A stretch of DNA of 64,000 nucleotides from Burkholderiales bacterium (GTDB lineage: Bacteria; Pseudomonadota; Gammaproteobacteria; Burkholderiales; SG8-39), in the NCBI GenBank assembly GCA_035499735.1, contig DATJYC010000043.1, forward strand, positions 15,182-79,181. Direction: 5' to 3'. Below the pieces are notes generated by a model, which saw nothing but the letters and a program-made list of their open reading frames with translations, was not told the origin of the DNA and did no database searches. The translations under genes were made by a program, and so were the position numbers. How positions within the stretch are numbered: the stretch's first letter is position 1; every line of letters starts with the position of its first letter. Positions 1-64,000 of this stretch are shown in pieces.

Positions 1-1
1 C

Positions 2-184
2 GACGACAAGCAGCCCTGGGCCGATGCGCGCGTGCAGCCCGGACAGGAAGCCGGCCAGGCGCGCTTCGCGGAGAAATACTCCGAGCGCCCCGAGGAGGGC
101 GTGAAGCAGGTGTGCCAGGCGTTCGCGAACTGGAGCCACGAGAAGGCGCGCCTCGCGCGCATCGTCGTCAAGTACGCGCTCTGA
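2..184 (+). CDS. 3' end of a gene truncated by the window edge, product unknown
   Basis: Open frame from base 2 to TGA at 182-184 (DDKQPWADARVQ...ARIVVKYAL) with GC3-rich codons like neighbouring genes. Confidence 0.5.
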   Translation, partial: DDKQPWADARVQPGQEAGQARFAEKYSERPEEGVKQVCQAFANWSHEKARLARIVVKYAL

Positions 185-222
185 CCCGGCGCGATCGGAG
201 TCCGCGGGGTAGACTCCGCCCT

Positions 223-804
223 ATGCCTCCCGTCACCCAGTCGCTGCTCATCGCCAACGTCGTCGTGTTTCTGCTTCAGACGCAGACCGGGACCCTGCTG
301 GACCCGCTCGCATTGTGGCCGCCGGGCGCGGGGTTCGCGCCCTGGCAGCTCGTGACCTACGGATTTCTCCACGGAAGCTTTGCGCACATCTTCTTCAACA
401 TGCTCGGCCTTTGGATGTTCGGAAGCGACATTGAGCGGCTGTTCGGGTCGCGCTACTTCCTGACCTACTACTTTGCATGCCTCGTGTCCGCGGCGCTGTG
501 CCAGCTCGTCATCGTTTCCCTCGCGGGCGGCCCCGCTTACCCGACCGTGGGCGCCTCGGGCGCGCTTTACGGGCTGCTGCTCGCCTTCGGAATGTACTTT
601 CCGCGGCGCATGGTGATGCTGATCTTCCCACCCATCCCGATGCCGGCGCGCGTGTTCGTGATCGTGTTCGGCGGGCTCGAGCTGCTGTACGGGGTGATGG
701 GCACCACCGACGGCGTCGCGCACTTCGCGCACCTCGGCGGCATGCTCGGCGGCTGGCTGGTGATCCAGTACCGCAGGCGCGGCTTTCCGTTCAGCCGGCG
801 ATAG
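223..804 (+). CDS. Rhomboid family intramembrane serine protease
   Basis: Hydrophobic protein with HGSFAHIFFNM, GASG (catalytic Ser) and AHFAHLGG (catalytic His). Start placed at ATG 223. Confidence 0.92.
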   Translation: MPPVTQSLLIANVVVFLLQTQTGTLLDPLALWPPGAGFAPWQLVTYGFLHGSFAHIFFNMLGLWMFGSDIERLFGSRYFLTYYFACLVSAALCQLVIVSLAGGPAYPTVGASGALYGLLLAFGMYFPRRMVMLIFPPIPMPARVFVIVFGGLELLYGVMGTTDGVAHFAHLGGMLGGWLVIQYRRRGFPFSRR

Positions 805-895
805 CGCTCCACTTCTTCGCCATCCACTCCGTCGTGCACGGCGTGTGCGCATACGGCGTGAAAGTCGCGTGCGCCCCCGCAATTCCCGCGCTACC

Positions 896-3391
896 ATGAT
901 TCCCGCGCCACGCCTTCGGGCCCAGAAAATGACCGCTACAGGACCAGGCGGCAGCAAGCTCGCCGGCGCCGCGATCGGCGCGGCGCTCGCGCTGCTCGGG
1001 GCCATCGTTGCGGCGGGCTGGATATTTCGAGCCCCGGCGCTGGTGCAGGTGTTCCCCGGCCTGACGCCGATGGTGTTCAACACCGCGATCTGCTTCGCCC
1101 TCGCGGGAACCTGGCTCGTGCTGGCGGCGCTGCGGCAGGGCTGGCGGCGCGCCGCGCGCGCCCTCGCCGCCGGTCTGCTCGCCCTTGCCGGCGCAGTGAC
1201 CCTGCAATACGTCCTCGGCGCCGATCTGGGCATCGACAGTCCCGCGCTGCATCGCTGGCTGGCCTCGAGCGGGCGCATGTCGGCGTTCACCGGGATCGCC
1301 TTTACCGCCGCCGGCCTCGCGATGCTGATCGAGACGGCACCTTCGCAGCCGCGAAGCGACTGGCTCTCCCCGGCGCTCGCGACTCTGGTCGGCGTCGTCG
1401 GCGCGCTGGCGCTGGTCGGCTATCTGTTCGAGCTGCACCTCGTCTTCGCCCGCTATCCACTCGGCCTGGTCGCGCTTCACACCGCCGTGGGGCTCGTTGC
1501 CCTGTCCGTCGGGCTGTGGCTCCAGCTGCTGCGCGAGGACCGCGTTCCCTTCTGGACGAGACTCGAGCCGCAGGACCGCATCACTCTCGGATCAGTCGCC
1601 ACCCTCACGCTGGTCGCGCTCGCCGTGGCGGTCAGCGTGTTCGCGGCGCTGCAGGCGCGCGTCACGCAGGCGCTGAGCGACGGCCTCGCAACCGCGCTGC
1701 GCTACCGCGTGTTGCTCGCCGAAGAGGCGATCGAAGCCGGGCTGGAGCGCACCCGCATCCTGGCGGGGCGACCGGCGCCGGCGAGGCTGCTGCGCCGTAT
1801 CGCCGAGCGTCCCAACGACAGCGAAGCGCTCGCCCAGCTCTCCCAGAGCGTCGCGAGCCTCATCGCAGACGGCTACCTCGCCGCGTCCTACTACGATGCC
1901 GCCGGTCGCGAGCTCGTTTCCGCCGGCCGGCGCGCGCAGACTCCGGTCCTCGCCGTCCCCCTTCGCGGCGTGTCCGGAGCGGAGCTCGCCTGGCAGGAAC
2001 AAAGCGTGGTCACGGGACACTATCCGATCTCGGACCCGGGTGGCGCGGTGGGGTCCGCGCTCGTCCGCTCGCCGCTGCCTGCCTTCGATGCCCTGCTCAA
2101 CGACACCTACCGTTTCGGAGCAAGCGGCGAGTCGGCGGTGTGCGCAAGGCAGGGCGAGCGGCTCGGCTGTTTCCCGCAGCCGCGCATACCCAAGGTGCAT
2201 TTCGTCCCACTGAAGACGGCCGACGGCGAGTTGCTGCCGATGAGCCGGGGGTTGGCCGGCGAAACCGGCGTATCGCTGACCAGCGACTTTCGCGGGCAGC
2301 GCGTCATGGCCGCCTACAGTCCGATCGGCCGGTACGGCCTCGCCATGGTCGTGAAGATCGACACCGCGGAGTTCTACGCGCCGGTTCGCGAACGGCTGCA
2401 GTTCGTGCTGCCGATCCTGGTCGTGCTCGTTGCAGCCGGCACGTTCCTCTTGCGCATAGGCGTCCAGCCGCTCGCCGACCGGCTCGCGCGCTCCGAGCGC
2501 GACGCGCAGGAGCGCCACCACGCGCTCGAGGCGATGATGGCCAATGTTGCCGACGGCATCATGCTGCTCGACGCCGACGGCACGATCCGCTCCTGGAACG
2601 CGGCGGCCGAGCACCTTTTCGGATACCTCATGAGCGAGGTCGTCGGCCGCAACGTGTCGATTCTGGTGCCGGTAGAGCTGCGTGAGTCGAACATCGCCTC
2701 GACGCGCCGCTTCCTCTCCACGGGCCAGAGCAACGTCGTCGGCCAGGGCAACCTGAGCTACCCTGCGCTGCGCAAGGACGGCTCCCGGTTCGAGCTCGAG
2801 TTCGCGGTCACCCGGATGGGAAGCGGGAAGACGCCGCAGCTCGTCGCGGTGTTCCGCGACATCACCGAGCGCAAGGCGGCCGAGCACCGCCTCTCCCGGC
2901 TCGCGCTCTACGACGCGCTCACCGGCCTGCCCAACCGCGCGAGCTTCGAGCGGCGCGTCGAGGAGGCGCTGCAGCGCCGCCGCCGCGGCGACACCCAGCT
3001 CGCGATCCTGCTGATGGACGTCGACAACTTCAAGAGGGTCAACGACTCCCTGGGACACGCGGCCGGGGATCTGCTGCTGGCGGGGTTCGCGAATCGTCTC
3101 GTGGCGGGGCTGCGCGAGACCGACATGGTCGCGCGGATCGGCGGCGACGAATTCACGATCGTCGCCGAGGGACTGAAGGACGCCGGCAACGCCATCGCGA
3201 TCGCGGACAAGATGCTCGCGGCGATGCGGGACCCATTCGACATCGAGGGGCGCAAGCTCGCCGCCTCGACGAGCATCGGCATCGCGCTCTACCGCGACGG
3301 GGACACGCTGCAATCTCTCATGAAGCGCGCCGATTCGGCGCTGTACGAGGCAAAAGGCGCGGGGCGCGCGCGATACCGCGTCGCCGCGTGA
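896..3391 (+). CDS. Membrane diguanylate cyclase (multi-TM, periplasmic Cache-like domain, PAS, GGDEF)
   Basis: Several N-terminal TM helices, PAS (DGIMLLDADGTIRSWNAAAEHLFGY...RKDGSRF), D.LTGLPNR, RIGGDEF and an intact RxxD I-site (RETD). Start is ATG 896 or 929. Confidence 0.9.
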   Translation: MIPAPRLRAQKMTATGPGGSKLAGAAIGAALALLGAIVAAGWIFRAPALVQVFPGLTPMVFNTAICFALAGTWLVLAALRQGWRRAARALAAGLLALAGAVTLQYVLGADLGIDSPALHRWLASSGRMSAFTGIAFTAAGLAMLIETAPSQPRSDWLSPALATLVGVVGALALVGYLFELHLVFARYPLGLVALHTAVGLVALSVGLWLQLLREDRVPFWTRLEPQDRITLGSVATLTLVALAVAVSVFAALQARVTQALSDGLATALRYRVLLAEEAIEAGLERTRILAGRPAPARLLRRIAERPNDSEALAQLSQSVASLIADGYLAASYYDAAGRELVSAGRRAQTPVLAVPLRGVSGAELAWQEQSVVTGHYPISDPGGAVGSALVRSPLPAFDALLNDTYRFGASGESAVCARQGERLGCFPQPRIPKVHFVPLKTADGELLPMSRGLAGETGVSLTSDFRGQRVMAAYSPIGRYGLAMVVKIDTAEFYAPVRERLQFVLPILVVLVAAGTFLLRIGVQPLADRLARSERDAQERHHALEAMMANVADGIMLLDADGTIRSWNAAAEHLFGYLMSEVVGRNVSILVPVELRESNIASTRRFLSTGQSNVVGQGNLSYPALRKDGSRFELEFAVTRMGSGKTPQLVAVFRDITERKAAEHRLSRLALYDALTGLPNRASFERRVEEALQRRRRGDTQLAILLMDVDNFKRVNDSLGHAAGDLLLAGFANRLVAGLRETDMVARIGGDEFTIVAEGLKDAGNAIAIADKMLAAMRDPFDIEGRKLAASTSIGIALYRDGDTLQSLMKRADSALYEAKGAGRARYRVAA

Positions 3392-4609
3392 TCAGAAAGG
3401 CGTGGCGAGCAGGTCCGGCCCGATCTCTGCGATCGAGCGCACGCCGGCGAGCTGCATCGAGCGGTACAGCTCGTCGCGCAGGATCTCGATCGCGCGGCGC
3501 GCGCCCGCCTCGCCCGCGGCGACGGCGCCGTAGAGCGTCGCGCGCCCGAGCATCACGCCCTCGGCCCCGAGCGCGACCGCCTTGATCGCGTCGACTCCAC
3601 GCCGCACGCCGCCGTCGACCAGCACGCTCATCCTGCCTTTCACCGCGCGCACGACGGCCGGCAGGGCGTCCATGCCCGAGGCCGCGCCGTCGAGCTGGCG
3701 CCCGCCGTGGTTGGACACGACGACCGCGTCCACTCCGATGGAGGCAAGCCGCTCCGCGTCCTCGGCCCGCAGGATGCCCTTCACCAGCATCTTCCCCGGC
3801 CAGCGGTCGCGCATCGCCTTGAGGTCGTCCCAGTTGAAATCGGCGTCCCAGTACTGGCCGACCGACGAGGCGATCTCGGCGGCGCTCTTCGCCTCCGGCG
3901 CGAACGCGGCGACGTTCTCCAGCAGCGGCATGCCGTAGCGGAGCACGTCGAGGACCCACAGCGGCCGCGTGGCGAAATCCAGGACGTTGCGCGGCGTGAA
4001 GCGGAAGCGGATCGCGAAGTCGTTGTAGAAGTCGCGCTCGCGCTTGCCGCCCACCGGTACGTCGACCGTGACCATCAGCGCCTCGTACCCGAAGTGCCGC
4101 GCGCGATCGACGAGCTCGGCCGTCATCTTCGGGTCGCGGAAGATGTAGATCTGGAACCAGAGGCGCCCGCCGGCCTCGCGCGCGATGCGCTCGATCGACG
4201 CGGTCGCCATGGTGGACAGCGTATACGGGATGCCGGCCGCGGCGGCCGCGCGCGCCACGCCCACGTCGGCGAACGGCCACCCGAAGCCGATTCCGCCCGT
4301 GGGGCCGACCGCGATCGGCATTCTCGAGAGTCCGCCGAGGAGCGACGTCGAGGTGTCCACGCGCTCGACGCCGGTGAGCATCTTCGGCAGCAGGCGCACT
4401 CTTTCGAAGGCGGCGCGGTTCTCGCGCAGCGTGATCTCGTCCTCCGCCGCGCCGTCGAAGAAATCGAATATCGCGCGCGGCAGCCGCCGCTTCGCCATCG
4501 CCCGCAGGTCGGCGATGTTCCAGGCGCGCCGCACGCGCCGCGATGCCCGCAACGAGGCCGGGCAGGAGGGCCTTGCTTCCGCGACCGCGCCGAGATCGTT
4601 CGTCTTCAT
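3392..4609 (-). CDS. FMN-dependent alpha-hydroxy acid oxidase/dehydrogenase (lactate/mandelate/glycolate oxidase family)
   Basis: DFFDGAAEDEITLREN, SNHGGRQLD and DGGVRRG.D motifs. ATG at 4609 overlaps the upstream stop (ATGA). Confidence 0.9.
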   Translation of the reverse strand: MKTNDLGAVAEARPSCPASLRASRRVRRAWNIADLRAMAKRRLPRAIFDFFDGAAEDEITLRENRAAFERVRLLPKMLTGVERVDTSTSLLGGLSRMPIAVGPTGGIGFGWPFADVGVARAAAAAGIPYTLSTMATASIERIAREAGGRLWFQIYIFRDPKMTAELVDRARHFGYEALMVTVDVPVGGKRERDFYNDFAIRFRFTPRNVLDFATRPLWVLDVLRYGMPLLENVAAFAPEAKSAAEIASSVGQYWDADFNWDDLKAMRDRWPGKMLVKGILRAEDAERLASIGVDAVVVSNHGGRQLDGAASGMDALPAVVRAVKGRMSVLVDGGVRRGVDAIKAVALGAEGVMLGRATLYGAVAAGEAGARRAIEILRDELYRSMQLAGVRSIAEIGPDLLATPF

Positions 4610-5571
4610 TCGAGCGTGACGTGCGCGGCCTTGATGACGCGCGCCCAGCGCTCGTGGTCCTTCTTCAGGAAAGCGGCGAACTCCGCGGGCGTGTCGGCGA
4701 TGATGACGGCACCGAGCGCCTTGACGCGCTCGCGCGTCTCGGGCCTGGCGAGGGACTTGCGCATCTCCTCGCTCAGGCGCTCGACGACGGCCTTGGGCGT
4801 CGCCGCCGGGGCAAGCATTCCCACCCAAGGCGCGGTCTCCTCGAAGCCCGGGAACCCGGCCTGCGCCATGGTCGGCACACCCGGGAAATCCGGACGCGGC
4901 CCGGTCGTTCCGATGGCGAGCACCTTGAGCTTCCCCGCCGCGACCTGGTCCGCGATGCCGACGACCGGATAGAACATATAGGTGACGCGGCCCGCCATCA
5001 CCTCGGCGAGCGCAGGCCCGTTCCCCTTGAAAGGGACGCTGAGCATCTTAGTCCCGGTGACGTTTTCGAGCATCGCGCCCGCGAGGTGCGACGAGCCGCC
5101 GATCCCCGGTGTCCCGTAGCTCACTTCGCCGGGCTTCGCCTTCGCGCGCGCCACCAGCTCCCCCACCGAGCCGATCCCCGTCTGCGGGCTCGTCACGACG
5201 ACCATCGGCAGCGCCGCCGCGTTGCTGATGGGCGCGAAGTCCCTGAACGGATCGTAGTGGACCTTGTCGGGCTGCAGGATCGCGTTGACAAGCAGCGACA
5301 GCGAGGAGAACAGCGTCGTGTAGCCGTCCGGCGCCGACTGCGCCACGGCGTCCGTCGCGATGATCGCGTTCGCGCCCGGCCGGTTCTCCACGATGAAAGA
5401 CTGTCCCAGCGACGCCGTCATGTCCCCCGCGACGATGCGCGCGATGACGTCGGTCGGCCCGCCCGCGGCGAAGCCGACCAGGATCCTGACCGGCCGGGCC
5501 GGATAGTTTTGCGCGGCAGCGGCGCCGCAGAGCGCGAGCAGCGCGAGTGAAAGAACCGCCTTTCTCATCAT
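4606..5571 (-). CDS. Bug/TctC tripartite tricarboxylate transporter substrate-binding protein
   Basis: Signal peptide, YPARPVRILVGFAAGGPTD, ENRPGA, PDGYT and C-terminal WARVIK. Confidence 0.93.
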   Translation of the reverse strand: MMRKAVLSLALLALCGAAAAQNYPARPVRILVGFAAGGPTDVIARIVAGDMTASLGQSFIVENRPGANAIIATDAVAQSAPDGYTTLFSSLSLLVNAILQPDKVHYDPFRDFAPISNAAALPMVVVTSPQTGIGSVGELVARAKAKPGEVSYGTPGIGGSSHLAGAMLENVTGTKMLSVPFKGNGPALAEVMAGRVTYMFYPVVGIADQVAAGKLKVLAIGTTGPRPDFPGVPTMAQAGFPGFEETAPWVGMLAPAATPKAVVERLSEEMRKSLARPETRERVKALGAVIIADTPAEFAAFLKKDHERWARVIKAAHVTLE

Positions 5572-6455
5572 GCCTCCGTCGTTTCCGGTTGGAACATCGT
5601 CGCCATGACCTGGCAGCGCTTGATCAGGCGGGGCTCGTCCGGCCCGTAGTCCGCCACCGCGTTGTGTATCGTGCCGATGTCCTCCCACATGAGGACGTCG
5701 CCCTCCCGCCAGCGGAAGGCGTAGCGGTATTCGGCCTTCAGCTGGTGCTCGAAGAGGAACCCGAGCGTGCGCTCGCTCTCCTTCTCCGGAAGCTCGTTGA
5801 TGCGCACCGCGTACCCCGGGTTCGCGTAGAGCACTCGGCGCCCGGTGACCGGGTGGGCGAGGAAGACCGGGTGCGAGACCGGGGGCTTCGCCTTGCGCTG
5901 CGCCTCGGTGAGCGGCGGTCGCTTGCTGCCCTTCTCGCGCCTCATCATCTCCCAGAACTTGTTGAAGTCGTGCAGCACGGTCATGCCCTCGAGATCCCGC
6001 TTCAGCTCCCCGGGCAGGTCCTCGTACGCCGCGTGCATGTTTGAGAACTCGGTGGCGCCCAGCGCCTTCCCGCCGCGCATCGGGATCTTGATCCCGTAGA
6101 GCACGTTCGCAAAGGCGATGGTCCGGCTGTATGACATGTCGGTATGCCAGTCCTGCCCGGCGTCAGCGAGGCCGATCGGCTTGCCGTCCTCGACGATGTT
6201 GGAGAGGATCATCACCTCGGGGATTCCGGGCTCCTGGTAGGCGTTGGCGACGTTGATCTCGAGCTCGCCGAAGCGCCGGGAGAAATCCGCGAGCTGCCTT
6301 CCCGTGAGCTTCTGCGCTGGAAAGCACACCACGCCGCGCTCGCCCAGCGTGCGCACCACGCCGTCGAACTGCTCCCGCGAGAGCGGCCGGGACAGATCGA
6401 GCCCCTCGATCGTCGCGCCCAGCGTCTCCCCGGTGGTCGTCACTTTCATCGGCAT
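5568..6455 (-). CDS. TauD/TfdA family Fe(II)/2-oxoglutarate dioxygenase
   Basis: HxD (WHTDMSY), HPV, WREGDVLMWED, distal His (IHNAV) and Arg (IKRC). Confidence 0.9.
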   Translation of the reverse strand: MPMKVTTTGETLGATIEGLDLSRPLSREQFDGVVRTLGERGVVCFPAQKLTGRQLADFSRRFGELEINVANAYQEPGIPEVMILSNIVEDGKPIGLADAGQDWHTDMSYSRTIAFANVLYGIKIPMRGGKALGATEFSNMHAAYEDLPGELKRDLEGMTVLHDFNKFWEMMRREKGSKRPPLTEAQRKAKPPVSHPVFLAHPVTGRRVLYANPGYAVRINELPEKESERTLGFLFEHQLKAEYRYAFRWREGDVLMWEDIGTIHNAVADYGPDEPRLIKRCQVMATMFQPETTEA

Positions 6456-6461
6456 CGGATT

Positions 6462-7250
6462 CTACGCCAGGCGCACCGCGACGCCTTCGAGCCCGGCGCC
6501 CGCCGCGGGGAAGCGCTTCATGACCAGCGGGTCGTGGCCCGGCACGACGAGCCCGGGCGCGTCCGCGAGCTCGGCGAGCCGCCGCCATCCCGCCACCATC
6601 TTCGGGACGTCGCAGACGATCGGAAAGGGCCGCTTCTCGCCCATGTTGGCGTAGAGATGGCTCGCGTCGGATGCGAGCACCATCCAGCCCGAGCGCGTGC
6701 GGATGCGTACCGCCTGAAGCCCCTCGGTGTGGCCGGCGATGCGGTGCAGCGACACGCCGGGCGCGAGCTCGGCGTCGCCGTCGTGAAAGCGCACCCGCCC
6801 CTTGTAGACCTCGCGGACCATCGCCACGACCTCGTCCACCTCGTAGGCGTGGCTGAAGAACTTCTCCGCCATGTGACGGCCGGTCGCGTACGCCATCTCG
6901 TCGTCCTGCAGGTGGAAGGTCGCGGCGGGGAAGAGACCGAAGTTGCCGACGTGGTCGTAGTGCAGGTGGGTGACGATCACGTCCTTCACGGTCTTTGCGT
7001 CGACTCCGAGGCGCGCGAGGCCCTGCTCGGGCGGCACGAGCGTCTTCCTGCCGCGCCGCGCGCCGACCCCGGCGTCGAATCCCGTGTCGATCACGAAGGT
7101 GCGCGAGGCCGAGCGCCCGAGCCACACGAAGTAATCGAGGTCGCTGCCGGCCTCGTGCGGATCGCCGCCGATGAAGTTCTCGCTCGCCTTGCGGCCCGAC
7201 AGGGTCGCGTACCTGATCGCGAAGACTTCGTAGGTGTTAGAGTTGTCCAA
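6462..7250 (-). CDS. MBL-fold hydrolase, N-acyl homoserine lactonase-like
   Basis: THLHYDHVG, GHTEG, SDASH and PGHD metal ligands. TTG start. Confidence 0.85.
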   Translation of the reverse strand: MDNSNTYEVFAIRYATLSGRKASENFIGGDPHEAGSDLDYFVWLGRSASRTFVIDTGFDAGVGARRGRKTLVPPEQGLARLGVDAKTVKDVIVTHLHYDHVGNFGLFPAATFHLQDDEMAYATGRHMAEKFFSHAYEVDEVVAMVREVYKGRVRFHDGDAELAPGVSLHRIAGHTEGLQAVRIRTRSGWMVLASDASHLYANMGEKRPFPIVCDVPKMVAGWRRLAELADAPGLVVPGHDPLVMKRFPAAGAGLEGVAVRLA

Positions 7251-7324
7251 GCGTTGCTGCGGCTCCCTTCCCGCTCGGAGCCAGTATAGCTAGGATGAGA
7301 GCGGGAAGCCTGAACGGAGGGGGG

Positions 7325-9100
7325 ATGGGACAGACGCTCGAGCACGGCCTGCGCCTCGCGCCGGCGCAGGTCGACGTCGTGCGGCGCGCCGACGGCACGA
7401 CGCTGCTGCGCTCGCCGCAGCCGCTGTCGCGCCACGCGCGCGCGGTCGGCGAGTGGCTGGTGAGTTGGGCGGCCGAGACCCCGGAGCGCTGCTTCCTCGC
7501 CGAGCGCCAGGGCGACGCGTGGCGCAAAGTCGGCTACCGCGAGGCGCTCGCGCTCGCCCGCCGCATCGGCCAGGGGCTACTCGCGCGCGGCCTCGACGCC
7601 TCGAAGCCGGTCGCGATCCTGTCCGACAATTCGATCGATCACGCCCTGCTCGCGCTCGGCGCGATGCACGTGGGCGTTCCGGTCGCGCCCATCTCGCCCG
7701 CCTACTCGCTGATGTCCAGAGACTTCGCCAAGCTCAAGGCCATCTTCGGGCTGCTCAAGCCGGGCCTCGTCTGGACTTCCGATCCGGAGAAGTTCGCGCC
7801 GGCGCTCGCCGCGGTCGGCGGGAGCGCCACCCCGCTCGCGGAGCTGCTCGCGCGCGCCCCCGGCCCCGAAGTCGACCGGGCGTTCTCGCGCATCGGGCCG
7901 GAGACGGTGGCGAAGGTCCTGTTCACCTCGGGGTCGACGGGCACGCCGAAGGGCGTGATCAACACCCACCGCATGCTCGCCGCGAACCAGGAGCAGTACG
8001 CGATGGTGTGGCCGTTCCTCGAGGAGCTGCCGCTCGTGCTCGTCGACTGGCTGCCCTGGAACCATACCTTCGGCGGCAACAGCAATTTCTTCATGATGCT
8101 GAGGAACGGCGGGACGATCCACATCGACGCGGGCAAGCCCGCGCCCGGGCTCGTCGAGACGAGCGTGCGCAACCTGAAGGAGGTCTCGCCGACGATGTAC
8201 TTCAACGTGCCGCGCGGCTTCGACCTGCTGCTCCCCTTCCTCGAGCGCGACGCGGAGCTGCGGAAGAGCTTCTTCCGCGAGCTCGAGTGGATGGTGTACG
8301 CGGGCGCAGCGCTGCCGCAGAACCTGTGGGATCGCATGCAGCAGCTGGCGCTCGCCGAGCGCGGCACGCGGCTGCCGCTGATCTCGGCCTGGGGCTCCAC
8401 CGAGACCGCGCCGCTCGCGACCTGCGTGCACTACCCGGTCGACCGCGCCGGCATCGTCGGGCTCCCGGTTCCAGGCTGCGAGCTCAAGCTCGTGCCCTCC
8501 GCCGGCAAGCTCGAGGTGCGCGTAAAGGGCCCGAACGTCACCCCGGGCTACTTCGGGCGCGACGACCTCACCCGCGCCGCGTTCGACGAGGAAGGCTATT
8601 ACCGCATCGGCGATGCCCTCAAGTTCGCCGATCCCAGGCGCCCCGAGCAGGGGCTCGCGTTCGACGGCCGAACGGCCGAGGACTTCAAGCTGTCCACCGG
8701 CACCTGGGTGCACGTCGGCGCGACGCGCATCAGGCTGATCGCCGCAGGCGACCCGCTCATCCAGGACGCGGTGATCACCGGCCACGGGCGAGCCGAGGTA
8801 GGCGCGCTCATCTTCCTCAACGCCGCGGCGGTGAAGGCGATGGGACTGGACGCGGACGCAGTGCGCGCGCGCCTGCTCGCGGCGATGCAAAAGCTCGCCA
8901 CGGAGACGGGCTCGGGCAGCTCGACGCACCCGGTGCGCGCGCTCGTCGTGGCCGATCCGCCCTCGATCGACGCCAACGAGATCACCGACAAGGGCTACAT
9001 CAACCAGCGCGCGGTGCTCGAGCGGCGCGCTGCGCTGGTCGAGGCGCTGCACGCCGATCTGCCGGGCGCCGAGGTCGTCCTCGCGCCGGCGCACAAATAG
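7325..9100 (+). CDS. fcs: Feruloyl-CoA synthetase-like acyl-CoA ligase
   Basis: AMP-binding FTSGSTGTPKGV, DWLPWNHTFGGN, FDGRTAEDFKLSTGTWV and EITDKGYINQRAVL, typical of Fcs/HcaC. GGAGG RBS before ATG 7325. Confidence 0.88.
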   Translation: MGQTLEHGLRLAPAQVDVVRRADGTTLLRSPQPLSRHARAVGEWLVSWAAETPERCFLAERQGDAWRKVGYREALALARRIGQGLLARGLDASKPVAILSDNSIDHALLALGAMHVGVPVAPISPAYSLMSRDFAKLKAIFGLLKPGLVWTSDPEKFAPALAAVGGSATPLAELLARAPGPEVDRAFSRIGPETVAKVLFTSGSTGTPKGVINTHRMLAANQEQYAMVWPFLEELPLVLVDWLPWNHTFGGNSNFFMMLRNGGTIHIDAGKPAPGLVETSVRNLKEVSPTMYFNVPRGFDLLLPFLERDAELRKSFFRELEWMVYAGAALPQNLWDRMQQLALAERGTRLPLISAWGSTETAPLATCVHYPVDRAGIVGLPVPGCELKLVPSAGKLEVRVKGPNVTPGYFGRDDLTRAAFDEEGYYRIGDALKFADPRRPEQGLAFDGRTAEDFKLSTGTWVHVGATRIRLIAAGDPLIQDAVITGHGRAEVGALIFLNAAAVKAMGLDADAVRARLLAAMQKLATETGSGSSTHPVRALVVADPPSIDANEITDKGYINQRAVLERRAALVEALHADLPGAEVVLAPAHK

Positions 9101-9116
9101 CATGAAGGAGAAAGCA

Positions 9117-9938
9117 ATGGCATTGCCGAAGTTCGAGACTGTCAAGGTCGACGTCGCCGAGAACATCGCCTGGCTGACGATGAACCGCCCGGAGAAGCGC
9201 AACGCGATGACGCCCCGGATGCACGAGGAGATGATCGTCGCCCTGGGCGAGCTCGCCGTCTCCCCGGAGGCCGGGGTGCTGGTGCTCACCGGCGCGGGCG
9301 AGAGCTGGAGCGCAGGCCAGGACATCGACCTCTTCTTCCGCGACCTCGACGACAAGCCGGTGAAGAAGCGCCGCGCGCTGTACGCCAGCCAGGAATGGCG
9401 GTGGAACCAGCTCGCGCACTTTCCCAAGCCGACGATCGCCATGGTGAACGGCTACTGCTACGGCGCCGCGTTCACTCCGCTCGTCGCCTGCGATTTCGCG
9501 ATCGCCGCCGAGGACGCGAAGTTCGGACTGTCGGAGATCAACTGGGGGATCCTGCCCGGAGGGCTCGTCTCCAAGGTGATGCTCGACGCGTGCAGCTACC
9601 GCGACGCCAAGTGGTACGCGCTCACCGGCGAGCCCTTCGACGGCCGGGTCGCGGAGAAGATCCGCCTGGTCAACTACGCCGTGCCGCGCGCGCAGCTCCG
9701 CGAGGAGACGGTCAAGCTCGCAAGGACGCTGCTCGCCAAGAACCCGCAGGTCTACAAGTCGGTGAAGGAGGTCATGCACCACATCCGCGGCATGGACGTC
9801 GAGCAGGCGACCGACTACCTGAGGGCGAAGGAAATGGAGATGCGCTTCATGGACCGCGAGGGCGGGCGCGCCAAGGGCATGAAGCAGTTCCTCGACGACA
9901 AGACCTACCGCCCGGGGCTGGAGACCTACAAGCGCTGA
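9117..9938 (+). CDS. ech: p-hydroxycinnamoyl-CoA hydratase/lyase (HCHL)-like crotonase
   Basis: NRPEKRNAM, FGLSEINWG and C-terminal GMKQFLDDK.Y.PGL.TYKR match the HCHL subfamily. Active-site Tyr changes are described under findings. Confidence 0.82.
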   Translation: MALPKFETVKVDVAENIAWLTMNRPEKRNAMTPRMHEEMIVALGELAVSPEAGVLVLTGAGESWSAGQDIDLFFRDLDDKPVKKRRALYASQEWRWNQLAHFPKPTIAMVNGYCYGAAFTPLVACDFAIAAEDAKFGLSEINWGILPGGLVSKVMLDACSYRDAKWYALTGEPFDGRVAEKIRLVNYAVPRAQLREETVKLARTLLAKNPQVYKSVKEVMHHIRGMDVEQATDYLRAKEMEMRFMDREGGRAKGMKQFLDDKTYRPGLETYKR

Positions 9939-11125
9939 TGTCCGCTCCCCTGAAAGGCATCCGCGTCCTCGAGCTCGGCCAGTTCATCGCGGGCCCGTAC
10001 GCGGGGCTGCAGCTCGCCGACCTCGGCGCGACGGTGATCAAGATCGAGCGGCCGGACGGCGGCGACGCCTTCCGCGCGTTCGGCTTCGCCGAGAACGCGA
10101 AAGGCTACAGCCACAACTTCTGCGCTTTCAACCGCAACAAGCTGAGCGTCGCTCTCGACGTCAACTCTCCGCGCGGGCGCGAGGCCTTTCTGAGGATGGC
10201 GCGGCAGGCGGACGTGGTGCTGGAGAACTTCCGCCCGGGCGTGATGAAGCGGCTGGGATTCGACTACGGATCGCTGAAGGCTGCCAATCCGCGGCTGGTC
10301 TACTGCTCGATCAGCGGCTTCGCCGAGGACGGTCCCTACGGCGACCGCCCCGCGTACGATGCCGTCGGCCAGGCGCTTTCCGGGCTGCTCTCCCTCTTCG
10401 TCGACCCCAAGGATCCGCGCACCCTCGGGCCGACGCTCTCCGACCAGATCACTGGCATGCAGGCATGCATGGCGGCGCTCGCGGCGCTCTACGAGCGCGA
10501 GCGCACCGGCAAGGGCGCGCGCGTCGAGGTGACCATGGTCGAAGCGAGCATGGCGCTGATCCCCGATTCCTTCACCGCGTATACGCACGCGGGTCACGTG
10601 ATGCAACCCGAGTCGCGTGCCGCCGTTTCCCTCTCCTTCGCTTTCGCCTGCGCGGACGGCAAGCTCATCGCCATCCACGTCTCGTCGATGGAGAAATTCT
10701 GGAAGGCGCTGCTCGCGGCGGTCGAGCGTCCCGACATCGGCGAGGACGCGCGGTTCCGCGACCGCATGGGCCGGATCAGGAACTACCACGCGCTGGTCGA
10801 GACGCTGCGTCCCGTCTTCGCCGCAAGACCCCGTGCCTACTGGGCCGAGCGGCTCGCGGCGCACGACGTTCCGGCGGCCGTGGTGCATTCGATCCCGGAG
10901 GCGATCGAGGAGCCCGAGGTGAAGTACCTCGGAATGCTGCACGAGCTGACCCACCCGCGATACGGAAAACAGATCGCAATGCGGCGCGCCTCGAGAATCG
11001 ATGGCGAGCGCGAGTCCCAGCCTCTCCCGCCGCCGGCGCTCGGCGAGCATACGGATCAAGTCCTGCGCGAATTCGGCTTTGCGTCCGATGAGATCGCAGA
11101 GCTGCGCGCAGGCAGTGCTGCTTGA
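9938..11125 (+). CDS. Family III CoA-transferase (CaiB/BaiF)
   Basis: LKGIRVLELGQFIAGPYAG, NRNKLS, ENFRPG, DRPAYD and PPALGEHT. TGATG overlap with the upstream gene. Confidence 0.92.
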   Translation: MSAPLKGIRVLELGQFIAGPYAGLQLADLGATVIKIERPDGGDAFRAFGFAENAKGYSHNFCAFNRNKLSVALDVNSPRGREAFLRMARQADVVLENFRPGVMKRLGFDYGSLKAANPRLVYCSISGFAEDGPYGDRPAYDAVGQALSGLLSLFVDPKDPRTLGPTLSDQITGMQACMAALAALYERERTGKGARVEVTMVEASMALIPDSFTAYTHAGHVMQPESRAAVSLSFAFACADGKLIAIHVSSMEKFWKALLAAVERPDIGEDARFRDRMGRIRNYHALVETLRPVFAARPRAYWAERLAAHDVPAAVVHSIPEAIEEPEVKYLGMLHELTHPRYGKQIAMRRASRIDGERESQPLPPPALGEHTDQVLREFGFASDEIAELRAGSAA

Positions 11126-12036
11126 AGCGCAGAACTTCCAGGAAGCTCGCAGTCGGCAGCGCTGCCCTGCTCTCCGCAATGATCACTGGTTGCGGGGGTG
11201 CGGGCGGCAGCGGGTCGAGTTCCGAATCTAACCCCACCCCAGCGTACAACTTTGTCGCCGACAGCGGCGTCCGGGTAGCGGGCGGAATCGGGCCGGTGGA
11301 GCTCGTAGTGGGCACAACGACGTATATGTACGTCGGCATCGGCGGCACCGCTACGGTCCTGGCATCGACCGACGGACTCGCGTTCACGACGGTACAGGCG
11401 ACCGTGGACGGCGGTCCCCTCATCTCGGGGGCCTGGTTTTCGTTCGTCGCGCTTCCCAGCGGAGGCTACCGCATGTATTTTGCCCGGCTGCTGGGTTCGC
11501 TCCTGAGCGCCACCTCGACGGATGGGCTCACATGGACGAGCGAGCCGGGCACACGAGTCGTGCTCAGCAATATCGCCGTGCCGAAGGTCGTCGCTCTCCT
11601 CGGCGGGGGCTATCGCGTGTACTACACGACTTCAGGAGGCCCGACGGGAATCGCGAGTGAGACCTCGAGCGATGGGCTGAACTTCACCGCGGATGACGGT
11701 CTTCGCCTTTCGCCGGTTCCCAAGAACCACGAGTGGGGAGATCCAAACGTCGTCGTCAGCGGCGGGACCTACCTGATGTCCGCGACGCAAGTACCTTCGG
11801 ACCATGTGTCATATTCGAGCATCTGGCTTTCCTCGTCTGCGGACGGAGTCACCTGGACAGACCCGATCCCGATCATCTCGAACCCGGGGGGCAGCCCCGT
11901 CGATTCGTCCTTCGCACCGCTCTCGAACGGGGCGTTCCGGGTCTACCACGGTCTTTTCCTGAACGCGCCTGCCGGACCGAACACCGGGAACGCGCAGAGC
12001 GAGATCCTCAGCGGCGTGCTCACCCCCGCTTCCTAG
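11122..12036 (+). CDS. Secreted lipoprotein with repeated Asp-box-like (S-x-D-G-x-x-W/F-T) beta-propeller blades
   Basis: Basic N-terminus and lipobox-like ITGC. Four repeats: STDGLAFT, STDGLTWT, SSDGLNFT, SADGVTWT. TTG start overlaps the upstream TGA. Confidence 0.68.
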   Translation: MKRRTSRKLAVGSAALLSAMITGCGGAGGSGSSSESNPTPAYNFVADSGVRVAGGIGPVELVVGTTTYMYVGIGGTATVLASTDGLAFTTVQATVDGGPLISGAWFSFVALPSGGYRMYFARLLGSLLSATSTDGLTWTSEPGTRVVLSNIAVPKVVALLGGGYRVYYTTSGGPTGIASETSSDGLNFTADDGLRLSPVPKNHEWGDPNVVVSGGTYLMSATQVPSDHVSYSSIWLSSSADGVTWTDPIPIISNPGGSPVDSSFAPLSNGAFRVYHGLFLNAPAGPNTGNAQSEILSGVLTPAS

Positions 12037-12043
12037 CCGGATC

Positions 12044-13195
12044 ATGGATTTCGCCTTCACCGAAGAGCAGCGCATGATGCGCGAGTCCGTTCGCAAGCTC
12101 ATGGACCGCATCGCGACGCCCGAGTACGTGCGGCGCCTGGACCGCGAGCAGGCCTACCCCGAGGAGCTGTACTCGGCCTGGGTCGACCTGGGGCTGCTGC
12201 GCGTGCCCTTCGAGGAGAAGTACGGGGGCCTCGGCGGCAGCGTCATCGACCTGATGATCGTCGCCGAGGAGATCTCGAGAAAGAGCGCCGACTTCTTCAT
12301 GGCCTACGCGGGCAGCGTGTTCTGCGCGCTCAACGTCGCCCGCAAGGGCTCGGAGGAGCAGAAGCGCCGCTGGCTTCCCAGGGTCCTGTCGGGCGAGATC
12401 AAGATGTCGATCTCGATGTCCGAGCCCGAGGCCGGCTCGGACGTCGGCGCGATGAAGACGGGCGCGCGCCGCGAAGGCGCCGACTGGGTCATCAGCGGGC
12501 AGAAGCTCTGGGCGACGGGCGCGGGCGCCCGCGGCAACGTCATCAACGTCTACGTGCGCACCGACCCGCAGGCGAACATCCGCCAGGGCATGTCGCTCTT
12601 CCTCGTCGACAACGACGCGAAGGGCCTCACGCTGCGGAAGCTCGACATGCTCGGCCGCCGCTGCACCGGCACCTACGAAGTCTTCTTCGACGGCGTGCGG
12701 GTTCCGGCAGATCGCCTCGTCGGAGGCGAGAACAGGGGCTGGGACTGCATTCTCGCGGGGCTGCAGGCCGAGCGCATCACCTCCGCCGCCGGCAATGTCG
12801 GGGCCGCGCAGGCCTGCCTCGACCTCGCCGTCGAGTACTCGAAGGAGCGCAGGCAGTTCGGGCGCGCCATCGGAACCAACCAGGCGATCGCCCACCTGCT
12901 CGCCGACATGGCGGCGGAGATCGAGGCCGCGCGCGCGCTCACCTGGCGCGCGGCGTGGATGGCCGCGACCGGGCAGGACGCGCTGCGCGAGATCTCGATG
13001 GCGAAGCTCTTTTCCTCCGAGGCCTACGTGAAGTGCGCCAACCTCGGCATGCAGGTCTTCGGCGGCTACGGCTACAGCATGGAGTACGACATGCAGCGCC
13101 ACTACCGCGACGCGCGGGCGGCGACGATCGCCGCGGGCACGTCGCAGATGCAGCGGAACATCATCGCGGGCCTGATGGGCCTGAAGGTCGGCTAG
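12044..13195 (+). CDS. Acyl-CoA dehydrogenase
   Basis: MSEPEAGSD, GQKLWAT, RRQFGRAI.NQAI, MQVFGGYGY and TIAAGTSQMQR. Confidence 0.93.
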   Translation: MDFAFTEEQRMMRESVRKLMDRIATPEYVRRLDREQAYPEELYSAWVDLGLLRVPFEEKYGGLGGSVIDLMIVAEEISRKSADFFMAYAGSVFCALNVARKGSEEQKRRWLPRVLSGEIKMSISMSEPEAGSDVGAMKTGARREGADWVISGQKLWATGAGARGNVINVYVRTDPQANIRQGMSLFLVDNDAKGLTLRKLDMLGRRCTGTYEVFFDGVRVPADRLVGGENRGWDCILAGLQAERITSAAGNVGAAQACLDLAVEYSKERRQFGRAIGTNQAIAHLLADMAAEIEAARALTWRAAWMAATGQDALREISMAKLFSSEAYVKCANLGMQVFGGYGYSMEYDMQRHYRDARAATIAAGTSQMQRNIIAGLMGLKVG

Positions 13196-13734
13196 AAGTT
13201 CACCATCAGGCCGACGTAGCCGCCCCGGTCGATATAAGGCTGCGAGCCGTCCTCCAGCTCGGCGCGCGTCCAGCGGACTCCGACGTACGCGAAGCTGTTG
13301 CGGAACACCTCGACCTCGGCGCGCAGCCCCGTGTCGTAGAAGTTCTTGCCGTCGATGAAGGTCACGACCTTGGGCGCGTAGAAAGCGTAGCCGCCGAAGC
13401 CGAAATTGCCGTTATTCGGGAACCAGCGCAGCTGGCCGCCGAGCGCCAGCGCCGCGACGTCGGAGCCGGCGACGTGGATGGCGTAGACCTTTCCCCCGAG
13501 GCCGCCGGCGACGCGCGACTTGCCGGCGTTGCCCTCGCCGGCCGCGAGCAGGCCGATGTTGAAGAGGTAGTTCTTGTCGTCCCGGTTGTACATTCCGCCG
13601 AAGGTCCAGTCGGCGGCGCCGAAGGGATTGTCGTACTTCGCCTCGATGGTGTCGTTCGACAGATTGATGTCCAGCGTTCCCGCCGTTGCGGTGACATTCG
13701 CCAGCGCGAGCACGGCGAACACGATCCAACGCAT
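13192..13734 (-). CDS. YfaZ-like small outer-membrane beta-barrel protein
   Basis: Signal peptide, LDINLSND start of the mature chain, alternating beta-strands, YAPKVVTF and terminal Phe. Confidence 0.72.
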   Translation of the reverse strand: MRWIVFAVLALANVTATAGTLDINLSNDTIEAKYDNPFGAADWTFGGMYNRDDKNYLFNIGLLAAGEGNAGKSRVAGGLGGKVYAIHVAGSDVAALALGGQLRWFPNNGNFGFGGYAFYAPKVVTFIDGKNFYDTGLRAEVEVFRNSFAYVGVRWTRAELEDGSQPYIDRGGYVGLMVNF

Positions 13735-13804
13735 GTTGCTCCTCCGAATCAAGTTGGCTCCCCTGCAAGAGACGGGCGATTATCCCACGGGACGGCGGGC
13801 AGTT

Positions 13805-15949
13805 TCAGAAATCCCAGCGGTATCCCGCGGAAAAGAAGTAACGATGTGTAACCTCCTGGAGGAAGGCGCTGCTCGTGTTCGTGTTCTCGATGCCGGCCTC
13901 GAGCTCCAGGGTGATGCTGTTGCGCCAGCGCCAGCTCGCGCGGCCCACCGGCGAGACGCGCTGGAGGGTGCTGCCGTCGTCGTTCTTCTGCCCGTACCAG
14001 AGCACCGCGCCGTCGAAGGTCCAGCTCGCGCCCACGGGGAAGCGGCTCGTGAGCTGGCCCGCCAGCCCGTGGTACGTGTCCGCGGTCACGCCGCTCACCG
14101 AGACGACGGTGACGTCGCGCGTCGCGAACACGCCCGTGCCGATCGCCTGGCTGGTGAGCGTCTTGATGTAGCCGCTGCCGGGCGTCGCGGGATAGTTGGG
14201 AGTTGCGTTCGTGTGGGAAATGCGCGTCACCTGGGCATTGAGGCCGAGCTGCCAGACGGAGGTCACCGGGTGCGTAAAGCCTCCGTATGCGATCGCCGAT
14301 TGCGCAGTCACATCCCGAGCCTGCTGACGCAGCTCGTCTTCGGTATAGATCGTGAGCAACTGGCGGATCGACGTCGTGGGCGCGCCGATGATCGCGCTCG
14401 TGGTCTGCAGCGACGGGGTCATGCGGTAGTCGAGCAGCATATTGAACGAGGTCTTCCACGGCGCGATCCAGTTCCCCTGCGCGGTCGCGATGTTGAGGTG
14501 GCGGAACAGCGTGTCGTAGTCGACCACCGACGAGAAGTACCCCTGAGGCGTGAAGTAGCGCGCCTCCGCGCCGACCGCGTCGCGGTCGGCGATGCCGTCC
14601 ACGGTCTGGCGGAACACGTAGACGTTCCCGCTCCAGCGCTGGTTGAAGGGCCCCAGCTCGGCGCTCGCCCCGTAGAAGCGCTGCACCGAATCGATGGTGA
14701 AGCCCGGCACGACCGGCTCGCCGGCGGCCAGGTTGAGCCGCGCGCTTGAGGTGAAGCCGTACCCGAGCAGAGCGCCGTCGAAGCGGCCGGGGAGGCCCGC
14801 GCTGTTGCCGGGCTGCCGTCCCAGGCGCGCGGAGGCGCTGGCGGGCTTGTACTTGTAGTCGTAGTAGGCCTGGTCCAGGCGGTTGATGCTTTCCTGTCCG
14901 GCGATGAAGTTCCGCGTGTTGACGTCCCGGAACACGATGCGGTTTTCGTGCGCGTCGTTCATAAAGCGCGCATTGAGATCGGCGCTGGTGATGAGCGCCG
15001 ACTGGTCGACGACCGAGAGCGTGGTCCGGTCGAGGGCGTTGGGCCCGAGCGGCTGGGAGTCGATCTTGCTGTTCCCGTGATAGTAGAACTGCGACAGGCC
15101 TCCGCTGACGAACGAGCGCCAGCCCTGCTGGGGCTCGGTGGGCGGGCGCAGGACCTCCGCCTGCGGCGCGGCGGCGAGGCTCGCAAGCCGCTGGCGCACG
15201 CGCACCGAGTCCTCGCCTTCCGGATATTTCTTCAGGTAGTTCTCGTACTCGGTCCTCGCGCGGGCGGTGTCTCCGCGGCGCTCGTAGGAAAGAGCGAGAA
15301 ACTCCTGCGCGTCGCGCGTCAAGGCGTTCTGGGGCAGCGCGAGCAGCTGCGTGAACGCGCGGATCGCAGCGGCGTAGTCCTCGCGCACGATCGCGCCGCG
15401 GCCATCGGCCATCAGCGCCTCGGGTGAGCCGGCGGGCGCGGGAGCCGCGGGCGGGGCGGCCGGCTGCGATGGCTCGGCCTGAGCCGACGGAGCGGGCGCC
15501 GGAGGCGTCGCCGCGGGCGCCGGAACCGCCGCGGGGGGCGCCGCCGGGCGCGGAAGCAACGCCGCCGCGGGCGGAGCGTCGGCCTTGGCCCGCGAAGTCT
15601 TCTCGAGGTTGTCGCGCTCCTGCGGGTGGACCTGGACGACGCGCGCCTCGCGAAAGCTCGCGGCGAGCTGCCGCCTCGCGCTCTCGGCGTCCCGCTGCGT
15701 GCCGAAGAAGCCCATGCACAGCTGGTAGCTCACGTTGCTTCCCGACCTCAGCACCCGCCAGTAGAGCGTGTTCCTGCGCAACGAGGCCGGGATCGGAGTG
15801 CTCGGGCGGTCCGCGACGTTCTTCACCGTCGCCAGCGCGACCACGTAGAGATCGGGCGCCGGAGCTTGGGCGCGGGCTTCCTGCGCAAGCAACGCGAGCG
15901 CGGCCAGCGCGGCGACCGCCAGGCCTCCCCTTAGGCCGGTTCTTGTCAT
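13805..15949 (-). CDS. Outer-membrane beta-barrel with N-terminal SPOR-like domain, Pro/Ala linker and TPRs (putative porin of a porin-cytochrome conduit)
   Basis: Signal peptide; SPOR-like YQLCMGFFGTQRDAESARRQL; TPRs (REDYAAAIRAF, YENYLKKYPEG); about 450 aa of amphipathic strands ending AGYRWDF. ATGA-coupled to the upstream gene. Confidence 0.8.
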   Translation of the reverse strand: MTRTGLRGGLAVAALAALALLAQEARAQAPAPDLYVVALATVKNVADRPSTPIPASLRRNTLYWRVLRSGSNVSYQLCMGFFGTQRDAESARRQLAASFREARVVQVHPQERDNLEKTSRAKADAPPAAALLPRPAAPPAAVPAPAATPPAPAPSAQAEPSQPAAPPAAPAPAGSPEALMADGRGAIVREDYAAAIRAFTQLLALPQNALTRDAQEFLALSYERRGDTARARTEYENYLKKYPEGEDSVRVRQRLASLAAAPQAEVLRPPTEPQQGWRSFVSGGLSQFYYHGNSKIDSQPLGPNALDRTTLSVVDQSALITSADLNARFMNDAHENRIVFRDVNTRNFIAGQESINRLDQAYYDYKYKPASASARLGRQPGNSAGLPGRFDGALLGYGFTSSARLNLAAGEPVVPGFTIDSVQRFYGASAELGPFNQRWSGNVYVFRQTVDGIADRDAVGAEARYFTPQGYFSSVVDYDTLFRHLNIATAQGNWIAPWKTSFNMLLDYRMTPSLQTTSAIIGAPTTSIRQLLTIYTEDELRQQARDVTAQSAIAYGGFTHPVTSVWQLGLNAQVTRISHTNATPNYPATPGSGYIKTLTSQAIGTGVFATRDVTVVSVSGVTADTYHGLAGQLTSRFPVGASWTFDGAVLWYGQKNDDGSTLQRVSPVGRASWRWRNSITLELEAGIENTNTSSAFLQEVTHRYFFSAGYRWDF

Positions 15950-16413
15950 TCTTTGTTGTCGGTGCTCGGGGTGCGCTTGTTTTCGTCGGGTGCAATCGGG
16001 AAATCGAGCAGCAGGCTGCGGCGGTCTTCGCCGAGGCGCACGTGGCTGCGGACCGGGCGCTCGTACTGGATCAGGATGCAGACCGGGTTCGGCACGGGCT
16101 CGCACCTCGGGTCGAGGGAGACCCTCACCGTGAAAGGAGGAATGGCGCCGTCTCCCCGGAAATACTTCACCTCGTCGGGAAACGGCGGCTCGCCCGGCAA
16201 AAGCGGGGCGAGCGCCTCGAGCTGCACGTTCACCAGCTCGCCGTTCTTCGACGCGTAGTCGCGGATGTAATGGACAGGGCCGGTGAGCCGCACCCTGACT
16301 CGCGGCACCGCGTCGCCTCTCTCAACGGCGATCTCGTCGATGACCGCGGCGAGCACGGGCGGAGAGGCCAGCGCCGCCCAAGCCAGAAGCGCTACGCATG
16401 AGATGCAACGCAT
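15946..16413 (-). CDS. Small secreted accessory protein, possibly AMIN-like
   Basis: Signal peptide, beta-rich IDEIAVERG...VRVRLTGPVHY...RSLLLDF, one Cys pair. Lies within the cytochrome-porin operon. Confidence 0.62.
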   Translation of the reverse strand: MRCISCVALLAWAALASPPVLAAVIDEIAVERGDAVPRVRVRLTGPVHYIRDYASKNGELVNVQLEALAPLLPGEPPFPDEVKYFRGDGAIPPFTVRVSLDPRCEPVPNPVCILIQYERPVRSHVRLGEDRRSLLLDFPIAPDENKRTPSTDNKE

Positions 16414-16420
16414 GCGGCTT

Positions 16421-17248
16421 TCAGCTCGTCCAGCGCGTGTAGGTGGAGCCCTGATTGCCCAGCGGCCTGTGGCAGCCCGAGAACGAGCAGTCGGGTCCGG
16501 TGCCGTCATGGTTGAGCGTGTTCTTCTGCATGCTTCCCAGATAAGGCGAGTTCCTCAAATGGCATGTGCTGCACTGGCCAGAGCCGTTCCCGAGACTGCT
16601 GTTGTGGTTCATCCGCTCCGCGGTGAAGGTCGTCGTGCTGGTGTGGCAGGCGTCGCAGCCCAGGCTCGCACCGTTGAGCAGCGCGGTCTTGTAGGGAATG
16701 TGGTTGGAGGGCATGGCGAGGCCAGGTCCCCCAGGGGTGTGACAGGTCTCGCAGCTTCCCGCAGCGACACCGTTGTGGTTGAACCCGGCCGGCACCCACG
16801 CCGCTGTGCGATGGCAGCTGTCGCAGGACGCAGTAGTTACCAAGTGGTTCGCCGGCTTCCCGGGCGCGAAGAAGCCGGTGTGGCAGGTCGTGCACGTCCC
16901 CGGCGCGACTGTCGCGTGGTTGTAGCGCGCGCCCTGCCAGGTGGCCGCGGAGCGGTGGCAGTTGTTGCAGGCCTCGTTCGTCTGCACGTGATTGGCGGGC
17001 TTGAAGGTCGTGGCGATGCGGCTGCCCGGGCGGTGGCAGTACTCGCACTGCCTGGGCGTGCCCGCCATCTGTCCGCCGACGTGGCAGTTCTCGCAGGGCG
17101 TGACTGCGTGCACGCCGGTGAGCGGGAACGTCGTGCGCAAGTGGTCGAAGGTGCTGCGGCCGCCCTGCGCGAACGCTGCGCCCGCGTTCAGCAGCACGGC
17201 GCCGAAAGCGATCAAGCGCGCCAGCCGAATGCCGTGTCCGGAGTCCAT
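16421..17248 (-). CDS. Multiheme c-type cytochrome (8 CxxCH plus 1 CX4CH)
   Basis: CENCH, CEYCH, CNNCH, CTTCH, CDSCH, CETCH, CDACH, CSTCH and CSFSGCH; signal peptide. Confidence 0.92.
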   Translation of the reverse strand: MDSGHGIRLARLIAFGAVLLNAGAAFAQGGRSTFDHLRTTFPLTGVHAVTPCENCHVGGQMAGTPRQCEYCHRPGSRIATTFKPANHVQTNEACNNCHRSAATWQGARYNHATVAPGTCTTCHTGFFAPGKPANHLVTTASCDSCHRTAAWVPAGFNHNGVAAGSCETCHTPGGPGLAMPSNHIPYKTALLNGASLGCDACHTSTTTFTAERMNHNSSLGNGSGQCSTCHLRNSPYLGSMQKNTLNHDGTGPDCSFSGCHRPLGNQGSTYTRWTS

Positions 17249-17261
17249 GTTGTTTCTCCCC

Positions 17262-18848
17262 TCACTGGAACAGACGCCCTGCGCCTCCCGACTTGATGGT
17301 CTTGAACGTGCTCGTGACGTGGCAGCGCTCGCAGACGGGCCCGAAGCCGCCGTTGTGGATGTCCTGCTCCGCGTGGCAGTCCGCGCAGGTGCTGGCGAGT
17401 TTGAGCTTCCCCTGCACCGGGAACCGGTGGCAGGCCAGGCAGTCCAGCCCGCGGTGCTTCCCGTCGAGGACGAAAGCGGTGCGCTTGTTGTGGTCGAAAT
17501 CCCACTGCTTCCAGCTGCGCGGGTTGTGGCATTGCTCGCACGCCATCCCGAGCTTCAGCTTGTGCTTGTCGTCCTTGCGGTGGCACGAGTAGCAGTCGGT
17601 CTTGGCGTCCTTGAACTGCGGCGTCGTGTGGCAGTCCTTGCAGGCGACCTTGGCGTGCCGGCCGAGCAGCGGGAAGCGCGTGAGTCCGTGATCGATGCGG
17701 CTCTGCTTCCAGCTCGCATCGTTGTGGCACGACTCGCACTGGGCTCCGAGCTGCCCGTTGTGCTTGTCGTCCTTCCTGTGGCACGCGATGCAGGCCGTCG
17801 CGAGCTTCTCCCTGTAGACGAATCCCTTGTGGCAGCTGACACAGGTAATCTGCGCGTGCTTGCCGCGCAGCGGATAGCGCGTGACCAGGCCGTGGTCGAA
17901 GATCGTGGCCTTCCAGTCTCTCTCGACGTGGCAGCTGTCGCACTTGTCTCCGAAGCGACCCTGATGCCCCTTCTTGTCGTCGTCCTTCTTGTGACAGGCG
18001 ACGCACGTCGTGGGCGTCTTCTCCTTGTAGAGCATGCCGGTGTGGCAGGCGTCGCAGCGGACGAACTGGTGCCTGCCCTTCAGCTCGAACTTCGTATCGC
18101 GTGCATGGCTGAACCGGGTCGTCTTCCACGCCATGTCGGTGTGGCAGGTCTCGCACTTGGCGCCGAACCTGCCGCGATGCCCCTTCTTGTCGTCGTCCTT
18201 CTGGTGGCAGGAGACGCAGGCGAGCGGAGTTCCCTTGAAGTCCTGCGTCTTGTGGCAGGACTCGCAGGCGACATCCGAGTGGGCGTTCCGCAGCGGGAAC
18301 TTCGTCTTGCTGTGGTCGAAGCGCGTCTGCTTCCACGAGATCTCGGTGTGGCAGTTGACGCACTCTGGGCCGAGCTTGCCCTTGTGCTTGTCGTCCTTCT
18401 TGTGGCACGCGTTGCAATCGTGCGCTGTGTTGCGGTACTTGACCGTCGGCACGTGGCAGGAGGCGCACTCGACCTTGGTCGAGGCGTGGGCGCCCTTGAG
18501 CAGGAAGTCGGTCTGCTTGTGGTCGAAGGTCCTGGAGTTCACGGGAGCGATGTTCGCCTTTCGCCCCTTGTGGTCGGTGTGGCAGGCGCGGCAGTCCCGG
18601 TCGGGCATGCGTCCGTGGTAGCGCCGGTGCTGCGCGACGTCGGCGGCGATCTCCTTGTGGCAGTCGAGACACTGCGTGCGCTGCCCGGCCCGGTTGAAGC
18701 GCACGTGGCAGTTCTTGCACTCGCTCTCCCACTTGGCGTGCCCCTCGATGACCTGGCCCGGCATGACCGCAGTCTCCAGGCTCTGCGCGAAAGCGCCCGG
18801 GACGAGCAGCAGGAGGAGCCATCCGGTGACCTTCGCTCGTCTCGACAT
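17262..18848 (-). CDS. 21-heme periplasmic c-type cytochrome
   Basis: I counted 21 CxxCH motifs. Signal peptide MSRRAKVTGWLLLLLVPGAFA. Start placed at ATG 18848. Confidence 0.95.
   Translation of the reverse strand: MSRRAKVTGWLLLLLVPGAFAQSLETAVMPGQVIEGHAKWESECKNCHVRFNRAGQRTQCLDCHKEIAADVAQHRRYHGRMPDRDCRACHTDHKGRKANIAPVNSRTFDHKQTDFLLKGAHASTKVECASCHVPTVKYRNTAHDCNACHKKDDKHKGKLGPECVNCHTEISWKQTRFDHSKTKFPLRNAHSDVACESCHKTQDFKGTPLACVSCHQKDDDKKGHRGRFGAKCETCHTDMAWKTTRFSHARDTKFELKGRHQFVRCDACHTGMLYKEKTPTTCVACHKKDDDKKGHQGRFGDKCDSCHVERDWKATIFDHGLVTRYPLRGKHAQITCVSCHKGFVYREKLATACIACHRKDDKHNGQLGAQCESCHNDASWKQSRIDHGLTRFPLLGRHAKVACKDCHTTPQFKDAKTDCYSCHRKDDKHKLKLGMACEQCHNPRSWKQWDFDHNKRTAFVLDGKHRGLDCLACHRFPVQGKLKLASTCADCHAEQDIHNGGFGPVCERCHVTSTFKTIKSGGAGRLFQ
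17319..18527 (-). repeat. Six intragenic tandem tri-heme repeats of about 70 aa
   Basis: Each unit reads (F/I)(D/S)H-x-T-x-F-x-L-x-G-x-H...CxxCH...CxxCH...DD-x-H...CxxCH...W (one unit has N for G; the last lacks DD and W). DNA such as cccttcttgtcgtcgtccttct recurs near 17968 and 18181. Confidence 0.88.
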
Positions 18849-18853
18849 GAGCC

Positions 18854-19843
18854 TCAATACATGTGCACGTAGACCACATGGACGATCGCGCTGAATACCA
18901 GCATGAAGACGAAAGGAACGTGCAGGACGTGCCACAGGGAGAACAGGCGCTCGTAGGTGCGGAACTGGGCGACTTCCTTCAGCTCGCGCATGTAGCCCTT
19001 CAGGATCCGCCGCGCGACGCGGATGCGATGGCTGCGCTCGCCGCGAGGCCAGTTGCGCTCGCTGGCGGCGCGCGACAGGATCCGGCCGACGTCCCGCATG
19101 CTGCGCCAGTAGACGTAGCGGGTGCGCACCGTGAGCGCGAGAAACCGCCGCACGCCGAGCAGACCGAGACGGGTCTGGTCGGCGGCGTACGCTTCCAGGT
19201 CCTTGAGGCGCTGCTCCACGCTGGGCGCAAAGTGGAATTTCGACTTTAGCGACTCGCCCTGCAGGCCCAGGTGCTCCTGGCGCTCTCGCAGCGTGGCCTG
19301 GCGGCCGTAGAGGCCGTGGTGGATCTTGGTGTAGATGAAGCGCCCGATGATTCCGCTGCCCGCGACGATCAGCATGCTGTAGAAGGCGACGGCGGCGTTG
19401 AGCGAGCCGATCCTGAGCGTGGAGTGGTACAGGATCAGGACCGGCCCGGCGATCCCGAGGAACATGTGCACCTTGAACCAGTGCCGGAGCTCCCCGGCCC
19501 GCTGAAGGAAGCGCACGCGCTTGCGCAGGGGATACAGGAGCAGCAGCAGCATGAAGATCGAGCCGACGAGGCCGAGGTTGTAGCCGAGATCGGAGCCGGG
19601 GGTATACAGCTCGGCGCGGCCGGCAAGCCAGGCGCCCGCGGCGAGAACGATCGCCACGAGCCAGATCGCCGTGACCGGCAGGGGGCGGGCGTCCCCGCGA
19701 CGCTCCGACCCCGCGTGCGGGCGCGGGCCCGCCGACCGGCGCTCGACATCGTATGCGGGACTCACCGGGGACGACACAGGTCTGCTCGGACGATTGGTCG
19801 ACGCGGAAGGAGTGCCATTGTCATCTGGACGGCGCACGGCCAT
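18854..19843 (-). CDS. Inner-membrane His-rich protein, cytochrome b/ferric-reductase-like transmembrane module
   Basis: Hydrophobic helices with His residues: WFKVHMFLG...LYHST and WHVLHVPF...IVHVVYVH. First gene of the cytochrome operon. The true start is uncertain and may be downstream of 19843. Confidence 0.78.
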   Translation of the reverse strand: MAVRRPDDNGTPSASTNRPSRPVSSPVSPAYDVERRSAGPRPHAGSERRGDARPLPVTAIWLVAIVLAAGAWLAGRAELYTPGSDLGYNLGLVGSIFMLLLLLYPLRKRVRFLQRAGELRHWFKVHMFLGIAGPVLILYHSTLRIGSLNAAVAFYSMLIVAGSGIIGRFIYTKIHHGLYGRQATLRERQEHLGLQGESLKSKFHFAPSVEQRLKDLEAYAADQTRLGLLGVRRFLALTVRTRYVYWRSMRDVGRILSRAASERNWPRGERSHRIRVARRILKGYMRELKEVAQFRTYERLFSLWHVLHVPFVFMLVFSAIVHVVYVHMY

Positions 19844-20008
19844 CCATGAAAATCTTCCACCATGCCCAGAAGAATCGACGCAGTCGTGAAAAACTGCCGC
19901 GCCTCCCGTTGCCTCCAGAACGCGGGCGTAGGATACGATATATTCAAGCGGGTGTCGGTGATTTTCTCTGTCTCCGATTCACGACACACAGACGTTTCTC
20001 ATTCTCAC

Positions 20009-21316
20009 GTGCTAGCAGGCGCAAACCTCACCACGCTGCTCTTATACGGGCTGCCCTTCCTTGCGGTGCTCGCCTGGTACGTCGTGCGCCAGCGCCGCCG
20101 CGACCGCGAGGGCAGCGAGCGCCTCCAGCAGGCGATCGAGGAGGGGCTCAACGAGCCCGCGTCGCTGCACCCTGTCATCGATCCGCGCAAGTGCCTCAAC
20201 TCCAGGGCGTGCGTCGCGGCCTGCCCGGAGGACGCCATCGGCATCGTCAACGGCAAGGCGCAGCTGGTGAATGCCGCGGCGTGCATCGGCCACGGGGCCT
20301 GCATGGCCTCGTGCCCGCACGACGCGATCACCCTGGTATTCGGCACCGAGAAGCGCGGCATGGACATCCCCCTGGTCAAGCCGAACTTCGAGACCAACGT
20401 GCCCGGCCTGTTCATCGCCGGGGAGCTCGGCGGGATGGGGCTCATACGCAAGGCGGTCGAGCAGGGCCGGCAGGCGATGGAATCGATCGCGAAGCTGAAG
20501 GGCAGCGGCCTGCCGCACGACGTCGTGATCGTCGGCGCCGGCCCGGCCGGCATCTCGGCCTCGCTCGCCGCGAAGGAAAGGAACCTCAAGTTCGTGACGG
20601 TCGAGCAGGAGAGCTCGTTCGGCGGCACCGTCTATCACTACCCGCGCAACAAGGTCGTCATGACCGCGCCGGTGCAGTTGCCGATCATCGGCAAGATGAA
20701 CTTCGGGGAGGTGAGCAAGGAGAAGCTCCTCGAGTTCTGGAACGGCGTCGTCAGGCGCACGGGCATCAAGATCAATTTCTTCGAGCGCATGGAGACGCTG
20801 AAGCCGGACCGCAACGGTTTCGTCCTCAGGACCTCGAAGCAGGAGTACCGCACGCGCGCGGTCCTGCTGACCATAGGCCGCCGCGGCACGCCCCGCAAGC
20901 TCGGCGTGAAGGGCGAGGAACGGCCCAACGTGGTCTACCGCCTGATCGACCCCGAGCAGTACCGCGGCCAGCACGTGCTCGTCGTCGGCGGGGGCGACTC
21001 CGCGCTCGAGGCGGCGCTCGCCTGCGCCGACGAGGCCGGCACGAGGGTCACGCTCTCCTACCGCAGCGAGGCGTTCTCGCGCGTGAAGCAGAAGAACCGC
21101 GAGGCCGTGCAGCGCGCCGAGAGCGCCCGCAGGCTGAAGGTCGTTCTTTCCTCGAACGTCGAGCAGATCGGCGAGGGCAGCGTCACCCTCGACCAGGGCG
21201 GCAGGAAGATCGAGCTGAAGAACGACGCGGTGATCGTATGCGCGGGCGGCATCCTGCCGACCCCCTTCCTCAAGGAGATCGGCGTGCAGGTCGACACCAA
21301 GTACGGCACGGCCTAG
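20009..21316 (+). CDS. Membrane-anchored 2x[Fe-S] ferredoxin fused to a TrxR/FNR-like FAD/NADPH oxidoreductase
   Basis: N-terminal TM followed by RQRRR; CLNSRACVAACP and CIGHGACMASCP; VGAGPAG (FAD); VGGGDSA...YRSEAFSR (NADPH type). GTG 20009 is the chosen start; the ORF is open from 19862. Confidence 0.85.
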   Translation: MLAGANLTTLLLYGLPFLAVLAWYVVRQRRRDREGSERLQQAIEEGLNEPASLHPVIDPRKCLNSRACVAACPEDAIGIVNGKAQLVNAAACIGHGACMASCPHDAITLVFGTEKRGMDIPLVKPNFETNVPGLFIAGELGGMGLIRKAVEQGRQAMESIAKLKGSGLPHDVVIVGAGPAGISASLAAKERNLKFVTVEQESSFGGTVYHYPRNKVVMTAPVQLPIIGKMNFGEVSKEKLLEFWNGVVRRTGIKINFFERMETLKPDRNGFVLRTSKQEYRTRAVLLTIGRRGTPRKLGVKGEERPNVVYRLIDPEQYRGQHVLVVGGGDSALEAALACADEAGTRVTLSYRSEAFSRVKQKNREAVQRAESARRLKVVLSSNVEQIGEGSVTLDQGGRKIELKNDAVIVCAGGILPTPFLKEIGVQVDTKYGTA

Positions 21317-22096
21317 CTACACCGCGGCGCGCTTCGAAATTCCCCCGTCGATGGTGACGATGGTGCCGCTCGTATAGGAGGACAGGTCGGAGGCGAGGAA
21401 CACCACGCTCGCGGCGATCTCGTCGACGGTCGCCGGGCGCCCGAAGGGATTCTTCTTCAGCAGCTCAGCGTAGCGCTCCTCGTCGCCGAGGATCGCCTTC
21501 GCGCGCTTTTTCGAGATCTTCATGACGCGGTCGGTGGCCACCGGCCCCGGGTTGACCGCCAGCACGCGAACGCCGTATTCGGGGCTCGCCGCGCCCAGCG
21601 CGAGAGTCATCGACATCAGGCTGGCGTTGCCCATCGAGCCCGCGACGTACGCCGGGATAGGACGTTCGCCCGCGGCGCCGATGATGTTGACGATGACGCC
21701 GCGTTTCCTCGCCTTCATTTTTGCGAGGTAATGGCGAGTGAGCGCGACGTAGCCGAACACCTTCAGGTCCCAGCCCGCGCGCCAGGCCGCGTCGTCGACC
21801 TCCTCGATCGGCCCCGCCGGAATGTCGCCCGCGTTGTTGATCAGTATGTCGACCTCGGGGCAGGCCTCGATCAGCTTCCCGCGACCCGCGTCCTGCGACA
21901 GGTCTAGCGCTAACGTCCGAACCTCGACCCTCGCGCTCTTCCTGATTTCGGCCGCTTCGCGCTCGAGCAGGTCCTTCGACCGCGCCGCGAGGCGCAGCGC
22001 GCAGCCCTCGCGCGCGAACCACTGCGCGATTCCGAGCCCGATGCCCTTCGACGCGCCCGTGACGAGCACCGTGCGTCCCGCGAGCTTGAGGTCCAT
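21317..22096 (-). CDS. Short-chain dehydrogenase/reductase
   Basis: VTGASKGIG, INNAG, YVAGSMGN, VNPGPVAT and IDGG. Confidence 0.9.
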   Translation of the reverse strand: MDLKLAGRTVLVTGASKGIGLGIAQWFAREGCALRLAARSKDLLEREAAEIRKSARVEVRTLALDLSQDAGRGKLIEACPEVDILINNAGDIPAGPIEEVDDAAWRAGWDLKVFGYVALTRHYLAKMKARKRGVIVNIIGAAGERPIPAYVAGSMGNASLMSMTLALGAASPEYGVRVLAVNPGPVATDRVMKISKKRAKAILGDEERYAELLKKNPFGRPATVDEIAASVVFLASDLSSYTSGTIVTIDGGISKRAAV

Positions 22097-22109
22097 TCCG
22101 GATATCCCC

Positions 22110-22826
22110 TTACTTGACGGCCCGGGCCTTGGCCTTCAGCCGAAGCGCTCGCGCACGCCTGCCGTCGCCCTTCCCGAGCGCGCGGAAGATGTCCTGATAG
22201 ACCGCGACCACGTCGCGCGGCTGCTCCGCGAGTTTCTGCGCGAACGCGAGGGTCTCGCGCTCGAGGCCGGATGCGGGGAACACCTCGTCGAGAAAGCCCC
22301 ACTCGCGGAGCGTCGCCGCCGCGAGGACCTCGCCAGCCAGCATCAAGCGCCGGGTGCGCATCTCGCCGATCATGGTATATAGCCGCTCGAGCGCCGTGAT
22401 CGGGTAATAGAGCCTGTTCTTCACCGCCGGCACCGAGAGCTTGAGGACGTCGTCGCCGAAGCGGAAGTCCGTCGACGCCGCGAGCTGGACGCCTCCGCCG
22501 TAGCAGTTCGCGTGCAGCATGGCGATCGTCGGAAAAGGCATGGCCCGCATGTCGCTCCAGAAGGTTTCGACGCCCTTCTCGACGACGGCGAACCCGTGTG
22601 CGCGTTTCGGGAAGGTTTCCACGAACTTGAGATCGACTCCCGCCGAGAAAGATCGCTCGCCCGCGCCGCGCAGCACCATCGCCCCGACGTCCTTGCGCTT
22701 CTTCAGCGCCCTCGCCGCAGCGGCGAGCCCCTGCGCGATGCCCGCGTCGATCGCGTTCATGCGCGCCGCGTTGTCGAACGTGACGACCGCGACCGCGCCG
22801 CGGATCTCGGTGGAGACAGAGCCCAC
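22110..22826 (-). CDS. Enoyl-CoA hydratase/isomerase family protein
   Basis: DNAARMNAID, GAGERSFSAGVDL and PTIAML...CYGGG. GTG start at 22826. Confidence 0.85.
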   Translation of the reverse strand: MGSVSTEIRGAVAVVTFDNAARMNAIDAGIAQGLAAAARALKKRKDVGAMVLRGAGERSFSAGVDLKFVETFPKRAHGFAVVEKGVETFWSDMRAMPFPTIAMLHANCYGGGVQLAASTDFRFGDDVLKLSVPAVKNRLYYPITALERLYTMIGEMRTRRLMLAGEVLAAATLREWGFLDEVFPASGLERETLAFAQKLAEQPRDVVAVYQDIFRALGKGDGRRARALRLKAKARAVK

Positions 22827-22827
22827 G

Positions 22828-23655
22828 TCAGCCGCTCGCCACGGCGACCGACTCGATGAAACCGAGGCACAGGCGATTGAACTCGGCCGGGTTCTCGAGG
22901 TTGACGCAGTGCCCGGTCTGAGGAAATACGTGCAGGCGCGCGTCCGGGAGAACCCGGGCCAGGAAATCGCTCGGCTTGCGGCACGGCTCGTCCTCGTCGC
23001 CGACGACCACGAGCACCGGAAGACGGAGCGCAACGAGGCGCTTCTCGTGCACGTACAGGGGCGGGCGCCGCCCCTGCACGCCGAGCTGGGTATTGGCGTG
23101 CCCCGCCGGCGACATCGCTAGGAGCTGCTCGTTGAAGCGGCGGAACTCGGCCGGGTTCTTGTCTTTCAGGCGCCGGCGGTTCGGGCTGTCGTTCATCTGC
23201 GCCGCGAGCGCCGCCATCCCGCGCTCTCCCAGCAGCTTCGCGGTCGCCCGCGCGGCGGCGCAGAACGTCTCCGGGTCGTCCGATCCCGAGCCGATGCCGA
23301 CCAGCGTCGCCGAGAGGACGCGCTGCGGCTCCTTGAGCGCGTACTGCAGGCTCGAGGCCGCGCCCATCGACACGCCGACGAGGTGGGCCCGCTCGATCGC
23401 GAGGCCGTCCATCACCGCGGCGATGTCGGCGACCGCGTGATCCTGCGAGTAGCGGTCGGCGGAGGCAGGCACCTCCGAGGGCGGATAGCCGCGCGCGTTG
23501 AACGTCACGCAGCGGCAGCGGCTGCGGAAGGCTTCGACCTGCCCGTCGAAGCTGCGGCAGGAGCCGCCGTACTCGTGCACGAAGAGGACGGCCGTGCCCT
23601 TCCCGCTCTCCTCGCAGTGGATCTTCGTTCCGTCGGCGCTCAGGACTTGCTTCAT
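22828..23655 (-). CDS. Alpha/beta hydrolase
   Basis: VHEYGG, NARGY, GVSMG nucleophile elbow, GDED and GHCVNLE. Confidence 0.88.
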   Translation of the reverse strand: MKQVLSADGTKIHCEESGKGTAVLFVHEYGGSCRSFDGQVEAFRSRCRCVTFNARGYPPSEVPASADRYSQDHAVADIAAVMDGLAIERAHLVGVSMGAASSLQYALKEPQRVLSATLVGIGSGSDDPETFCAAARATAKLLGERGMAALAAQMNDSPNRRRLKDKNPAEFRRFNEQLLAMSPAGHANTQLGVQGRRPPLYVHEKRLVALRLPVLVVVGDEDEPCRKPSDFLARVLPDARLHVFPQTGHCVNLENPAEFNRLCLGFIESVAVASG

Positions 23656-24611
23656 TCGACCTTGAACCCCGAAGTCTTCACGACCTGAGCCCATCTCGCA
23701 ATCTCGCGCTCGATCACGGCGGAGAATTCCTGCGGCGAGTCGGCGATGGGCTCGAGCCCCTGCGTCGAGATCGCATCGCGCAGCTCGGCCGACGCGACCG
23801 CCTTGCGCACCTCGGCGTTCAGCCTCGCGACGATCGCGGCGGGAGTGCCCTTCGGCGCAATCAGCCCGAACCATGCGGTCACGTCGATTCCGGGCAGGCC
23901 CGCCTCGGCCGCAGTGGGGACGGCCGGGAGCCGAGCGGTGCGCTCGGGTGCGAGCACCGCGAGCGCGCGCAGCCTGCCCGACTGGATGTTCTGCACCTGG
24001 AACGAGGCGAGCACGTCGAAGCCGATCTGGACCTGGCCGGCGAGCAGGTCGACGAGCACGGGCGCCACGCCCTTGTAGGGCACGTGCACGATATCGACCT
24101 TCGCGAGCGACTTGAAGCTCTCGCCGGCGAAGTGCTGCAGCGTTCCGTCGCCGATCGAGCCGAAGTTGTAGCGCCCGGGGTTCGCCCGGGCGAGCGCGAT
24201 CAGCTCGCCTAGGGATTTCGCCGGGACCTGGGCGTTGACCACCACGATGAAGGGCGCGCTCGCGACGAGGCTCACCGGCGCGAACGCGGCGAGCGAATCG
24301 TAGGGGGGATTCGCGCGCACCACCGGCGCCATGCCCAGCGTCGACACCGTTCCCAGGCCCAGCGTGTAGCCGTCGGCGGGCGATCTTGCGAGCGCGGCGA
24401 GGCCGATGGTGCCGCCCGCGCCGGCGCGGTTCTCGACGATCAGCTGCTGCCCCAGCCCTTCGCCCAGCTTCTTGGCGAGCGAGCGCCCGATGAGGTCGGT
24501 CGAGCCGCCTGCGGGGAAGGGAACGATCAGCCGCAGCGGGCGGGCCGGGTAGTCCTGGGCGGGCGCCGCTCCGCAGGCGCAAACAAGCAGCGTGGCGAGG
24601 AGGGCTCTCAC
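23652..24611 (-). CDS. Bug/TctC substrate-binding protein
   Basis: DYPARPLRLIVPFPAGGSTD, ENRAGAGG and HVPYKG. GTG start at 24611. Confidence 0.92.
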   Translation of the reverse strand: MRALLATLLVCACGAAPAQDYPARPLRLIVPFPAGGSTDLIGRSLAKKLGEGLGQQLIVENRAGAGGTIGLAALARSPADGYTLGLGTVSTLGMAPVVRANPPYDSLAAFAPVSLVASAPFIVVVNAQVPAKSLGELIALARANPGRYNFGSIGDGTLQHFAGESFKSLAKVDIVHVPYKGVAPVLVDLLAGQVQIGFDVLASFQVQNIQSGRLRALAVLAPERTARLPAVPTAAEAGLPGIDVTAWFGLIAPKGTPAAIVARLNAEVRKAVASAELRDAISTQGLEPIADSPQEFSAVIEREIARWAQVVKTSGFKVE

Positions 24612-25573
24612 TAGGGTGCGTCGCCCCTGAAGCCCGAGGCGCGGATCACGGGGCCCCAGCGCGCGTAGTCGGCGCGGACCACGCCGGCGAATTCCGCGGG
24701 GCTCATCTCGTGCACCTCCAGGTCGAGGCCCCGCATCCTGTCCTTCACCGCGGCCGTGCGCATCGCGGAGACGAAAGCGGCGTTCAGCTTCTTCACCGTG
24801 TCGGCGGGCGTCGCCGCGGGCGCGAAGATGCCGAACCAGGCGTCGGCGGTGAGCGCGGGAAGGCCGAGCTCCGCGAAGGTCGGGACGTCGGGCGCGCCGG
24901 ACGAGCGCTCCTTGCCCGACATGCCGAGGATCGCGAGCTTGCCGGCCTTCGCCTGGGCGAGCAGCGTGCCGAGCGGCTGGATCGTGGCGGGAACGTGTCC
25001 GGCGACGACGTCGAGGATCGCCGGCCCCGCGCCCTTGTAGGGCACCTGCTGCAGCGCAATGCCCTCGGTCTGCCCGAGCAGCACGCCGAAGAAATGCGTC
25101 GAGCCACCCGCGCCCGAGGACGCGAACACCGCGCGCCCGGGGTCGGCCTTCACCCAGGCGACGTACTCCGCGAGCGTCTTCACGCGCATCTCGGCCTGCA
25201 CGGCGAGCGCGAAGTTCCACCGGCCCGTATGAGCGACAGGCGCGAAATCGGCGAGCGGGTCGTAGGGCGGCTTCGCCAGGGTCTGCGGGCGGAAGATCAC
25301 CGTCGCGTCCGGCGCGAGCATCAAGGTGGCGCCGTCGGGTGCCGCCGCCTTCAGCGCTTCGGCGGCGATCTGCCCGACCGCCCCCGGCCGGTTCTCCACG
25401 ATCACCGGCCGTCCGAGCGCCTCGCCCATCGGCTCGGCAAAGATGCGGCCGAGCACGTCGACTGCCCCGCCCGGCGGATAGCCGACGAGCATGCGGGCCG
25501 TCTGCGCAGCCGCCGGCGCGCAGGCGAGCGATGCGACGAGGGCCAAAGCGAGCGGCGTTCGGACTCGTGGCAT
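24611..25573 (-). CDS. Bug/TctC substrate-binding protein
   Basis: VGYPPGGAVD, ENRPGA, QVPYKGAGPA and WFGIFAPA. Confidence 0.92.
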   Translation of the reverse strand: MPRVRTPLALALVASLACAPAAAQTARMLVGYPPGGAVDVLGRIFAEPMGEALGRPVIVENRPGAVGQIAAEALKAAAPDGATLMLAPDATVIFRPQTLAKPPYDPLADFAPVAHTGRWNFALAVQAEMRVKTLAEYVAWVKADPGRAVFASSGAGGSTHFFGVLLGQTEGIALQQVPYKGAGPAILDVVAGHVPATIQPLGTLLAQAKAGKLAILGMSGKERSSGAPDVPTFAELGLPALTADAWFGIFAPAATPADTVKKLNAAFVSAMRTAAVKDRMRGLDLEVHEMSPAEFAGVVRADYARWGPVIRASGFRGDAP

Positions 25574-26832
25574 CAGCGATCCTTCCCTTGCGAGACGTCC
25601 ATGATCATGCGCGCGAGCAGGTAGAGCCGCGGCTCTATCGAGTCTAGCAGGATGTACTCGGCGTCGTTCGAGTGCGCGCCGAAGCCCTGCACCCCGAAGC
25701 GCTCGAGCGTCGCCGCGTGGGACTCGAGCGCCGCGAACGCCGCGTCGGTGCCGCCGCCCTCGGCGACGGAATCGACGGTCAGCTTCCTGCCGATCTCGGT
25801 GTAGACCTTCTGCGCGTGCGCGCCGAGCGCGCGCGCCGCGGCGTTCGCCTCGAGCGGCGGCCGGCGCCGCTCGAAGGTCATCTCGACCTGCGTGTCGGGG
25901 ATGAGCCTCGCGCGAATGCGCTCGCGCACCTCGCGCTCGATGCGGTCGTAGTCGGCGACGCGCAGCACGCGCACGTCCGCGGTCGCGGTCGCCTCGGCGG
26001 GAATGACATTGCGGTTGGTGCCCGCCGACGCCAGCGTCCAGTTCATCTTGAGCCCCGTCGCGGGATCCGAGAGGTCGCGCGTCTGCATGATCTGGTGGGC
26101 GAGCTCGTACAGCGCGTTGCGTCCCATCTCGGGCGCCGACCCCGCGTGCGAGGCGCGCCCCTTCACCTTGAGGACGACCGAGGCGATTCCCGCGGTGGCG
26201 AGGGCGAGCTTGTCGCTGTCCACGCGCGATGACTCGCACGAGAACACCACGTCGTGCCGCGTGCCTTCGCGGATGATCAGCTTGCGCGACCCGGGCGAGC
26301 TCAGCTCCTCGTCGGCGTTGATGAGCACGGTCACGAGGCCGTAGTCGCGGAAGCCCATAGCCGTGAGCATGGCGAGCGCGTGCAGGACGAGGGCCACGCC
26401 CTGCTTGTCGTCGGCGATTCCCAGGCCGTAGGCGCGAGGTCCTTCGACGCGGAAAGGCTGCTTAGCCAGCATGCCGCGCAGGTACACCGTGTCCATGTGC
26501 GCGAGCAGCAGGATCCGCTTCCTTCCCCTGCCCTCGAAGCGCGCGAGCACTACCTTGCCGATCTTCGGCGGCGTGTCGGCCATGCGGTAGGCGTCGGCGC
26601 TGGTATCGACCAGCTCGACCTTGCCGCCGAGCGCCTGCAGGCGTCCCTCGATCAGGTAGGCGGCCTTCTCCAGCCCCTCGAGGTCGCGCGAGCCGGTCTC
26701 GATCGAGACGAGCTCGCGCAGCGTGTCGAGGTAGGGCTGTCTTTCCTTCTTCGCGAGGGAGAAAACCGGCTCCGCGGGCTGCGCGAACGCCGCGCCCGAG
26801 ACCGCGAGCATCAGAACGGCGCAGAGTCTCAC
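25573..26832 (-). CDS. M20 family metallopeptidase, glutamate carboxypeptidase (CPG2)-like, secreted
   Basis: Signal peptide, LLAHMDTV, GIADDKQG, ADEE, GRASHAG, GGGTD and HS. Confidence 0.9.
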   Translation of the reverse strand: MRLCAVLMLAVSGAAFAQPAEPVFSLAKKERQPYLDTLRELVSIETGSRDLEGLEKAAYLIEGRLQALGGKVELVDTSADAYRMADTPPKIGKVVLARFEGRGRKRILLLAHMDTVYLRGMLAKQPFRVEGPRAYGLGIADDKQGVALVLHALAMLTAMGFRDYGLVTVLINADEELSSPGSRKLIIREGTRHDVVFSCESSRVDSDKLALATAGIASVVLKVKGRASHAGSAPEMGRNALYELAHQIMQTRDLSDPATGLKMNWTLASAGTNRNVIPAEATATADVRVLRVADYDRIEREVRERIRARLIPDTQVEMTFERRRPPLEANAAARALGAHAQKVYTEIGRKLTVDSVAEGGGTDAAFAALESHAATLERFGVQGFGAHSNDAEYILLDSIEPRLYLLARMIMDVSQGKDR

Positions 26833-26887
26833 GGGCCCCCTCCGGCGACGTGCAAAGCGGGATTCTATCCTTTAGAGTCGGCTCATC

Positions 26888-28045
26888 GTGAGTCCTTCCC
26901 GTGTTCTCGACCGCAGGCTGATGGTCCTGCTCGCGGTGTCGGTGTTCGCCGGCGCGGGCACCATCCACTACCAGACGCCGATGCTCGCCGCCTTCGCCGC
27001 GGAGTTCCACGCGGACGCGGCGGCCGTCGGCTGGGTGGCGACGCTCACCTTCGGCGGGTTCCTGGCTGGCACCTTCTTCCTCGTACCGCTCGGCGACCGC
27101 TACGACAAGCGCCGCCTCATCCTCACAGAGCTCGCCGTGCTGATCGTCGCGCTCCTGGTGATGGCCTCGGCGCCCACGCTGCCGACGCTGGTCGCGGCGA
27201 GCCTCTTCGTAGGCTTCACCTCCGGCTTCGCGCAGCTCGTGATCCCGCTGACCGCCGAGCTCGCTCCGCCCGAGAAGCGCGGGCGCGTGATGGGGGCGCT
27301 GCTCGCGTGCCTGTTCCTCGGCATCCTTTTCGGGCGGCTTGCAGGCGGCTTCGTCGCGCAGTTCTTCGGCTGGCGCTGGCTCTACGTCGGGGCGGCGGTG
27401 ATGCTCGCCGGGCTCGCCCCCGCCCTGGTGCTGTGGCTGCCGTCGATGCCCTCGAAGACGAGCGTCGGCTATCTGCGCCTGATGCGCTCGCTCTTCGAAT
27501 ACCTGCGCGACAACACGACGCTGCGCCGCGCCTCGACCCTGCAATTCCTGCTGGGCATCTCGTACGGCGGCTTCTGGGCGACCGTCGCGCCGATGATGCT
27601 GGCCCTCCACGGCTTCGGCCCCGCCCAGACCGGACTGCTCGCCATTCCCGGCGCGGCAGGGATCCTCTTCTCGCAGCCCGCGGGCCGATGGTCGGATCGC
27701 CGCGGCGCCTTTCCCATCGTGACCGCGGGCGTGTGCCTGGTGCTCGCGGCTTACGCTGCGTTCGCTTTCGCGCCGCTGTGGGTGGGCGCGGTGATCATCG
27801 GCGCGGTGCTGCTCGACTCGGGGCTGCGCTCGGCGATGGTCGCGAACCAGACGCTCATCACCGCCGTCGCGCCCGAAGCGCGCAGCCGCTTCAACACCGT
27901 GTTCGGCGCCCACATCTGGGGCGGCAACGCGGTCGGCGCCTTCCTCGCGAGCACCGCTCTGGCTCACTGGGGATGGATCGCGGTGTGCGCGATCGCCATG
28001 GGCGCGTCGTGCGCGGCGTTCGTGCTGCACTGGCGCACGCGCTGA
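26888..28045 (+). CDS. MFS transporter
   Basis: About 12 TM helices; LGDRYDKRRL and WSDRRG motif-A-like loops. Confidence 0.9.
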   Translation: MSPSRVLDRRLMVLLAVSVFAGAGTIHYQTPMLAAFAAEFHADAAAVGWVATLTFGGFLAGTFFLVPLGDRYDKRRLILTELAVLIVALLVMASAPTLPTLVAASLFVGFTSGFAQLVIPLTAELAPPEKRGRVMGALLACLFLGILFGRLAGGFVAQFFGWRWLYVGAAVMLAGLAPALVLWLPSMPSKTSVGYLRLMRSLFEYLRDNTTLRRASTLQFLLGISYGGFWATVAPMMLALHGFGPAQTGLLAIPGAAGILFSQPAGRWSDRRGAFPIVTAGVCLVLAAYAAFAFAPLWVGAVIIGAVLLDSGLRSAMVANQTLITAVAPEARSRFNTVFGAHIWGGNAVGAFLASTALAHWGWIAVCAIAMGASCAAFVLHWRTR

Positions 28046-28066
28046 GCTTCCCGGTACGATTCGCGC

Positions 28067-28957
28067 ATGCGGGAAAAACTCGCCGTCGCGTTGCTCGCGC
28101 TTGTCCTGGAGGTCGTAGCCCCCTGCCGCGCCCAGGACACGTTCCGAAGCGAGGCCGGGCTGTCGTACTCGAACTTCAAGGGGAACGACCTGACCCGGAT
28201 ATCGGCCGGGGTCGACGGCACGTACTACTTCGACCCGCTGCCGCTGCATCCCGCGGACACGCCCTACGACCAGGTGCAGTTCGTCGAGCGGGTCGGGAGC
28301 GTCAGCGCGAACGCCGCGTGGACCTCGACCGACATCGAGGGCCAGGAGCGCCTGAGCAACGGCTACGACTACGGCGCAGCCGTGCAGTTCGCCCGGCCCG
28401 ACACGGTCCTGCGGGCCGCGGCCAGCGCCGAAGTCCTGAACCAGGGAAAGAGCAGGTCGAACGGCGTCGATATCGAAACCGAGACCAAGGCGTATCAGCT
28501 CTCGGTCGGCGCCTACGTCGCCAAAGCCACGAGCGTCGACCTCAATTTTTCGCGCAGCACGACCACGGCGTCCTCATCGGCGGGCATCCCCGATATCACC
28601 GTCGACGGGATCGCTCTCGTCGGCCAGCATCTCGAGCCGCTCGCCGTCAGCGCCCATGTCTTTTTCACCGCGAGGGCGGCCCAGTTCACGATCCGGTCCG
28701 AGGGGAGCTCGGATCAGAAGAACCGCGACCTTCAGGTCCAGGCCGTCTACTATCCGACGAAGCTCTTCGGGCTCAAGGCGGGGCTCGGGATCGACCGCGG
28801 CGACAACGACTCGCTGGAAGGCCAGACCCTGCTCCTCGGGTTGAAGACTTTCTTCACTCCGGCGGTCAGCCTGAGCCTCGATTTCCAGAGTTTCTACGCG
28901 AAGGCCGCGGGAAAGGACACCGACCTGGTCATGCTGAGAGGCGCGATGCGGTTTTAG
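28067..28957 (+). CDS. Putative general porin (outer-membrane beta-barrel)
   Basis: Signal peptide, DGTYYFDP, alternating strands and terminal Phe (GAMRF). Confidence 0.72.
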   Translation: MREKLAVALLALVLEVVAPCRAQDTFRSEAGLSYSNFKGNDLTRISAGVDGTYYFDPLPLHPADTPYDQVQFVERVGSVSANAAWTSTDIEGQERLSNGYDYGAAVQFARPDTVLRAAASAEVLNQGKSRSNGVDIETETKAYQLSVGAYVAKATSVDLNFSRSTTTASSSAGIPDITVDGIALVGQHLEPLAVSAHVFFTARAAQFTIRSEGSSDQKNRDLQVQAVYYPTKLFGLKAGLGIDRGDNDSLEGQTLLLGLKTFFTPAVSLSLDFQSFYAKAAGKDTDLVMLRGAMRF

Positions 28958-28964
28958 CCGATCG

Positions 28965-29813
28965 TTACTGCTTCTTGTTGTACGCGACCTGGTAGATGAC
29001 CAGCACGCCGTCCTTCGGCAGATCGGTGACGATGGGCTCGTTGTCCCCGCGCATCTTGATGACGAGCTTGCCTTTGTCCACGGTGTAGCGGCCCGAGTTC
29101 TGGGGGTCCCTCCGCTCGGCGGCGTCGAAGTCGAAGCGCCCGCCCGGCGCCTCGAGCCGGTCGTAGGCGCGATACGCGCGCCCGTTGGCCGAGAACACGT
29201 AGAAGTGCAGCGCCGTCTGGTAGGACGCGTAGCCGGTGACGTTCATCATCGTCGCGGTGTACTTCGCCTTCATGCCCTGGTAAAGACCGGCGACCTTGCT
29301 TCCCGCCTCGATGCTGAGGGGGGCCGCCGCAGGCGCGCCCTCGACCTTGAACGTGCTCGCCATCTGGTTGAGCCGCGGCGCCGCCATCTGCCATCCCTGC
29401 GCCGTGCCCGCCGAGGCATCGACGATCGCCGCCTCGTTTCCCTTCACGATCAGCATGCGGTTGTGCGGCCGCGCCAACCCCACGCGATTCTCGCTGAACG
29501 TCGCCGCGATCGCCGCGTCCGCGCCCGGAACCTGCACCCTCTGGAACGCCGGCTTGCCCGCGACGTTCTCCTCCTGGTGCATCGGCCCGATCCAGTCGCG
29601 CAGCAGCGTCCTCTGGAACGCCTGCACGATGTCGCCGCTGAACGGCCGGAACTGATAGACCTGCACCGACGCGTTCGTGCCGTTCAGGGAATAGTCGTCC
29701 GCCTGGATCGCCGACTTGAACGCATTCGCCGGCGGCGCGTACCGCAGGACGTGCGTCTGCGCCTGCGCCGCGCCCGCCAGCGCGAGCGCGACGATCGTCA
29801 TCGAAATCCGCAT
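28965..29813 (-). CDS. Secreted hypothetical protein
   Basis: Signal peptide (MRISMTIVALALAGAAQA) and GC3-biased codons; no family recognised. Confidence 0.72.
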   Translation of the reverse strand: MRISMTIVALALAGAAQAQTHVLRYAPPANAFKSAIQADDYSLNGTNASVQVYQFRPFSGDIVQAFQRTLLRDWIGPMHQEENVAGKPAFQRVQVPGADAAIAATFSENRVGLARPHNRMLIVKGNEAAIVDASAGTAQGWQMAAPRLNQMASTFKVEGAPAAAPLSIEAGSKVAGLYQGMKAKYTATMMNVTGYASYQTALHFYVFSANGRAYRAYDRLEAPGGRFDFDAAERRDPQNSGRYTVDKGKLVIKMRGDNEPIVTDLPKDGVLVIYQVAYNKKQ

Positions 29814-29951
29814 GCCGGCCTCCCGATCTCTCCGTGCACGCGGCCATTCTGCGCGCGGGAAGGCCCGGCGCGCAATGGGCGATCCGCTAGCGCCCGCTGT
29901 TTCGATGTCGCGGGCGCGCCGGCTCTCGCGCTGTTCCCTATAATCCGCTTC

Positions 29952-30284
29952 GTGCCGGACAGTCCGACGCTCAAATCCCGTCTCGACGCGCTGCTCCTCG
30001 CGCTTCCCGGCGTCGAGGCGCGCACGATCCACGGCCTCGACGCCTACTTCGTCGCCGACAAGATGTTCGCCTGCATCAGCGGCGGGGGCGTCGGCCTGCG
30101 TTTTCCCGCGCAGGTCGCGACCGAGCTGCAGTTCTCGCGCGACCACGTCACGGCGTTCCAGCCGCGCAGCTTACCCGCGACGCGCGAATGGGTGCAGGTC
30201 AACCGCGCCGATCCCGTGGATTACGCGAAAGATCTCGAGCTGTTCCAGGAATCCATCGCGTTCGTGAAGAAGGGACGGCGCTAA
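29952..30284 (+). CDS. Small TfoX-N/YjbR-like protein
   Basis: GTG start, 110 aa; LPGV...AYFVADKMFA...LR...EWV pattern typical of this fold. Confidence 0.6.
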   Translation: MPDSPTLKSRLDALLLALPGVEARTIHGLDAYFVADKMFACISGGGVGLRFPAQVATELQFSRDHVTAFQPRSLPATREWVQVNRADPVDYAKDLELFQESIAFVKKGRR

Positions 30285-30645
30285 GGGTTGACCGAACCGC
30301 TTGACAGTGGCCGCGGAAAGGCGCTCACTGGAAGCGCTACGGTGATTCGGCCCGAAACGATCTCGACCAAAGACTGAGATCCGGTTGCTGCACCGAGGTC
30401 CGCTGTTGTGCGCGCCCCGAAATCGCGGGTGTGCCTGAGGCGGGCGGGCGGCGACCACGTCGACACGATGTTGGAGCATCGCCCGGGCCGAAGCGCCGCA
30501 GCACGACGTCTGCGCAATAGTTGCAGTCGAGAGAGGAGGGCGATTCTATCGATGACGACTACGGACAGCACCACTTTCGCGCCGGATAAGGTTGACCGGC
30601 CTCGTCACGGTGATGTGACGCAAAGCAAACGCCACGACAGTGGCC

Positions 30646-30677
30646 AAAATGAAGCCCCGAAGCATCCCCGGGGCTTC
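30646..30677 (-). terminator. Intrinsic terminator downstream of ygiQ
   Basis: GAAGCCCCG-9 nt-CGGGGCTTC inverted repeat followed by ATTTT on the minus strand. Confidence 0.7.
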
Positions 30678-30688
30678 GCTTATTCAGG

Positions 30689-32818
<2,130 letters not shown>

Positions 32819-32850
32819 TATCGATGGCGTCATCGCGGCATTAGACCATC

Positions 32851-32887
32851 AAAAGAAAAGCGGCGGGCCCTCGCGGGCGCCGCCGCC
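32851..32887 (-). terminator. Intrinsic terminator after the small lipoprotein gene
   Basis: GC hairpin gcggcggcgccc-gcga-gggcccgccgc followed by TTTTCTTTT on the minus strand. Confidence 0.65.
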
Positions 32888-32905
32888 TTCCGGTTCGCTC
32901 AGCGC

Positions 32906-33127
32906 CTACTTCTTTGCGGGGTCGGCGTCGGACTTGGGCGCGCCGGACTTCGGCGCGTCGGACTTGGCCGCGTCGGCGGCCGGGGCCGCAGGCGCCGGAG
33001 CGGGAGCCGCCGCGGGAGCAGGGGCAGGCGCCGGAGCGGGCTGCACCTTGGGAGCTTCCTGTTTCTGGCCGCAGGCGGCAAGCGCGGCGATGAGTGCAGC
33101 GGACAACAGCAGCGATTTCGTGTTCAT
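32906..33127 (-). CDS. Small Pro/Ala-rich lipoprotein
   Basis: MNTKSLLLSAALIAALAAC lipobox, a PAPAPA tract and KS(D/G)A repeats; gaggaac RBS. Confidence 0.75.
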   Translation of the reverse strand: MNTKSLLLSAALIAALAACGQKQEAPKVQPAPAPAPAPAAAPAPAPAAPAADAAKSDAPKSGAPKSDADPAKK

Positions 33128-33145
33128 GTTCCTCGGGTCGTGGAT

Positions 33146-33188
33146 AAAGAAAAGCCCGCGGCGGGTGCCGCGGGCGGCTCGAATTATA
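33146..33188 (-). promoter_or_regulatory. Sigma70 -10 box (TATAAT) followed immediately by a hairpin and U-tract
   Basis: Minus-strand TATAAT at 33183-33188, perfect 9-bp stem at 33154-33175, then TTTTCTTT. Confidence 0.5.
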
Positions 33189-33563
33189 TCAGAGCAGCAG
33201 GATCAGGATAATGACCCCGAGCAGGATGATCAGGATGAGCTGGAAGTCGGTGAGCCGGCCGCCGGCGGGCAGCGAGTCCATGTTCTGAGCGATGAGGCGC
33301 ACTTCGGCGTCGCTCATCGCACGCACCCGCGCCTTCGCCTCGTCCGGCGTGACGCCCAGCGACTGGAGCTGCTTCACCACCTCGGGCCGGTCGAGGAAGG
33401 CACGCAGCTTCTCCCGGTCGGCGTTCGGGTTGGCCGGCTCCATGGAGGCGGCCGCCTCGTCGGTACCGACCATCTCGGCATTCGCCGTTCCGCAGCACAG
33501 CGCGAACCCGACGAGCGAAGCACCGAGAAGGCGCGACAGGGTTCGGTAGAGACGTTCGTTCAT
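33189..33563 (-). CDS. PA2779-like small secreted/membrane protein
   Basis: Signal peptide, REKLRAFLDRPEV..QL..LGV.P.EA.ARV..MSD.E...PAGG and a hydrophobic C-terminal tail. Confidence 0.78.
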   Translation of the reverse strand: MNERLYRTLSRLLGASLVGFALCCGTANAEMVGTDEAAASMEPANPNADREKLRAFLDRPEVVKQLQSLGVTPDEAKARVRAMSDAEVRLIAQNMDSLPAGGRLTDFQLILIILLGVIILILLL

Positions 33564-33629
33564 GGCTTCTCCCCGCAGGTATGGGAACGGCGCGATTGTA
33601 ATCGGGAATGACTGCCGGGGCGCCGCGCG

Positions 33630-34532
33630 CTAGTGCAATATTCCCGCTTCGCGCATATAACGCAGCACGCCCGGATGGATCAGATCCCGCCGCGGCGCGG
33701 CGGCGAGCGTGTTCTCCAGCGTCGACTCCTGCCCCTGGGCGTGGCGCGCGGCGATCACGGCCTTGCCCCTGTGGAGCGCGCGCGCCAGGCGGTACGCCAC
33801 ATCCTCGGGCAGCGAAGGCGCCGCGAGCACCAGCGAATACGATCCCGGCGCAGTCATCGGCGCGTCCTGGCCGGGATAGCTGCCGGCAGGCACGGTGATC
33901 GGCTTGATGAAGGGATGCTTCGCGAGCACGCGCTTCATGTCCTCGGGCGAGGGCGCGATGAAATGCGCGCCTCCCGGGGATTTCGCGAGCGCCATGAACC
34001 CGGGCCAGCCTATGCCTCCGCCCCAAAGCGCGGCAGCGCGCCCGTCCTGCACCATCGCCGGGCCGTCTCCGGCCTTCTCCAGGAAGATCGGCGAGAAGTC
34101 GCGGCTGATGTCCAGCCCGAGCCCGTCGAACACGTAGCGCGCCAGCACCACGAACCCGGAGCCCGACGCTCCCCAGGCGACGGGCTTGCCCTTCAGGTCC
34201 GCGCAGGAGCGCGCGGGGCTGTCGGCGCGCACGACGAACATGCCGAAGTTCGAGTACATCGCGTTGATGATGCGAAGATCGGCCTTTGGCCGGCCGATCC
34301 CCTGCAGGGCCTCGTAGGCGACCTCGCCGGTCGCCTGGCCGATGTCGATCTCGCCGGCCTCGAGCAGCGGGATGTTCTCGGTGCTTCCCTTGGTGTTGCG
34401 CGGCTCGACCGAGAGCGTCGGGTCCATCTCGTTGAGCGTGCTCGAATACGCGGCCCCGTAGACCGGAAAGCCTCCGCCCGGGGTCGCCGTACCGAGCACA
34501 ACCACGGTCTTCTGCTGGCCCGTCGCGATCAT
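33630..34532 (-). CDS. TAXI family solute-binding protein with no evident signal peptide
   Basis: GTATPGGGF, TKGSTENI, WGASGSG and IHPG(V/A).RY motifs. Confidence 0.85.
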   Translation of the reverse strand: MIATGQQKTVVVLGTATPGGGFPVYGAAYSSTLNEMDPTLSVEPRNTKGSTENIPLLEAGEIDIGQATGEVAYEALQGIGRPKADLRIINAMYSNFGMFVVRADSPARSCADLKGKPVAWGASGSGFVVLARYVFDGLGLDISRDFSPIFLEKAGDGPAMVQDGRAAALWGGGIGWPGFMALAKSPGGAHFIAPSPEDMKRVLAKHPFIKPITVPAGSYPGQDAPMTAPGSYSLVLAAPSLPEDVAYRLARALHRGKAVIAARHAQGQESTLENTLAAAPRRDLIHPGVLRYMREAGILH

Positions 34533-34714
34533 CTCTTTACTCGGGGGTGCTCCGCCCGGTTCACGTTCTTCACTTTGTAACAGGATTTTGCGGATCGCTG
34601 GAATATAAATGACGGCAGGGCATTGCCACCCAACAACGGGGAGCTTCGGCCGTGGTATTCTTTTCCGCAGGTTCATCCGTTAACCCCGCTTTCTTCTGAG
34701 AGGAGGACCACACC

Positions 34715-35299
34715 ATGAAGATCGCCGGCTCGCTTTTCGCTTCGGGCAGGACCCTCGCCGCGGCCACGCTCGCCCTGGTTCTCGCCGCCTGCGGCGGGGG
34801 CAAGACCGTGGTCGAGAGCGACCTCGGCATCAAGGGCGCCCCCGACTGGGTCAACAAGGGGACGCAGGCCGTCAACGACAAGGACGGAAGGCTGTTCCAC
34901 GGGGTCGGATCGTCGCCCTCGCTCGGGGACGAGGCGCTGCAGCGCTCGACCGCGGACGACCGCGCGCGCGCCGAAGTCGGGCGCATGCTCTCGACCTACC
35001 TCGACGTGGTCGGCAACGACTTCACGGCGTCGGCGGGCACGGGCAGCAACGCCAGCGCCGACCAGTCGGTGTCGCGCCAGATCAAGGCGATCACCAAGGT
35101 GAATCTGGCGGGCTCGAAGATCATCGGGCGCTGGAAGGACCAGAAGACCAACATGGTCTGGTCGATCGCCGAGCTCGACCTGAAGCAGGTGAAGAGCACG
35201 CTCGAGAACGCCAACAGCATGAACGAGGACCTGCGGCGCTACATCGGCCAGAACGCCGACAATATCTTCGACAAGGTATCGGGGGGGAAGGGCAAATGA
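34715..35299 (+). CDS. LPP20-like lipoprotein
   Basis: GGAGG RBS, LAAC lipobox, APDWV and ADDRARAEV. Confidence 0.75.
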   Translation: MKIAGSLFASGRTLAAATLALVLAACGGGKTVVESDLGIKGAPDWVNKGTQAVNDKDGRLFHGVGSSPSLGDEALQRSTADDRARAEVGRMLSTYLDVVGNDFTASAGTGSNASADQSVSRQIKAITKVNLAGSKIIGRWKDQKTNMVWSIAELDLKQVKSTLENANSMNEDLRRYIGQNADNIFDKVSGGKGK

Positions 35300-35904
35300 G
35301 GGGTCATCGATGGCTGCGCGTCGGGTTCGCCCTGCTCGCGCTCGCAACGGTATCGGCCTGCTCGACCAAGGTCGAGCGCCTGGACGAGTCGCAGGCGGTG
35401 GACCTGAGCGGGGCCTGGAACGATACGGACTCGAGGCTCGTGTCCCAGGAAATGATCCAGGACTCGCTGTCGCGTGCGTGGCTGCAGGAATTCAGGGGTC
35501 GGGCCGGACAGTCGCGGCCGGCGGTGATAGTCGGCGAAGTGCGCAACATGAGCCACGAGCACATCAACACGCAGACGTTCACGCTGGAGATGGAGCGCGC
35601 GCTGATCAACTCGGGCAAGGTCGATTTCGTCGCCAACAAGTCGGAACGCCAGGGAATCCGCGACGAGCGCAAGGACCAGGACCTCAACGCCCGCGAGGAC
35701 ACGCGCAACGCGATGGGCAGGGAGCTAGGCGCGGATTTCATGCTCTCCGGGACGATCAACACCATCGTCGACCCGAACGGGGACACGCAGGTCCGCTTCT
35801 ACCAGGTCAACATGACCCTCATCAGCCTCGCGGACAACCGCAAGGTCTGGGTCGGCCAGAAGGACATCAGGAAGCTGGTCACGCGCAGCAAGCTGCGCTT
35901 CTAG
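35296..35904 (+). CDS. LpoB-like (CsgG-fold) lipoprotein
   Basis: VSAC lipobox, NMSHEHINT, ELGADFML.G.I, YQVNMTL and VW.GQK.I.K. Confidence 0.8.
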   Translation: MRGHRWLRVGFALLALATVSACSTKVERLDESQAVDLSGAWNDTDSRLVSQEMIQDSLSRAWLQEFRGRAGQSRPAVIVGEVRNMSHEHINTQTFTLEMERALINSGKVDFVANKSERQGIRDERKDQDLNAREDTRNAMGRELGADFMLSGTINTIVDPNGDTQVRFYQVNMTLISLADNRKVWVGQKDIRKLVTRSKLRF

Positions 35905-35922
35905 CGCAGTCCGGCGAAGGCC

Positions 35923-37272
35923 GTGTCTGCGGGAGGCCCTGCGGCGAGGCTCCGGCTGCCGTGCGCGGCGGCGTGCCTCGCCGCGCTTGCCGGCTGCGCG
36001 ACCTTCAGCGACACCATCCAGTCCACCGAGCGCAGCCTCGCGCAGCAGCAGCCCAAGGCGGCCCTCGCCGAGTACCAGAAGCTGAAACCAAATGCCGCCG
36101 ACCGCGTTCTCTACCTCATGAACACGGGAATGCTGGAGCGCATGGCCGGAGACTACGACGCGAGCACGCGCACGCTCGAGAGCGCCAAGGGCCAGATCGA
36201 GCAGCTCAGGGCGCTCAGCCTGCGCGAGCAGGCTCTTTCGATCACCGTGAACGACGCCACCAAGGCCTTCACCGGCGAGGACTACGAGCGCGTGATGGTG
36301 AACAACTTCCTCGCGCTCAACTATCTGGAGCGGGGACAGCTCGACGCCGCGCGCGTCGAGGCGCTGCAGGTCGACGTGCTGCTGCGCGAGAAGCGGCAGC
36401 GAACCTCCAAGGGCAACCCGTACCAGGAGGACGCGTTCGCCCGCTACCTCACCGGCATCATCTACGAGGATGAGGGCGAGTGGAGCGACGCCATGATCTC
36501 CTACCGCCAGGCCTACGAGGCCTACAACCGGCAGCTCAAGGCGTTCGGCGTCGCGATGCCCGAGACGCTGAAGCACGACCTGATACGCCTGGCCGACCGC
36601 ATGGGGATCGCCGACGAGGCGAAGCGCTACCGGGAGGAGTTCAAGATCGACCAGACGCCGAGCGAGGCGGAGCTTCTCGAGCGCGGCGAGGTCGTCTTTA
36701 TCGTCAACGCCGGGCTCGCCCCGCTCAAGCGCGAGAAGGCGGTCACCGCGCCCAACCCGGCGACCGGGCGCATCGTCAGGGTCGCAGTGCCGGAGTACCG
36801 GCCGAGGACGCATCCCTTCGCGTACGCGCTCCTGAGCGCCGACTCCGCGTCGGCGCGGACCTCGCGGGTGGAGAACGTCGAGGCAATCGCCATCAAGACA
36901 CTCGATTCCGAGTTGCCCGGGATCACCGCGCGCGCCATCGCGCGCGCGATAGCGAAGGACAGCCTCGCCGGCGCCGCGGCGAGCTCCGGCAACAACAGCA
37001 ACAGCTCGGGCGCCGCCCTGCTCGGCCTGGCGGTCAACCTCGCCGGCGTGTTCACCGAGCGCGCCGATACCCGCAGCTGGTTCACGCTGCCGGGAGAGAT
37101 CCATCTCGCGCGCCTGGCGCTGCCGCCGGGCGAGTACAAGCTGAAGATCGAGCTCCACGGCAAGGACGAGCGCGTGCTCGACTCGAACGAAATCAAGATA
37201 GCGCTCCGCAAGGGGGAAAAGAAATACCTGTCGCGGTACTGGATTCCAACCAATCTCGAGGTCAGACCATGA
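35923..37272 (+). CDS. COG3014-like TPR lipoprotein
   Basis: LAGC lipobox, LYLMNTG, F.GEDYE, ARYLTGIIYE, ERADTRSW.TLP and a C-terminal beta domain. Confidence 0.78.
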   Translation: MSAGGPAARLRLPCAAACLAALAGCATFSDTIQSTERSLAQQQPKAALAEYQKLKPNAADRVLYLMNTGMLERMAGDYDASTRTLESAKGQIEQLRALSLREQALSITVNDATKAFTGEDYERVMVNNFLALNYLERGQLDAARVEALQVDVLLREKRQRTSKGNPYQEDAFARYLTGIIYEDEGEWSDAMISYRQAYEAYNRQLKAFGVAMPETLKHDLIRLADRMGIADEAKRYREEFKIDQTPSEAELLERGEVVFIVNAGLAPLKREKAVTAPNPATGRIVRVAVPEYRPRTHPFAYALLSADSASARTSRVENVEAIAIKTLDSELPGITARAIARAIAKDSLAGAAASSGNNSNSSGAALLGLAVNLAGVFTERADTRSWFTLPGEIHLARLALPPGEYKLKIELHGKDERVLDSNEIKIALRKGEKKYLSRYWIPTNLEVRP

Positions 37273-38255
37273 AGCCATGGCTATCAATCGTTGCAGCGGG
37301 CGTTATTCTGTTCGGGTGCGCGTCGGCGCCCACGACTCCGGACTGGGTCAGCGGCAAGAGCGCCAAGTATCCGGACAACCAGTATCTCGTCGGCCGCGGC
37401 CAGGCCGACACCCTGGACGACGCGCGCAACCGCGCGCGCGCCGACCTGGCCAAGATCCTCGAGGTCGCGGTGTCGGCGAAATCGAGCGACGTCACTGCCT
37501 ACAGCTCGGGTCCGGCCGGCGGTACCGAGTCCCAGGTCTCGCGCAGCATCACGACGCGCACCGACCAGATCGTGCGCGGCATCCAGATCCCCGAGGTGTG
37601 GCAGGACCCGAAGACCAAGTCGTACTCGGCGCTCGCGGTGCTGCCGCGCAACCAGGCCGCGATGGGCCTGCGCGCCGACATCGACCGGCTGGACGCGGCG
37701 ACGCGGGGCTACGTCGCGCAGGCCCGCAGCGCGCCAGACCTGCTCGCCCAGGTGGCCGCCGCCAGCCGGGCGCTCGACTCGCAGCGCGAGCGCGACGGCG
37801 TGCAGCGGACTCTCCAGGTGATCGACGTCACGGGCCAGGGCGTGGCGCCGGAATTCAACAGCGGCCAGCTCGCCGCGGACCTCGGCACTCTGCTCAAGCG
37901 CGTGCACATGAGGCCGCAGGCGCCGTCCTCTCAGGAACTGGAGCGCATGCTCTCCGCGGCGCTGTCAGCAGCGGGATTCGTGCCGGAGGCGGGCGAGGAC
38001 GCGCCGTACGTGCTGTTCGGCTCGCTTCAGATGGACGACCTGGGGCTGATCAACGGCTGGTACTGGATGCGCGGCACCCTCGAGGTCCAGCTCGCGGAGA
38101 AGGCGAGCGGCAAGGTCCGCGGGAACAAGCGCTGGGAGATCAAGACCTCCAGCCCGCAGCAGGCAACTGCGCGGCGGCGCACGATGGACGAGGCCGATGC
38201 GACGCTGAAGCGCGAGCTTCGGCCGACGATCCTCGGCTTCGCGACCGGCAGCTGA
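37269..38255 (+). CDS. LPP20-like lipoprotein, longer form
   Basis: LFGC lipobox, PDWV, YLVGRG and ARNRARADLAK. ATGA-coupled to the upstream gene. Confidence 0.75.
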   Translation: MKPWLSIVAAGVILFGCASAPTTPDWVSGKSAKYPDNQYLVGRGQADTLDDARNRARADLAKILEVAVSAKSSDVTAYSSGPAGGTESQVSRSITTRTDQIVRGIQIPEVWQDPKTKSYSALAVLPRNQAAMGLRADIDRLDAATRGYVAQARSAPDLLAQVAAASRALDSQRERDGVQRTLQVIDVTGQGVAPEFNSGQLAADLGTLLKRVHMRPQAPSSQELERMLSAALSAAGFVPEAGEDAPYVLFGSLQMDDLGLINGWYWMRGTLEVQLAEKASGKVRGNKRWEIKTSSPQQATARRRTMDEADATLKRELRPTILGFATGS

Positions 38256-38278
38256 CGGCCCGTCCCACCGGGCCGTCA
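38253..38278. terminator. Hairpin between convergent genes
   Basis: Perfect 10-bp stem TGACGGCCCG-tcccac-CGGGCCGTCA; no clear U-tract. Confidence 0.45.
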
Positions 38279-38306
38279 TTCTCATCGGTCCAGCTCGACG
38301 GCATGC

Positions 38307-38999
38307 TCATCCCTGCAGCCGCCTCGCGTGGATGCGGAACCGCAGCGCGAGGCCGTCCTTCACCGCGATCGCGCCGCCGAGGAGCGCGTAGGGCGTGATA
38401 CCGAAGTCTGTCTGCTTGAACGCGAGCTTGCCGGAGACGGCGATCGCCTCGTCGCCGGCCTCGACCTCGGCCGGGACCTGGAAGCTTCGCGTCTGGCCGT
38501 GAAGGGTAATCGCAACGGCGAGCGTCGGATTTTTCGCCTTGGCGTCGGCGCCCGTCACGGCGATGACCGCGTAAGGATACTTGTCCGCCTCGAGGACGTG
38601 GCCGAGCATGTTCGAGCGCGTGCCCTCGATGTCGGAATCGGTGGGCTGGGTGTCGAATCCCGCCTCCTTGCGCAGCCCGGGCTCGTCGACGACGAGGCGC
38701 GCGACGGCGACGTACAGGTCGGCGCGTCCCTCGCCGGGCGCGACCCAGCCGGTGACATCGTGACTCGCGACGACGTGGTCATGGCCGAGCCGCGCGAGCG
38801 AGCCGCCGCGGCGCACCTCGATAACCACGAGCGACGCCGCGGAATCGACGCGGTACACGGGCTGACCCGCCTTTAGCGCCTGCTGATAATGGCTTCCGGG
38901 GAATCCGGGTGGCGGCGCGACGGGCGCCTCGACGCGGAACAGCTCCGCGCACCCGGCGACCAGCGTCGCCGCCGCGGCGAGCGCAAGAAGGCGTCTCAT
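38307..38999 (-). CDS. YceI-family lipoprotein
   Basis: VAGC lipobox, YRVDSAAS, GHDHVV, LTLHG-like ITLHGQT and FKQTDFGI. Confidence 0.82.
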   Translation of the reverse strand: MRRLLALAAAATLVAGCAELFRVEAPVAPPPGFPGSHYQQALKAGQPVYRVDSAASLVVIEVRRGGSLARLGHDHVVASHDVTGWVAPGEGRADLYVAVARLVVDEPGLRKEAGFDTQPTDSDIEGTRSNMLGHVLEADKYPYAVIAVTGADAKAKNPTLAVAITLHGQTRSFQVPAEVEAGDEAIAVSGKLAFKQTDFGITPYALLGGAIAVKDGLALRFRIHARRLQG

Positions 39000-39000
39000 C

Positions 39001-39546
39001 TCAGGCCTTCTTCAGCTTAACCTTGAACTTCACCTTCACCTCGGCGCCGATGGTGTCGGTCGCCTTCCATTCGCCCAGGCCGATGCCGAAATCGCCGCGC
39101 CTGAGCGTGAGCTCGCCTTCGATGGTCGCGCCGTCGCCCGAAGACGCCCAGGTGAAGGGCACCTCGACCGCCTGCTTCACGCCCTTCAGCGAAAGCGTCC
39201 CTCGCGCCGCGTAGCGGTTGCCCTCGACGCGCCGCAACTCGGTCGAGTGAAACTCGGCGCCGGGAAAACCGGCGTAGTCGAACCAGTCCTTGTTGCGGAT
39301 CTCCTTGTTCACGTCCGGGATGCTCATGTCCGCGCTCGTCACCTTGACGGTGACGTGCAGGCTGCCGCCCGCGGGCTTTTCCGGATCGAAGGCAAGACGC
39401 GCGTCGAACTCCCTGAACACGCCAGGCGCCGGGTTCTTCTCGAAGGTGGCGACGAACTCGAGCCGGCTGCCCGCGGGATCCATTTTCCAATCCGCGGCGA
39501 GCACCGGAGAGGCGGCGAGGAAGGCGCAAAAGAGGAGGATCTTCAT
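39001..39546 (-). CDS. YceI-family periplasmic protein
   Basis: Signal peptide, WKMDPAGSRLEF, WFD...FP.A.F, GTLSLKG and RGDFGIG. Confidence 0.88.
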   Translation of the reverse strand: MKILLFCAFLAASPVLAADWKMDPAGSRLEFVATFEKNPAPGVFREFDARLAFDPEKPAGGSLHVTVKVTSADMSIPDVNKEIRNKDWFDYAGFPGAEFHSTELRRVEGNRYAARGTLSLKGVKQAVEVPFTWASSGDGATIEGELTLRRGDFGIGLGEWKATDTIGAEVKVKFKVKLKKA

Positions 39547-40091
39547 GAAGGGCTCCAGGGAAGCATGCGCGCGAGCACCGTATCCTTCTTCACGTAGTGG
39601 TGGCGCAGCGCGGCGCCGATATGCGCGACGAGCACCAGCGCAAGCAGGCTCACCAGCCAGCCGTGGATGGTCGCGAACTGGTCGGCGAGCCCCTTGTCGG
39701 GGGCCGCGACCGCCGGCAGCGGAATCGTCCAGAAGATCCTGAACGGAACGCCGCTCGCCGAGCTGATCACCCAGCCCGTCAGCGGCAGCGCGAGCATCAG
39801 CGTATACAGCAGGAAGTGCGAGACGCGCGCCCCTGCGCGCTCCCACGCAGGCATCTCCAGGGGCAGCGCGGGAACGCGGTGCGACAGGCGCCACGCGAGG
39901 CGCAGCGCGAGCAGCGCGAGGATGAGCATTCCCGTCGACTTGTGCCAGACGAAGAGATCGAGCTTCGTCGGCGACAGCCGCCAGCTCACGGCGAGGAGGC
40001 CGAGCGCGATCTGCGCGAAGATGAGCAGCGCCATCCCCCAGTGGAAGAGCTTCGCGGCGGCGCTCCAGGTATCGGGATCGTTGCGGAACAT
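39543..40091 (-). CDS. Cytochrome b561 (CybB/YceJ-like)
   Basis: FHW, WHKSTG, HFLLY...PLTG, IHG..V..HIGAAL.HH heme ligands; four TM helices. Confidence 0.9.
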   Translation of the reverse strand: MFRNDPDTWSAAAKLFHWGMALLIFAQIALGLLAVSWRLSPTKLDLFVWHKSTGMLILALLALRLAWRLSHRVPALPLEMPAWERAGARVSHFLLYTLMLALPLTGWVISSASGVPFRIFWTIPLPAVAAPDKGLADQFATIHGWLVSLLALVLVAHIGAALRHHYVKKDTVLARMLPWSPS

Positions 40092-40201
40092 GTGCGGCGT
40101 ATTCTAGCGGCTGAGGTCCAGGCTTGCGGTTGGCTGACTATGTCCCCTGGGCCCGGAGTCGTATCATAGGGCGGGGACAGGTCGCTACAGGGAAAAAAGC
40201 G

Positions 40202-41014
40202 ATGGACCTCGAAGACACCCAAAACCTCACCATCTTCGCGCCCACCGAGAAGGGGAAGAAGGAGCTCAAGGCAGGGTCGACGAACCTTTCGGTCGTCGCG
40301 CTCGCGCTGATGGTGATGTTCGACGGGAAATCCCCGATGGCGGCGATCACGAAGCGCGTGCCGGGCGCGAAGCCGGGCGAGATCGGCAAGGCGGTGGAAG
40401 CCCTCCTCAAGGACAGGCTCATCGACGTCGTCAAGCCGGGAGCAACCACGGAGCACGACTTCGGCTCCTTCTTCGAGGTGCCGATCGAGGCGATGCCCGA
40501 CAGCGTCTCGGCGCAGTTCCGCGACGAGGCGGAAAGAGGCCTGCAATCGCTCGACCGCACGGGCTACTACATCGGCGTCGCGAGGCAGGCGGCGGCGACG
40601 AAGCCTCCGAACAACGGCGCGAGGTACGCCGTCCTCATGATCGAGGACAACGCGCCGTTCATCACCGCGGTCAAGATGCTGCTCAAGCTCGAAGGCTACG
40701 AGGTGCGCGTCGCCACGAACCGCGACGAGATCGTGGCCGCGCTGAGGGGCGCGCCCCTGCCCGACGCCATCCTGCTGGACGTCAACCTGCCCGGCACCGA
40801 CGGCTTCTCCATCCTCGCGCGCGTTCGCCAGCATCCCGCGCTCAAGGCCATCCCGGTAATCATGCTTACCGCGCAGGCGAGCCGCGGAGACGTCCTTCGC
40901 GGACTGTCTGGCGGAGCCGACGGCTACATCACCAAGCCCTTCGAGCACGAGGCGCTGATGAAGAGCCTGCGCGCCGTTCTCGGCGTGAGCGATCAGCCCG
41001 CAAGGAAGTCCTAG
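40202..41014 (+). CDS. Orphan response regulator with C-terminal receiver and N-terminal winged-helix-like domain
   Basis: IEDN, LLDVNLPGTDG, LTA and YITKPF receiver motifs in the C-terminal third. Confidence 0.85.
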   Translation: MDLEDTQNLTIFAPTEKGKKELKAGSTNLSVVALALMVMFDGKSPMAAITKRVPGAKPGEIGKAVEALLKDRLIDVVKPGATTEHDFGSFFEVPIEAMPDSVSAQFRDEAERGLQSLDRTGYYIGVARQAAATKPPNNGARYAVLMIEDNAPFITAVKMLLKLEGYEVRVATNRDEIVAALRGAPLPDAILLDVNLPGTDGFSILARVRQHPALKAIPVIMLTAQASRGDVLRGLSGGADGYITKPFEHEALMKSLRAVLGVSDQPARKS

Positions 41015-41712
41015 GCGTGCAGCAGCAGTAGCCCCGCGAGCTCCTGTGGCACCAGGACCATCGAGTCGTGCCCGGTCTTCAGCTCGTGGAAGCGCCACGC
41101 GGGATCGTTTCGGTATTTCGCCGCGAACTGGTCGAAGGTGCCGGTCGCCGGCGCCGAGCAATAGATGAACGTCTTGGGCAGCGCGGCGGCCGACGAGTTC
41201 GTCCGCCGCAGGTTTTCAGTGAAGCAGCGATAGGGGTGAGGCCGCTCGCGCTGTCGGGCGAAGGCGACATCCCCGGGCGCGACGACGCCCCACAGCGACG
41301 CCGGCGGCGGATCGACATATCCGGTGCGCTCGCCCTGCTCCCGGAACGCCGCCGCGCGCTCGGGCACGACGTAGTCGAGCGCGCAGCGGCCGTCCTCGGG
41401 AACGAAAGCATCGAGATAGACGAGGCGGCGGATGCGCTCCGGCGCGCGCTCGGCCGCGCCGGTCACGACCATGCCGCCGTAGCTGTGGCCGACGAGCACG
41501 ATATCGCGCAGGTCCTCCATTTCGAGGACCGCGACGACGTCCTGGACCTGCACGCCGAGGTCGATGTCCGGGGTCGCGAGATGCGCGCGCTCGCCCAGTC
41601 CCGTGAGCGTGGGCGTAAACACCTCGTGCCCCGCGCGCCGCAGCAGCGGCGCGACGAAGCGCCACTTCCAGCCGCCGGACCAGGCGCCGTGCACGAGAAC
41701 GAAGGTCGTCAT
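41011..41712 (-). CDS. Alpha/beta hydrolase (esterase)
   Basis: VLVHGAWSGGW, GHSYGG, YLDAF and TGHD. Confidence 0.9.
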   Translation of the reverse strand: MTTFVLVHGAWSGGWKWRFVAPLLRRAGHEVFTPTLTGLGERAHLATPDIDLGVQVQDVVAVLEMEDLRDIVLVGHSYGGMVVTGAAERAPERIRRLVYLDAFVPEDGRCALDYVVPERAAAFREQGERTGYVDPPPASLWGVVAPGDVAFARQRERPHPYRCFTENLRRTNSSAAALPKTFIYCSAPATGTFDQFAAKYRNDPAWRFHELKTGHDSMVLVPQELAGLLLLHA

Positions 41713-41717
41713 GAGCG

Positions 41718-42491
41718 TCAGCGCTTCGGCGCGAGCAAGCCGAACATCGCGCCCTGCGGGTCGATGCATTGCGCGATCCACTGCCCCGTCGGGACCCGTA
41801 CCGGCTCGAGCGCGATCCTGCCGCCTGCGCTCCTGACGCGCGCGACCGCGTCGTCGATCGCCTCGGCGTTGAAGTAGTACAGCCAGAAGGCCCACGGCGC
41901 CTCGGGCACCTTGGTCATGATGCCGCCGACCGGGCCGCCGCCGGTCGAGAAGGTCTGGTAGACGCCCGCCTTGCCCATGTCGATCGCGTCGGCCTTCTTC
42001 CAGCCGAAGAGGCCGGAGTAGAACGCAAACGCGGCCTTGCCGTCGCCCGCCTGCAGCTCGCGCCAGCCGACGTGTCCAGGCGCGTCCGGCGCGGGCTGCG
42101 GCGGCCCTTCGGCGCTGTTTCCCTTCATGATGATGAACACCGCGCCGTGCGGGTCCGCGACCACCGCGTAACGCCCCACGCCCGGAATGTCCTCGGGCCC
42201 GCGGTGCAGCCTGCCGCCCGCCTTCTTCACGCGCGCCGCGTAGCCGTCGACGTCGTCCACGGCGATGTAGCCGGTCCAGCAGGGCGGAACGTCCTTCTTC
42301 TTCGCCTCGTCCGGAATCGGCATCAGTCCGCCGACGTCCACCGACCCGGCCGAGAAAAGCGTGTACGGGCGCCCGCCCGCTCCCGCGTCCTTCGCGCTCC
42401 ACCCGAATGCCTTCCGGTAGAAGGACTCGGCCGCTCGGGTGTCGGTGGTCATCACGTCGTACCAGATGAATTTGCCGTGGTATTGCGACAT
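41718..42491 (-). CDS. Two-domain VOC/glyoxalase family protein
   Basis: FIWYDV..FY..AFGW repeated twice; DPHGAVF and DPQGAMFG. Confidence 0.9.
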   Translation of the reverse strand: MSQYHGKFIWYDVMTTDTRAAESFYRKAFGWSAKDAGAGGRPYTLFSAGSVDVGGLMPIPDEAKKKDVPPCWTGYIAVDDVDGYAARVKKAGGRLHRGPEDIPGVGRYAVVADPHGAVFIIMKGNSAEGPPQPAPDAPGHVGWRELQAGDGKAAFAFYSGLFGWKKADAIDMGKAGVYQTFSTGGGPVGGIMTKVPEAPWAFWLYYFNAEAIDDAVARVRSAGGRIALEPVRVPTGQWIAQCIDPQGAMFGLLAPKR

Positions 42492-42495
42492 GGCG

Positions 42496-43266
42496 TCAGC
42501 CTCCTGGAAGGGTCTTCATCCACGCGAGCAGCGCTTCGGCCACCGCCCGCGGCTGCTCGGGGACGAGCGCGTGGCCCGCGCCGCGGACGAGCGCGACGGT
42601 CACGCGCTCGCCCAGCTCCTCGCGCAGCTCGTTCGCCGTCTCTCGCGGCCGGAAGCGGTCGAACTCCGCCTGGAGGTCGAGGAGCGGCGCGCTCCCCGCA
42701 CCCCACCACGCCGCCTGCGGCGTCGCAAGGCCCGCCGCGCGCTGGCTCGCGTTCACCTCTGGGTGGAAGCCCTCCAGCCACTCGCTCGCGTCGTGGCCCG
42801 GCGCGAAAAAAGCGTAGCGCAGGTACCTCAGCCGCTCCGCGTCGGAAAGCGAGGTGTCGGCGCACTTCGTCACCGCCTCGGCGAGATCCTTCGGATAGGT
42901 CTTGGCGGCGGCGGCGAGGATGGCGACGCCGCGAACGAGCGCGGGGTGATCGGCCGCCGTCATGCGCGCGACCCAGTTGCCGAAGGCGTGCCCGGCGACG
43001 ACCGCGGGGCCGCCCTCGCGAGCGATGACCGCCGCCACGTCGCGCGCGAGGTCGTGCAGCGTGAGCCCCTCGAGCGGCCCCCGGCTCCGCCCTATCCCGC
43101 GCGGCTGCGGGCGCAGCACGCGGTAGCCGGATGCAGCCAGCTCGCGCGCGAGCCCGTCGTAGTCCTCGGCGCCCCGTCCGCGCGAAGGCAGGACTACGAC
43201 GAGCGGGCCCTTGCCCTCCGCGATCGCCTCGATCCGCGCGTCGCCCGCCTCGACCAGATGGGACAT
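42496..43266 (-). CDS. Alpha/beta hydrolase fold protein
   Basis: RGIGRS, GHAFG elbow with Ala in place of the nucleophilic Ser, and AGHAL..EQP. Confidence 0.8.
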   Translation of the reverse strand: MSHLVEAGDARIEAIAEGKGPLVVVLPSRGRGAEDYDGLARELAASGYRVLRPQPRGIGRSRGPLEGLTLHDLARDVAAVIAREGGPAVVAGHAFGNWVARMTAADHPALVRGVAILAAAAKTYPKDLAEAVTKCADTSLSDAERLRYLRYAFFAPGHDASEWLEGFHPEVNASQRAAGLATPQAAWWGAGSAPLLDLQAEFDRFRPRETANELREELGERVTVALVRGAGHALVPEQPRAVAEALLAWMKTLPGG

Positions 43267-43287
43267 CGCCGCATGATACGCACGGGC

Positions 43288-43315
43288 AAAAAAAAGGGGC
43301 GCCGAGGAGCCCCTT
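43288..43315 (-). terminator. Intrinsic terminator closing the small-protein unit
   Basis: AAGGGGC-8 nt-GCCCCTT stem running into a long T tract on the minus strand. Confidence 0.75.
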
Positions 43316-43357
43316 CCCAGCTCGACTCGGCGCCCTACCGGCTCGCCAAGCCCTCCC

Positions 43358-43480
43358 TCAGAGTCCGGCTTGCGAGTGCCAGGTCCGGTCGCGGAGCAGG
43401 CACTTCAGGGACAGCATGCCGCCCCACGCGAGAAAAGCCACGACAGCAATATGGATCACAAGAGTCAGCAGATTCGTCAT
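43358..43480 (-). CDS. 40-aa single-TM small protein, not in the ORF track
   Basis: MTNLLTLVIHIAVVAFLAWGGMLSLKCLLRDRTWHSQAGL; GGGAGG RBS; ATG 10 bp after the upstream stop. Confidence 0.62.
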   Translation of the reverse strand: MTNLLTLVIHIAVVAFLAWGGMLSLKCLLRDRTWHSQAGL

Positions 43481-43490
43481 GTTCGCCTCC

Positions 43491-43694
43491 CTAGTAGTAC
43501 ATCACCGGTTCCGGAACGATCTCCCTGGCCTGGTTCTCGATCCGGGCCGGAAGGTAGTCGCTCACGGCGATGGCGGCTGCGGCCGATTCCTCGGTGCCCG
43601 CCTGCGCCGGCATCAGCAGGATGGCGACCGCGCAGATCACGACCGCCAGCAGCGTCAGCGTGAACATGCCGGGCTTCGTTTCGCGGTTGCTCAT
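43491..43694 (-). CDS. 67-aa secreted peptide, paralog 1
   Basis: GAGGAGA RBS, signal/TM segment ending AQA, C-terminal DYLPARIENQAREIVPEPVMYY; homologous to 53451-53711. Confidence 0.75.
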   Translation of the reverse strand: MSNRETKPGMFTLTLLAVVICAVAILLMPAQAGTEESAAAAIAVSDYLPARIENQAREIVPEPVMYY

Positions 43695-43866
43695 GTTGGG
43701 TCTCCTCTCGCTTCGCGGACCGGCGGAAATCGCCCGTCCGATGGAGACCACTCTAGGATTGCGGCTTCAGGGAATCCCCGCCGTCCGGCACTGAGGGGTT
43801 GTGCCGCAAGCCACAAACGGCCGCGGCGCGCGAAGCCCGTCACGGCGGTTTTGTGCCAAACGCACA
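43695..43866 (-). promoter_or_regulatory. Promoter/leader of peptide paralog 1
   Basis: -10 TAGAGT (43750-43755), leader hairpin 43716-43740, TGTGC-N6-CCACA (43800-43815) and TGTGC-N5-GCACA (43852-43866). Confidence 0.55.
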
Positions 43867-43895
43867 AAACCCCGGGAAGCGGAGGAAGCCGGGTC

Positions 43896-44555
43896 TTACC
43901 AGTGCGCCGGGAGGCGCTTGTGGACGCGGATCTGCTTGGCGTCGACCGAGATGTAGCCGCCCGCTGTGAGGTCCTTGACGATGCGGTTCACCATCTCGCG
44001 CGAGCCGCCGATGCGCTCGGCGATGTCCGACTGGGTCAGGCGCTCGGGGACGATGCGCGCACCGTCCTGATCGACCGCGCTCTCGTCGATGAACTTGGCG
44101 AAGCGTCCGTAGACGTCCTTGAGCGCCAGGTCGCGGACCTGCTTGACGAGGCTCCGCGTCTTGGCGATCAGCATGTGGATCAGGTGGCGCGCGAACAGGG
44201 GGTTCTTCGCGAGGAGCTGCTCGATCTCGCTCATCGGGATAACGAAGCAGCGGCAGGGCTCGAGCGCCATCACCGACGCCGAGCGCGGGCCCCCGTCGAG
44301 CACGAGCTCGCCGAAGTAGCTGCCCTCGCGCATGGTGGAGAGCACCACTTCCTTGCCGTCCTCGTCGCTCACGTAGACCTTGACGCGCCCGGCAAGCAGG
44401 ACATAGAGCGAGTCGGTCTCGTCGCCCTCGGTGATGATCACCGCGTTCTTGGGGTAGGAGCGCGCCGTGCCGTGCGGGGCGAGGTCCTTGAGCGCGTCCT
44501 CGCCCAGGGTGGCGAGCGGTCCGATGCCCATCGATACGGCCTGTGACAGCGACAT
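43896..44555 (-). CDS. Crp/Fnr family transcriptional regulator
   Basis: cNMP-binding domain (GSYFGEL...PRSASV) and HTH (LTQSDIAERIGGSREMVNR). No Fnr Cys cluster. Confidence 0.93.
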   Translation of the reverse strand: MSLSQAVSMGIGPLATLGEDALKDLAPHGTARSYPKNAVIITEGDETDSLYVLLAGRVKVYVSDEDGKEVVLSTMREGSYFGELVLDGGPRSASVMALEPCRCFVIPMSEIEQLLAKNPLFARHLIHMLIAKTRSLVKQVRDLALKDVYGRFAKFIDESAVDQDGARIVPERLTQSDIAERIGGSREMVNRIVKDLTAGGYISVDAKQIRVHKRLPAHW

Positions 44556-44662
44556 GGGACCCCCCAGGAGTGCTTGAGGCTGAATTCTGGCACGGCCCGC
44601 GCCGCTTGTGCAGAGGCTTCGTCCGGGCGCAACATGACGGCTCCTCCAGGGGGAGAAAACGC

Positions 44663-46339
44663 ATGAAACGCCTCGCTACCGCATCCCTTTTGCTTTTCGC
44701 CGCCGCCCAGGCCGGCGCGCAGACGCTGGACGACCTGAAGAACGACGGCAAGAACACCGACAACATCCTCACCTACGGGATGGGCTACTCGCAGCAGCGC
44801 TACAGCTCGCTCTCCCAAGTCAACAAGACGACGGTCAAGCGCCTCGTGCCGGTGTGGAACCTGAGCCTGGACAACAACTGGGGCGAGCAGGCGCAGCCCA
44901 TCGTCTGGAACGGCGTCATGTACGTCACCAACGCCAGGGCGACGGTCGCCATCGACGTCGCCACCGGCAAGCAGATCTGGAAGCAGACGCTCGACTGGCC
45001 TGCGGACACGCCTCGCGTGGTCTGTTGCGGCGTATCCAACAAGGGCGCGGCGATCTACAACGGCAAGGTCTACCGCACCACGCTCGACGCCCACGTGGTG
45101 GCGTACGACGCGAAGACGGGCAAGGAGATCTGGAAGTCGAAGGCCGCCGAGTGGAAGGACGGCTATTCGCTCACCGTCGCGCCCCTCATCGCGAACGGCG
45201 TGCTCATCACCGGCATTTCCGGCGCCGAGTACGGGATCCGCGGCTTCATCGACGGCTGGGACCCGGAGACCGGCAAGCAGCTGTGGCGCCGCTACACCAT
45301 CCCGGCGCGCGGCGAGAAGGGCAACGAGACCTGGCCGCAGAACAACAACGCCTGGGAGACCGGCGGCGGCTCGGCCTGGATCACCGGCTCCTACGATCCC
45401 GCGCTCGACCTCGTCTACTGGGGCATCGGCAACCCCGCGCCCTGGGCCTCGCAGAGCCGCCCGGGCGACAACCTGTACACCTCGTCTGTGCTCGCGCTGC
45501 GCCCGAAGACCGGCGAGATCGCCTGGCATTACCAGTTCACGCCCAACGACGCCTACGACTACGACGCCTGCTGGGAGCTCATCCTCGCCGACCTGAACGT
45601 GCAGGGCAAGCCGCGCAAGGTGGCGATGCAGCTCAACCGCAACGGCTTCCTCTACGTGCTCGACCGCAGCAACGGGCAGCTGCTGTCGGCGAAGGCCTAC
45701 GAGAAGGTCAACTGGGCGAGCGGCGTCGACATGAAGACCGGGCGCCCGGTCGAGACCGATATCGCGAAGAGCATCCGCGACATGAAGGCCACCGAGCACT
45801 GGCCCTCCACCCGCGGCGCGAAGAACTGGGAGCACGCCGCCTTCAGCCCGCAGACCGGCCTGCTCTACGCGAACACGCTGCACGAGGGGCGCATGTACAA
45901 GCACCTCGAGACCAAGCCCTACAAGGCCGGCGAGCGCTACATGTTCATCGAGAACCTGCCGCTGCCGCGCGCCGCCGGCGAGCCGGTCGGGCACATGGAG
46001 GCGATCGACCCCCTGACCGCCGAGAAGAAGTGGCGGGTGCCGCTCACCGACTTCCAGAGCTGGTCGGCGATGCTCGCCACCGGCGGCGGCCTCGTGTTCA
46101 CCGGGCGGGAAACGGGCGAGTTCATCGCGCTCGACGCCGACACCGGGAAGCGGCTGTGGCAGTTCCAGACCGGCTCCGGCATCAACGCCATGCCGGTCAC
46201 CTTCACGCAGGGCGGCCGGCAGTACGTCACCGTGCTCTCCGGCATCGGCGGCCTCTACTGGAACATCGCCCGCGAGCAGCTCAAGGACAAGGTGCCGCCG
46301 GGCGGCTCCGTGTGGACCTTCGCGCTGATGCCGGATTGA
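44663..46339 (+). CDS. PQQ-dependent alcohol dehydrogenase (methanol/ethanol family) 1
   Basis: Signal peptide, vicinal CC (VCCG), GAEYGIRG, GNPAPW, GDNLY, TPNDAYDYD and W-docking repeats. Confidence 0.92.
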   Translation: MKRLATASLLLFAAAQAGAQTLDDLKNDGKNTDNILTYGMGYSQQRYSSLSQVNKTTVKRLVPVWNLSLDNNWGEQAQPIVWNGVMYVTNARATVAIDVATGKQIWKQTLDWPADTPRVVCCGVSNKGAAIYNGKVYRTTLDAHVVAYDAKTGKEIWKSKAAEWKDGYSLTVAPLIANGVLITGISGAEYGIRGFIDGWDPETGKQLWRRYTIPARGEKGNETWPQNNNAWETGGGSAWITGSYDPALDLVYWGIGNPAPWASQSRPGDNLYTSSVLALRPKTGEIAWHYQFTPNDAYDYDACWELILADLNVQGKPRKVAMQLNRNGFLYVLDRSNGQLLSAKAYEKVNWASGVDMKTGRPVETDIAKSIRDMKATEHWPSTRGAKNWEHAAFSPQTGLLYANTLHEGRMYKHLETKPYKAGERYMFIENLPLPRAAGEPVGHMEAIDPLTAEKKWRVPLTDFQSWSAMLATGGGLVFTGRETGEFIALDADTGKRLWQFQTGSGINAMPVTFTQGGRQYVTVLSGIGGLYWNIAREQLKDKVPPGGSVWTFALMPD

Positions 46340-46641
46340 AGCGCTTTCTGATCGCCCTGGCGCTCGCCTGGTCCCCGGCGATTGCGCAGGACGCGCAGAA
46401 GCTGAAGGCGGGCGCGGAGATCTACGAGCGCAACTGCTCGCCCTGCCACGGCGCGCGCATGATGGACCCGCAGGGCGCGGCCGACCTGCGCAAGTTCCCG
46501 CACGACCAGCACGACCGCTTCGTCGACTTGGTGACGAAGGGCAAGAACCAGATGCCGCCCTGGGGCGGCCTCTTGAAGCCCGAGGACGTCGAGGCGCTCT
46601 GGACCTACGTGGTCAACGCGGACGCCATCTACGGTCACTGA
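46336..46641 (+). CDS. Monoheme cytochrome c, likely acceptor of PQQ-ADH 1
   Basis: TTG start overlapping the ADH stop; signal peptide; CSPCH; QMPPW axial Met. Confidence 0.85.
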   Translation: MKRFLIALALAWSPAIAQDAQKLKAGAEIYERNCSPCHGARMMDPQGAADLRKFPHDQHDRFVDLVTKGKNQMPPWGGLLKPEDVEALWTYVVNADAIYGH

Positions 46642-46647
46642 ACCCGT

Positions 46648-47571
46648 TCACTGAACGACGACGCCCCACGGCAGCTTGCCCACCGGGATGTCGGCGATCT
46701 TCGCGTTCTTCTGCGTGTCGATGACCGACACCACCCCCGAGCGTCCGCACGCGACGTAGAGCTTGCGCCCGTCGGGCGTGAGCGCCATGTTCCAGGGACG
46801 CTGGCCCACCGGGATCGTCGCGACGATGGCGTTCGTCGCCGTGTCGAGCACCGACACCGACGCGTCGCCGCCGTTCGAGATGTACACGCGCCCGCCGTCC
46901 GGGTGCACGGCGATGCCGTTCGAGCGCTTGCCGGCCGGGATCTTCGCGAGCACGGCGTGCGCCCTGGCGTCGATGACGAACACCGTGTCGGCGTTCTCCG
47001 CAGCGACGTAGGCGCGGCTGCCGTCGGGCAGGAAGCCGATGCCGCGCGGCCGCTCGCCCACCTTGATCTGGCCGACCTGCGCGCGCTTCTCGACGTCGAT
47101 CACCTCGATGGTGTCGCCATCTTCGGAGCTCGCATACACGGTCCTGCCGTCCGGGCTGAACTCCGCGTGCTCCGGGTTCTGTCCCTTGACCTTCACGGTG
47201 AAGGCTTCCTTGCGCGCCGCGGTGTCGATGAAGGTCACGCTGTTCGACTGCTCGCTCGCCGCGACGATCCAGCGGCCGTCCCACGAGCGCCCCACGCCCT
47301 CCGGGGAGACGCCGAGCGCGATCGCGCCCGAGGGCTTGCGCTCCTTCAGGTCGATCAGCACGAGGCGGTTGCCGGGCTGGTCGCTGACGTAGAGCCAGCC
47401 GCCGGCCGCGGCCGCGCCGCGCGGCTTGCCGCCCGTCTCCAGCGTGGCGACGACGGCGTCGCTGGCGGTGTCGACGACGCTCACCGAGCCCGAGCCCTCG
47501 TTAGAGACGTAGGCGAAGGGCGCGGCGAGCGCGACGGACGGAAAGAGCAGAAAGGGCGCGAGCTTGTTCAT
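46648..47571 (-). CDS. YVTN-type beta-propeller protein (PQQ catabolism-associated type)
   Basis: YVSNEGSGSVSVVD, YVAAEN, YISNGG and P.G/PW repeats; signal peptide. Confidence 0.85.
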   Translation of the reverse strand: MNKLAPFLLFPSVALAAPFAYVSNEGSGSVSVVDTASDAVVATLETGGKPRGAAAAGGWLYVSDQPGNRLVLIDLKERKPSGAIALGVSPEGVGRSWDGRWIVAASEQSNSVTFIDTAARKEAFTVKVKGQNPEHAEFSPDGRTVYASSEDGDTIEVIDVEKRAQVGQIKVGERPRGIGFLPDGSRAYVAAENADTVFVIDARAHAVLAKIPAGKRSNGIAVHPDGGRVYISNGGDASVSVLDTATNAIVATIPVGQRPWNMALTPDGRKLYVACGRSGVVSVIDTQKNAKIADIPVGKLPWGVVVQ

Positions 47572-48098
47572 GAGGGCATCATCCTGCGGAAGATCCCGTA
47601 GCGGGAAAAGAAGAGGTGCCTGAGCGCGGCGCCGACGTGGACGGCGATCAGCGCGACGAACACGAACGAGGTGGTGACGTGCAGCGCGTTGAACACCGCG
47701 TAGATCGAGCGGTCGTCCGGGCCCCAGGGGGGCAGCAGCACGGCGTTGAAGAGCTTGACTCCGAACTTGCTGAAATTCGACGCGGTGTAGCCGGCGACCG
47801 GCATGACGATCATGCAGGCGTAGAGCAGCGCGTGGCTCACGCGCGCGGCGCTCTGCTCCCAGGCCGGCATCGAGGCGGGAAACGGAGGCGGCTTGTGCGT
47901 GAGGCGCCAGGCGAGGCGCACGAGAATCAGCAGGCCGATCGCCAGGCCGGTGGACTTGTGCAGGTTCACGAACACGGTGCGCTCGGGCGTGAGGCGCGGG
48001 ACGGTCTGGAGATACCAGCCGAACGCGATCTGGCCCAGGACGGCGAGCGCGATCACCCAGTGCAGCACCATCGCCGTGCGGGAATAGCGGTCTTCCAC
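47568..48098 (-). CDS. Cytochrome b561
   Basis: LHW, LHKSTG, SHALLY and LHV...HVGAALRH. GTG start at 48098. Confidence 0.85.
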   Translation of the reverse strand: MEDRYSRTAMVLHWVIALAVLGQIAFGWYLQTVPRLTPERTVFVNLHKSTGLAIGLLILVRLAWRLTHKPPPFPASMPAWEQSAARVSHALLYACMIVMPVAGYTASNFSKFGVKLFNAVLLPPWGPDDRSIYAVFNALHVTTSFVFVALIAVHVGAALRHLFFSRYGIFRRMMPS

Positions 48099-48102
48099 GA
48101 GG

Positions 48103-50304
48103 CTAATGGTAGCGCACGCCGATCCACGCGCCGAACGGGGCGCCTGGCGACAGGAACAGCTCGCTCGCCGCCGCGTTGGCGTCGAAAGTCCGGCCCGGCC
48201 CGTTGAAGAAGTTTCTGCCCAGGAGCCCCACGGTCTCGTACTGGGTGTTGAAGACGTTGTCGACCTCGGCAAACAGCTCCCACCCGCGCGCGAATCGCCA
48301 GTGCGCGTCGAGGTTGAACACCGTGTAGCCGGCGACCTTGCCGCGGCTGTCCTGATTGTTCTCGTTGCCGCGCGCAAGCTGGCTCCCCGCGGCGATCATG
48401 CCGGCGCCGAGGTCCACGGCGTCCGCTGCGCGCCAGGCGGCGCGCAGCTTGAAGACGTTCTGCGGGATGCCGGAAATGCGATCGCCCGGGCTCACCTCGA
48501 TGTCACCGTTCGCGTCGGCGGCGGCGTTGTTCGGGCTGTGCTCGGTGAAGCTGCTGCGGAAGCGCGCGTCGATGTACGCGTAGCTCGCGGACACGCTCAC
48601 GCGGCCCGCGGTTCCATTCGCTCCCAGCTCGACGCCGCGGCGGCGAGTGGTCCCGACATTCTGGAAGAAGCCCGTGTTCGGCGCGCCCGCCGAGGCGCTC
48701 ACGAACAGGATGTCGTCCGTGAGCGTCGTCTGGTAGGCGGTCGCGCGCCAGCTCGCGTTCGGCGAGATTCTGCCGCGCAGCCCCGCCTCGATCGTCCTGC
48801 CGATCACGGGCTTGAGCGGCGGGTCGGCGAGGAAAGCGTTCGGCAGGGCGCAGGGCGCCGAGGGGTTCGCGCAGGTCAGCTCGACCGGCGTCGGGATGCG
48901 CATGCCCTCGTTGTAGTTCGCGTAGGCGGTGAGCGAGTCGCTCGTCTTCCAGGTGGCGCCCGCTGCCGGGTTGAAGCGGCTGAAGCGGCTGTCGCCGTCG
49001 AGCGCGGGGTTGGTGCCGCTCGTGTCGCGGATCTGCACCAGCGCGCGGTTGTAGCGCCCCGCGACCGTGACGTCCACCTGCGGCGTCACCGAGAGGGTGT
49101 CGGTGACGTAGAGCGCCTGGTAGCTGTTGCTGACCCGCGCCTGCGTGACGGGGCTGAAACCGCCGGCAGGGATGTTCGAGCGGTCGTTCGCGAAATTCGC
49201 CTCCTGCCGGCTCTCGCTGAAATCGGTGCGGCCCGCGTCGATCCCGGCGCCGAGCGTCAGCCGATTCCTCATGGCTCCGGCGTCGCCGAGATAGCTGTAT
49301 TGCAGGCCGACGCCCCAGCTCGAGGTGGCGACGTCGTCCTGGATGTTCTGCCCCTGCGTATTGCCGGGCGCGATCGGCTGCACCGGATCGAAATCGTCGT
49401 TGACGTTCGTGCTGAACGTGCTGCTCTTGAGGCTGCGGCTGTAGGCGCCGGCCTCGAGCACCTGCTGCCCGGAAAAGTAGCGCCTGCCGACGAGGTTGAC
49501 GAACGAGAGGTCGTTCCTGAAGGTGTCGGGGAAGGTGTAGGCGATCGAGCGCCGCTCCTCCAGGAACGAGACCGGAACGCTTTGCGCGCCGTTCAGCACG
49601 TTGCTCGCACCGGTGTAGGAGAGGTCGAGGCTCGTGTCGCCGCTTCGGTAGCTGAGCTTCGCGAAACCCTGCCTGACCAGGCTCGCGCTCTGGTCGCGCC
49701 AGCCGGTCTCGTCGAAGAGGTTGCCGGCGATGAAATAGGCGGCGCGCTCACTGCCCCCTCCGTACTCGAGCTCCCCCGCGCGGCGGCCGAACGAGCCGCC
49801 GTACGCCTCGGCCGCTAGCCCCGGGTTGTCGAAGCCGCTCTTGGTCGTGAGCACGAGCGCGCCGCCCAGCGTGTTCAGGCCAAACACCGGGTTCGACCCC
49901 GGGATGAGCGCCATGCTGGAGATGGCGGCCTTCGGGATCAGGTCCCAGTTCACCGAGTCGCCGAACGGCTCGTTGACGCGCACGCCGTCCTGGAACACCG
50001 ACAGCCCCGGCTGGGTGCCGAGGAGCGGCGAGGCGGTGAAACCCCGGAAATTGACGTCGGGCTGGAACGGGTTTCCCTGAGCTGCGTTGACGGTAACGCT
50101 GTCCAGGCCGCGCTCCATGAAATCCGGCACCGTCAGCACGCCTGGATTGCGCAGCTCCGCGGCGCCGCCCGTCTGCACGTTGGCCGGAATGCTGTCGCGC
50201 GGCGCCCCGACGCCGGGCAGCGGCGTAGTCCCGATCACCTCGACCACGGGCTCGCCCTGGGCGAGCGCGGGCGCGCAGGCCGCGCAAGCGAGCACCCCCG
50301 TCAA
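48103..50304 (-). CDS. TonB-dependent receptor
   Basis: TonB-box-like EVIGT, plug (FRGF...DGVRVN...GLNTLGGAL), barrel strands and an NVFNT.Y motif. TTG start at 50304. Confidence 0.9.
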   Translation of the reverse strand: MTGVLACAACAPALAQGEPVVEVIGTTPLPGVGAPRDSIPANVQTGGAAELRNPGVLTVPDFMERGLDSVTVNAAQGNPFQPDVNFRGFTASPLLGTQPGLSVFQDGVRVNEPFGDSVNWDLIPKAAISSMALIPGSNPVFGLNTLGGALVLTTKSGFDNPGLAAEAYGGSFGRRAGELEYGGGSERAAYFIAGNLFDETGWRDQSASLVRQGFAKLSYRSGDTSLDLSYTGASNVLNGAQSVPVSFLEERRSIAYTFPDTFRNDLSFVNLVGRRYFSGQQVLEAGAYSRSLKSSTFSTNVNDDFDPVQPIAPGNTQGQNIQDDVATSSWGVGLQYSYLGDAGAMRNRLTLGAGIDAGRTDFSESRQEANFANDRSNIPAGGFSPVTQARVSNSYQALYVTDTLSVTPQVDVTVAGRYNRALVQIRDTSGTNPALDGDSRFSRFNPAAGATWKTSDSLTAYANYNEGMRIPTPVELTCANPSAPCALPNAFLADPPLKPVIGRTIEAGLRGRISPNASWRATAYQTTLTDDILFVSASAGAPNTGFFQNVGTTRRRGVELGANGTAGRVSVSASYAYIDARFRSSFTEHSPNNAAADANGDIEVSPGDRISGIPQNVFKLRAAWRAADAVDLGAGMIAAGSQLARGNENNQDSRGKVAGYTVFNLDAHWRFARGWELFAEVDNVFNTQYETVGLLGRNFFNGPGRTFDANAAASELFLSPGAPFGAWIGVRYH

Positions 50305-50308
50305 CCGT

Positions 50309-50890
50309 CTAGTCCAGGGTCGCAATGTAGTGCGCCAAGTCCTCGATGTCGGCTTCACTCAACGTCTGCGCGACGCTGGTCATGTTGCCGGCGTCGTTGG
50401 TGCGCGTGCGCGCCTTGAAGGCCTTGAGCTGCCCGATGACGTACTCGGGCCATTGCCCCGCGACGCGCGGGATCTCGTTCTGCCCCTTCATGCCGCCCAG
50501 GTGGCACATAGTGCACAGGACCTCGTCGGCCTTCTTCCTGCCGCGCGCCGCGCGCGTGGGATCCGCCTTGAACGCGATGGGCTTCGGCTTCTGCGCCGCG
50601 AAGTAGTCGGCGAGGTCGAGCATGTCCTCGCGCGAGAGCTTGGCGACGAAGGGCGCCATGAGGCCGTTCGTGCGCCTTCCCTCCTTGAAGTCCTTCAGCT
50701 CGAGGTAGATGTAGCGCGCGGTCTGCCCCGCGAGGATGGGATACTCGCCGCTCGCCGAGTTGCCCCCCGGCCCGTGGCAGGTTACGCAGGCGGCGGCCTT
50801 CTTCCCGCCCGCCTCGGGGTCGGCGTGCGCGGCGCCCGCGGCGAGAAATAAAAAGGCCGCCGTGAAGGCGGCCCGAAGGGCTTGCTTCAT
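50309..50890 (-). CDS. Diheme cytochrome c4
   Basis: CVTCH...YPILAGQ...M and CTMCH...PRVAGQ...M. Confidence 0.92.
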   Translation of the reverse strand: MKQALRAAFTAAFLFLAAGAAHADPEAGGKKAAACVTCHGPGGNSASGEYPILAGQTARYIYLELKDFKEGRRTNGLMAPFVAKLSREDMLDLADYFAAQKPKPIAFKADPTRAARGRKKADEVLCTMCHLGGMKGQNEIPRVAGQWPEYVIGQLKAFKARTRTNDAGNMTSVAQTLSEADIEDLAHYIATLD

Positions 50891-52621
50891 TCAGGGAAGC
50901 GAGAACACGAGCACGCTGTTGCCGCGCTTGAAGTCGATCTGGGTGTTGCCGCCCGCCGCGACGGCGACGTACTGCTTGCCGCCGACCGAGTAGGACACGG
51001 GCGGGGCGTTCACGCCGGCGCCCGCCTGGTATTGCCACAGCAGCTGTCCCGACTTGGCGTCGAGGGCCTTGAACCAGCCGTTGCCCTCGCCGAAGAACAC
51101 GAGGCCGCCCGCAGTGGCGAGCGCGCCGCCGATGAGCGGCTGCTCGGTGTCGTACTTCCAGGCGACCTTGCCGGTGTCGATGTTCACCGCCGACAGGCGC
51201 CCCCACTGCTTCTCGCTCGCGATGGTCTTGAACGCGCCGCCCAGCCACAGCTTGCTGCCGCCGGGATAGTTCGCGGCCTCGACGTGGTAGGTCATGGGCT
51301 GGTGCAGGTTGAGCGCGTACGCGAGGCGCGTGCCCGGGTTGATCGCCATGGGCGACCACTCGACGCCGCCGTTCGCGCCGGGCAGCATGCGCGCACCCTG
51401 GGGCGTCGGTAGCACCCACATGTTCTCCTGCGGGATCATCGCCTCGGAGAAGCGGATGAGCTTGCCGGTGGCGCGCTCGTGCACGTAGACGTGGCCGGTC
51501 TTGCCGCCGTGGATGACGACGTCGACTTGCTTGCCGTTCTTGTCCGCGGCGTGGGTGAGGATGGGCGGGCTGACCGCGTCGAGGTCCCAGACGTCGTGGG
51601 CGATGTACTGGTAGTGCCACTTGATTTTCCCACTGCCGAGGTCGACCGCGACCATCGAGTCGGTGTACAGGTTGTCGCCGGGGCGCTCCGTGCCGTACAG
51701 GTCGGGCGACGGGTTGCCGACGACGAAGAACACGGTCTTCGTCTTGCGGTCGACCGCGGGAGTCATCCACACGCCGCCGCCGAGGGTCTGGTAGAAGCCG
51801 CCGCCCTTCGCGGCGAGCTCCTTCTTCTCCGCGGCGATGTCGCGGTGCATGTTGCGCCCGGTGGCGTCGTTCTCGGCCCACACACCTTCCTGGCCCTTGT
51901 CGGGGATGGTGTGGAAGGTCCACAGCAGCTTGCCGCTCTTCGCGTCGAACGCCTTGAGGAAGCCGCGGATGCCGTACTCGCCGCCGTTCGTTCCGATCAG
52001 CACCTTACCGTCGACCGCGGTCGGCGCCATGGTCTCGGAGTAGCCTTTCTCGGGATCGGCGATCTGGACTTCCCATTTCACCGCGCCGGTCTTGGCGTCG
52101 AGCGCGACGAGCTTGGCGTCGAGCGTGCCCATGTAGACCATGCCGTCGTACGCCGCCACGCCGCGGTTGTTCGGGCCGCAGCAGAAAGTCGTCACGGGTC
52201 CCATTTTGTGCTTGTAGTGCCAGAACTCGGTCCCGGTCGCCGCGTCGATCGCGTAGACGTGGTTGAACGAGGTGGTGAGGAACATGACGCCGTTCACCAC
52301 CAGCGGCGAGGTTTCCATCGACTCGAGCACCGCGGTCTGGAAGACGAACGCGGGCCGCAGCCCTTTCACATTGTTTGCGTTGATCTGCGAGCCAGGGTAG
52401 TAGCGGGTCTGCTCGTAGTTGCCGTTCGGGTGGAGGACGTTCTTGTCGTCCTTGGCCGCGCCGTCGAGCATCGCCTGGGTAACCGGGACGAGCGAGGCGG
52501 ACATCTTGGCGCCCGAAGTGGTGGGACCGCCCTTCACTTCCTGGGCCTGGGCGACCAGCACCGGGGTGCAGAGTGCAGCGAAAACGATCAAACGGAGATG
52601 ACTGCGGAGCGAGGTGCGCAT
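50891..52621 (-). CDS. PQQ-dependent dehydrogenase 2
   Basis: Signal peptide, [28 protein letters not shown] and HDVWDLD. Confidence 0.92.
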
Positions 52622-52720
52622 GAGTCCCCCTTGCGAGTTGTTTGACGTTCTTGTTGTGCTACGACGCCGGATGCCGTTGGCATGACGGGCGGTACGTGGC
52701 TACTATAGTTCAGCCCACTT

Positions 52721-53386
52721 ATGGGATTCAAGATGAGATTGGCTCAGGCAATTGCTACGGCATCGATGCTGCTCGCAGCCTTTTCGGCAGGGGCCCAGGA
52801 GCTTTCGCCCAACGCCCAGCTCCTTGCTGCGGCGCGGCAAGGGGACCTCGCCGGCGTCACGCGGCTGCTCGACGCGGGCGCGGCGGTGAACTCGCGCAAC
52901 CGCATCGGCGACACGACGCTGATGATCGCATTGAAGAACAACCACAAGGCCGTGGCTCAGCTCGCGGTCGCCCGGGGGGCGGACGTGAACCTCGCCAACG
53001 TCTCCAGGGTGACCCCGCTCATGGCGGCGAGCTTCTCCGGGAGCGCCGACCTGACGAGGCTGCTCCTGGAGAAGGGCGCCGACCGCGCGCCCGAGGACCG
53101 CGTGGGAAAGACCGCCATGGTCTACGCGGCGGGGCTGGGCCACACCGAGGTCGTGGCGCTGCTCCTCGACCGGGGCGAGAGCCCGCGCGCCGCCTACCGC
53201 AACGACCTTACCGCGCTCATGTGGGCGGCCGGGAACGGGCACACGGAGACCGTTAAGCTGCTCCTTGCACGCGGGGCGGACTTGAAAGCGCGCGACAACC
53301 GCGGCAAGACGGCGCTCGCGATGGCCGTGGAAGGCGGCCACAAGGAGGCGGAGGAGCTCCTCCGCCAGGCGGGAGCCAAGGACTAG
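52721..53386 (+). CDS. Secreted ankyrin-repeat protein
   Basis: Signal peptide then about five ankyrin repeats (GDTTL, VTPLMAA, KTAMVYAA, LTALMWAA, GKTAL). Start may be ATG 52733. Confidence 0.88.
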   Translation: MGFKMRLAQAIATASMLLAAFSAGAQELSPNAQLLAAARQGDLAGVTRLLDAGAAVNSRNRIGDTTLMIALKNNHKAVAQLAVARGADVNLANVSRVTPLMAASFSGSADLTRLLLEKGADRAPEDRVGKTAMVYAAGLGHTEVVALLLDRGESPRAAYRNDLTALMWAAGNGHTETVKLLLARGADLKARDNRGKTALAMAVEGGHKEAEELLRQAGAKD

Positions 53387-53418
53387 AAATGAAAAGGCCC
53401 GGAGGAGATCTCCGGGCC
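53387..53418 (-). terminator. Intrinsic terminator after peptide paralog 2
   Basis: GGCCCGGAG-gagat-CTCCGGGCC stem followed by TTTTCATTT on the minus strand. Confidence 0.72.
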
Positions 53419-53450
53419 CTGCTCCGGCCGGGGGTTGGCCGGAAGCGAAA

Positions 53451-53711
53451 TCAGTTGTACATCATCGGCGCGGCGTCTTCGTAGCTGGCCGCTTCCTGCT
53501 TCGGGAAGGTCTTCGCCAGGCCGACGTCGCTGTACTCGTAGACCTGGGGCACGATGTCCTTCGCCTGGTTGACGATCTGCTCGGGCAGGTACTCGGTCGA
53601 GGCGCTGAAGGAGGCGTTGCTCGCGGAAACCGGCGCGAAGGCCAGGAGGGCGAGGATGCCGCAGAGCGCGACCGCGGCGGTGATGGGGGCCACGTTGCTG
53701 ATGTTCTTCAT
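53451..53711 (-). CDS. 86-aa secreted peptide, paralog 2
   Basis: GAGGAGA RBS, signal peptide, EYLPEQIVNQAKDIVP core and a second degenerate core ending APMMYN. Confidence 0.78.
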   Translation of the reverse strand: MKNISNVAPITAAVALCGILALLAFAPVSASNASFSASTEYLPEQIVNQAKDIVPQVYEYSDVGLAKTFPKQEAASYEDAAPMMYN

Positions 53712-53830
53712 TGTGTTTCTCCTCTCGCTTTCAGGCTCGCGGAAATCGCTCGCCCAACGGTTTCCACTTTAGGCCTCCGCTCTCCCGGATTCGCCGTCGC
53801 GCGACGCAGGAATTCTGTGACGTACGCACA
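53712..53830 (-). promoter_or_regulatory. Promoter/leader of peptide paralog 2
   Basis: -10 TAAAGT (53766-53771), leader hairpin 53733-53755 and TGTGA-N5-GCACA (53816-53830). Confidence 0.55.
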
Positions 53831-53863
53831 TTTCCCCGCCGGAACCGGCTAGACTCGGCACAA

Positions 53864-54826
53864 ATGCGCGCGCCGCGACCCTTCCTGGCCGTCCTGGCGC
53901 TCGCGGCCGGAGCCGCCTTCGGCCAGGGCTACCCCTCGAAGCCCGTCCACCTCGTCGTTCCCTTCCCGCCCTCGGGAGGCAACGACGTGTTCGCGCGCAT
54001 CGTGGCGCAGCAGCTTGCGGAGGCCTGGCGCCAGCAGGTGCTGGTCGAGAACCGCCCCGGCGCGGGCGGAAGCGTCGGCACCGAGTACGTCGCGAAGAGC
54101 CAGCCGGACGGCTACACCCTGCTCCTCGGCCACACGGGCACCCTCGCCATCAACCCGTCGCTGTACAAGAACATCGGCTACGACACCCTGCGCGACCTCG
54201 CGCCGATCGCCCTCCTCGCCTCGGCGCCGCTCGTGCTCGTCGTGAGTCCCAGCACCGGCATCCACAGCGTCCGCGACCTCATCAAGGAAGCAAAGGCCGA
54301 CCCGGAAGAACTCACAATAGCCTCGGCGGGCAACGGCACCGGCTCGCACCTCACCGCCGAGCTGCTCCAGAACATGGCCAACATCAAGCTCACCCACGTG
54401 CCCTACAAAGGCAGCTCGCCCGCCGTCACCGACCTCCTAGGCGGGCAAGTCCAGATGATGTTCAGCGTCATCCCGCCCGTCCTGCCGCAGATCAATGCCG
54501 GCAAGCTGCGACCCGTCGCCGTGACGAGCGCGAGCCGCATCCCGCAGCTCCAGCGCGTCCCGACCGTCGCGGAGTCAGGGCTGCCCGGCTTCGAATCAAC
54601 CCTCGCCTATGGCATCCTCGCGCCGAAAGGAACCCCGGCGAGCATCGTCAACGAAATCCACGCCCAGATCGCGCGCATCACCGCCATGCGCGACTACGGC
54701 GTGCGCGTCGGCGTAGAAGGCGCGCTCGTGCTGGAAGGAACGCCGGCGGAGTTTGCGGCGTTGATCAAACAGCAGAGGGAGAAGTGGGGGAAGTTGATTC
54801 GGGCAGCCGCGCTGAAGCCCGAGTAA
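53864..54826 (+). CDS. Bug/TctC substrate-binding protein
   Basis: YPSKPVHLVVPFPPSGGND, ENRPGAGG, PDGYT and HVPYKG. Confidence 0.92.
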   Translation: MRAPRPFLAVLALAAGAAFGQGYPSKPVHLVVPFPPSGGNDVFARIVAQQLAEAWRQQVLVENRPGAGGSVGTEYVAKSQPDGYTLLLGHTGTLAINPSLYKNIGYDTLRDLAPIALLASAPLVLVVSPSTGIHSVRDLIKEAKADPEELTIASAGNGTGSHLTAELLQNMANIKLTHVPYKGSSPAVTDLLGGQVQMMFSVIPPVLPQINAGKLRPVAVTSASRIPQLQRVPTVAESGLPGFESTLAYGILAPKGTPASIVNEIHAQIARITAMRDYGVRVGVEGALVLEGTPAEFAALIKQQREKWGKLIRAAALKPE

Positions 54827-54869
54827 CGTGCTCGGCGTAGACTTTCTATCTTCGGGAGGGCAATCGACA

Positions 54870-55634
54870 ATGGGAGCATTGCAGCGACTCTGCATTGTCC
54901 CGGCAGCCTGGCTCGCGCTCGCCGCCGCGAGCGCGCTCGCCGATGAAGCGCCGCCGGCCGGTGCCGCCTCGCTCCAGCTGTCTTTCGCGAGCCCCGTCCA
55001 GCTTGTCCCGGAATCGAGGGACGTCTCGGGGCTGAGGCTCACCCTGTTCTACGGGAAGAACGCCGGCGTTTCCGGCCTCGATATCGCCGCTCTCGGTTTC
55101 TCCCAGGCCAGGACCTTTGACGGCGCCCAGCTGTCTTTCTTCGGAAATGCAGTCGAGGGCAAGACGACGGGGCTGCAAGCCGGCCTCTTTGCGAACGCAA
55201 CAGGGCAGCTCTCCGGCATGCAGGTCGGCGGCATCCTCGCCAATTTCGCCCGCGAGGGCGGACGCGGCGTGCAGCTCGGAGTCTCCAACTTCTCGGGCGG
55301 CAAGTTCAGCGGCGTCCAGATCGGATTGATAGGAAGCGCCTTCCGCACCGACTGGACGACCCTGGACTTCGCCGGCGTGCAGATCGGCGTGCTCAATCTC
55401 GTGAACGGCGACGTCTCCGGCGTCCAGATCGGCGCATTGAACGGGCAGGGCATCAAAGAGGGGAAGCTCAGCGGCGTTCAAATCGGTGCGGTGAATTTCG
55501 CAGGCGAGTGCAAGGGCCTTCAGATCGGCGTCTTCAACAGCTGCAGGGACATGCGCGGGGTGCAGATCGGCCTGCTCAACCACATCGCGCAGGGAGCCAT
55601 ACCGTGGCTCCCGATCGTCAACGCCAAGTTCTAG
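54870..55634 (+). CDS. LA_2272-type surface repeat (beta-solenoid) protein
   Basis: Signal peptide and repeated (S/T)G(L/V)Q(I/L)G..N units; ends PIVNAKF. Confidence 0.78.
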   Translation: MGALQRLCIVPAAWLALAAASALADEAPPAGAASLQLSFASPVQLVPESRDVSGLRLTLFYGKNAGVSGLDIAALGFSQARTFDGAQLSFFGNAVEGKTTGLQAGLFANATGQLSGMQVGGILANFAREGGRGVQLGVSNFSGGKFSGVQIGLIGSAFRTDWTTLDFAGVQIGVLNLVNGDVSGVQIGALNGQGIKEGKLSGVQIGAVNFAGECKGLQIGVFNSCRDMRGVQIGLLNHIAQGAIPWLPIVNAKF

Positions 55635-56185
55635 CGCTTGTAGGTTCCGACCAGCTCCGCCCGCGCGATCACGTGCCCCTGCATCGCGCGCTCGAGCGCG
55701 GCCTTGTCCGGGCGGCTCAGTCCCTGGAGCACGGTGTCGAGCGCATACAGCTTGTGGAAGTAGCGGTGCCGCCCGACCGGCGGGCACGGACCGCCGTAGC
55801 CGGTGCGCTGCCAGTCGTTGACCCCCTCCGCGGTTCCGGCCGGAAGCGCCTTAACGCCTTCGGCGAGGCCCGCAGCGGACGTCGGAATGTTGTACAGCAC
55901 CCAGTGCACCCAGGTCATCTCGGGCGCCGCGGGATCCGGCGCGTCCGGATCGTCGACGATGAGCGCGAGGCTCTTCGCCTGCGCGGGAACGTCCGACCAG
56001 GATAGCGGCGGCGAGGCATCGCCGCCGTCGCAGGTATGCTTCTTCGGGATGGCCCCGTTATGGGGAAAGGCGCCCGAGGAGAGATTCATCGCTCCGCTCC
56101 TTCCAGAGAGTGCCTGCCCCGCCGCAGTTCCAAACGAGAACGCCACCGTGACGAGAACCGATCGTAGGACCAGGGAGGAAATCAT
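55631..56185 (-). CDS. YbhB/YbcL (PEBP/RKIP-like) protein
   Basis: SPPLSW, DDPDAP, WVHWVLYN, GYGGPCPP and HRYFHKLYALD. Start is 56185 (with leader) or 56089. Confidence 0.9.
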   Translation of the reverse strand: MISSLVLRSVLVTVAFSFGTAAGQALSGRSGAMNLSSGAFPHNGAIPKKHTCDGGDASPPLSWSDVPAQAKSLALIVDDPDAPDPAAPEMTWVHWVLYNIPTSAAGLAEGVKALPAGTAEGVNDWQRTGYGGPCPPVGRHRYFHKLYALDTVLQGLSRPDKAALERAMQGHVIARAELVGTYKR

Positions 56186-56265
56186 CGCCAGCTCATTGCG
56201 GCCGCGGCATGGAACGATAACACGGCCGCAATGGCCGGGCTCTGTGCACCCTGGCCTCCAGGGGG

Positions 56266-56499
56266 CTAGTGGCGGACTCGGCCGCCTGCGGCGCGCCGGA
56301 CCTTGCCGTGGGTCGACGAGCGGAGCGGCTTGTTCGGCCGCTTCTGGCGGTGCAGATAGCTCACGACCTTGGGGGCGAGAGTCGTGCTCTCCGACGCTTC
56401 GCCGCGGCGCGCGAACCCTCCGAACAGGTAGGCGACGACGAGCCCGACTAGCGTCCACGCGAGCAGCACGGCTATCCACAGGATCCAGCTCGATTCCAT
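56266..56499 (-). CDS. Small single-TM membrane protein
   Basis: Hydrophobic N-terminal helix followed by a basic tail, 77 aa. Confidence 0.55.
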   Translation of the reverse strand: MESSWILWIAVLLAWTLVGLVVAYLFGGFARRGEASESTTLAPKVVSYLHRQKRPNKPLRSSTHGKVRRAAGGRVRH

Positions 56500-56610
56500 C
56501 TGTTCACCCTACACCGATTTCAGCGCGCAGCCTATGCGCCGAACACCGGACGCGCTCTTATTTCTCGCTCAGCGTAGCAAGTGCGCGCTTACCTGTACAA
56601 ATTCGTCGCC

Positions 56611-58080
56611 CTATTGCGACACTTCCGTCGGGCGGTGAAGATATAGCCCGCGCGGCTCCCCGATAACCCTTCCGTTCTCGCACACCAGCATCCCGCGAAG
56701 GAACGTCGCCTTGATGCGCGCTCCGAGCTCGAGGCCTTCGAAAGGCGTGTAGCCCTGCGTCGACTCGGAGTCCCTGGCCCGGATCGTCCACGTCTCGCTC
56801 GGATCGACGAGCGCGAGATCGGCGTCGAGGCCCGGGGCGACGTCGCCCTTGGAGTTGAGGCCGTAGCGCCGCGCCGGGTTGTGGCTGGTGAGGCTCGCGA
56901 TGCGTCCGAGCGCAAGGCCGCGCTTCGCGCCCTCGGAGACGAGCGCGGGCAGGAGGTACTCGGTGCCGCCGAAGCCGGACTTCGCCAGCCAGATGTTGCC
57001 GAAGGCCTTCTTCGCCGCCTTGGTCTCGTGGCGGCAGCAGGCGTGGTCGCTCACCACCCAGTCGATCCTGCCCTCGAGGAGCTTCTCCCACAGGAACTCG
57101 ACGTCCTCGCGCGGACGGATCGGCGGGTTGACCTTGGCGAGCACGCCGGCCTTCGAGCCCGTGTCGAGCATCAGGTGGCCGATCGTCGCCTCGCGGCGGA
57201 AGTCGATGTGCGGGAACACCTGGGCCATCTGCAGGGCCGCGGCGAGCGCCTTCTTCGAGGAAAGGTGCAGCAGGTTGATGTTCGGCAGCGCCGCCTCGCT
57301 CGCGAGATACGCTGCGATGAACACCGCGAGCCCCTCGGAATGCGGCGGCCGCGCTGCGTGGTAGGCGGCGAGGCCTTTCAGTTTCGTGCGCTCGATCCGC
57401 CTCGTATACGCGGTCATGATCTCGGCGGTCTCGCAGTGCAGCGACAGGCTGATCTGCGCGGCCTTCTCCGGGAAGCGCTCGCGCGCCGACTGTACCGCCC
57501 GCATCACGAACTCGAAGTGCGCGTAGTCGTAGCGCTCATCCCTGCCGATCATCAGGAACTTGCGTTGGTCGTCCGAGCGCCCGTGCAGTCCGTGCGAGCC
57601 GTAGAACATGAAGATCTTGAACGAGGCGACGCCGTGCTTCGACACCAGCATCGGGATCTCGCGCAGGTGAACGGAGTCCATCGGCGCGAGGTGGTAGCCG
57701 TAGTCGACGTGGAACTTCCCTTTGGAGATCTTCAGCACCTCGGGGAAGAACTTCGCGTACGGCCCGCCCTTGTTCAGGTAGTACTGGCCGGTGCGGAAGT
57801 AGTTGAGCATCGAGGTGACGCCCCCCTGAGCCGCGGCGCGGCTCTCCGAGACCGCGTCCTCACTGAGCGGCGCGTAGATGCCTGCGTGCATATGCGCGTC
57901 CACCACGCCGGGAAAGGCGAGCCGGCCGCGGCCGTCGTAAACCGTCTTCGCCTCGTCCGGGCGAAGGCCCGGCGCGATCCGGGAGAATTTGCCGTCCTTG
58001 ATCGCGATATCCGCCTCGATCGGCGCGTCGTTGCCCGGGCGCACCACGCGCACGTTCTTGATGATCAGGTCGTCGCTCAT
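56611..58080 (-). CDS. Cyclic amidohydrolase (dihydroorotase/allantoinase/hydantoinase superfamily)
   Basis: DAHMH, SFKIFM (carbamylated Lys), LHCE, LLHLS, VNPPIR and VSDHA binuclear-site residues. Confidence 0.9.
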   Translation of the reverse strand: MSDDLIIKNVRVVRPGNDAPIEADIAIKDGKFSRIAPGLRPDEAKTVYDGRGRLAFPGVVDAHMHAGIYAPLSEDAVSESRAAAQGGVTSMLNYFRTGQYYLNKGGPYAKFFPEVLKISKGKFHVDYGYHLAPMDSVHLREIPMLVSKHGVASFKIFMFYGSHGLHGRSDDQRKFLMIGRDERYDYAHFEFVMRAVQSARERFPEKAAQISLSLHCETAEIMTAYTRRIERTKLKGLAAYHAARPPHSEGLAVFIAAYLASEAALPNINLLHLSSKKALAAALQMAQVFPHIDFRREATIGHLMLDTGSKAGVLAKVNPPIRPREDVEFLWEKLLEGRIDWVVSDHACCRHETKAAKKAFGNIWLAKSGFGGTEYLLPALVSEGAKRGLALGRIASLTSHNPARRYGLNSKGDVAPGLDADLALVDPSETWTIRARDSESTQGYTPFEGLELGARIKATFLRGMLVCENGRVIGEPRGLYLHRPTEVSQ

Positions 58081-58592
58081 GCTTTCTTCAGCCGCTTCTC
58101 CAGGTGCCCGAGCAGGCCGCCGTCGCGGATCAGCGCCATGAGGTGCGCGGGCACCGGCTCGCAGGCGATCATTTCGCCGGTCGTGAGATTGGCTATCCTC
58201 CCCGCCTCGGCATCAACCCGCAGCCGGTCTTCCGCGCGGATGCGCTTCGCCTCCGCGCACACGACCGCAGGCAGCCCGAGGTTGAAAGCATTGCGGTAGA
58301 AGAGTCCCGCAAACGATTCCGCGATCAGCGCCGCCACCCCGAGGTGCTTGAGCGCCTGCGGCGCCTGCTCGCGCGACGAGCCCGCGCCGAAATTCTTCCC
58401 GCCGACGACCACGTCGCCTGGTCGCACCTCTGCCGCGAACCTCGGCTCGACCGACTCGAGGCAGTGCTTCGCGATTTCCTCGATCCCGAACCTCATGTAC
58501 CGGCCCGGCGCGAGGACGTCGGTGGTGAGATCGTCGCCGAAGCGCCAGACGCGGCCGGCATGCTGCGAGGAGCTCGACGGGCGGGCAGTCAT
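58077..58592 (-). CDS. LeuD/DmdB-like aconitase-family small (swivel) subunit
   Basis: FGDDLTTD, GGKNFGAGSSREQA and IAESFAGLFYRNA.N.GLP. Confidence 0.85.
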   Translation of the reverse strand: MTARPSSSSQHAGRVWRFGDDLTTDVLAPGRYMRFGIEEIAKHCLESVEPRFAAEVRPGDVVVGGKNFGAGSSREQAPQALKHLGVAALIAESFAGLFYRNAFNLGLPAVVCAEAKRIRAEDRLRVDAEAGRIANLTTGEMIACEPVPAHLMALIRDGGLLGHLEKRLKKA

Positions 58593-58718
58593 TGGTCGGA
58601 GCGGTGATGCGCGGATGCAGGATAGGAATCGTAACACCGGTCAGCCGGGCTATTTTCGGCGCACCGGTTTTGCGCCATCATGCGGCCTACCCGCTCCGGG
58701 TATCGGACTCCCACCCAC

Positions 58719-59354
58719 ATGCTGAAACCCCTCCCTGCCCTGGGCGTCGGCTTGCTCCTGGCGGTGCAGCCGCTCGCTGCAGCAGCGGACGGCTGCGGCA
58801 GTGCCTACGTCGACGTTCCGGGAAGCTCGGCCCTGGCTTCGGCCTCGTTGTGGTCGAACGCGCGCTCCGCCGGCAACTCGCTGAAGGTGCGAAGCCGGGC
58901 TCTCCTCGAGCAGGCGGCGGCAAGCCGCAAGGTCATGGCGCCGCCGCCCGGCGGCTGCCCGGCCGGCTGCAAGCCGGCCGGCCCTCCCCTCGTCGTGTTC
59001 CGCTCGGTCCCCAACAGGTTCCGTACGGACTACTCGGACGCCGGGATGTGCAGGAAGCTGGAGGAGCAGACGCAAGCCGCGCCGTTCCGATACGGCGCGA
59101 GAACGTTCGCGTCGCTGGACGACCTGAATTCGTGGTTTGGCGACTTCTCGCAGGGCGACGGCCCCGACGGCGAGGACCTTTACCGGCGCTGCTCCGGGGA
59201 TTGCAGCCCGCAGTACACCAATGTCATCGACGTCACGGCCCACTCCACGCTCAACCTCGTCGCGAACGTGGTCTGCGGCCCGGCGCGGGACAAGTCCGAC
59301 GATCAGTACCGGCTCTCGATCGCGTATCGGTTCGCCTGCCGTCCCCAGCGCTAA
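58719..59354 (+). CDS. Secreted Cys-rich hypothetical protein
   Basis: Signal peptide and eight Cys residues; no family recognised. Confidence 0.65.
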   Translation: MLKPLPALGVGLLLAVQPLAAAADGCGSAYVDVPGSSALASASLWSNARSAGNSLKVRSRALLEQAAASRKVMAPPPGGCPAGCKPAGPPLVVFRSVPNRFRTDYSDAGMCRKLEEQTQAAPFRYGARTFASLDDLNSWFGDFSQGDGPDGEDLYRRCSGDCSPQYTNVIDVTAHSTLNLVANVVCGPARDKSDDQYRLSIAYRFACRPQR

Positions 59355-59386
59355 CGCTCGAGGCCCGGGACCGGCCCGGGTCCTGC

Positions 59387-59737
59387 TCAGTGCTGCCCGA
59401 GCAACCGCTCCGCCGAATGCGCGCCGCGGTACAGCGCCCAGGCCGCGAACACCACGAACAGTGCGCCGACGGTCGCGGTATTCCGCGCGATCAGGAATCT
59501 GGACGCGAACTGCAGCGCCCAGGGCGACACGATCAGCCAGGTCCCGAGCAGTATCTCGAGGACCTCCTTCCAGTACCTGGGCACCGAGGCCGCGAACGCC
59601 GCCAGCGCGAACAGCACGGCGCCGAACGCCCATGCGTTGCGCGCCGCCGCCTCGTGAACGTAGCCCAGAGCCCAGGGCGAGACGAACAGCCACGCCGCGA
59701 GCAGCATGTTGATTATTTCCTGCCATCGCCGAGTCAT
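59387..59737 (-). CDS. SPW-repeat membrane protein
   Basis: Two repeats W-L-x-V-SPW-AL (FVSPWALGY, IVSPWALQF). Confidence 0.8.
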   Translation of the reverse strand: MTRRWQEIINMLLAAWLFVSPWALGYVHEAAARNAWAFGAVLFALAAFAASVPRYWKEVLEILLGTWLIVSPWALQFASRFLIARNTATVGALFVVFAAWALYRGAHSAERLLGQH

Positions 59738-59870
59738 GGTGCACCTCTTGAAAGCTGTTGAACCCGAAACGTTCGACTTCGCCGGCGGACCCGAGGTTCC
59801 GGGCGGGAAAACATATCGGGAACGCGCGATCCTTAATCGCCGCTTAAGAATCGGCGCGCAACATCGCGGA

Positions 59871-60809
59871 TCACCGGTCGGACGCTTCGCGATACGCCGC
59901 CCGCACGGCGCCGGGCAGGCGCGTCCCGGCGTCGGGATAGCGCGCCTTCGCCTCCGCGGCGACCGCCTCCAGCGCCTGGTCGACCGTCCTGCCCTCGCTC
60001 TTGAGCGCGGCGGTGCGCGCGCGCACGAACGCCAGGTAATCGCGATAGCTCCTGATGAAGCCCGCGTCGCCCAACGGCCCGTGGCTGGGCACGATGATCC
60101 GCGGATGCAGCGCGTCGAAGGCATCCAGGCTCGCGAGCCAGGTCTTCACGCTCGACGCGGGGCTCGCGAACGCCGGCGCCGCCTTCATCGCGATGTCGCC
60201 CGAGAACAGGACGCCTTCGCCTTCCACCCAGATCGCCGTATCGCCCCGCGTGTGATTCGGCCCCATCGCGATCAGCCGCGCCTTCACGCCGCCCAGGTCG
60301 AGGGCGCGCTCCTTGTCGAAGATCTCGTCCGCCTTGCGGAATTCCGCTCCCTCCAGCAGTTGCGCCATCGCGGGCGAGCGGCTCCGGAAGATATCGGCCG
60401 TCTTCATACCCTCCGAGGCGATCTCGTCGACCTGCGCCCGCGCGCGAACCATCTTCGTGGACGCGGGGAAGGCCTGCGCACCGAGATCGTGCTCGGGGTG
60501 CACGTGCGTCGTCACCAGGTAGAGCGGCCTGTCGCCGCTCACCTTGCGCACCTCGCGCAGCACCGTCTCGCCGTTCTGCCGGCCCAGGCCGGTATCGACG
60601 ACGAGCGTCGCGCGCGTGCCGACGATGATTCCCACGTTGGGCACGCCCGGCACGCTGAAGTCCGGAATCACGTACACGTGCGCGGAGATCTTCTCCGTCG
60701 CGCCCTCCTTCACCAGCGGGCCGCTCGTGACGAGCTGCTGCGCGCCGGCCTGGGCCGCGAGGATCAGGCCCGGCAACACGCTGCCGATCGCCAGGTGAAC
60801 GCCCCTCAT
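59871..60809 (-). CDS. Secreted MBL-fold metallo-hydrolase
   Basis: Signal peptide, VVDTG, THVHPEHDLG, HTRGD, FSGD and PSHG. Confidence 0.85.
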   Translation of the reverse strand: MRGVHLAIGSVLPGLILAAQAGAQQLVTSGPLVKEGATEKISAHVYVIPDFSVPGVPNVGIIVGTRATLVVDTGLGRQNGETVLREVRKVSGDRPLYLVTTHVHPEHDLGAQAFPASTKMVRARAQVDEIASEGMKTADIFRSRSPAMAQLLEGAEFRKADEIFDKERALDLGGVKARLIAMGPNHTRGDTAIWVEGEGVLFSGDIAMKAAPAFASPASSVKTWLASLDAFDALHPRIIVPSHGPLGDAGFIRSYRDYLAFVRARTAALKSEGRTVDQALEAVAAEAKARYPDAGTRLPGAVRAAYREASDR

Positions 60810-60819
60810 GATCCCCCGC

Positions 60820-61557
60820 CTAGACGCAGCGCGCGCCGTCGACCTCGATGCACACGCCGCTCACCATCGCGGCCTCGTCGGAGGCGAGGTAGAGGCAGGC
60901 GTTCGCCACGTCGAGCGGCGTCGAGAAGCGCCCGAGCGGGATGGTGGCGAGGAAGCGCTCCTTCGCCTCGTCGCTCAGCGTCCCGCCGGCGAACTCCGCC
61001 GAGAGCCCGGTGCCCGGGCTGAACACCGGGTTCACGCAGTTGACCCGGATCCCGTCCGGGCCGAATTCCGCGGCCATCGACTTCGACATGATGATCACCG
61101 CGCCCTTCGAGCTGTTGTACACGGTGAGCCCGGGCCTGGGGCGCACGCCGGCGGTCGATGCGATGTTGACGAAGCAGCCGCCGCCGCGCTTGCGGAAGAC
61201 GGGCACGGCGTGGATCGCAGAGAGGTAGACGCTCTTCACGTTGACGGCGTAGACGCGATCGAACTCTGCCTCGCTCACCTCCAGATACGGCTTGCTGCGG
61301 TGCGTCCAGCCGGCGTTGTTGACAACGATGTCGAGACTCGCACCGGCCTCCCGCACGAGGCGCGCCCAGTCGTCGCCCTTCGTGACGTCGCCCTGCACGA
61401 ACCGGCCGCCGATCTCGCGCGCGATCTTCTCTCCGCGGTCGGAAACATCGTTCACCACCACCCTCGCGCCTTCCTCGGCGAAGCGCTTCGCGATCCCGGC
61501 GCCGAAGCCGGAGCCCGCGCCAGTGACGATCGCCGTCTTGTCCTTCAGTCGCATCAA
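60820..61557 (-). CDS. Short-chain dehydrogenase/reductase
   Basis: TGAGSGFG, VNNAG, YNSSK (YxxxK) and EVDG. Confidence 0.92.
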   Translation of the reverse strand: MMRLKDKTAIVTGAGSGFGAGIAKRFAEEGARVVVNDVSDRGEKIAREIGGRFVQGDVTKGDDWARLVREAGASLDIVVNNAGWTHRSKPYLEVSEAEFDRVYAVNVKSVYLSAIHAVPVFRKRGGGCFVNIASTAGVRPRPGLTVYNSSKGAVIIMSKSMAAEFGPDGIRVNCVNPVFSPGTGLSAEFAGGTLSDEAKERFLATIPLGRFSTPLDVANACLYLASDEAAMVSGVCIEVDGARCV

Positions 61558-61564
61558 CAGGGGC

Positions 61565-63514
61565 TCAAGCGCGCGCTTCAGCAGTCGCGCTCGCAGCGGA
61601 AATCCGCCGCCGCACGAGCCAGTAGGCGATGATCATCCCCAGGGGTACGCAGGTGAGCGCCGCCACCCGCTCGCTCGGATGCAGCAGGACGACCATGGCG
61701 AGCGCGGCGAGCGCTCCCCGCAGCCCCAGATCGACGACCGGGCGCTCGGAGAACCGCGCCTGGAGGCTGAAGGTGATCCCGATGGTGGCGACGAGGATCA
61801 GCGCTGCGGCGCCGAGCTGGGCCGTACCGGGCTCGATGACGAGCTCCGGCCTGACGAACACGCCGGCCATGAGCGTGAACAGCGAAACGCAGATCTGCAG
61901 CGCCCGGCTCAGCGTTTGCCCGAACGGAGCGCCGGCGATCTTCGACGTCACCGCCGCGACCAGCGACGTCGGCGGCGTCAGCTCGCCCCAGACCGCGAGG
62001 AAGAACGCGAAGAAGTGCACTACCCACGGGTTCACCCCGACGCTGATCATCGGCGGCACGATCACCAGGGCGGCGATGATGTAGGTCGGCGCGGGCGGCA
62101 GCCCGGTCCCGAGCACCGCGCCGAAGACGAAGGCCATCAGCACCATCGCGGCGAGGTTCACCCCGGCCGCATCCATCAGCAGCGAGCCCATCTTGGTCGG
62201 AACGCCGGTGATGACCAACGCTCCGGTCATGATCGACAGCGTGGCGAGCAGCAACGCCAGGTCGGCGGTCATCTCGGTGTAGGTGTCGACGAACCGCGCG
62301 AGCGGCTCGACGAGCGCGCGGAGCGACAGGCGGCGCGACCACAGCAAGGCCGCCACGTTCACGGCGAAGAGCACGCTGGCGACGGCCACGAACACATAGA
62401 GCGCGGCGAACATCGGCGCGAGATGCCACACCGCCATGAGGCCGACCAGGCCGCTGATGACCGCGGCGAAGGCGCCGATGTTCGTCCAGTCCTTCCAGGT
62501 CATGCCCTCGATGTTCAGGGCGACGGCGTGCGTGCGGTTGCGCAGCGACAGCAGGTAGACCGACACGGCGACGGTGGCGTAATAGATGATCGCCGGCACG
62601 TAGCCGCGCGCCACGACGTCGAAATAGCTGACGCCCATGAACTCGGCCATGAGGAAAGCCGAGACGCCCATGACCGGCGGCATCAGCTGCCCGCCGAGCG
62701 ACGAGGCCGATTCGATCGCGGCGGCCGTCGCGCGCGGCATGCCCGCGCCGATCATCGCCGGGATGGTGGCCGTGCCGATGGTGATCGCGTTGGCCGCGCC
62801 GCTGCCGCTCACCGTCCCGACCAGCATCGACCCGACCACCGCCGACTGCGGCAGCGCGTGCGCCGAGCGCACCGCGACCCGCTTGGTGGCGCGGAGCAGG
62901 GAGTCGATGCAGCCGTAGGCGCGCAGCGCGCTCAGCACCAGAAGGAACGAGCCGATCACGGTCAGCGCGATCTGAGGCAGCCGCGCGAAGATTCCGGTGG
63001 ACATCTCGACGCTCGCTGCGCTCACGATGCGCGACCAGGGGAGGCCCGCGTGATAGAACATGCCGGGCACCAGATAGCCGTACACGGCGTACAGCATGAG
63101 CGCGACGTTCAGAATGAACAGCGTCATGTGACGCTTGCGCGCGTATTCCATGACGAGCGCGACCATCGCGCCCCCCAGGAACAGATCGGCCGGGTCCCAC
63201 ATTCCGGCGCGCACCGTGCCGAGGTCCATATACTCCACGCGCATATACACCGAGACGGCGATGCAGACGGCCACGTAGGCGGCGGCGATGGCGTAGTTCG
63301 CCGCCGCAGGCAGGCGCGGATACAGATCGTCCTTGCGCAGCGCGTCCAGGGTGAAGAGGACGAATGTGAAGGGGATCAGCGTCATCGCCAGCAGCGTCGG
63401 GCCACCAGAGCTGGTGACGTAGTACCAGAAGAGGTAGAGAAAGAAGAGCGTCGCGGCGGCGTAGTACAGGCGGTCGACCACGACGCGCCGGCGGCTGGAA
63501 GCGGCTGACTCCAT
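61565..63514 (-). CDS. TRAP transporter 4TM/12TM fused permease (TAXI-associated)
   Basis: SGSGAAN, ASSLGGQLMPPVMG, GTGLPPAPTY and ELTPP motifs; many TM helices. Confidence 0.9.
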   Translation of the reverse strand: MESAASSRRRVVVDRLYYAAATLFFLYLFWYYVTSSGGPTLLAMTLIPFTFVLFTLDALRKDDLYPRLPAAANYAIAAAYVAVCIAVSVYMRVEYMDLGTVRAGMWDPADLFLGGAMVALVMEYARKRHMTLFILNVALMLYAVYGYLVPGMFYHAGLPWSRIVSAASVEMSTGIFARLPQIALTVIGSFLLVLSALRAYGCIDSLLRATKRVAVRSAHALPQSAVVGSMLVGTVSGSGAANAITIGTATIPAMIGAGMPRATAAAIESASSLGGQLMPPVMGVSAFLMAEFMGVSYFDVVARGYVPAIIYYATVAVSVYLLSLRNRTHAVALNIEGMTWKDWTNIGAFAAVISGLVGLMAVWHLAPMFAALYVFVAVASVLFAVNVAALLWSRRLSLRALVEPLARFVDTYTEMTADLALLLATLSIMTGALVITGVPTKMGSLLMDAAGVNLAAMVLMAFVFGAVLGTGLPPAPTYIIAALVIVPPMISVGVNPWVVHFFAFFLAVWGELTPPTSLVAAVTSKIAGAPFGQTLSRALQICVSLFTLMAGVFVRPELVIEPGTAQLGAAALILVATIGITFSLQARFSERPVVDLGLRGALAALAMVVLLHPSERVAALTCVPLGMIIAYWLVRRRISAASATAEARA

Positions 63515-63543
63515 TGTGCTCACCCCGTCGGTCGGTTGCCGGC

Positions 63544-64000
63544 CTACTTCGCGATCCGGCCGTCCCACTTCGTTTCCCAGACCCCTTTCTCGCGCATGTA
63601 CCTCGCGAGCCCCGGGTGAATCGGCACGAGATCCCACGACGATTCGACGCCGCGCCGCTGAAAGCCCGCCATGTTCTGGGCGATCTGCGCGAATCCCGAG
63701 TCGGCCTTGGCCAGCTCGGGCGCGTGCTGCTCGATGAGCTTCAGCATCTGGTAGACGTCTTCCGCCGGGATCTCGAGGCCCACGTCGAAGCCGAAATAGA
63801 ACGGCAGCTCGACCACCTTCTTGACGTGCACGTCCCTCTTGAACACCGAAGGGTCGAGCTCGACCACGCTGAATTTCTGCTTCTCGAGCTTGGCGATCTC
63901 GGCCGCGCTCGGATTCAGCGCCGCCCAGTCGGCCGCGAGCGAGGCTTCGGTGATCCAGGGAGCCGGGGTCTTCTCGGCGCCGGTATAGATGCACATGGCG
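63544..64000 (-). CDS. TAXI solute-binding protein, C-terminal part cut by the window edge
   Basis: VPIHPGLARYMREKG terminal motif; directly upstream of the fused permease. Confidence 0.82.
   Translation of the reverse strand, partial: AMCIYTGAEKTPAPWITEASLAADWAALNPSAAEIAKLEKQKFSVVELDPSVFKRDVHVKKVVELPFYFGFDVGLEIPAEDVYQMLKLIEQHAPELAKADSGFAQIAQNMAGFQRRGVESSWDLVPIHPGLARYMREKGVWETKWDGRIAK

Follow-up and report, generated by a model that had tools for sequence, protein, structure and literature searches.

Fold-back inhibition in IS10 and IS50 depends on two arms of a repeat: one arm covers the RBS, the other lies just upstream of the element's own transcription start, and transcripts that enter from outside fold and are silenced. 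It was reportedly described by Davis, Simons and Kleckner in 1985 and is said to have been reviewed by Mahillon and Chandler in 1998. In IS200, a stem-loop in the tnpA 5′ UTR directly sequesters the SD and blocks 30S binding. That structure is part of the native transcript and acts with an antisense RNA and Hfq (PMC4513863). As far as PMC3997798 recounts the work on ompA and papA, these mRNAs carry stabilising stem-loops at their 5′ terminus (Emory, Bouvet and Belasco 1992; Bricker and Belasco 1999).

The window, that is, the whole stretch of 64,000 nucleotides that was analysed, carries two paralogous genes for small secreted peptides on its minus strand (Table 1). Two PQQ-dehydrogenase units and a TonB-dependent receptor lie between them. 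The first-pass annotation had reported in both leaders a hairpin with an identical AUUUC loop and different lower stems; minus-strand reading and ViennaRNA folds agreed with its positions and structure. This hairpin, here called P2, consists of a 5-bp lower stem, a G·G mismatch, a 4-bp upper stem and the loop in paralog 1, and of a 4-bp lower stem, a GA/GA internal loop, a 3-bp upper stem and the loop in paralog 2; the purine mismatch reported for both leaders was thus present. P2 was the minimum-energy fold of each leader, with −16.6 kcal/mol in paralog 1 (z −3.75, 0 of 200 shuffles as good) and −10.6 kcal/mol in paralog 2 (z −1.97, 7 of 200 shuffles as good). Both hairpins sit between a CCTA(G/A)AGTGG block and the RBS of a small signal-peptide gene, and alignment reproduced this block on the 5′ side and AAGCGAGAGGAGA on the 3′ side of both. 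The full motif, loop plus RBS block, had exact matches at these two leaders only in the 3.7-Mb genome. Across the family, the AAGCGAG block after the hairpin is a variable linker, and the SD alone is conserved. Comparison with Rfam, which the annotation had proposed, gave no family for the leader hairpin at either setting: Rfam 15 at gathering thresholds had 0 matches in the window, and permissive filters on positions 43600-43900 gave only a chance match to isrA in coding sequence, with 15 bits against the 51 needed.

P2 is only the inner stem. Most copies add an outer stem, P1, that is able to bury the RBS. In most copies, the 9 nt directly 5′ of P2, GUGGUCUCC, are exactly complementary, read in reverse, to GGAGACCAC, a block made up of the SD and the spacer before the ATG. 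In paralog 1, P1 comprises 7-8 bp, and its fold together with P2 had an energy of −27.8 kcal/mol. The complementarity of the P1 5′ strand to the SD makes an inverted repeat whose downstream arm lies over the RBS. This is not so in paralog 2, which forms no P1 because the 9 nt after its −10 box, GUGGAAACC, are not complementary to the SD. When 71 peptide leaders were folded from the first G, nearly all formed P1 around P2 (mean z −3.8; energies of P1 and P2 together from −20 to −40 kcal/mol). Leaders of the L017 type, which have a different promoter, kept P2 and showed no pairing with the SD, that is, no P1. No clean correlation was found between the presence of P1 and the orientation of the upstream gene; one P1-less leader may have a co-oriented upstream gene. 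In paralog 2 and its relative L163, positions 53759-53767 (GUGGAAA.., minus strand) can pair with the loop and 3′ arm of P2 (UUUCCGC, 53739-53745). This alternative pairing, a fold of read-through RNA with −15.0 kcal/mol, may be due to chance.

Table 1. Features of the two peptide loci, with positions in the window.
Feature	Position	Strand	Details
Paralog 1, small secreted peptide gene	43491..43694	−	67 aa; start codon 43694
Paralog 2, peptide gene	53451..53711	−	86 aa, two core repeats; start codon 53711
40-aa ORF	43358-43480	−	10 nt after the paralog 1 stop; own GGAGG
Crp/Fnr-family regulator gene	43896-44555	−	cNMP-binding and Crp HTH domains
Upstream promoter region, paralog 1	43778..43866	−	two TGTG..CACA dyad units, 43866-43839 and 43815-43787
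GACGGCGG element, paralog 1 promoter	43785-43778	−	
Predicted −10 TAGAGT, paralog 1	43750..43755	−	family pattern TAnAGT; from information profile and fixed spacing
P1 5′ strand, anti-SD GUGGUCUCC, paralog 1	43743..43751	−	covers the discriminator and the final 2 nt of the −10 box
Predicted transcription start, paralog 1	A43742	−	2 nt before P2; from promoter geometry
P2 hairpin, paralog 1	43716..43740	−	25 nt; CGGAC-G-GGCG-AUUUC-CGCC-G-GUCCG
P1 3′ strand, paralog 1	43698..43705	−	SD GGAGA and CC(C); 3-4 nt before the ATG at 43694
Promoter, paralog 2	53791..53830	−	TGTG..CACA dyad 53830-53816; third half-site 53808-53803
GACGGCGA element, paralog 2 promoter	53798-53791	−	19 nt before the −10
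Predicted −10 TAAAGT, paralog 2	53766..53771	−	predicted start G53758
P2 hairpin, paralog 2	53733..53755	−	23 nt; GGGC-GA-GCG-AUUUC-CGC-GA-GCCU
SD GGAGA, paralog 2	53722-53718	−	

Further leaders were collected through scans with the proteins, and the collection is thus unbiased toward the RNA element. The scans gave 16 further genome loci, all in MAGs of uncultured soil Burkholderiales, and 80 loci in soil metagenomes. Two of the 77 candidate leaders were false positives. The strict upper-stem pattern was present in 64 of the 77, and every one of the 75 genuine distinct peptide-gene leaders carried the element. The collection of homologous leaders, a check named in the first-pass annotation, therefore came out in favour of its hairpin. 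The 75 leaders have a common layout: the hairpin is preceded by a −10-like box and a 9-nt block, and a variable linker rich in A and C joins it to the SD. Conservation of the leader is far above chance.

The peptides themselves share the core G-Y-[FL]-P-x-Q-[FI]-V-N-Q-A-K-E-I-E-P-M-P-E-M-Y-Y. They are built from a Sec-type signal peptide, a spacer rich in Ala, Ser and Thr, one or two Y-[FL]-P..NQAKEIEP cores and an aromatic C-terminus (MYY, ATF or MYS). The family was found in 11 of the 14 sampled genomes of the genus and was absent from 186 genomes of 33 other genera in the same taxonomic family. Among the genomes searched, it is thus confined to genus g1 (loci L004-L113), and it has no Pfam family. 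The 40-aa ORF behind paralog 1 is a conserved small membrane protein with the motif LVAF[FL]AWGG.LSL, and in a relative one RNA contig spans both this ORF and the peptide gene.

P2 was present in about 100 distinct leaders, from genomes of the genus, soil metagenomes and a second genus, g14. Within the genus, its upper stem and loop were the best-conserved part: the loop was AUUUC in 65 of 98 leaders, its first base was always A, and the closing G-C pair was kept in 94 of 98. The internal loop varied (1x1, 2x2, 2x1, 1x2 or 0x0). The lower stem was compensated, as in GGAC/GUCC, GAGC/GCUC and GGCC/GGCC, with GGAC/GCCC as an A·C intermediate. The claim that pairing is kept despite differing lower stems was therefore confirmed across leaders. 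The identical AUUUC loop held for both paralogs and for the majority of genus leaders just given, but not for g14, where the loop was AGUUU, AUCGC, AAUGA, AAGUC or a 7-nt loop and the cassette was otherwise kept. The AUUUC loop is a genus-level trait, and since the g14 loops differ, P2 is most simply a structural hairpin. Loop deletions and tetraloops occurred within the genus as well (L043, L101). In one clade that is abundant in soil metagenomes (L052, L063, L064), the 5′ arm of the upper stem had changed from GGCG to CCCG without compensation, with loop and 3′ arm intact, and P2 had shrunk to the lower stem and 2 bp. This is the sole group hinting that sequence, not pairing, is kept.

Compensatory change was assessed in leader sets of increasing breadth. 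In 14 genomic leaders, covariation was not significant (2 double changes; 115 of 500 shuffles were as good), and in 71 peptide leaders it was marginal. Significance required the inclusion of leaders from further gene families and from the second genus: in 104 leaders from all gene families and both genera, an alignment fitted to the covariance model and thus biased toward the structure, 89% of the cells paired and 14 of 18 pairs had double changes. Such pairs numbered 4.4 ± 1.6 in shuffled controls, with 0 of 500 shuffles reaching 14, and 4-7 in slid registers. Covariation, which had been named as a check of the hairpin, was thus significant for P1 and P2 taken together in the broad set, though not in the set of 14. 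RNAalifold on a MAFFT alignment returned a meaningless 3-pair consensus, because indels in the internal loop and the linker break column consistency, and was replaced by single-sequence folds and model-based alignment. A pseudoknot between loop and linker (UUUC with GAAA) was rejected, as inspection of the leaders gave no consistent complementarity or covariation.

The compensatory changes in the 104 leaders fell on all 9 pairs of P1 and on 5 of the 9 pairs of P2. Fully compensated variants of P1 included GUGCUCUCC/GGAGAGCAC, GUGCCCUCC/GGAGGGCAC and GUAGCCUCC with GGAGGCU, and such variants occurred in g14 too. On the sense strand, P1 cells had 41 G·U against 7 A·C. P1 thus tolerates G·U and not A·C on that strand, which identifies it as a sense-RNA helix and speaks against a cruciform in the DNA. 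P2 cells had 25 G·U against 34 A·C, that is, no bias of G·U over A·C.

A covariance model of P1 and P2 found 1-6 copies per genome in 27 of the 31 genomes of the genus and in 3 of the 5 genomes of g14; 150 genomes of the order, drawn from 61 further families, gave none. Every copy had the same promoter, with TGTG..CACA dyads, GACGGCGA and CTAnAGTG. The hairpin belongs to a portable promoter-leader cassette that precedes genes for small secreted or membrane proteins and is shared by two genera of uncultured Burkholderiales from soil. It was indeed present in both peptide genes, as annotated, but it is not peculiar to them: the cassette precedes at least five families of small genes, among them a ~60-aa family, the small membrane protein, another 60-aa membrane protein, DUF2917 proteins and variant peptides. 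In g14, it stands before other small proteins and not before the peptide family. Homologues of the 40-aa ORF stand alone behind their own cassette in other genomes and in g14 (L151, L154, L179). DUF2917 proteins (PF11142, E 2e-12 for L161) are cassette-driven at L161, L157 and L160 in genomes of genus g1, which ties this domain to the same regulon.

The genome studied here has a third, diverged copy of the cassette on another contig, found with the covariance model (L144; G000:C24:100256-100313, minus strand). It precedes a 59-aa protein of the ~60-aa uncharacterised family, with the C-terminus R-V-S-H-A and no Pfam match. A strong intrinsic terminator lies directly upstream of this copy and is conserved in four relatives. 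Searches of the same genome with promoter-only patterns returned the three known cassettes and chance matches, and no clear promoter without the leader. One match, G033, upstream of a DUF736-like gene, was without the promoter and was discarded as a false positive.

The CCTA(G/A)AGTGG block had been annotated as containing the −10 box. This is supported by the T-A-n-A-G-T information profile, which is −10-like with a variable third position, and by the rigid 19-nt spacing to the upstream element: the spacing GACGGCGA-19-TAnAGT was exact in 72 of 81 leaders, and CACA-17-GACGGCGA in 72 of 80. No canonical −35 was found at these promoters, which fits a promoter dependent on activation by the adjacent Crp/Fnr-family regulator, and the TGTG..CACA dyads are probably the sites of that protein. 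TGTGnC half-sites recur about 11 bp apart in alternating orientation, as one unit in paralog 2 and as two units about 52 bp apart in paralog 1, and GACGGCGA lies at the −35 position, 3′ of the half-site array. The dyads fall around −65 and −54 and a degenerate site lies at about −43, a geometry unlike that of textbook class I or class II promoters. Candidate σ54 or ECF promoters, or a start further upstream, were also considered, and inspection gave no suitable elements.

A start 7-8 nt past the hexamer would fall on the base directly after the 5′ strand of P1. This base was a purine in 95 of 98 leaders, and P2 began 2 nt later in 93. From these spacings we tentatively place the transcription start at the conserved purine that follows the anti-SD, with TAnAGT as the −10. 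When RNA was folded from the predicted start, P2 was 5′-terminal and the RBS was open. Two soil metatranscriptome runs contained low-depth contigs of relatives only, none of which fixes a 5′ end. One contig of a relative crosses the intergenic region, from the 3′ end of the regulator gene through the leader into the peptide gene, which is a weak hint of read-through with possible DNA carry-over.

We tentatively regard an mRNA that begins with the hairpin, combined with insulation against read-through, as the best reading of these data. The cassette would drive genes for small secreted and membrane proteins under a Crp/Fnr-type activator, with RNA polymerase starting at the conserved purine 2 nt before P2. 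If TAnAGT is the −10 and the start is at this purine, the native mRNA begins with the GC-rich P2 and is without the anti-SD. By analogy with ompA and papA, the 5′-terminal P2 would shield the 5′ end from pyrophosphate removal and from 5′-end-dependent RNase E; an unstructured A/C-rich linker and a free, strong SD would follow. The anti-SD, 9 nt between the −10 and the start, would be present only in RNA entering from upstream, for example by read-through from the regulator gene. In such RNA, the anti-SD would pair with the SD block, with P2 as a clamp, and the peptide would therefore stay untranslated. The logic would be that of fold-back inhibition in IS10 and IS50, here placed within the promoter of a chromosomal regulon. 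Three observations count against this reading: the unusual geometry of the regulator dyads, the lack of a G·U bias in P2, and the P1-less leader whose upstream gene may be co-oriented.

The gene arrangement bears on insulation in both directions. The regulator gene is commonly co-oriented upstream with a weak terminator; the terminator-like site after it has 5 pairs only. In favour of insulation, paralog 2, whose upstream gene is divergent, keeps P2 without P1, and so do the L017-type leaders with their different promoter. Against it, copies at the ~60-aa family keep a covarying P1 despite a strong intrinsic terminator just upstream, and L049, whose upstream gene is divergent, keeps P1 as well, so that insulation seems unnecessary in those copies. 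That P1 is maintained so strongly and over such a long range would be easier to understand if it lay within the native mRNA.

That consideration leads to the main rival reading, possible though on the whole less likely, in which the leader is a translational switch in the native mRNA. Transcription would start upstream of GUGG, perhaps from a second promoter, and every mRNA would carry P1 and be silent until P1 was opened by an sRNA or an RNA-binding protein that docks on the linker or on P2, by RNase removal of the 5′ strand, by temperature or by a small ligand. P2 would be a clamp or a recognition module, and the A/C-rich linker a ribosome standby site. The switch would account for the covariation of P1, which is stronger than that of P2 and reaches all of its pairs, for the wobble bias of the sense strand, for the great stability of P1 with P2 (−25 to −35 kcal/mol), and for the retention of P1 both across two genera and behind an upstream terminator; the IS200 tnpA stem-loop, which sequesters the SD in its native transcript, would be a precedent (PMC4513863). 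The promoter speaks against it: there is no promoter-like element upstream from which to start before GUGG, and the sole −10-like element, TAnAGT, shares its last two bases with P1. In addition, no trans factor or ligand pocket is apparent, since few conserved positions are unpaired and the loop is not conserved in g14; paralog 2 and the L017-type leaders work without P1; and a GC-rich P1 of 9-12 bp is too stable for a simple thermometer.

In its full form, this reading would make the leader of P1 and P2 an undescribed riboregulator of native mRNA that silences a regulon of small secreted and membrane peptides until a factor or ligand opens the anti-SD helix. We consider this form rather doubtful. 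If true, it would add a second, post-transcriptional gate atop a Crp/Fnr-type promoter, and the riboregulated peptides would be encoded beside putatively lanthanide-type PQQ dehydrogenases.

The first-pass annotation had proposed a cis-regulatory RNA motif or a protein-binding hairpin. A conserved cis-acting hairpin of the leader RNA is supported by its conservation, by compensatory changes and by asymmetric indels of the internal loop, while the idea of a loop-specific protein site was weakened because the loop is not conserved in g14. We therefore consider it improbable that P2 is a sequence-specific site for a protein or sRNA, at which an A-N-U-U-C loop on a GCG/CGC stem would control translation or decay across the regulon. 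The predominance of AUUUC and of the closing G-C within the genus would fit such a site, as would the L052/L063/L064 clade, in which loop and 3′ arm persist though the 5′ arm lost its pairing. It fits less well that g14 keeps the cassette with other loops, that loops were deleted or turned into tetraloops in L043 and L101, that no GGA is present for CsrA-type binding, and that no candidate gene for an RNA-binding protein lies in synteny. Least likely is a DNA element, in which the inverted repeat from +3 to +27, a near-perfect GC-rich palindrome just 3′ of the predicted start, the classic position of a repressor, would be a dimeric-repressor operator or a cruciform with an incidental RNA fold: P2 does lack a bias of G·U over A·C, but indels in the internal loop make the arms asymmetric and alter half-site spacing, and their tolerance argues against a dimeric operator, the compensated changes of the lower stem preserve pairing and not a recognition sequence, and the enclosing P1 is clearly RNA.

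We came across no previous description of either the outer helix or the cassette. The leader is a covariation-supported RNA motif without an Rfam family, and together with its promoter it marks a regulon whose members are small, uncharacterised proteins, secreted or in the membrane, of soil Burkholderiales that are abundant but uncultured. If transcription starts where the promoter predicts, the cassette would show how a chromosomal gene can be insulated against translation of read-through RNA, with the anti-SD inside the discriminator, and would offer a useful compact design for tight expression; to our knowledge, insulation by an anti-SD is otherwise known from insertion sequences. If the start lies upstream instead, the cassette would be a new translational switch. 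Either way, the covariance model provides a handle for members of the regulon, among them the two peptide genes on either side of the PQQ-dehydrogenase island.

Several described leader classes were compared with the element. ROSE and fourU thermometers share with it an upstream anti-SD that pairs with the SD and helices that enclose a hairpin, as do the expression platforms of small riboswitches. There was no Rfam match to a thermometer, no ROSE G-bulge and no fourU tract; the UCUCC anti-SD lies in P1, which at 9-12 bp and GC-rich is far too stable to melt as one. With respect to riboswitches, the conserved unpaired positions were the loop, which is lost in g14, and the 2-nt junction only, and no ligand-pocket nucleotides were conserved. 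The loops, AUUUC and its variants, never contained GGA, unlike CsrA/RsmA hairpins. An intrinsic terminator or attenuator was rejected as well: P2 is followed by the A/C-rich linker and no U tract, and a terminator scan made no call.

The element appears to work like known leader devices, namely, a 5′ stabiliser hairpin, SD sequestration and fold-back inhibition. With the ompA and papA leaders, as they are presented in PMC3997798, it shares a GC-rich hairpin within about 2 nt of the 5′ end, here a predicted one, followed by an open RBS, and genes that are expected to be strongly expressed once induced. The stem of an ompA-type stabiliser begins about 0-4 unpaired nt from the primary 5′ end; counted from the predicted purine, this junction was 2 nt in 93 of 98 leaders. 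Unlike those hairpins, P2 is conserved in sequence across a regulon, and the anti-SD beside it has no counterpart in the leaders of ompA and papA as covered there. Like the tnpA leader of IS200, the element has a stem-loop able to sequester the SD; unlike in IS200, no antisense RNA is evident here.

In layout, the element resembles IS10 and IS50, in which, as here, one arm of the repeat lies over the RBS and the other just upstream of the start (here predicted). The setting differs, as there is no transposase or insertion sequence: the downstream genes encode small secreted or membrane proteins and a DUF2917 protein, and they form a chromosomal regulon of small genes. The upstream arm lies within the −10 and discriminator of a promoter predicted to depend on an activator, and an extra inner hairpin stands between the arms. 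What is new is the combination of three traits: the anti-SD forms part of the discriminator in a promoter that depends on an activator, a clamp hairpin separates the arms, and the whole serves as a portable cassette. This combination is taxonomically narrow.
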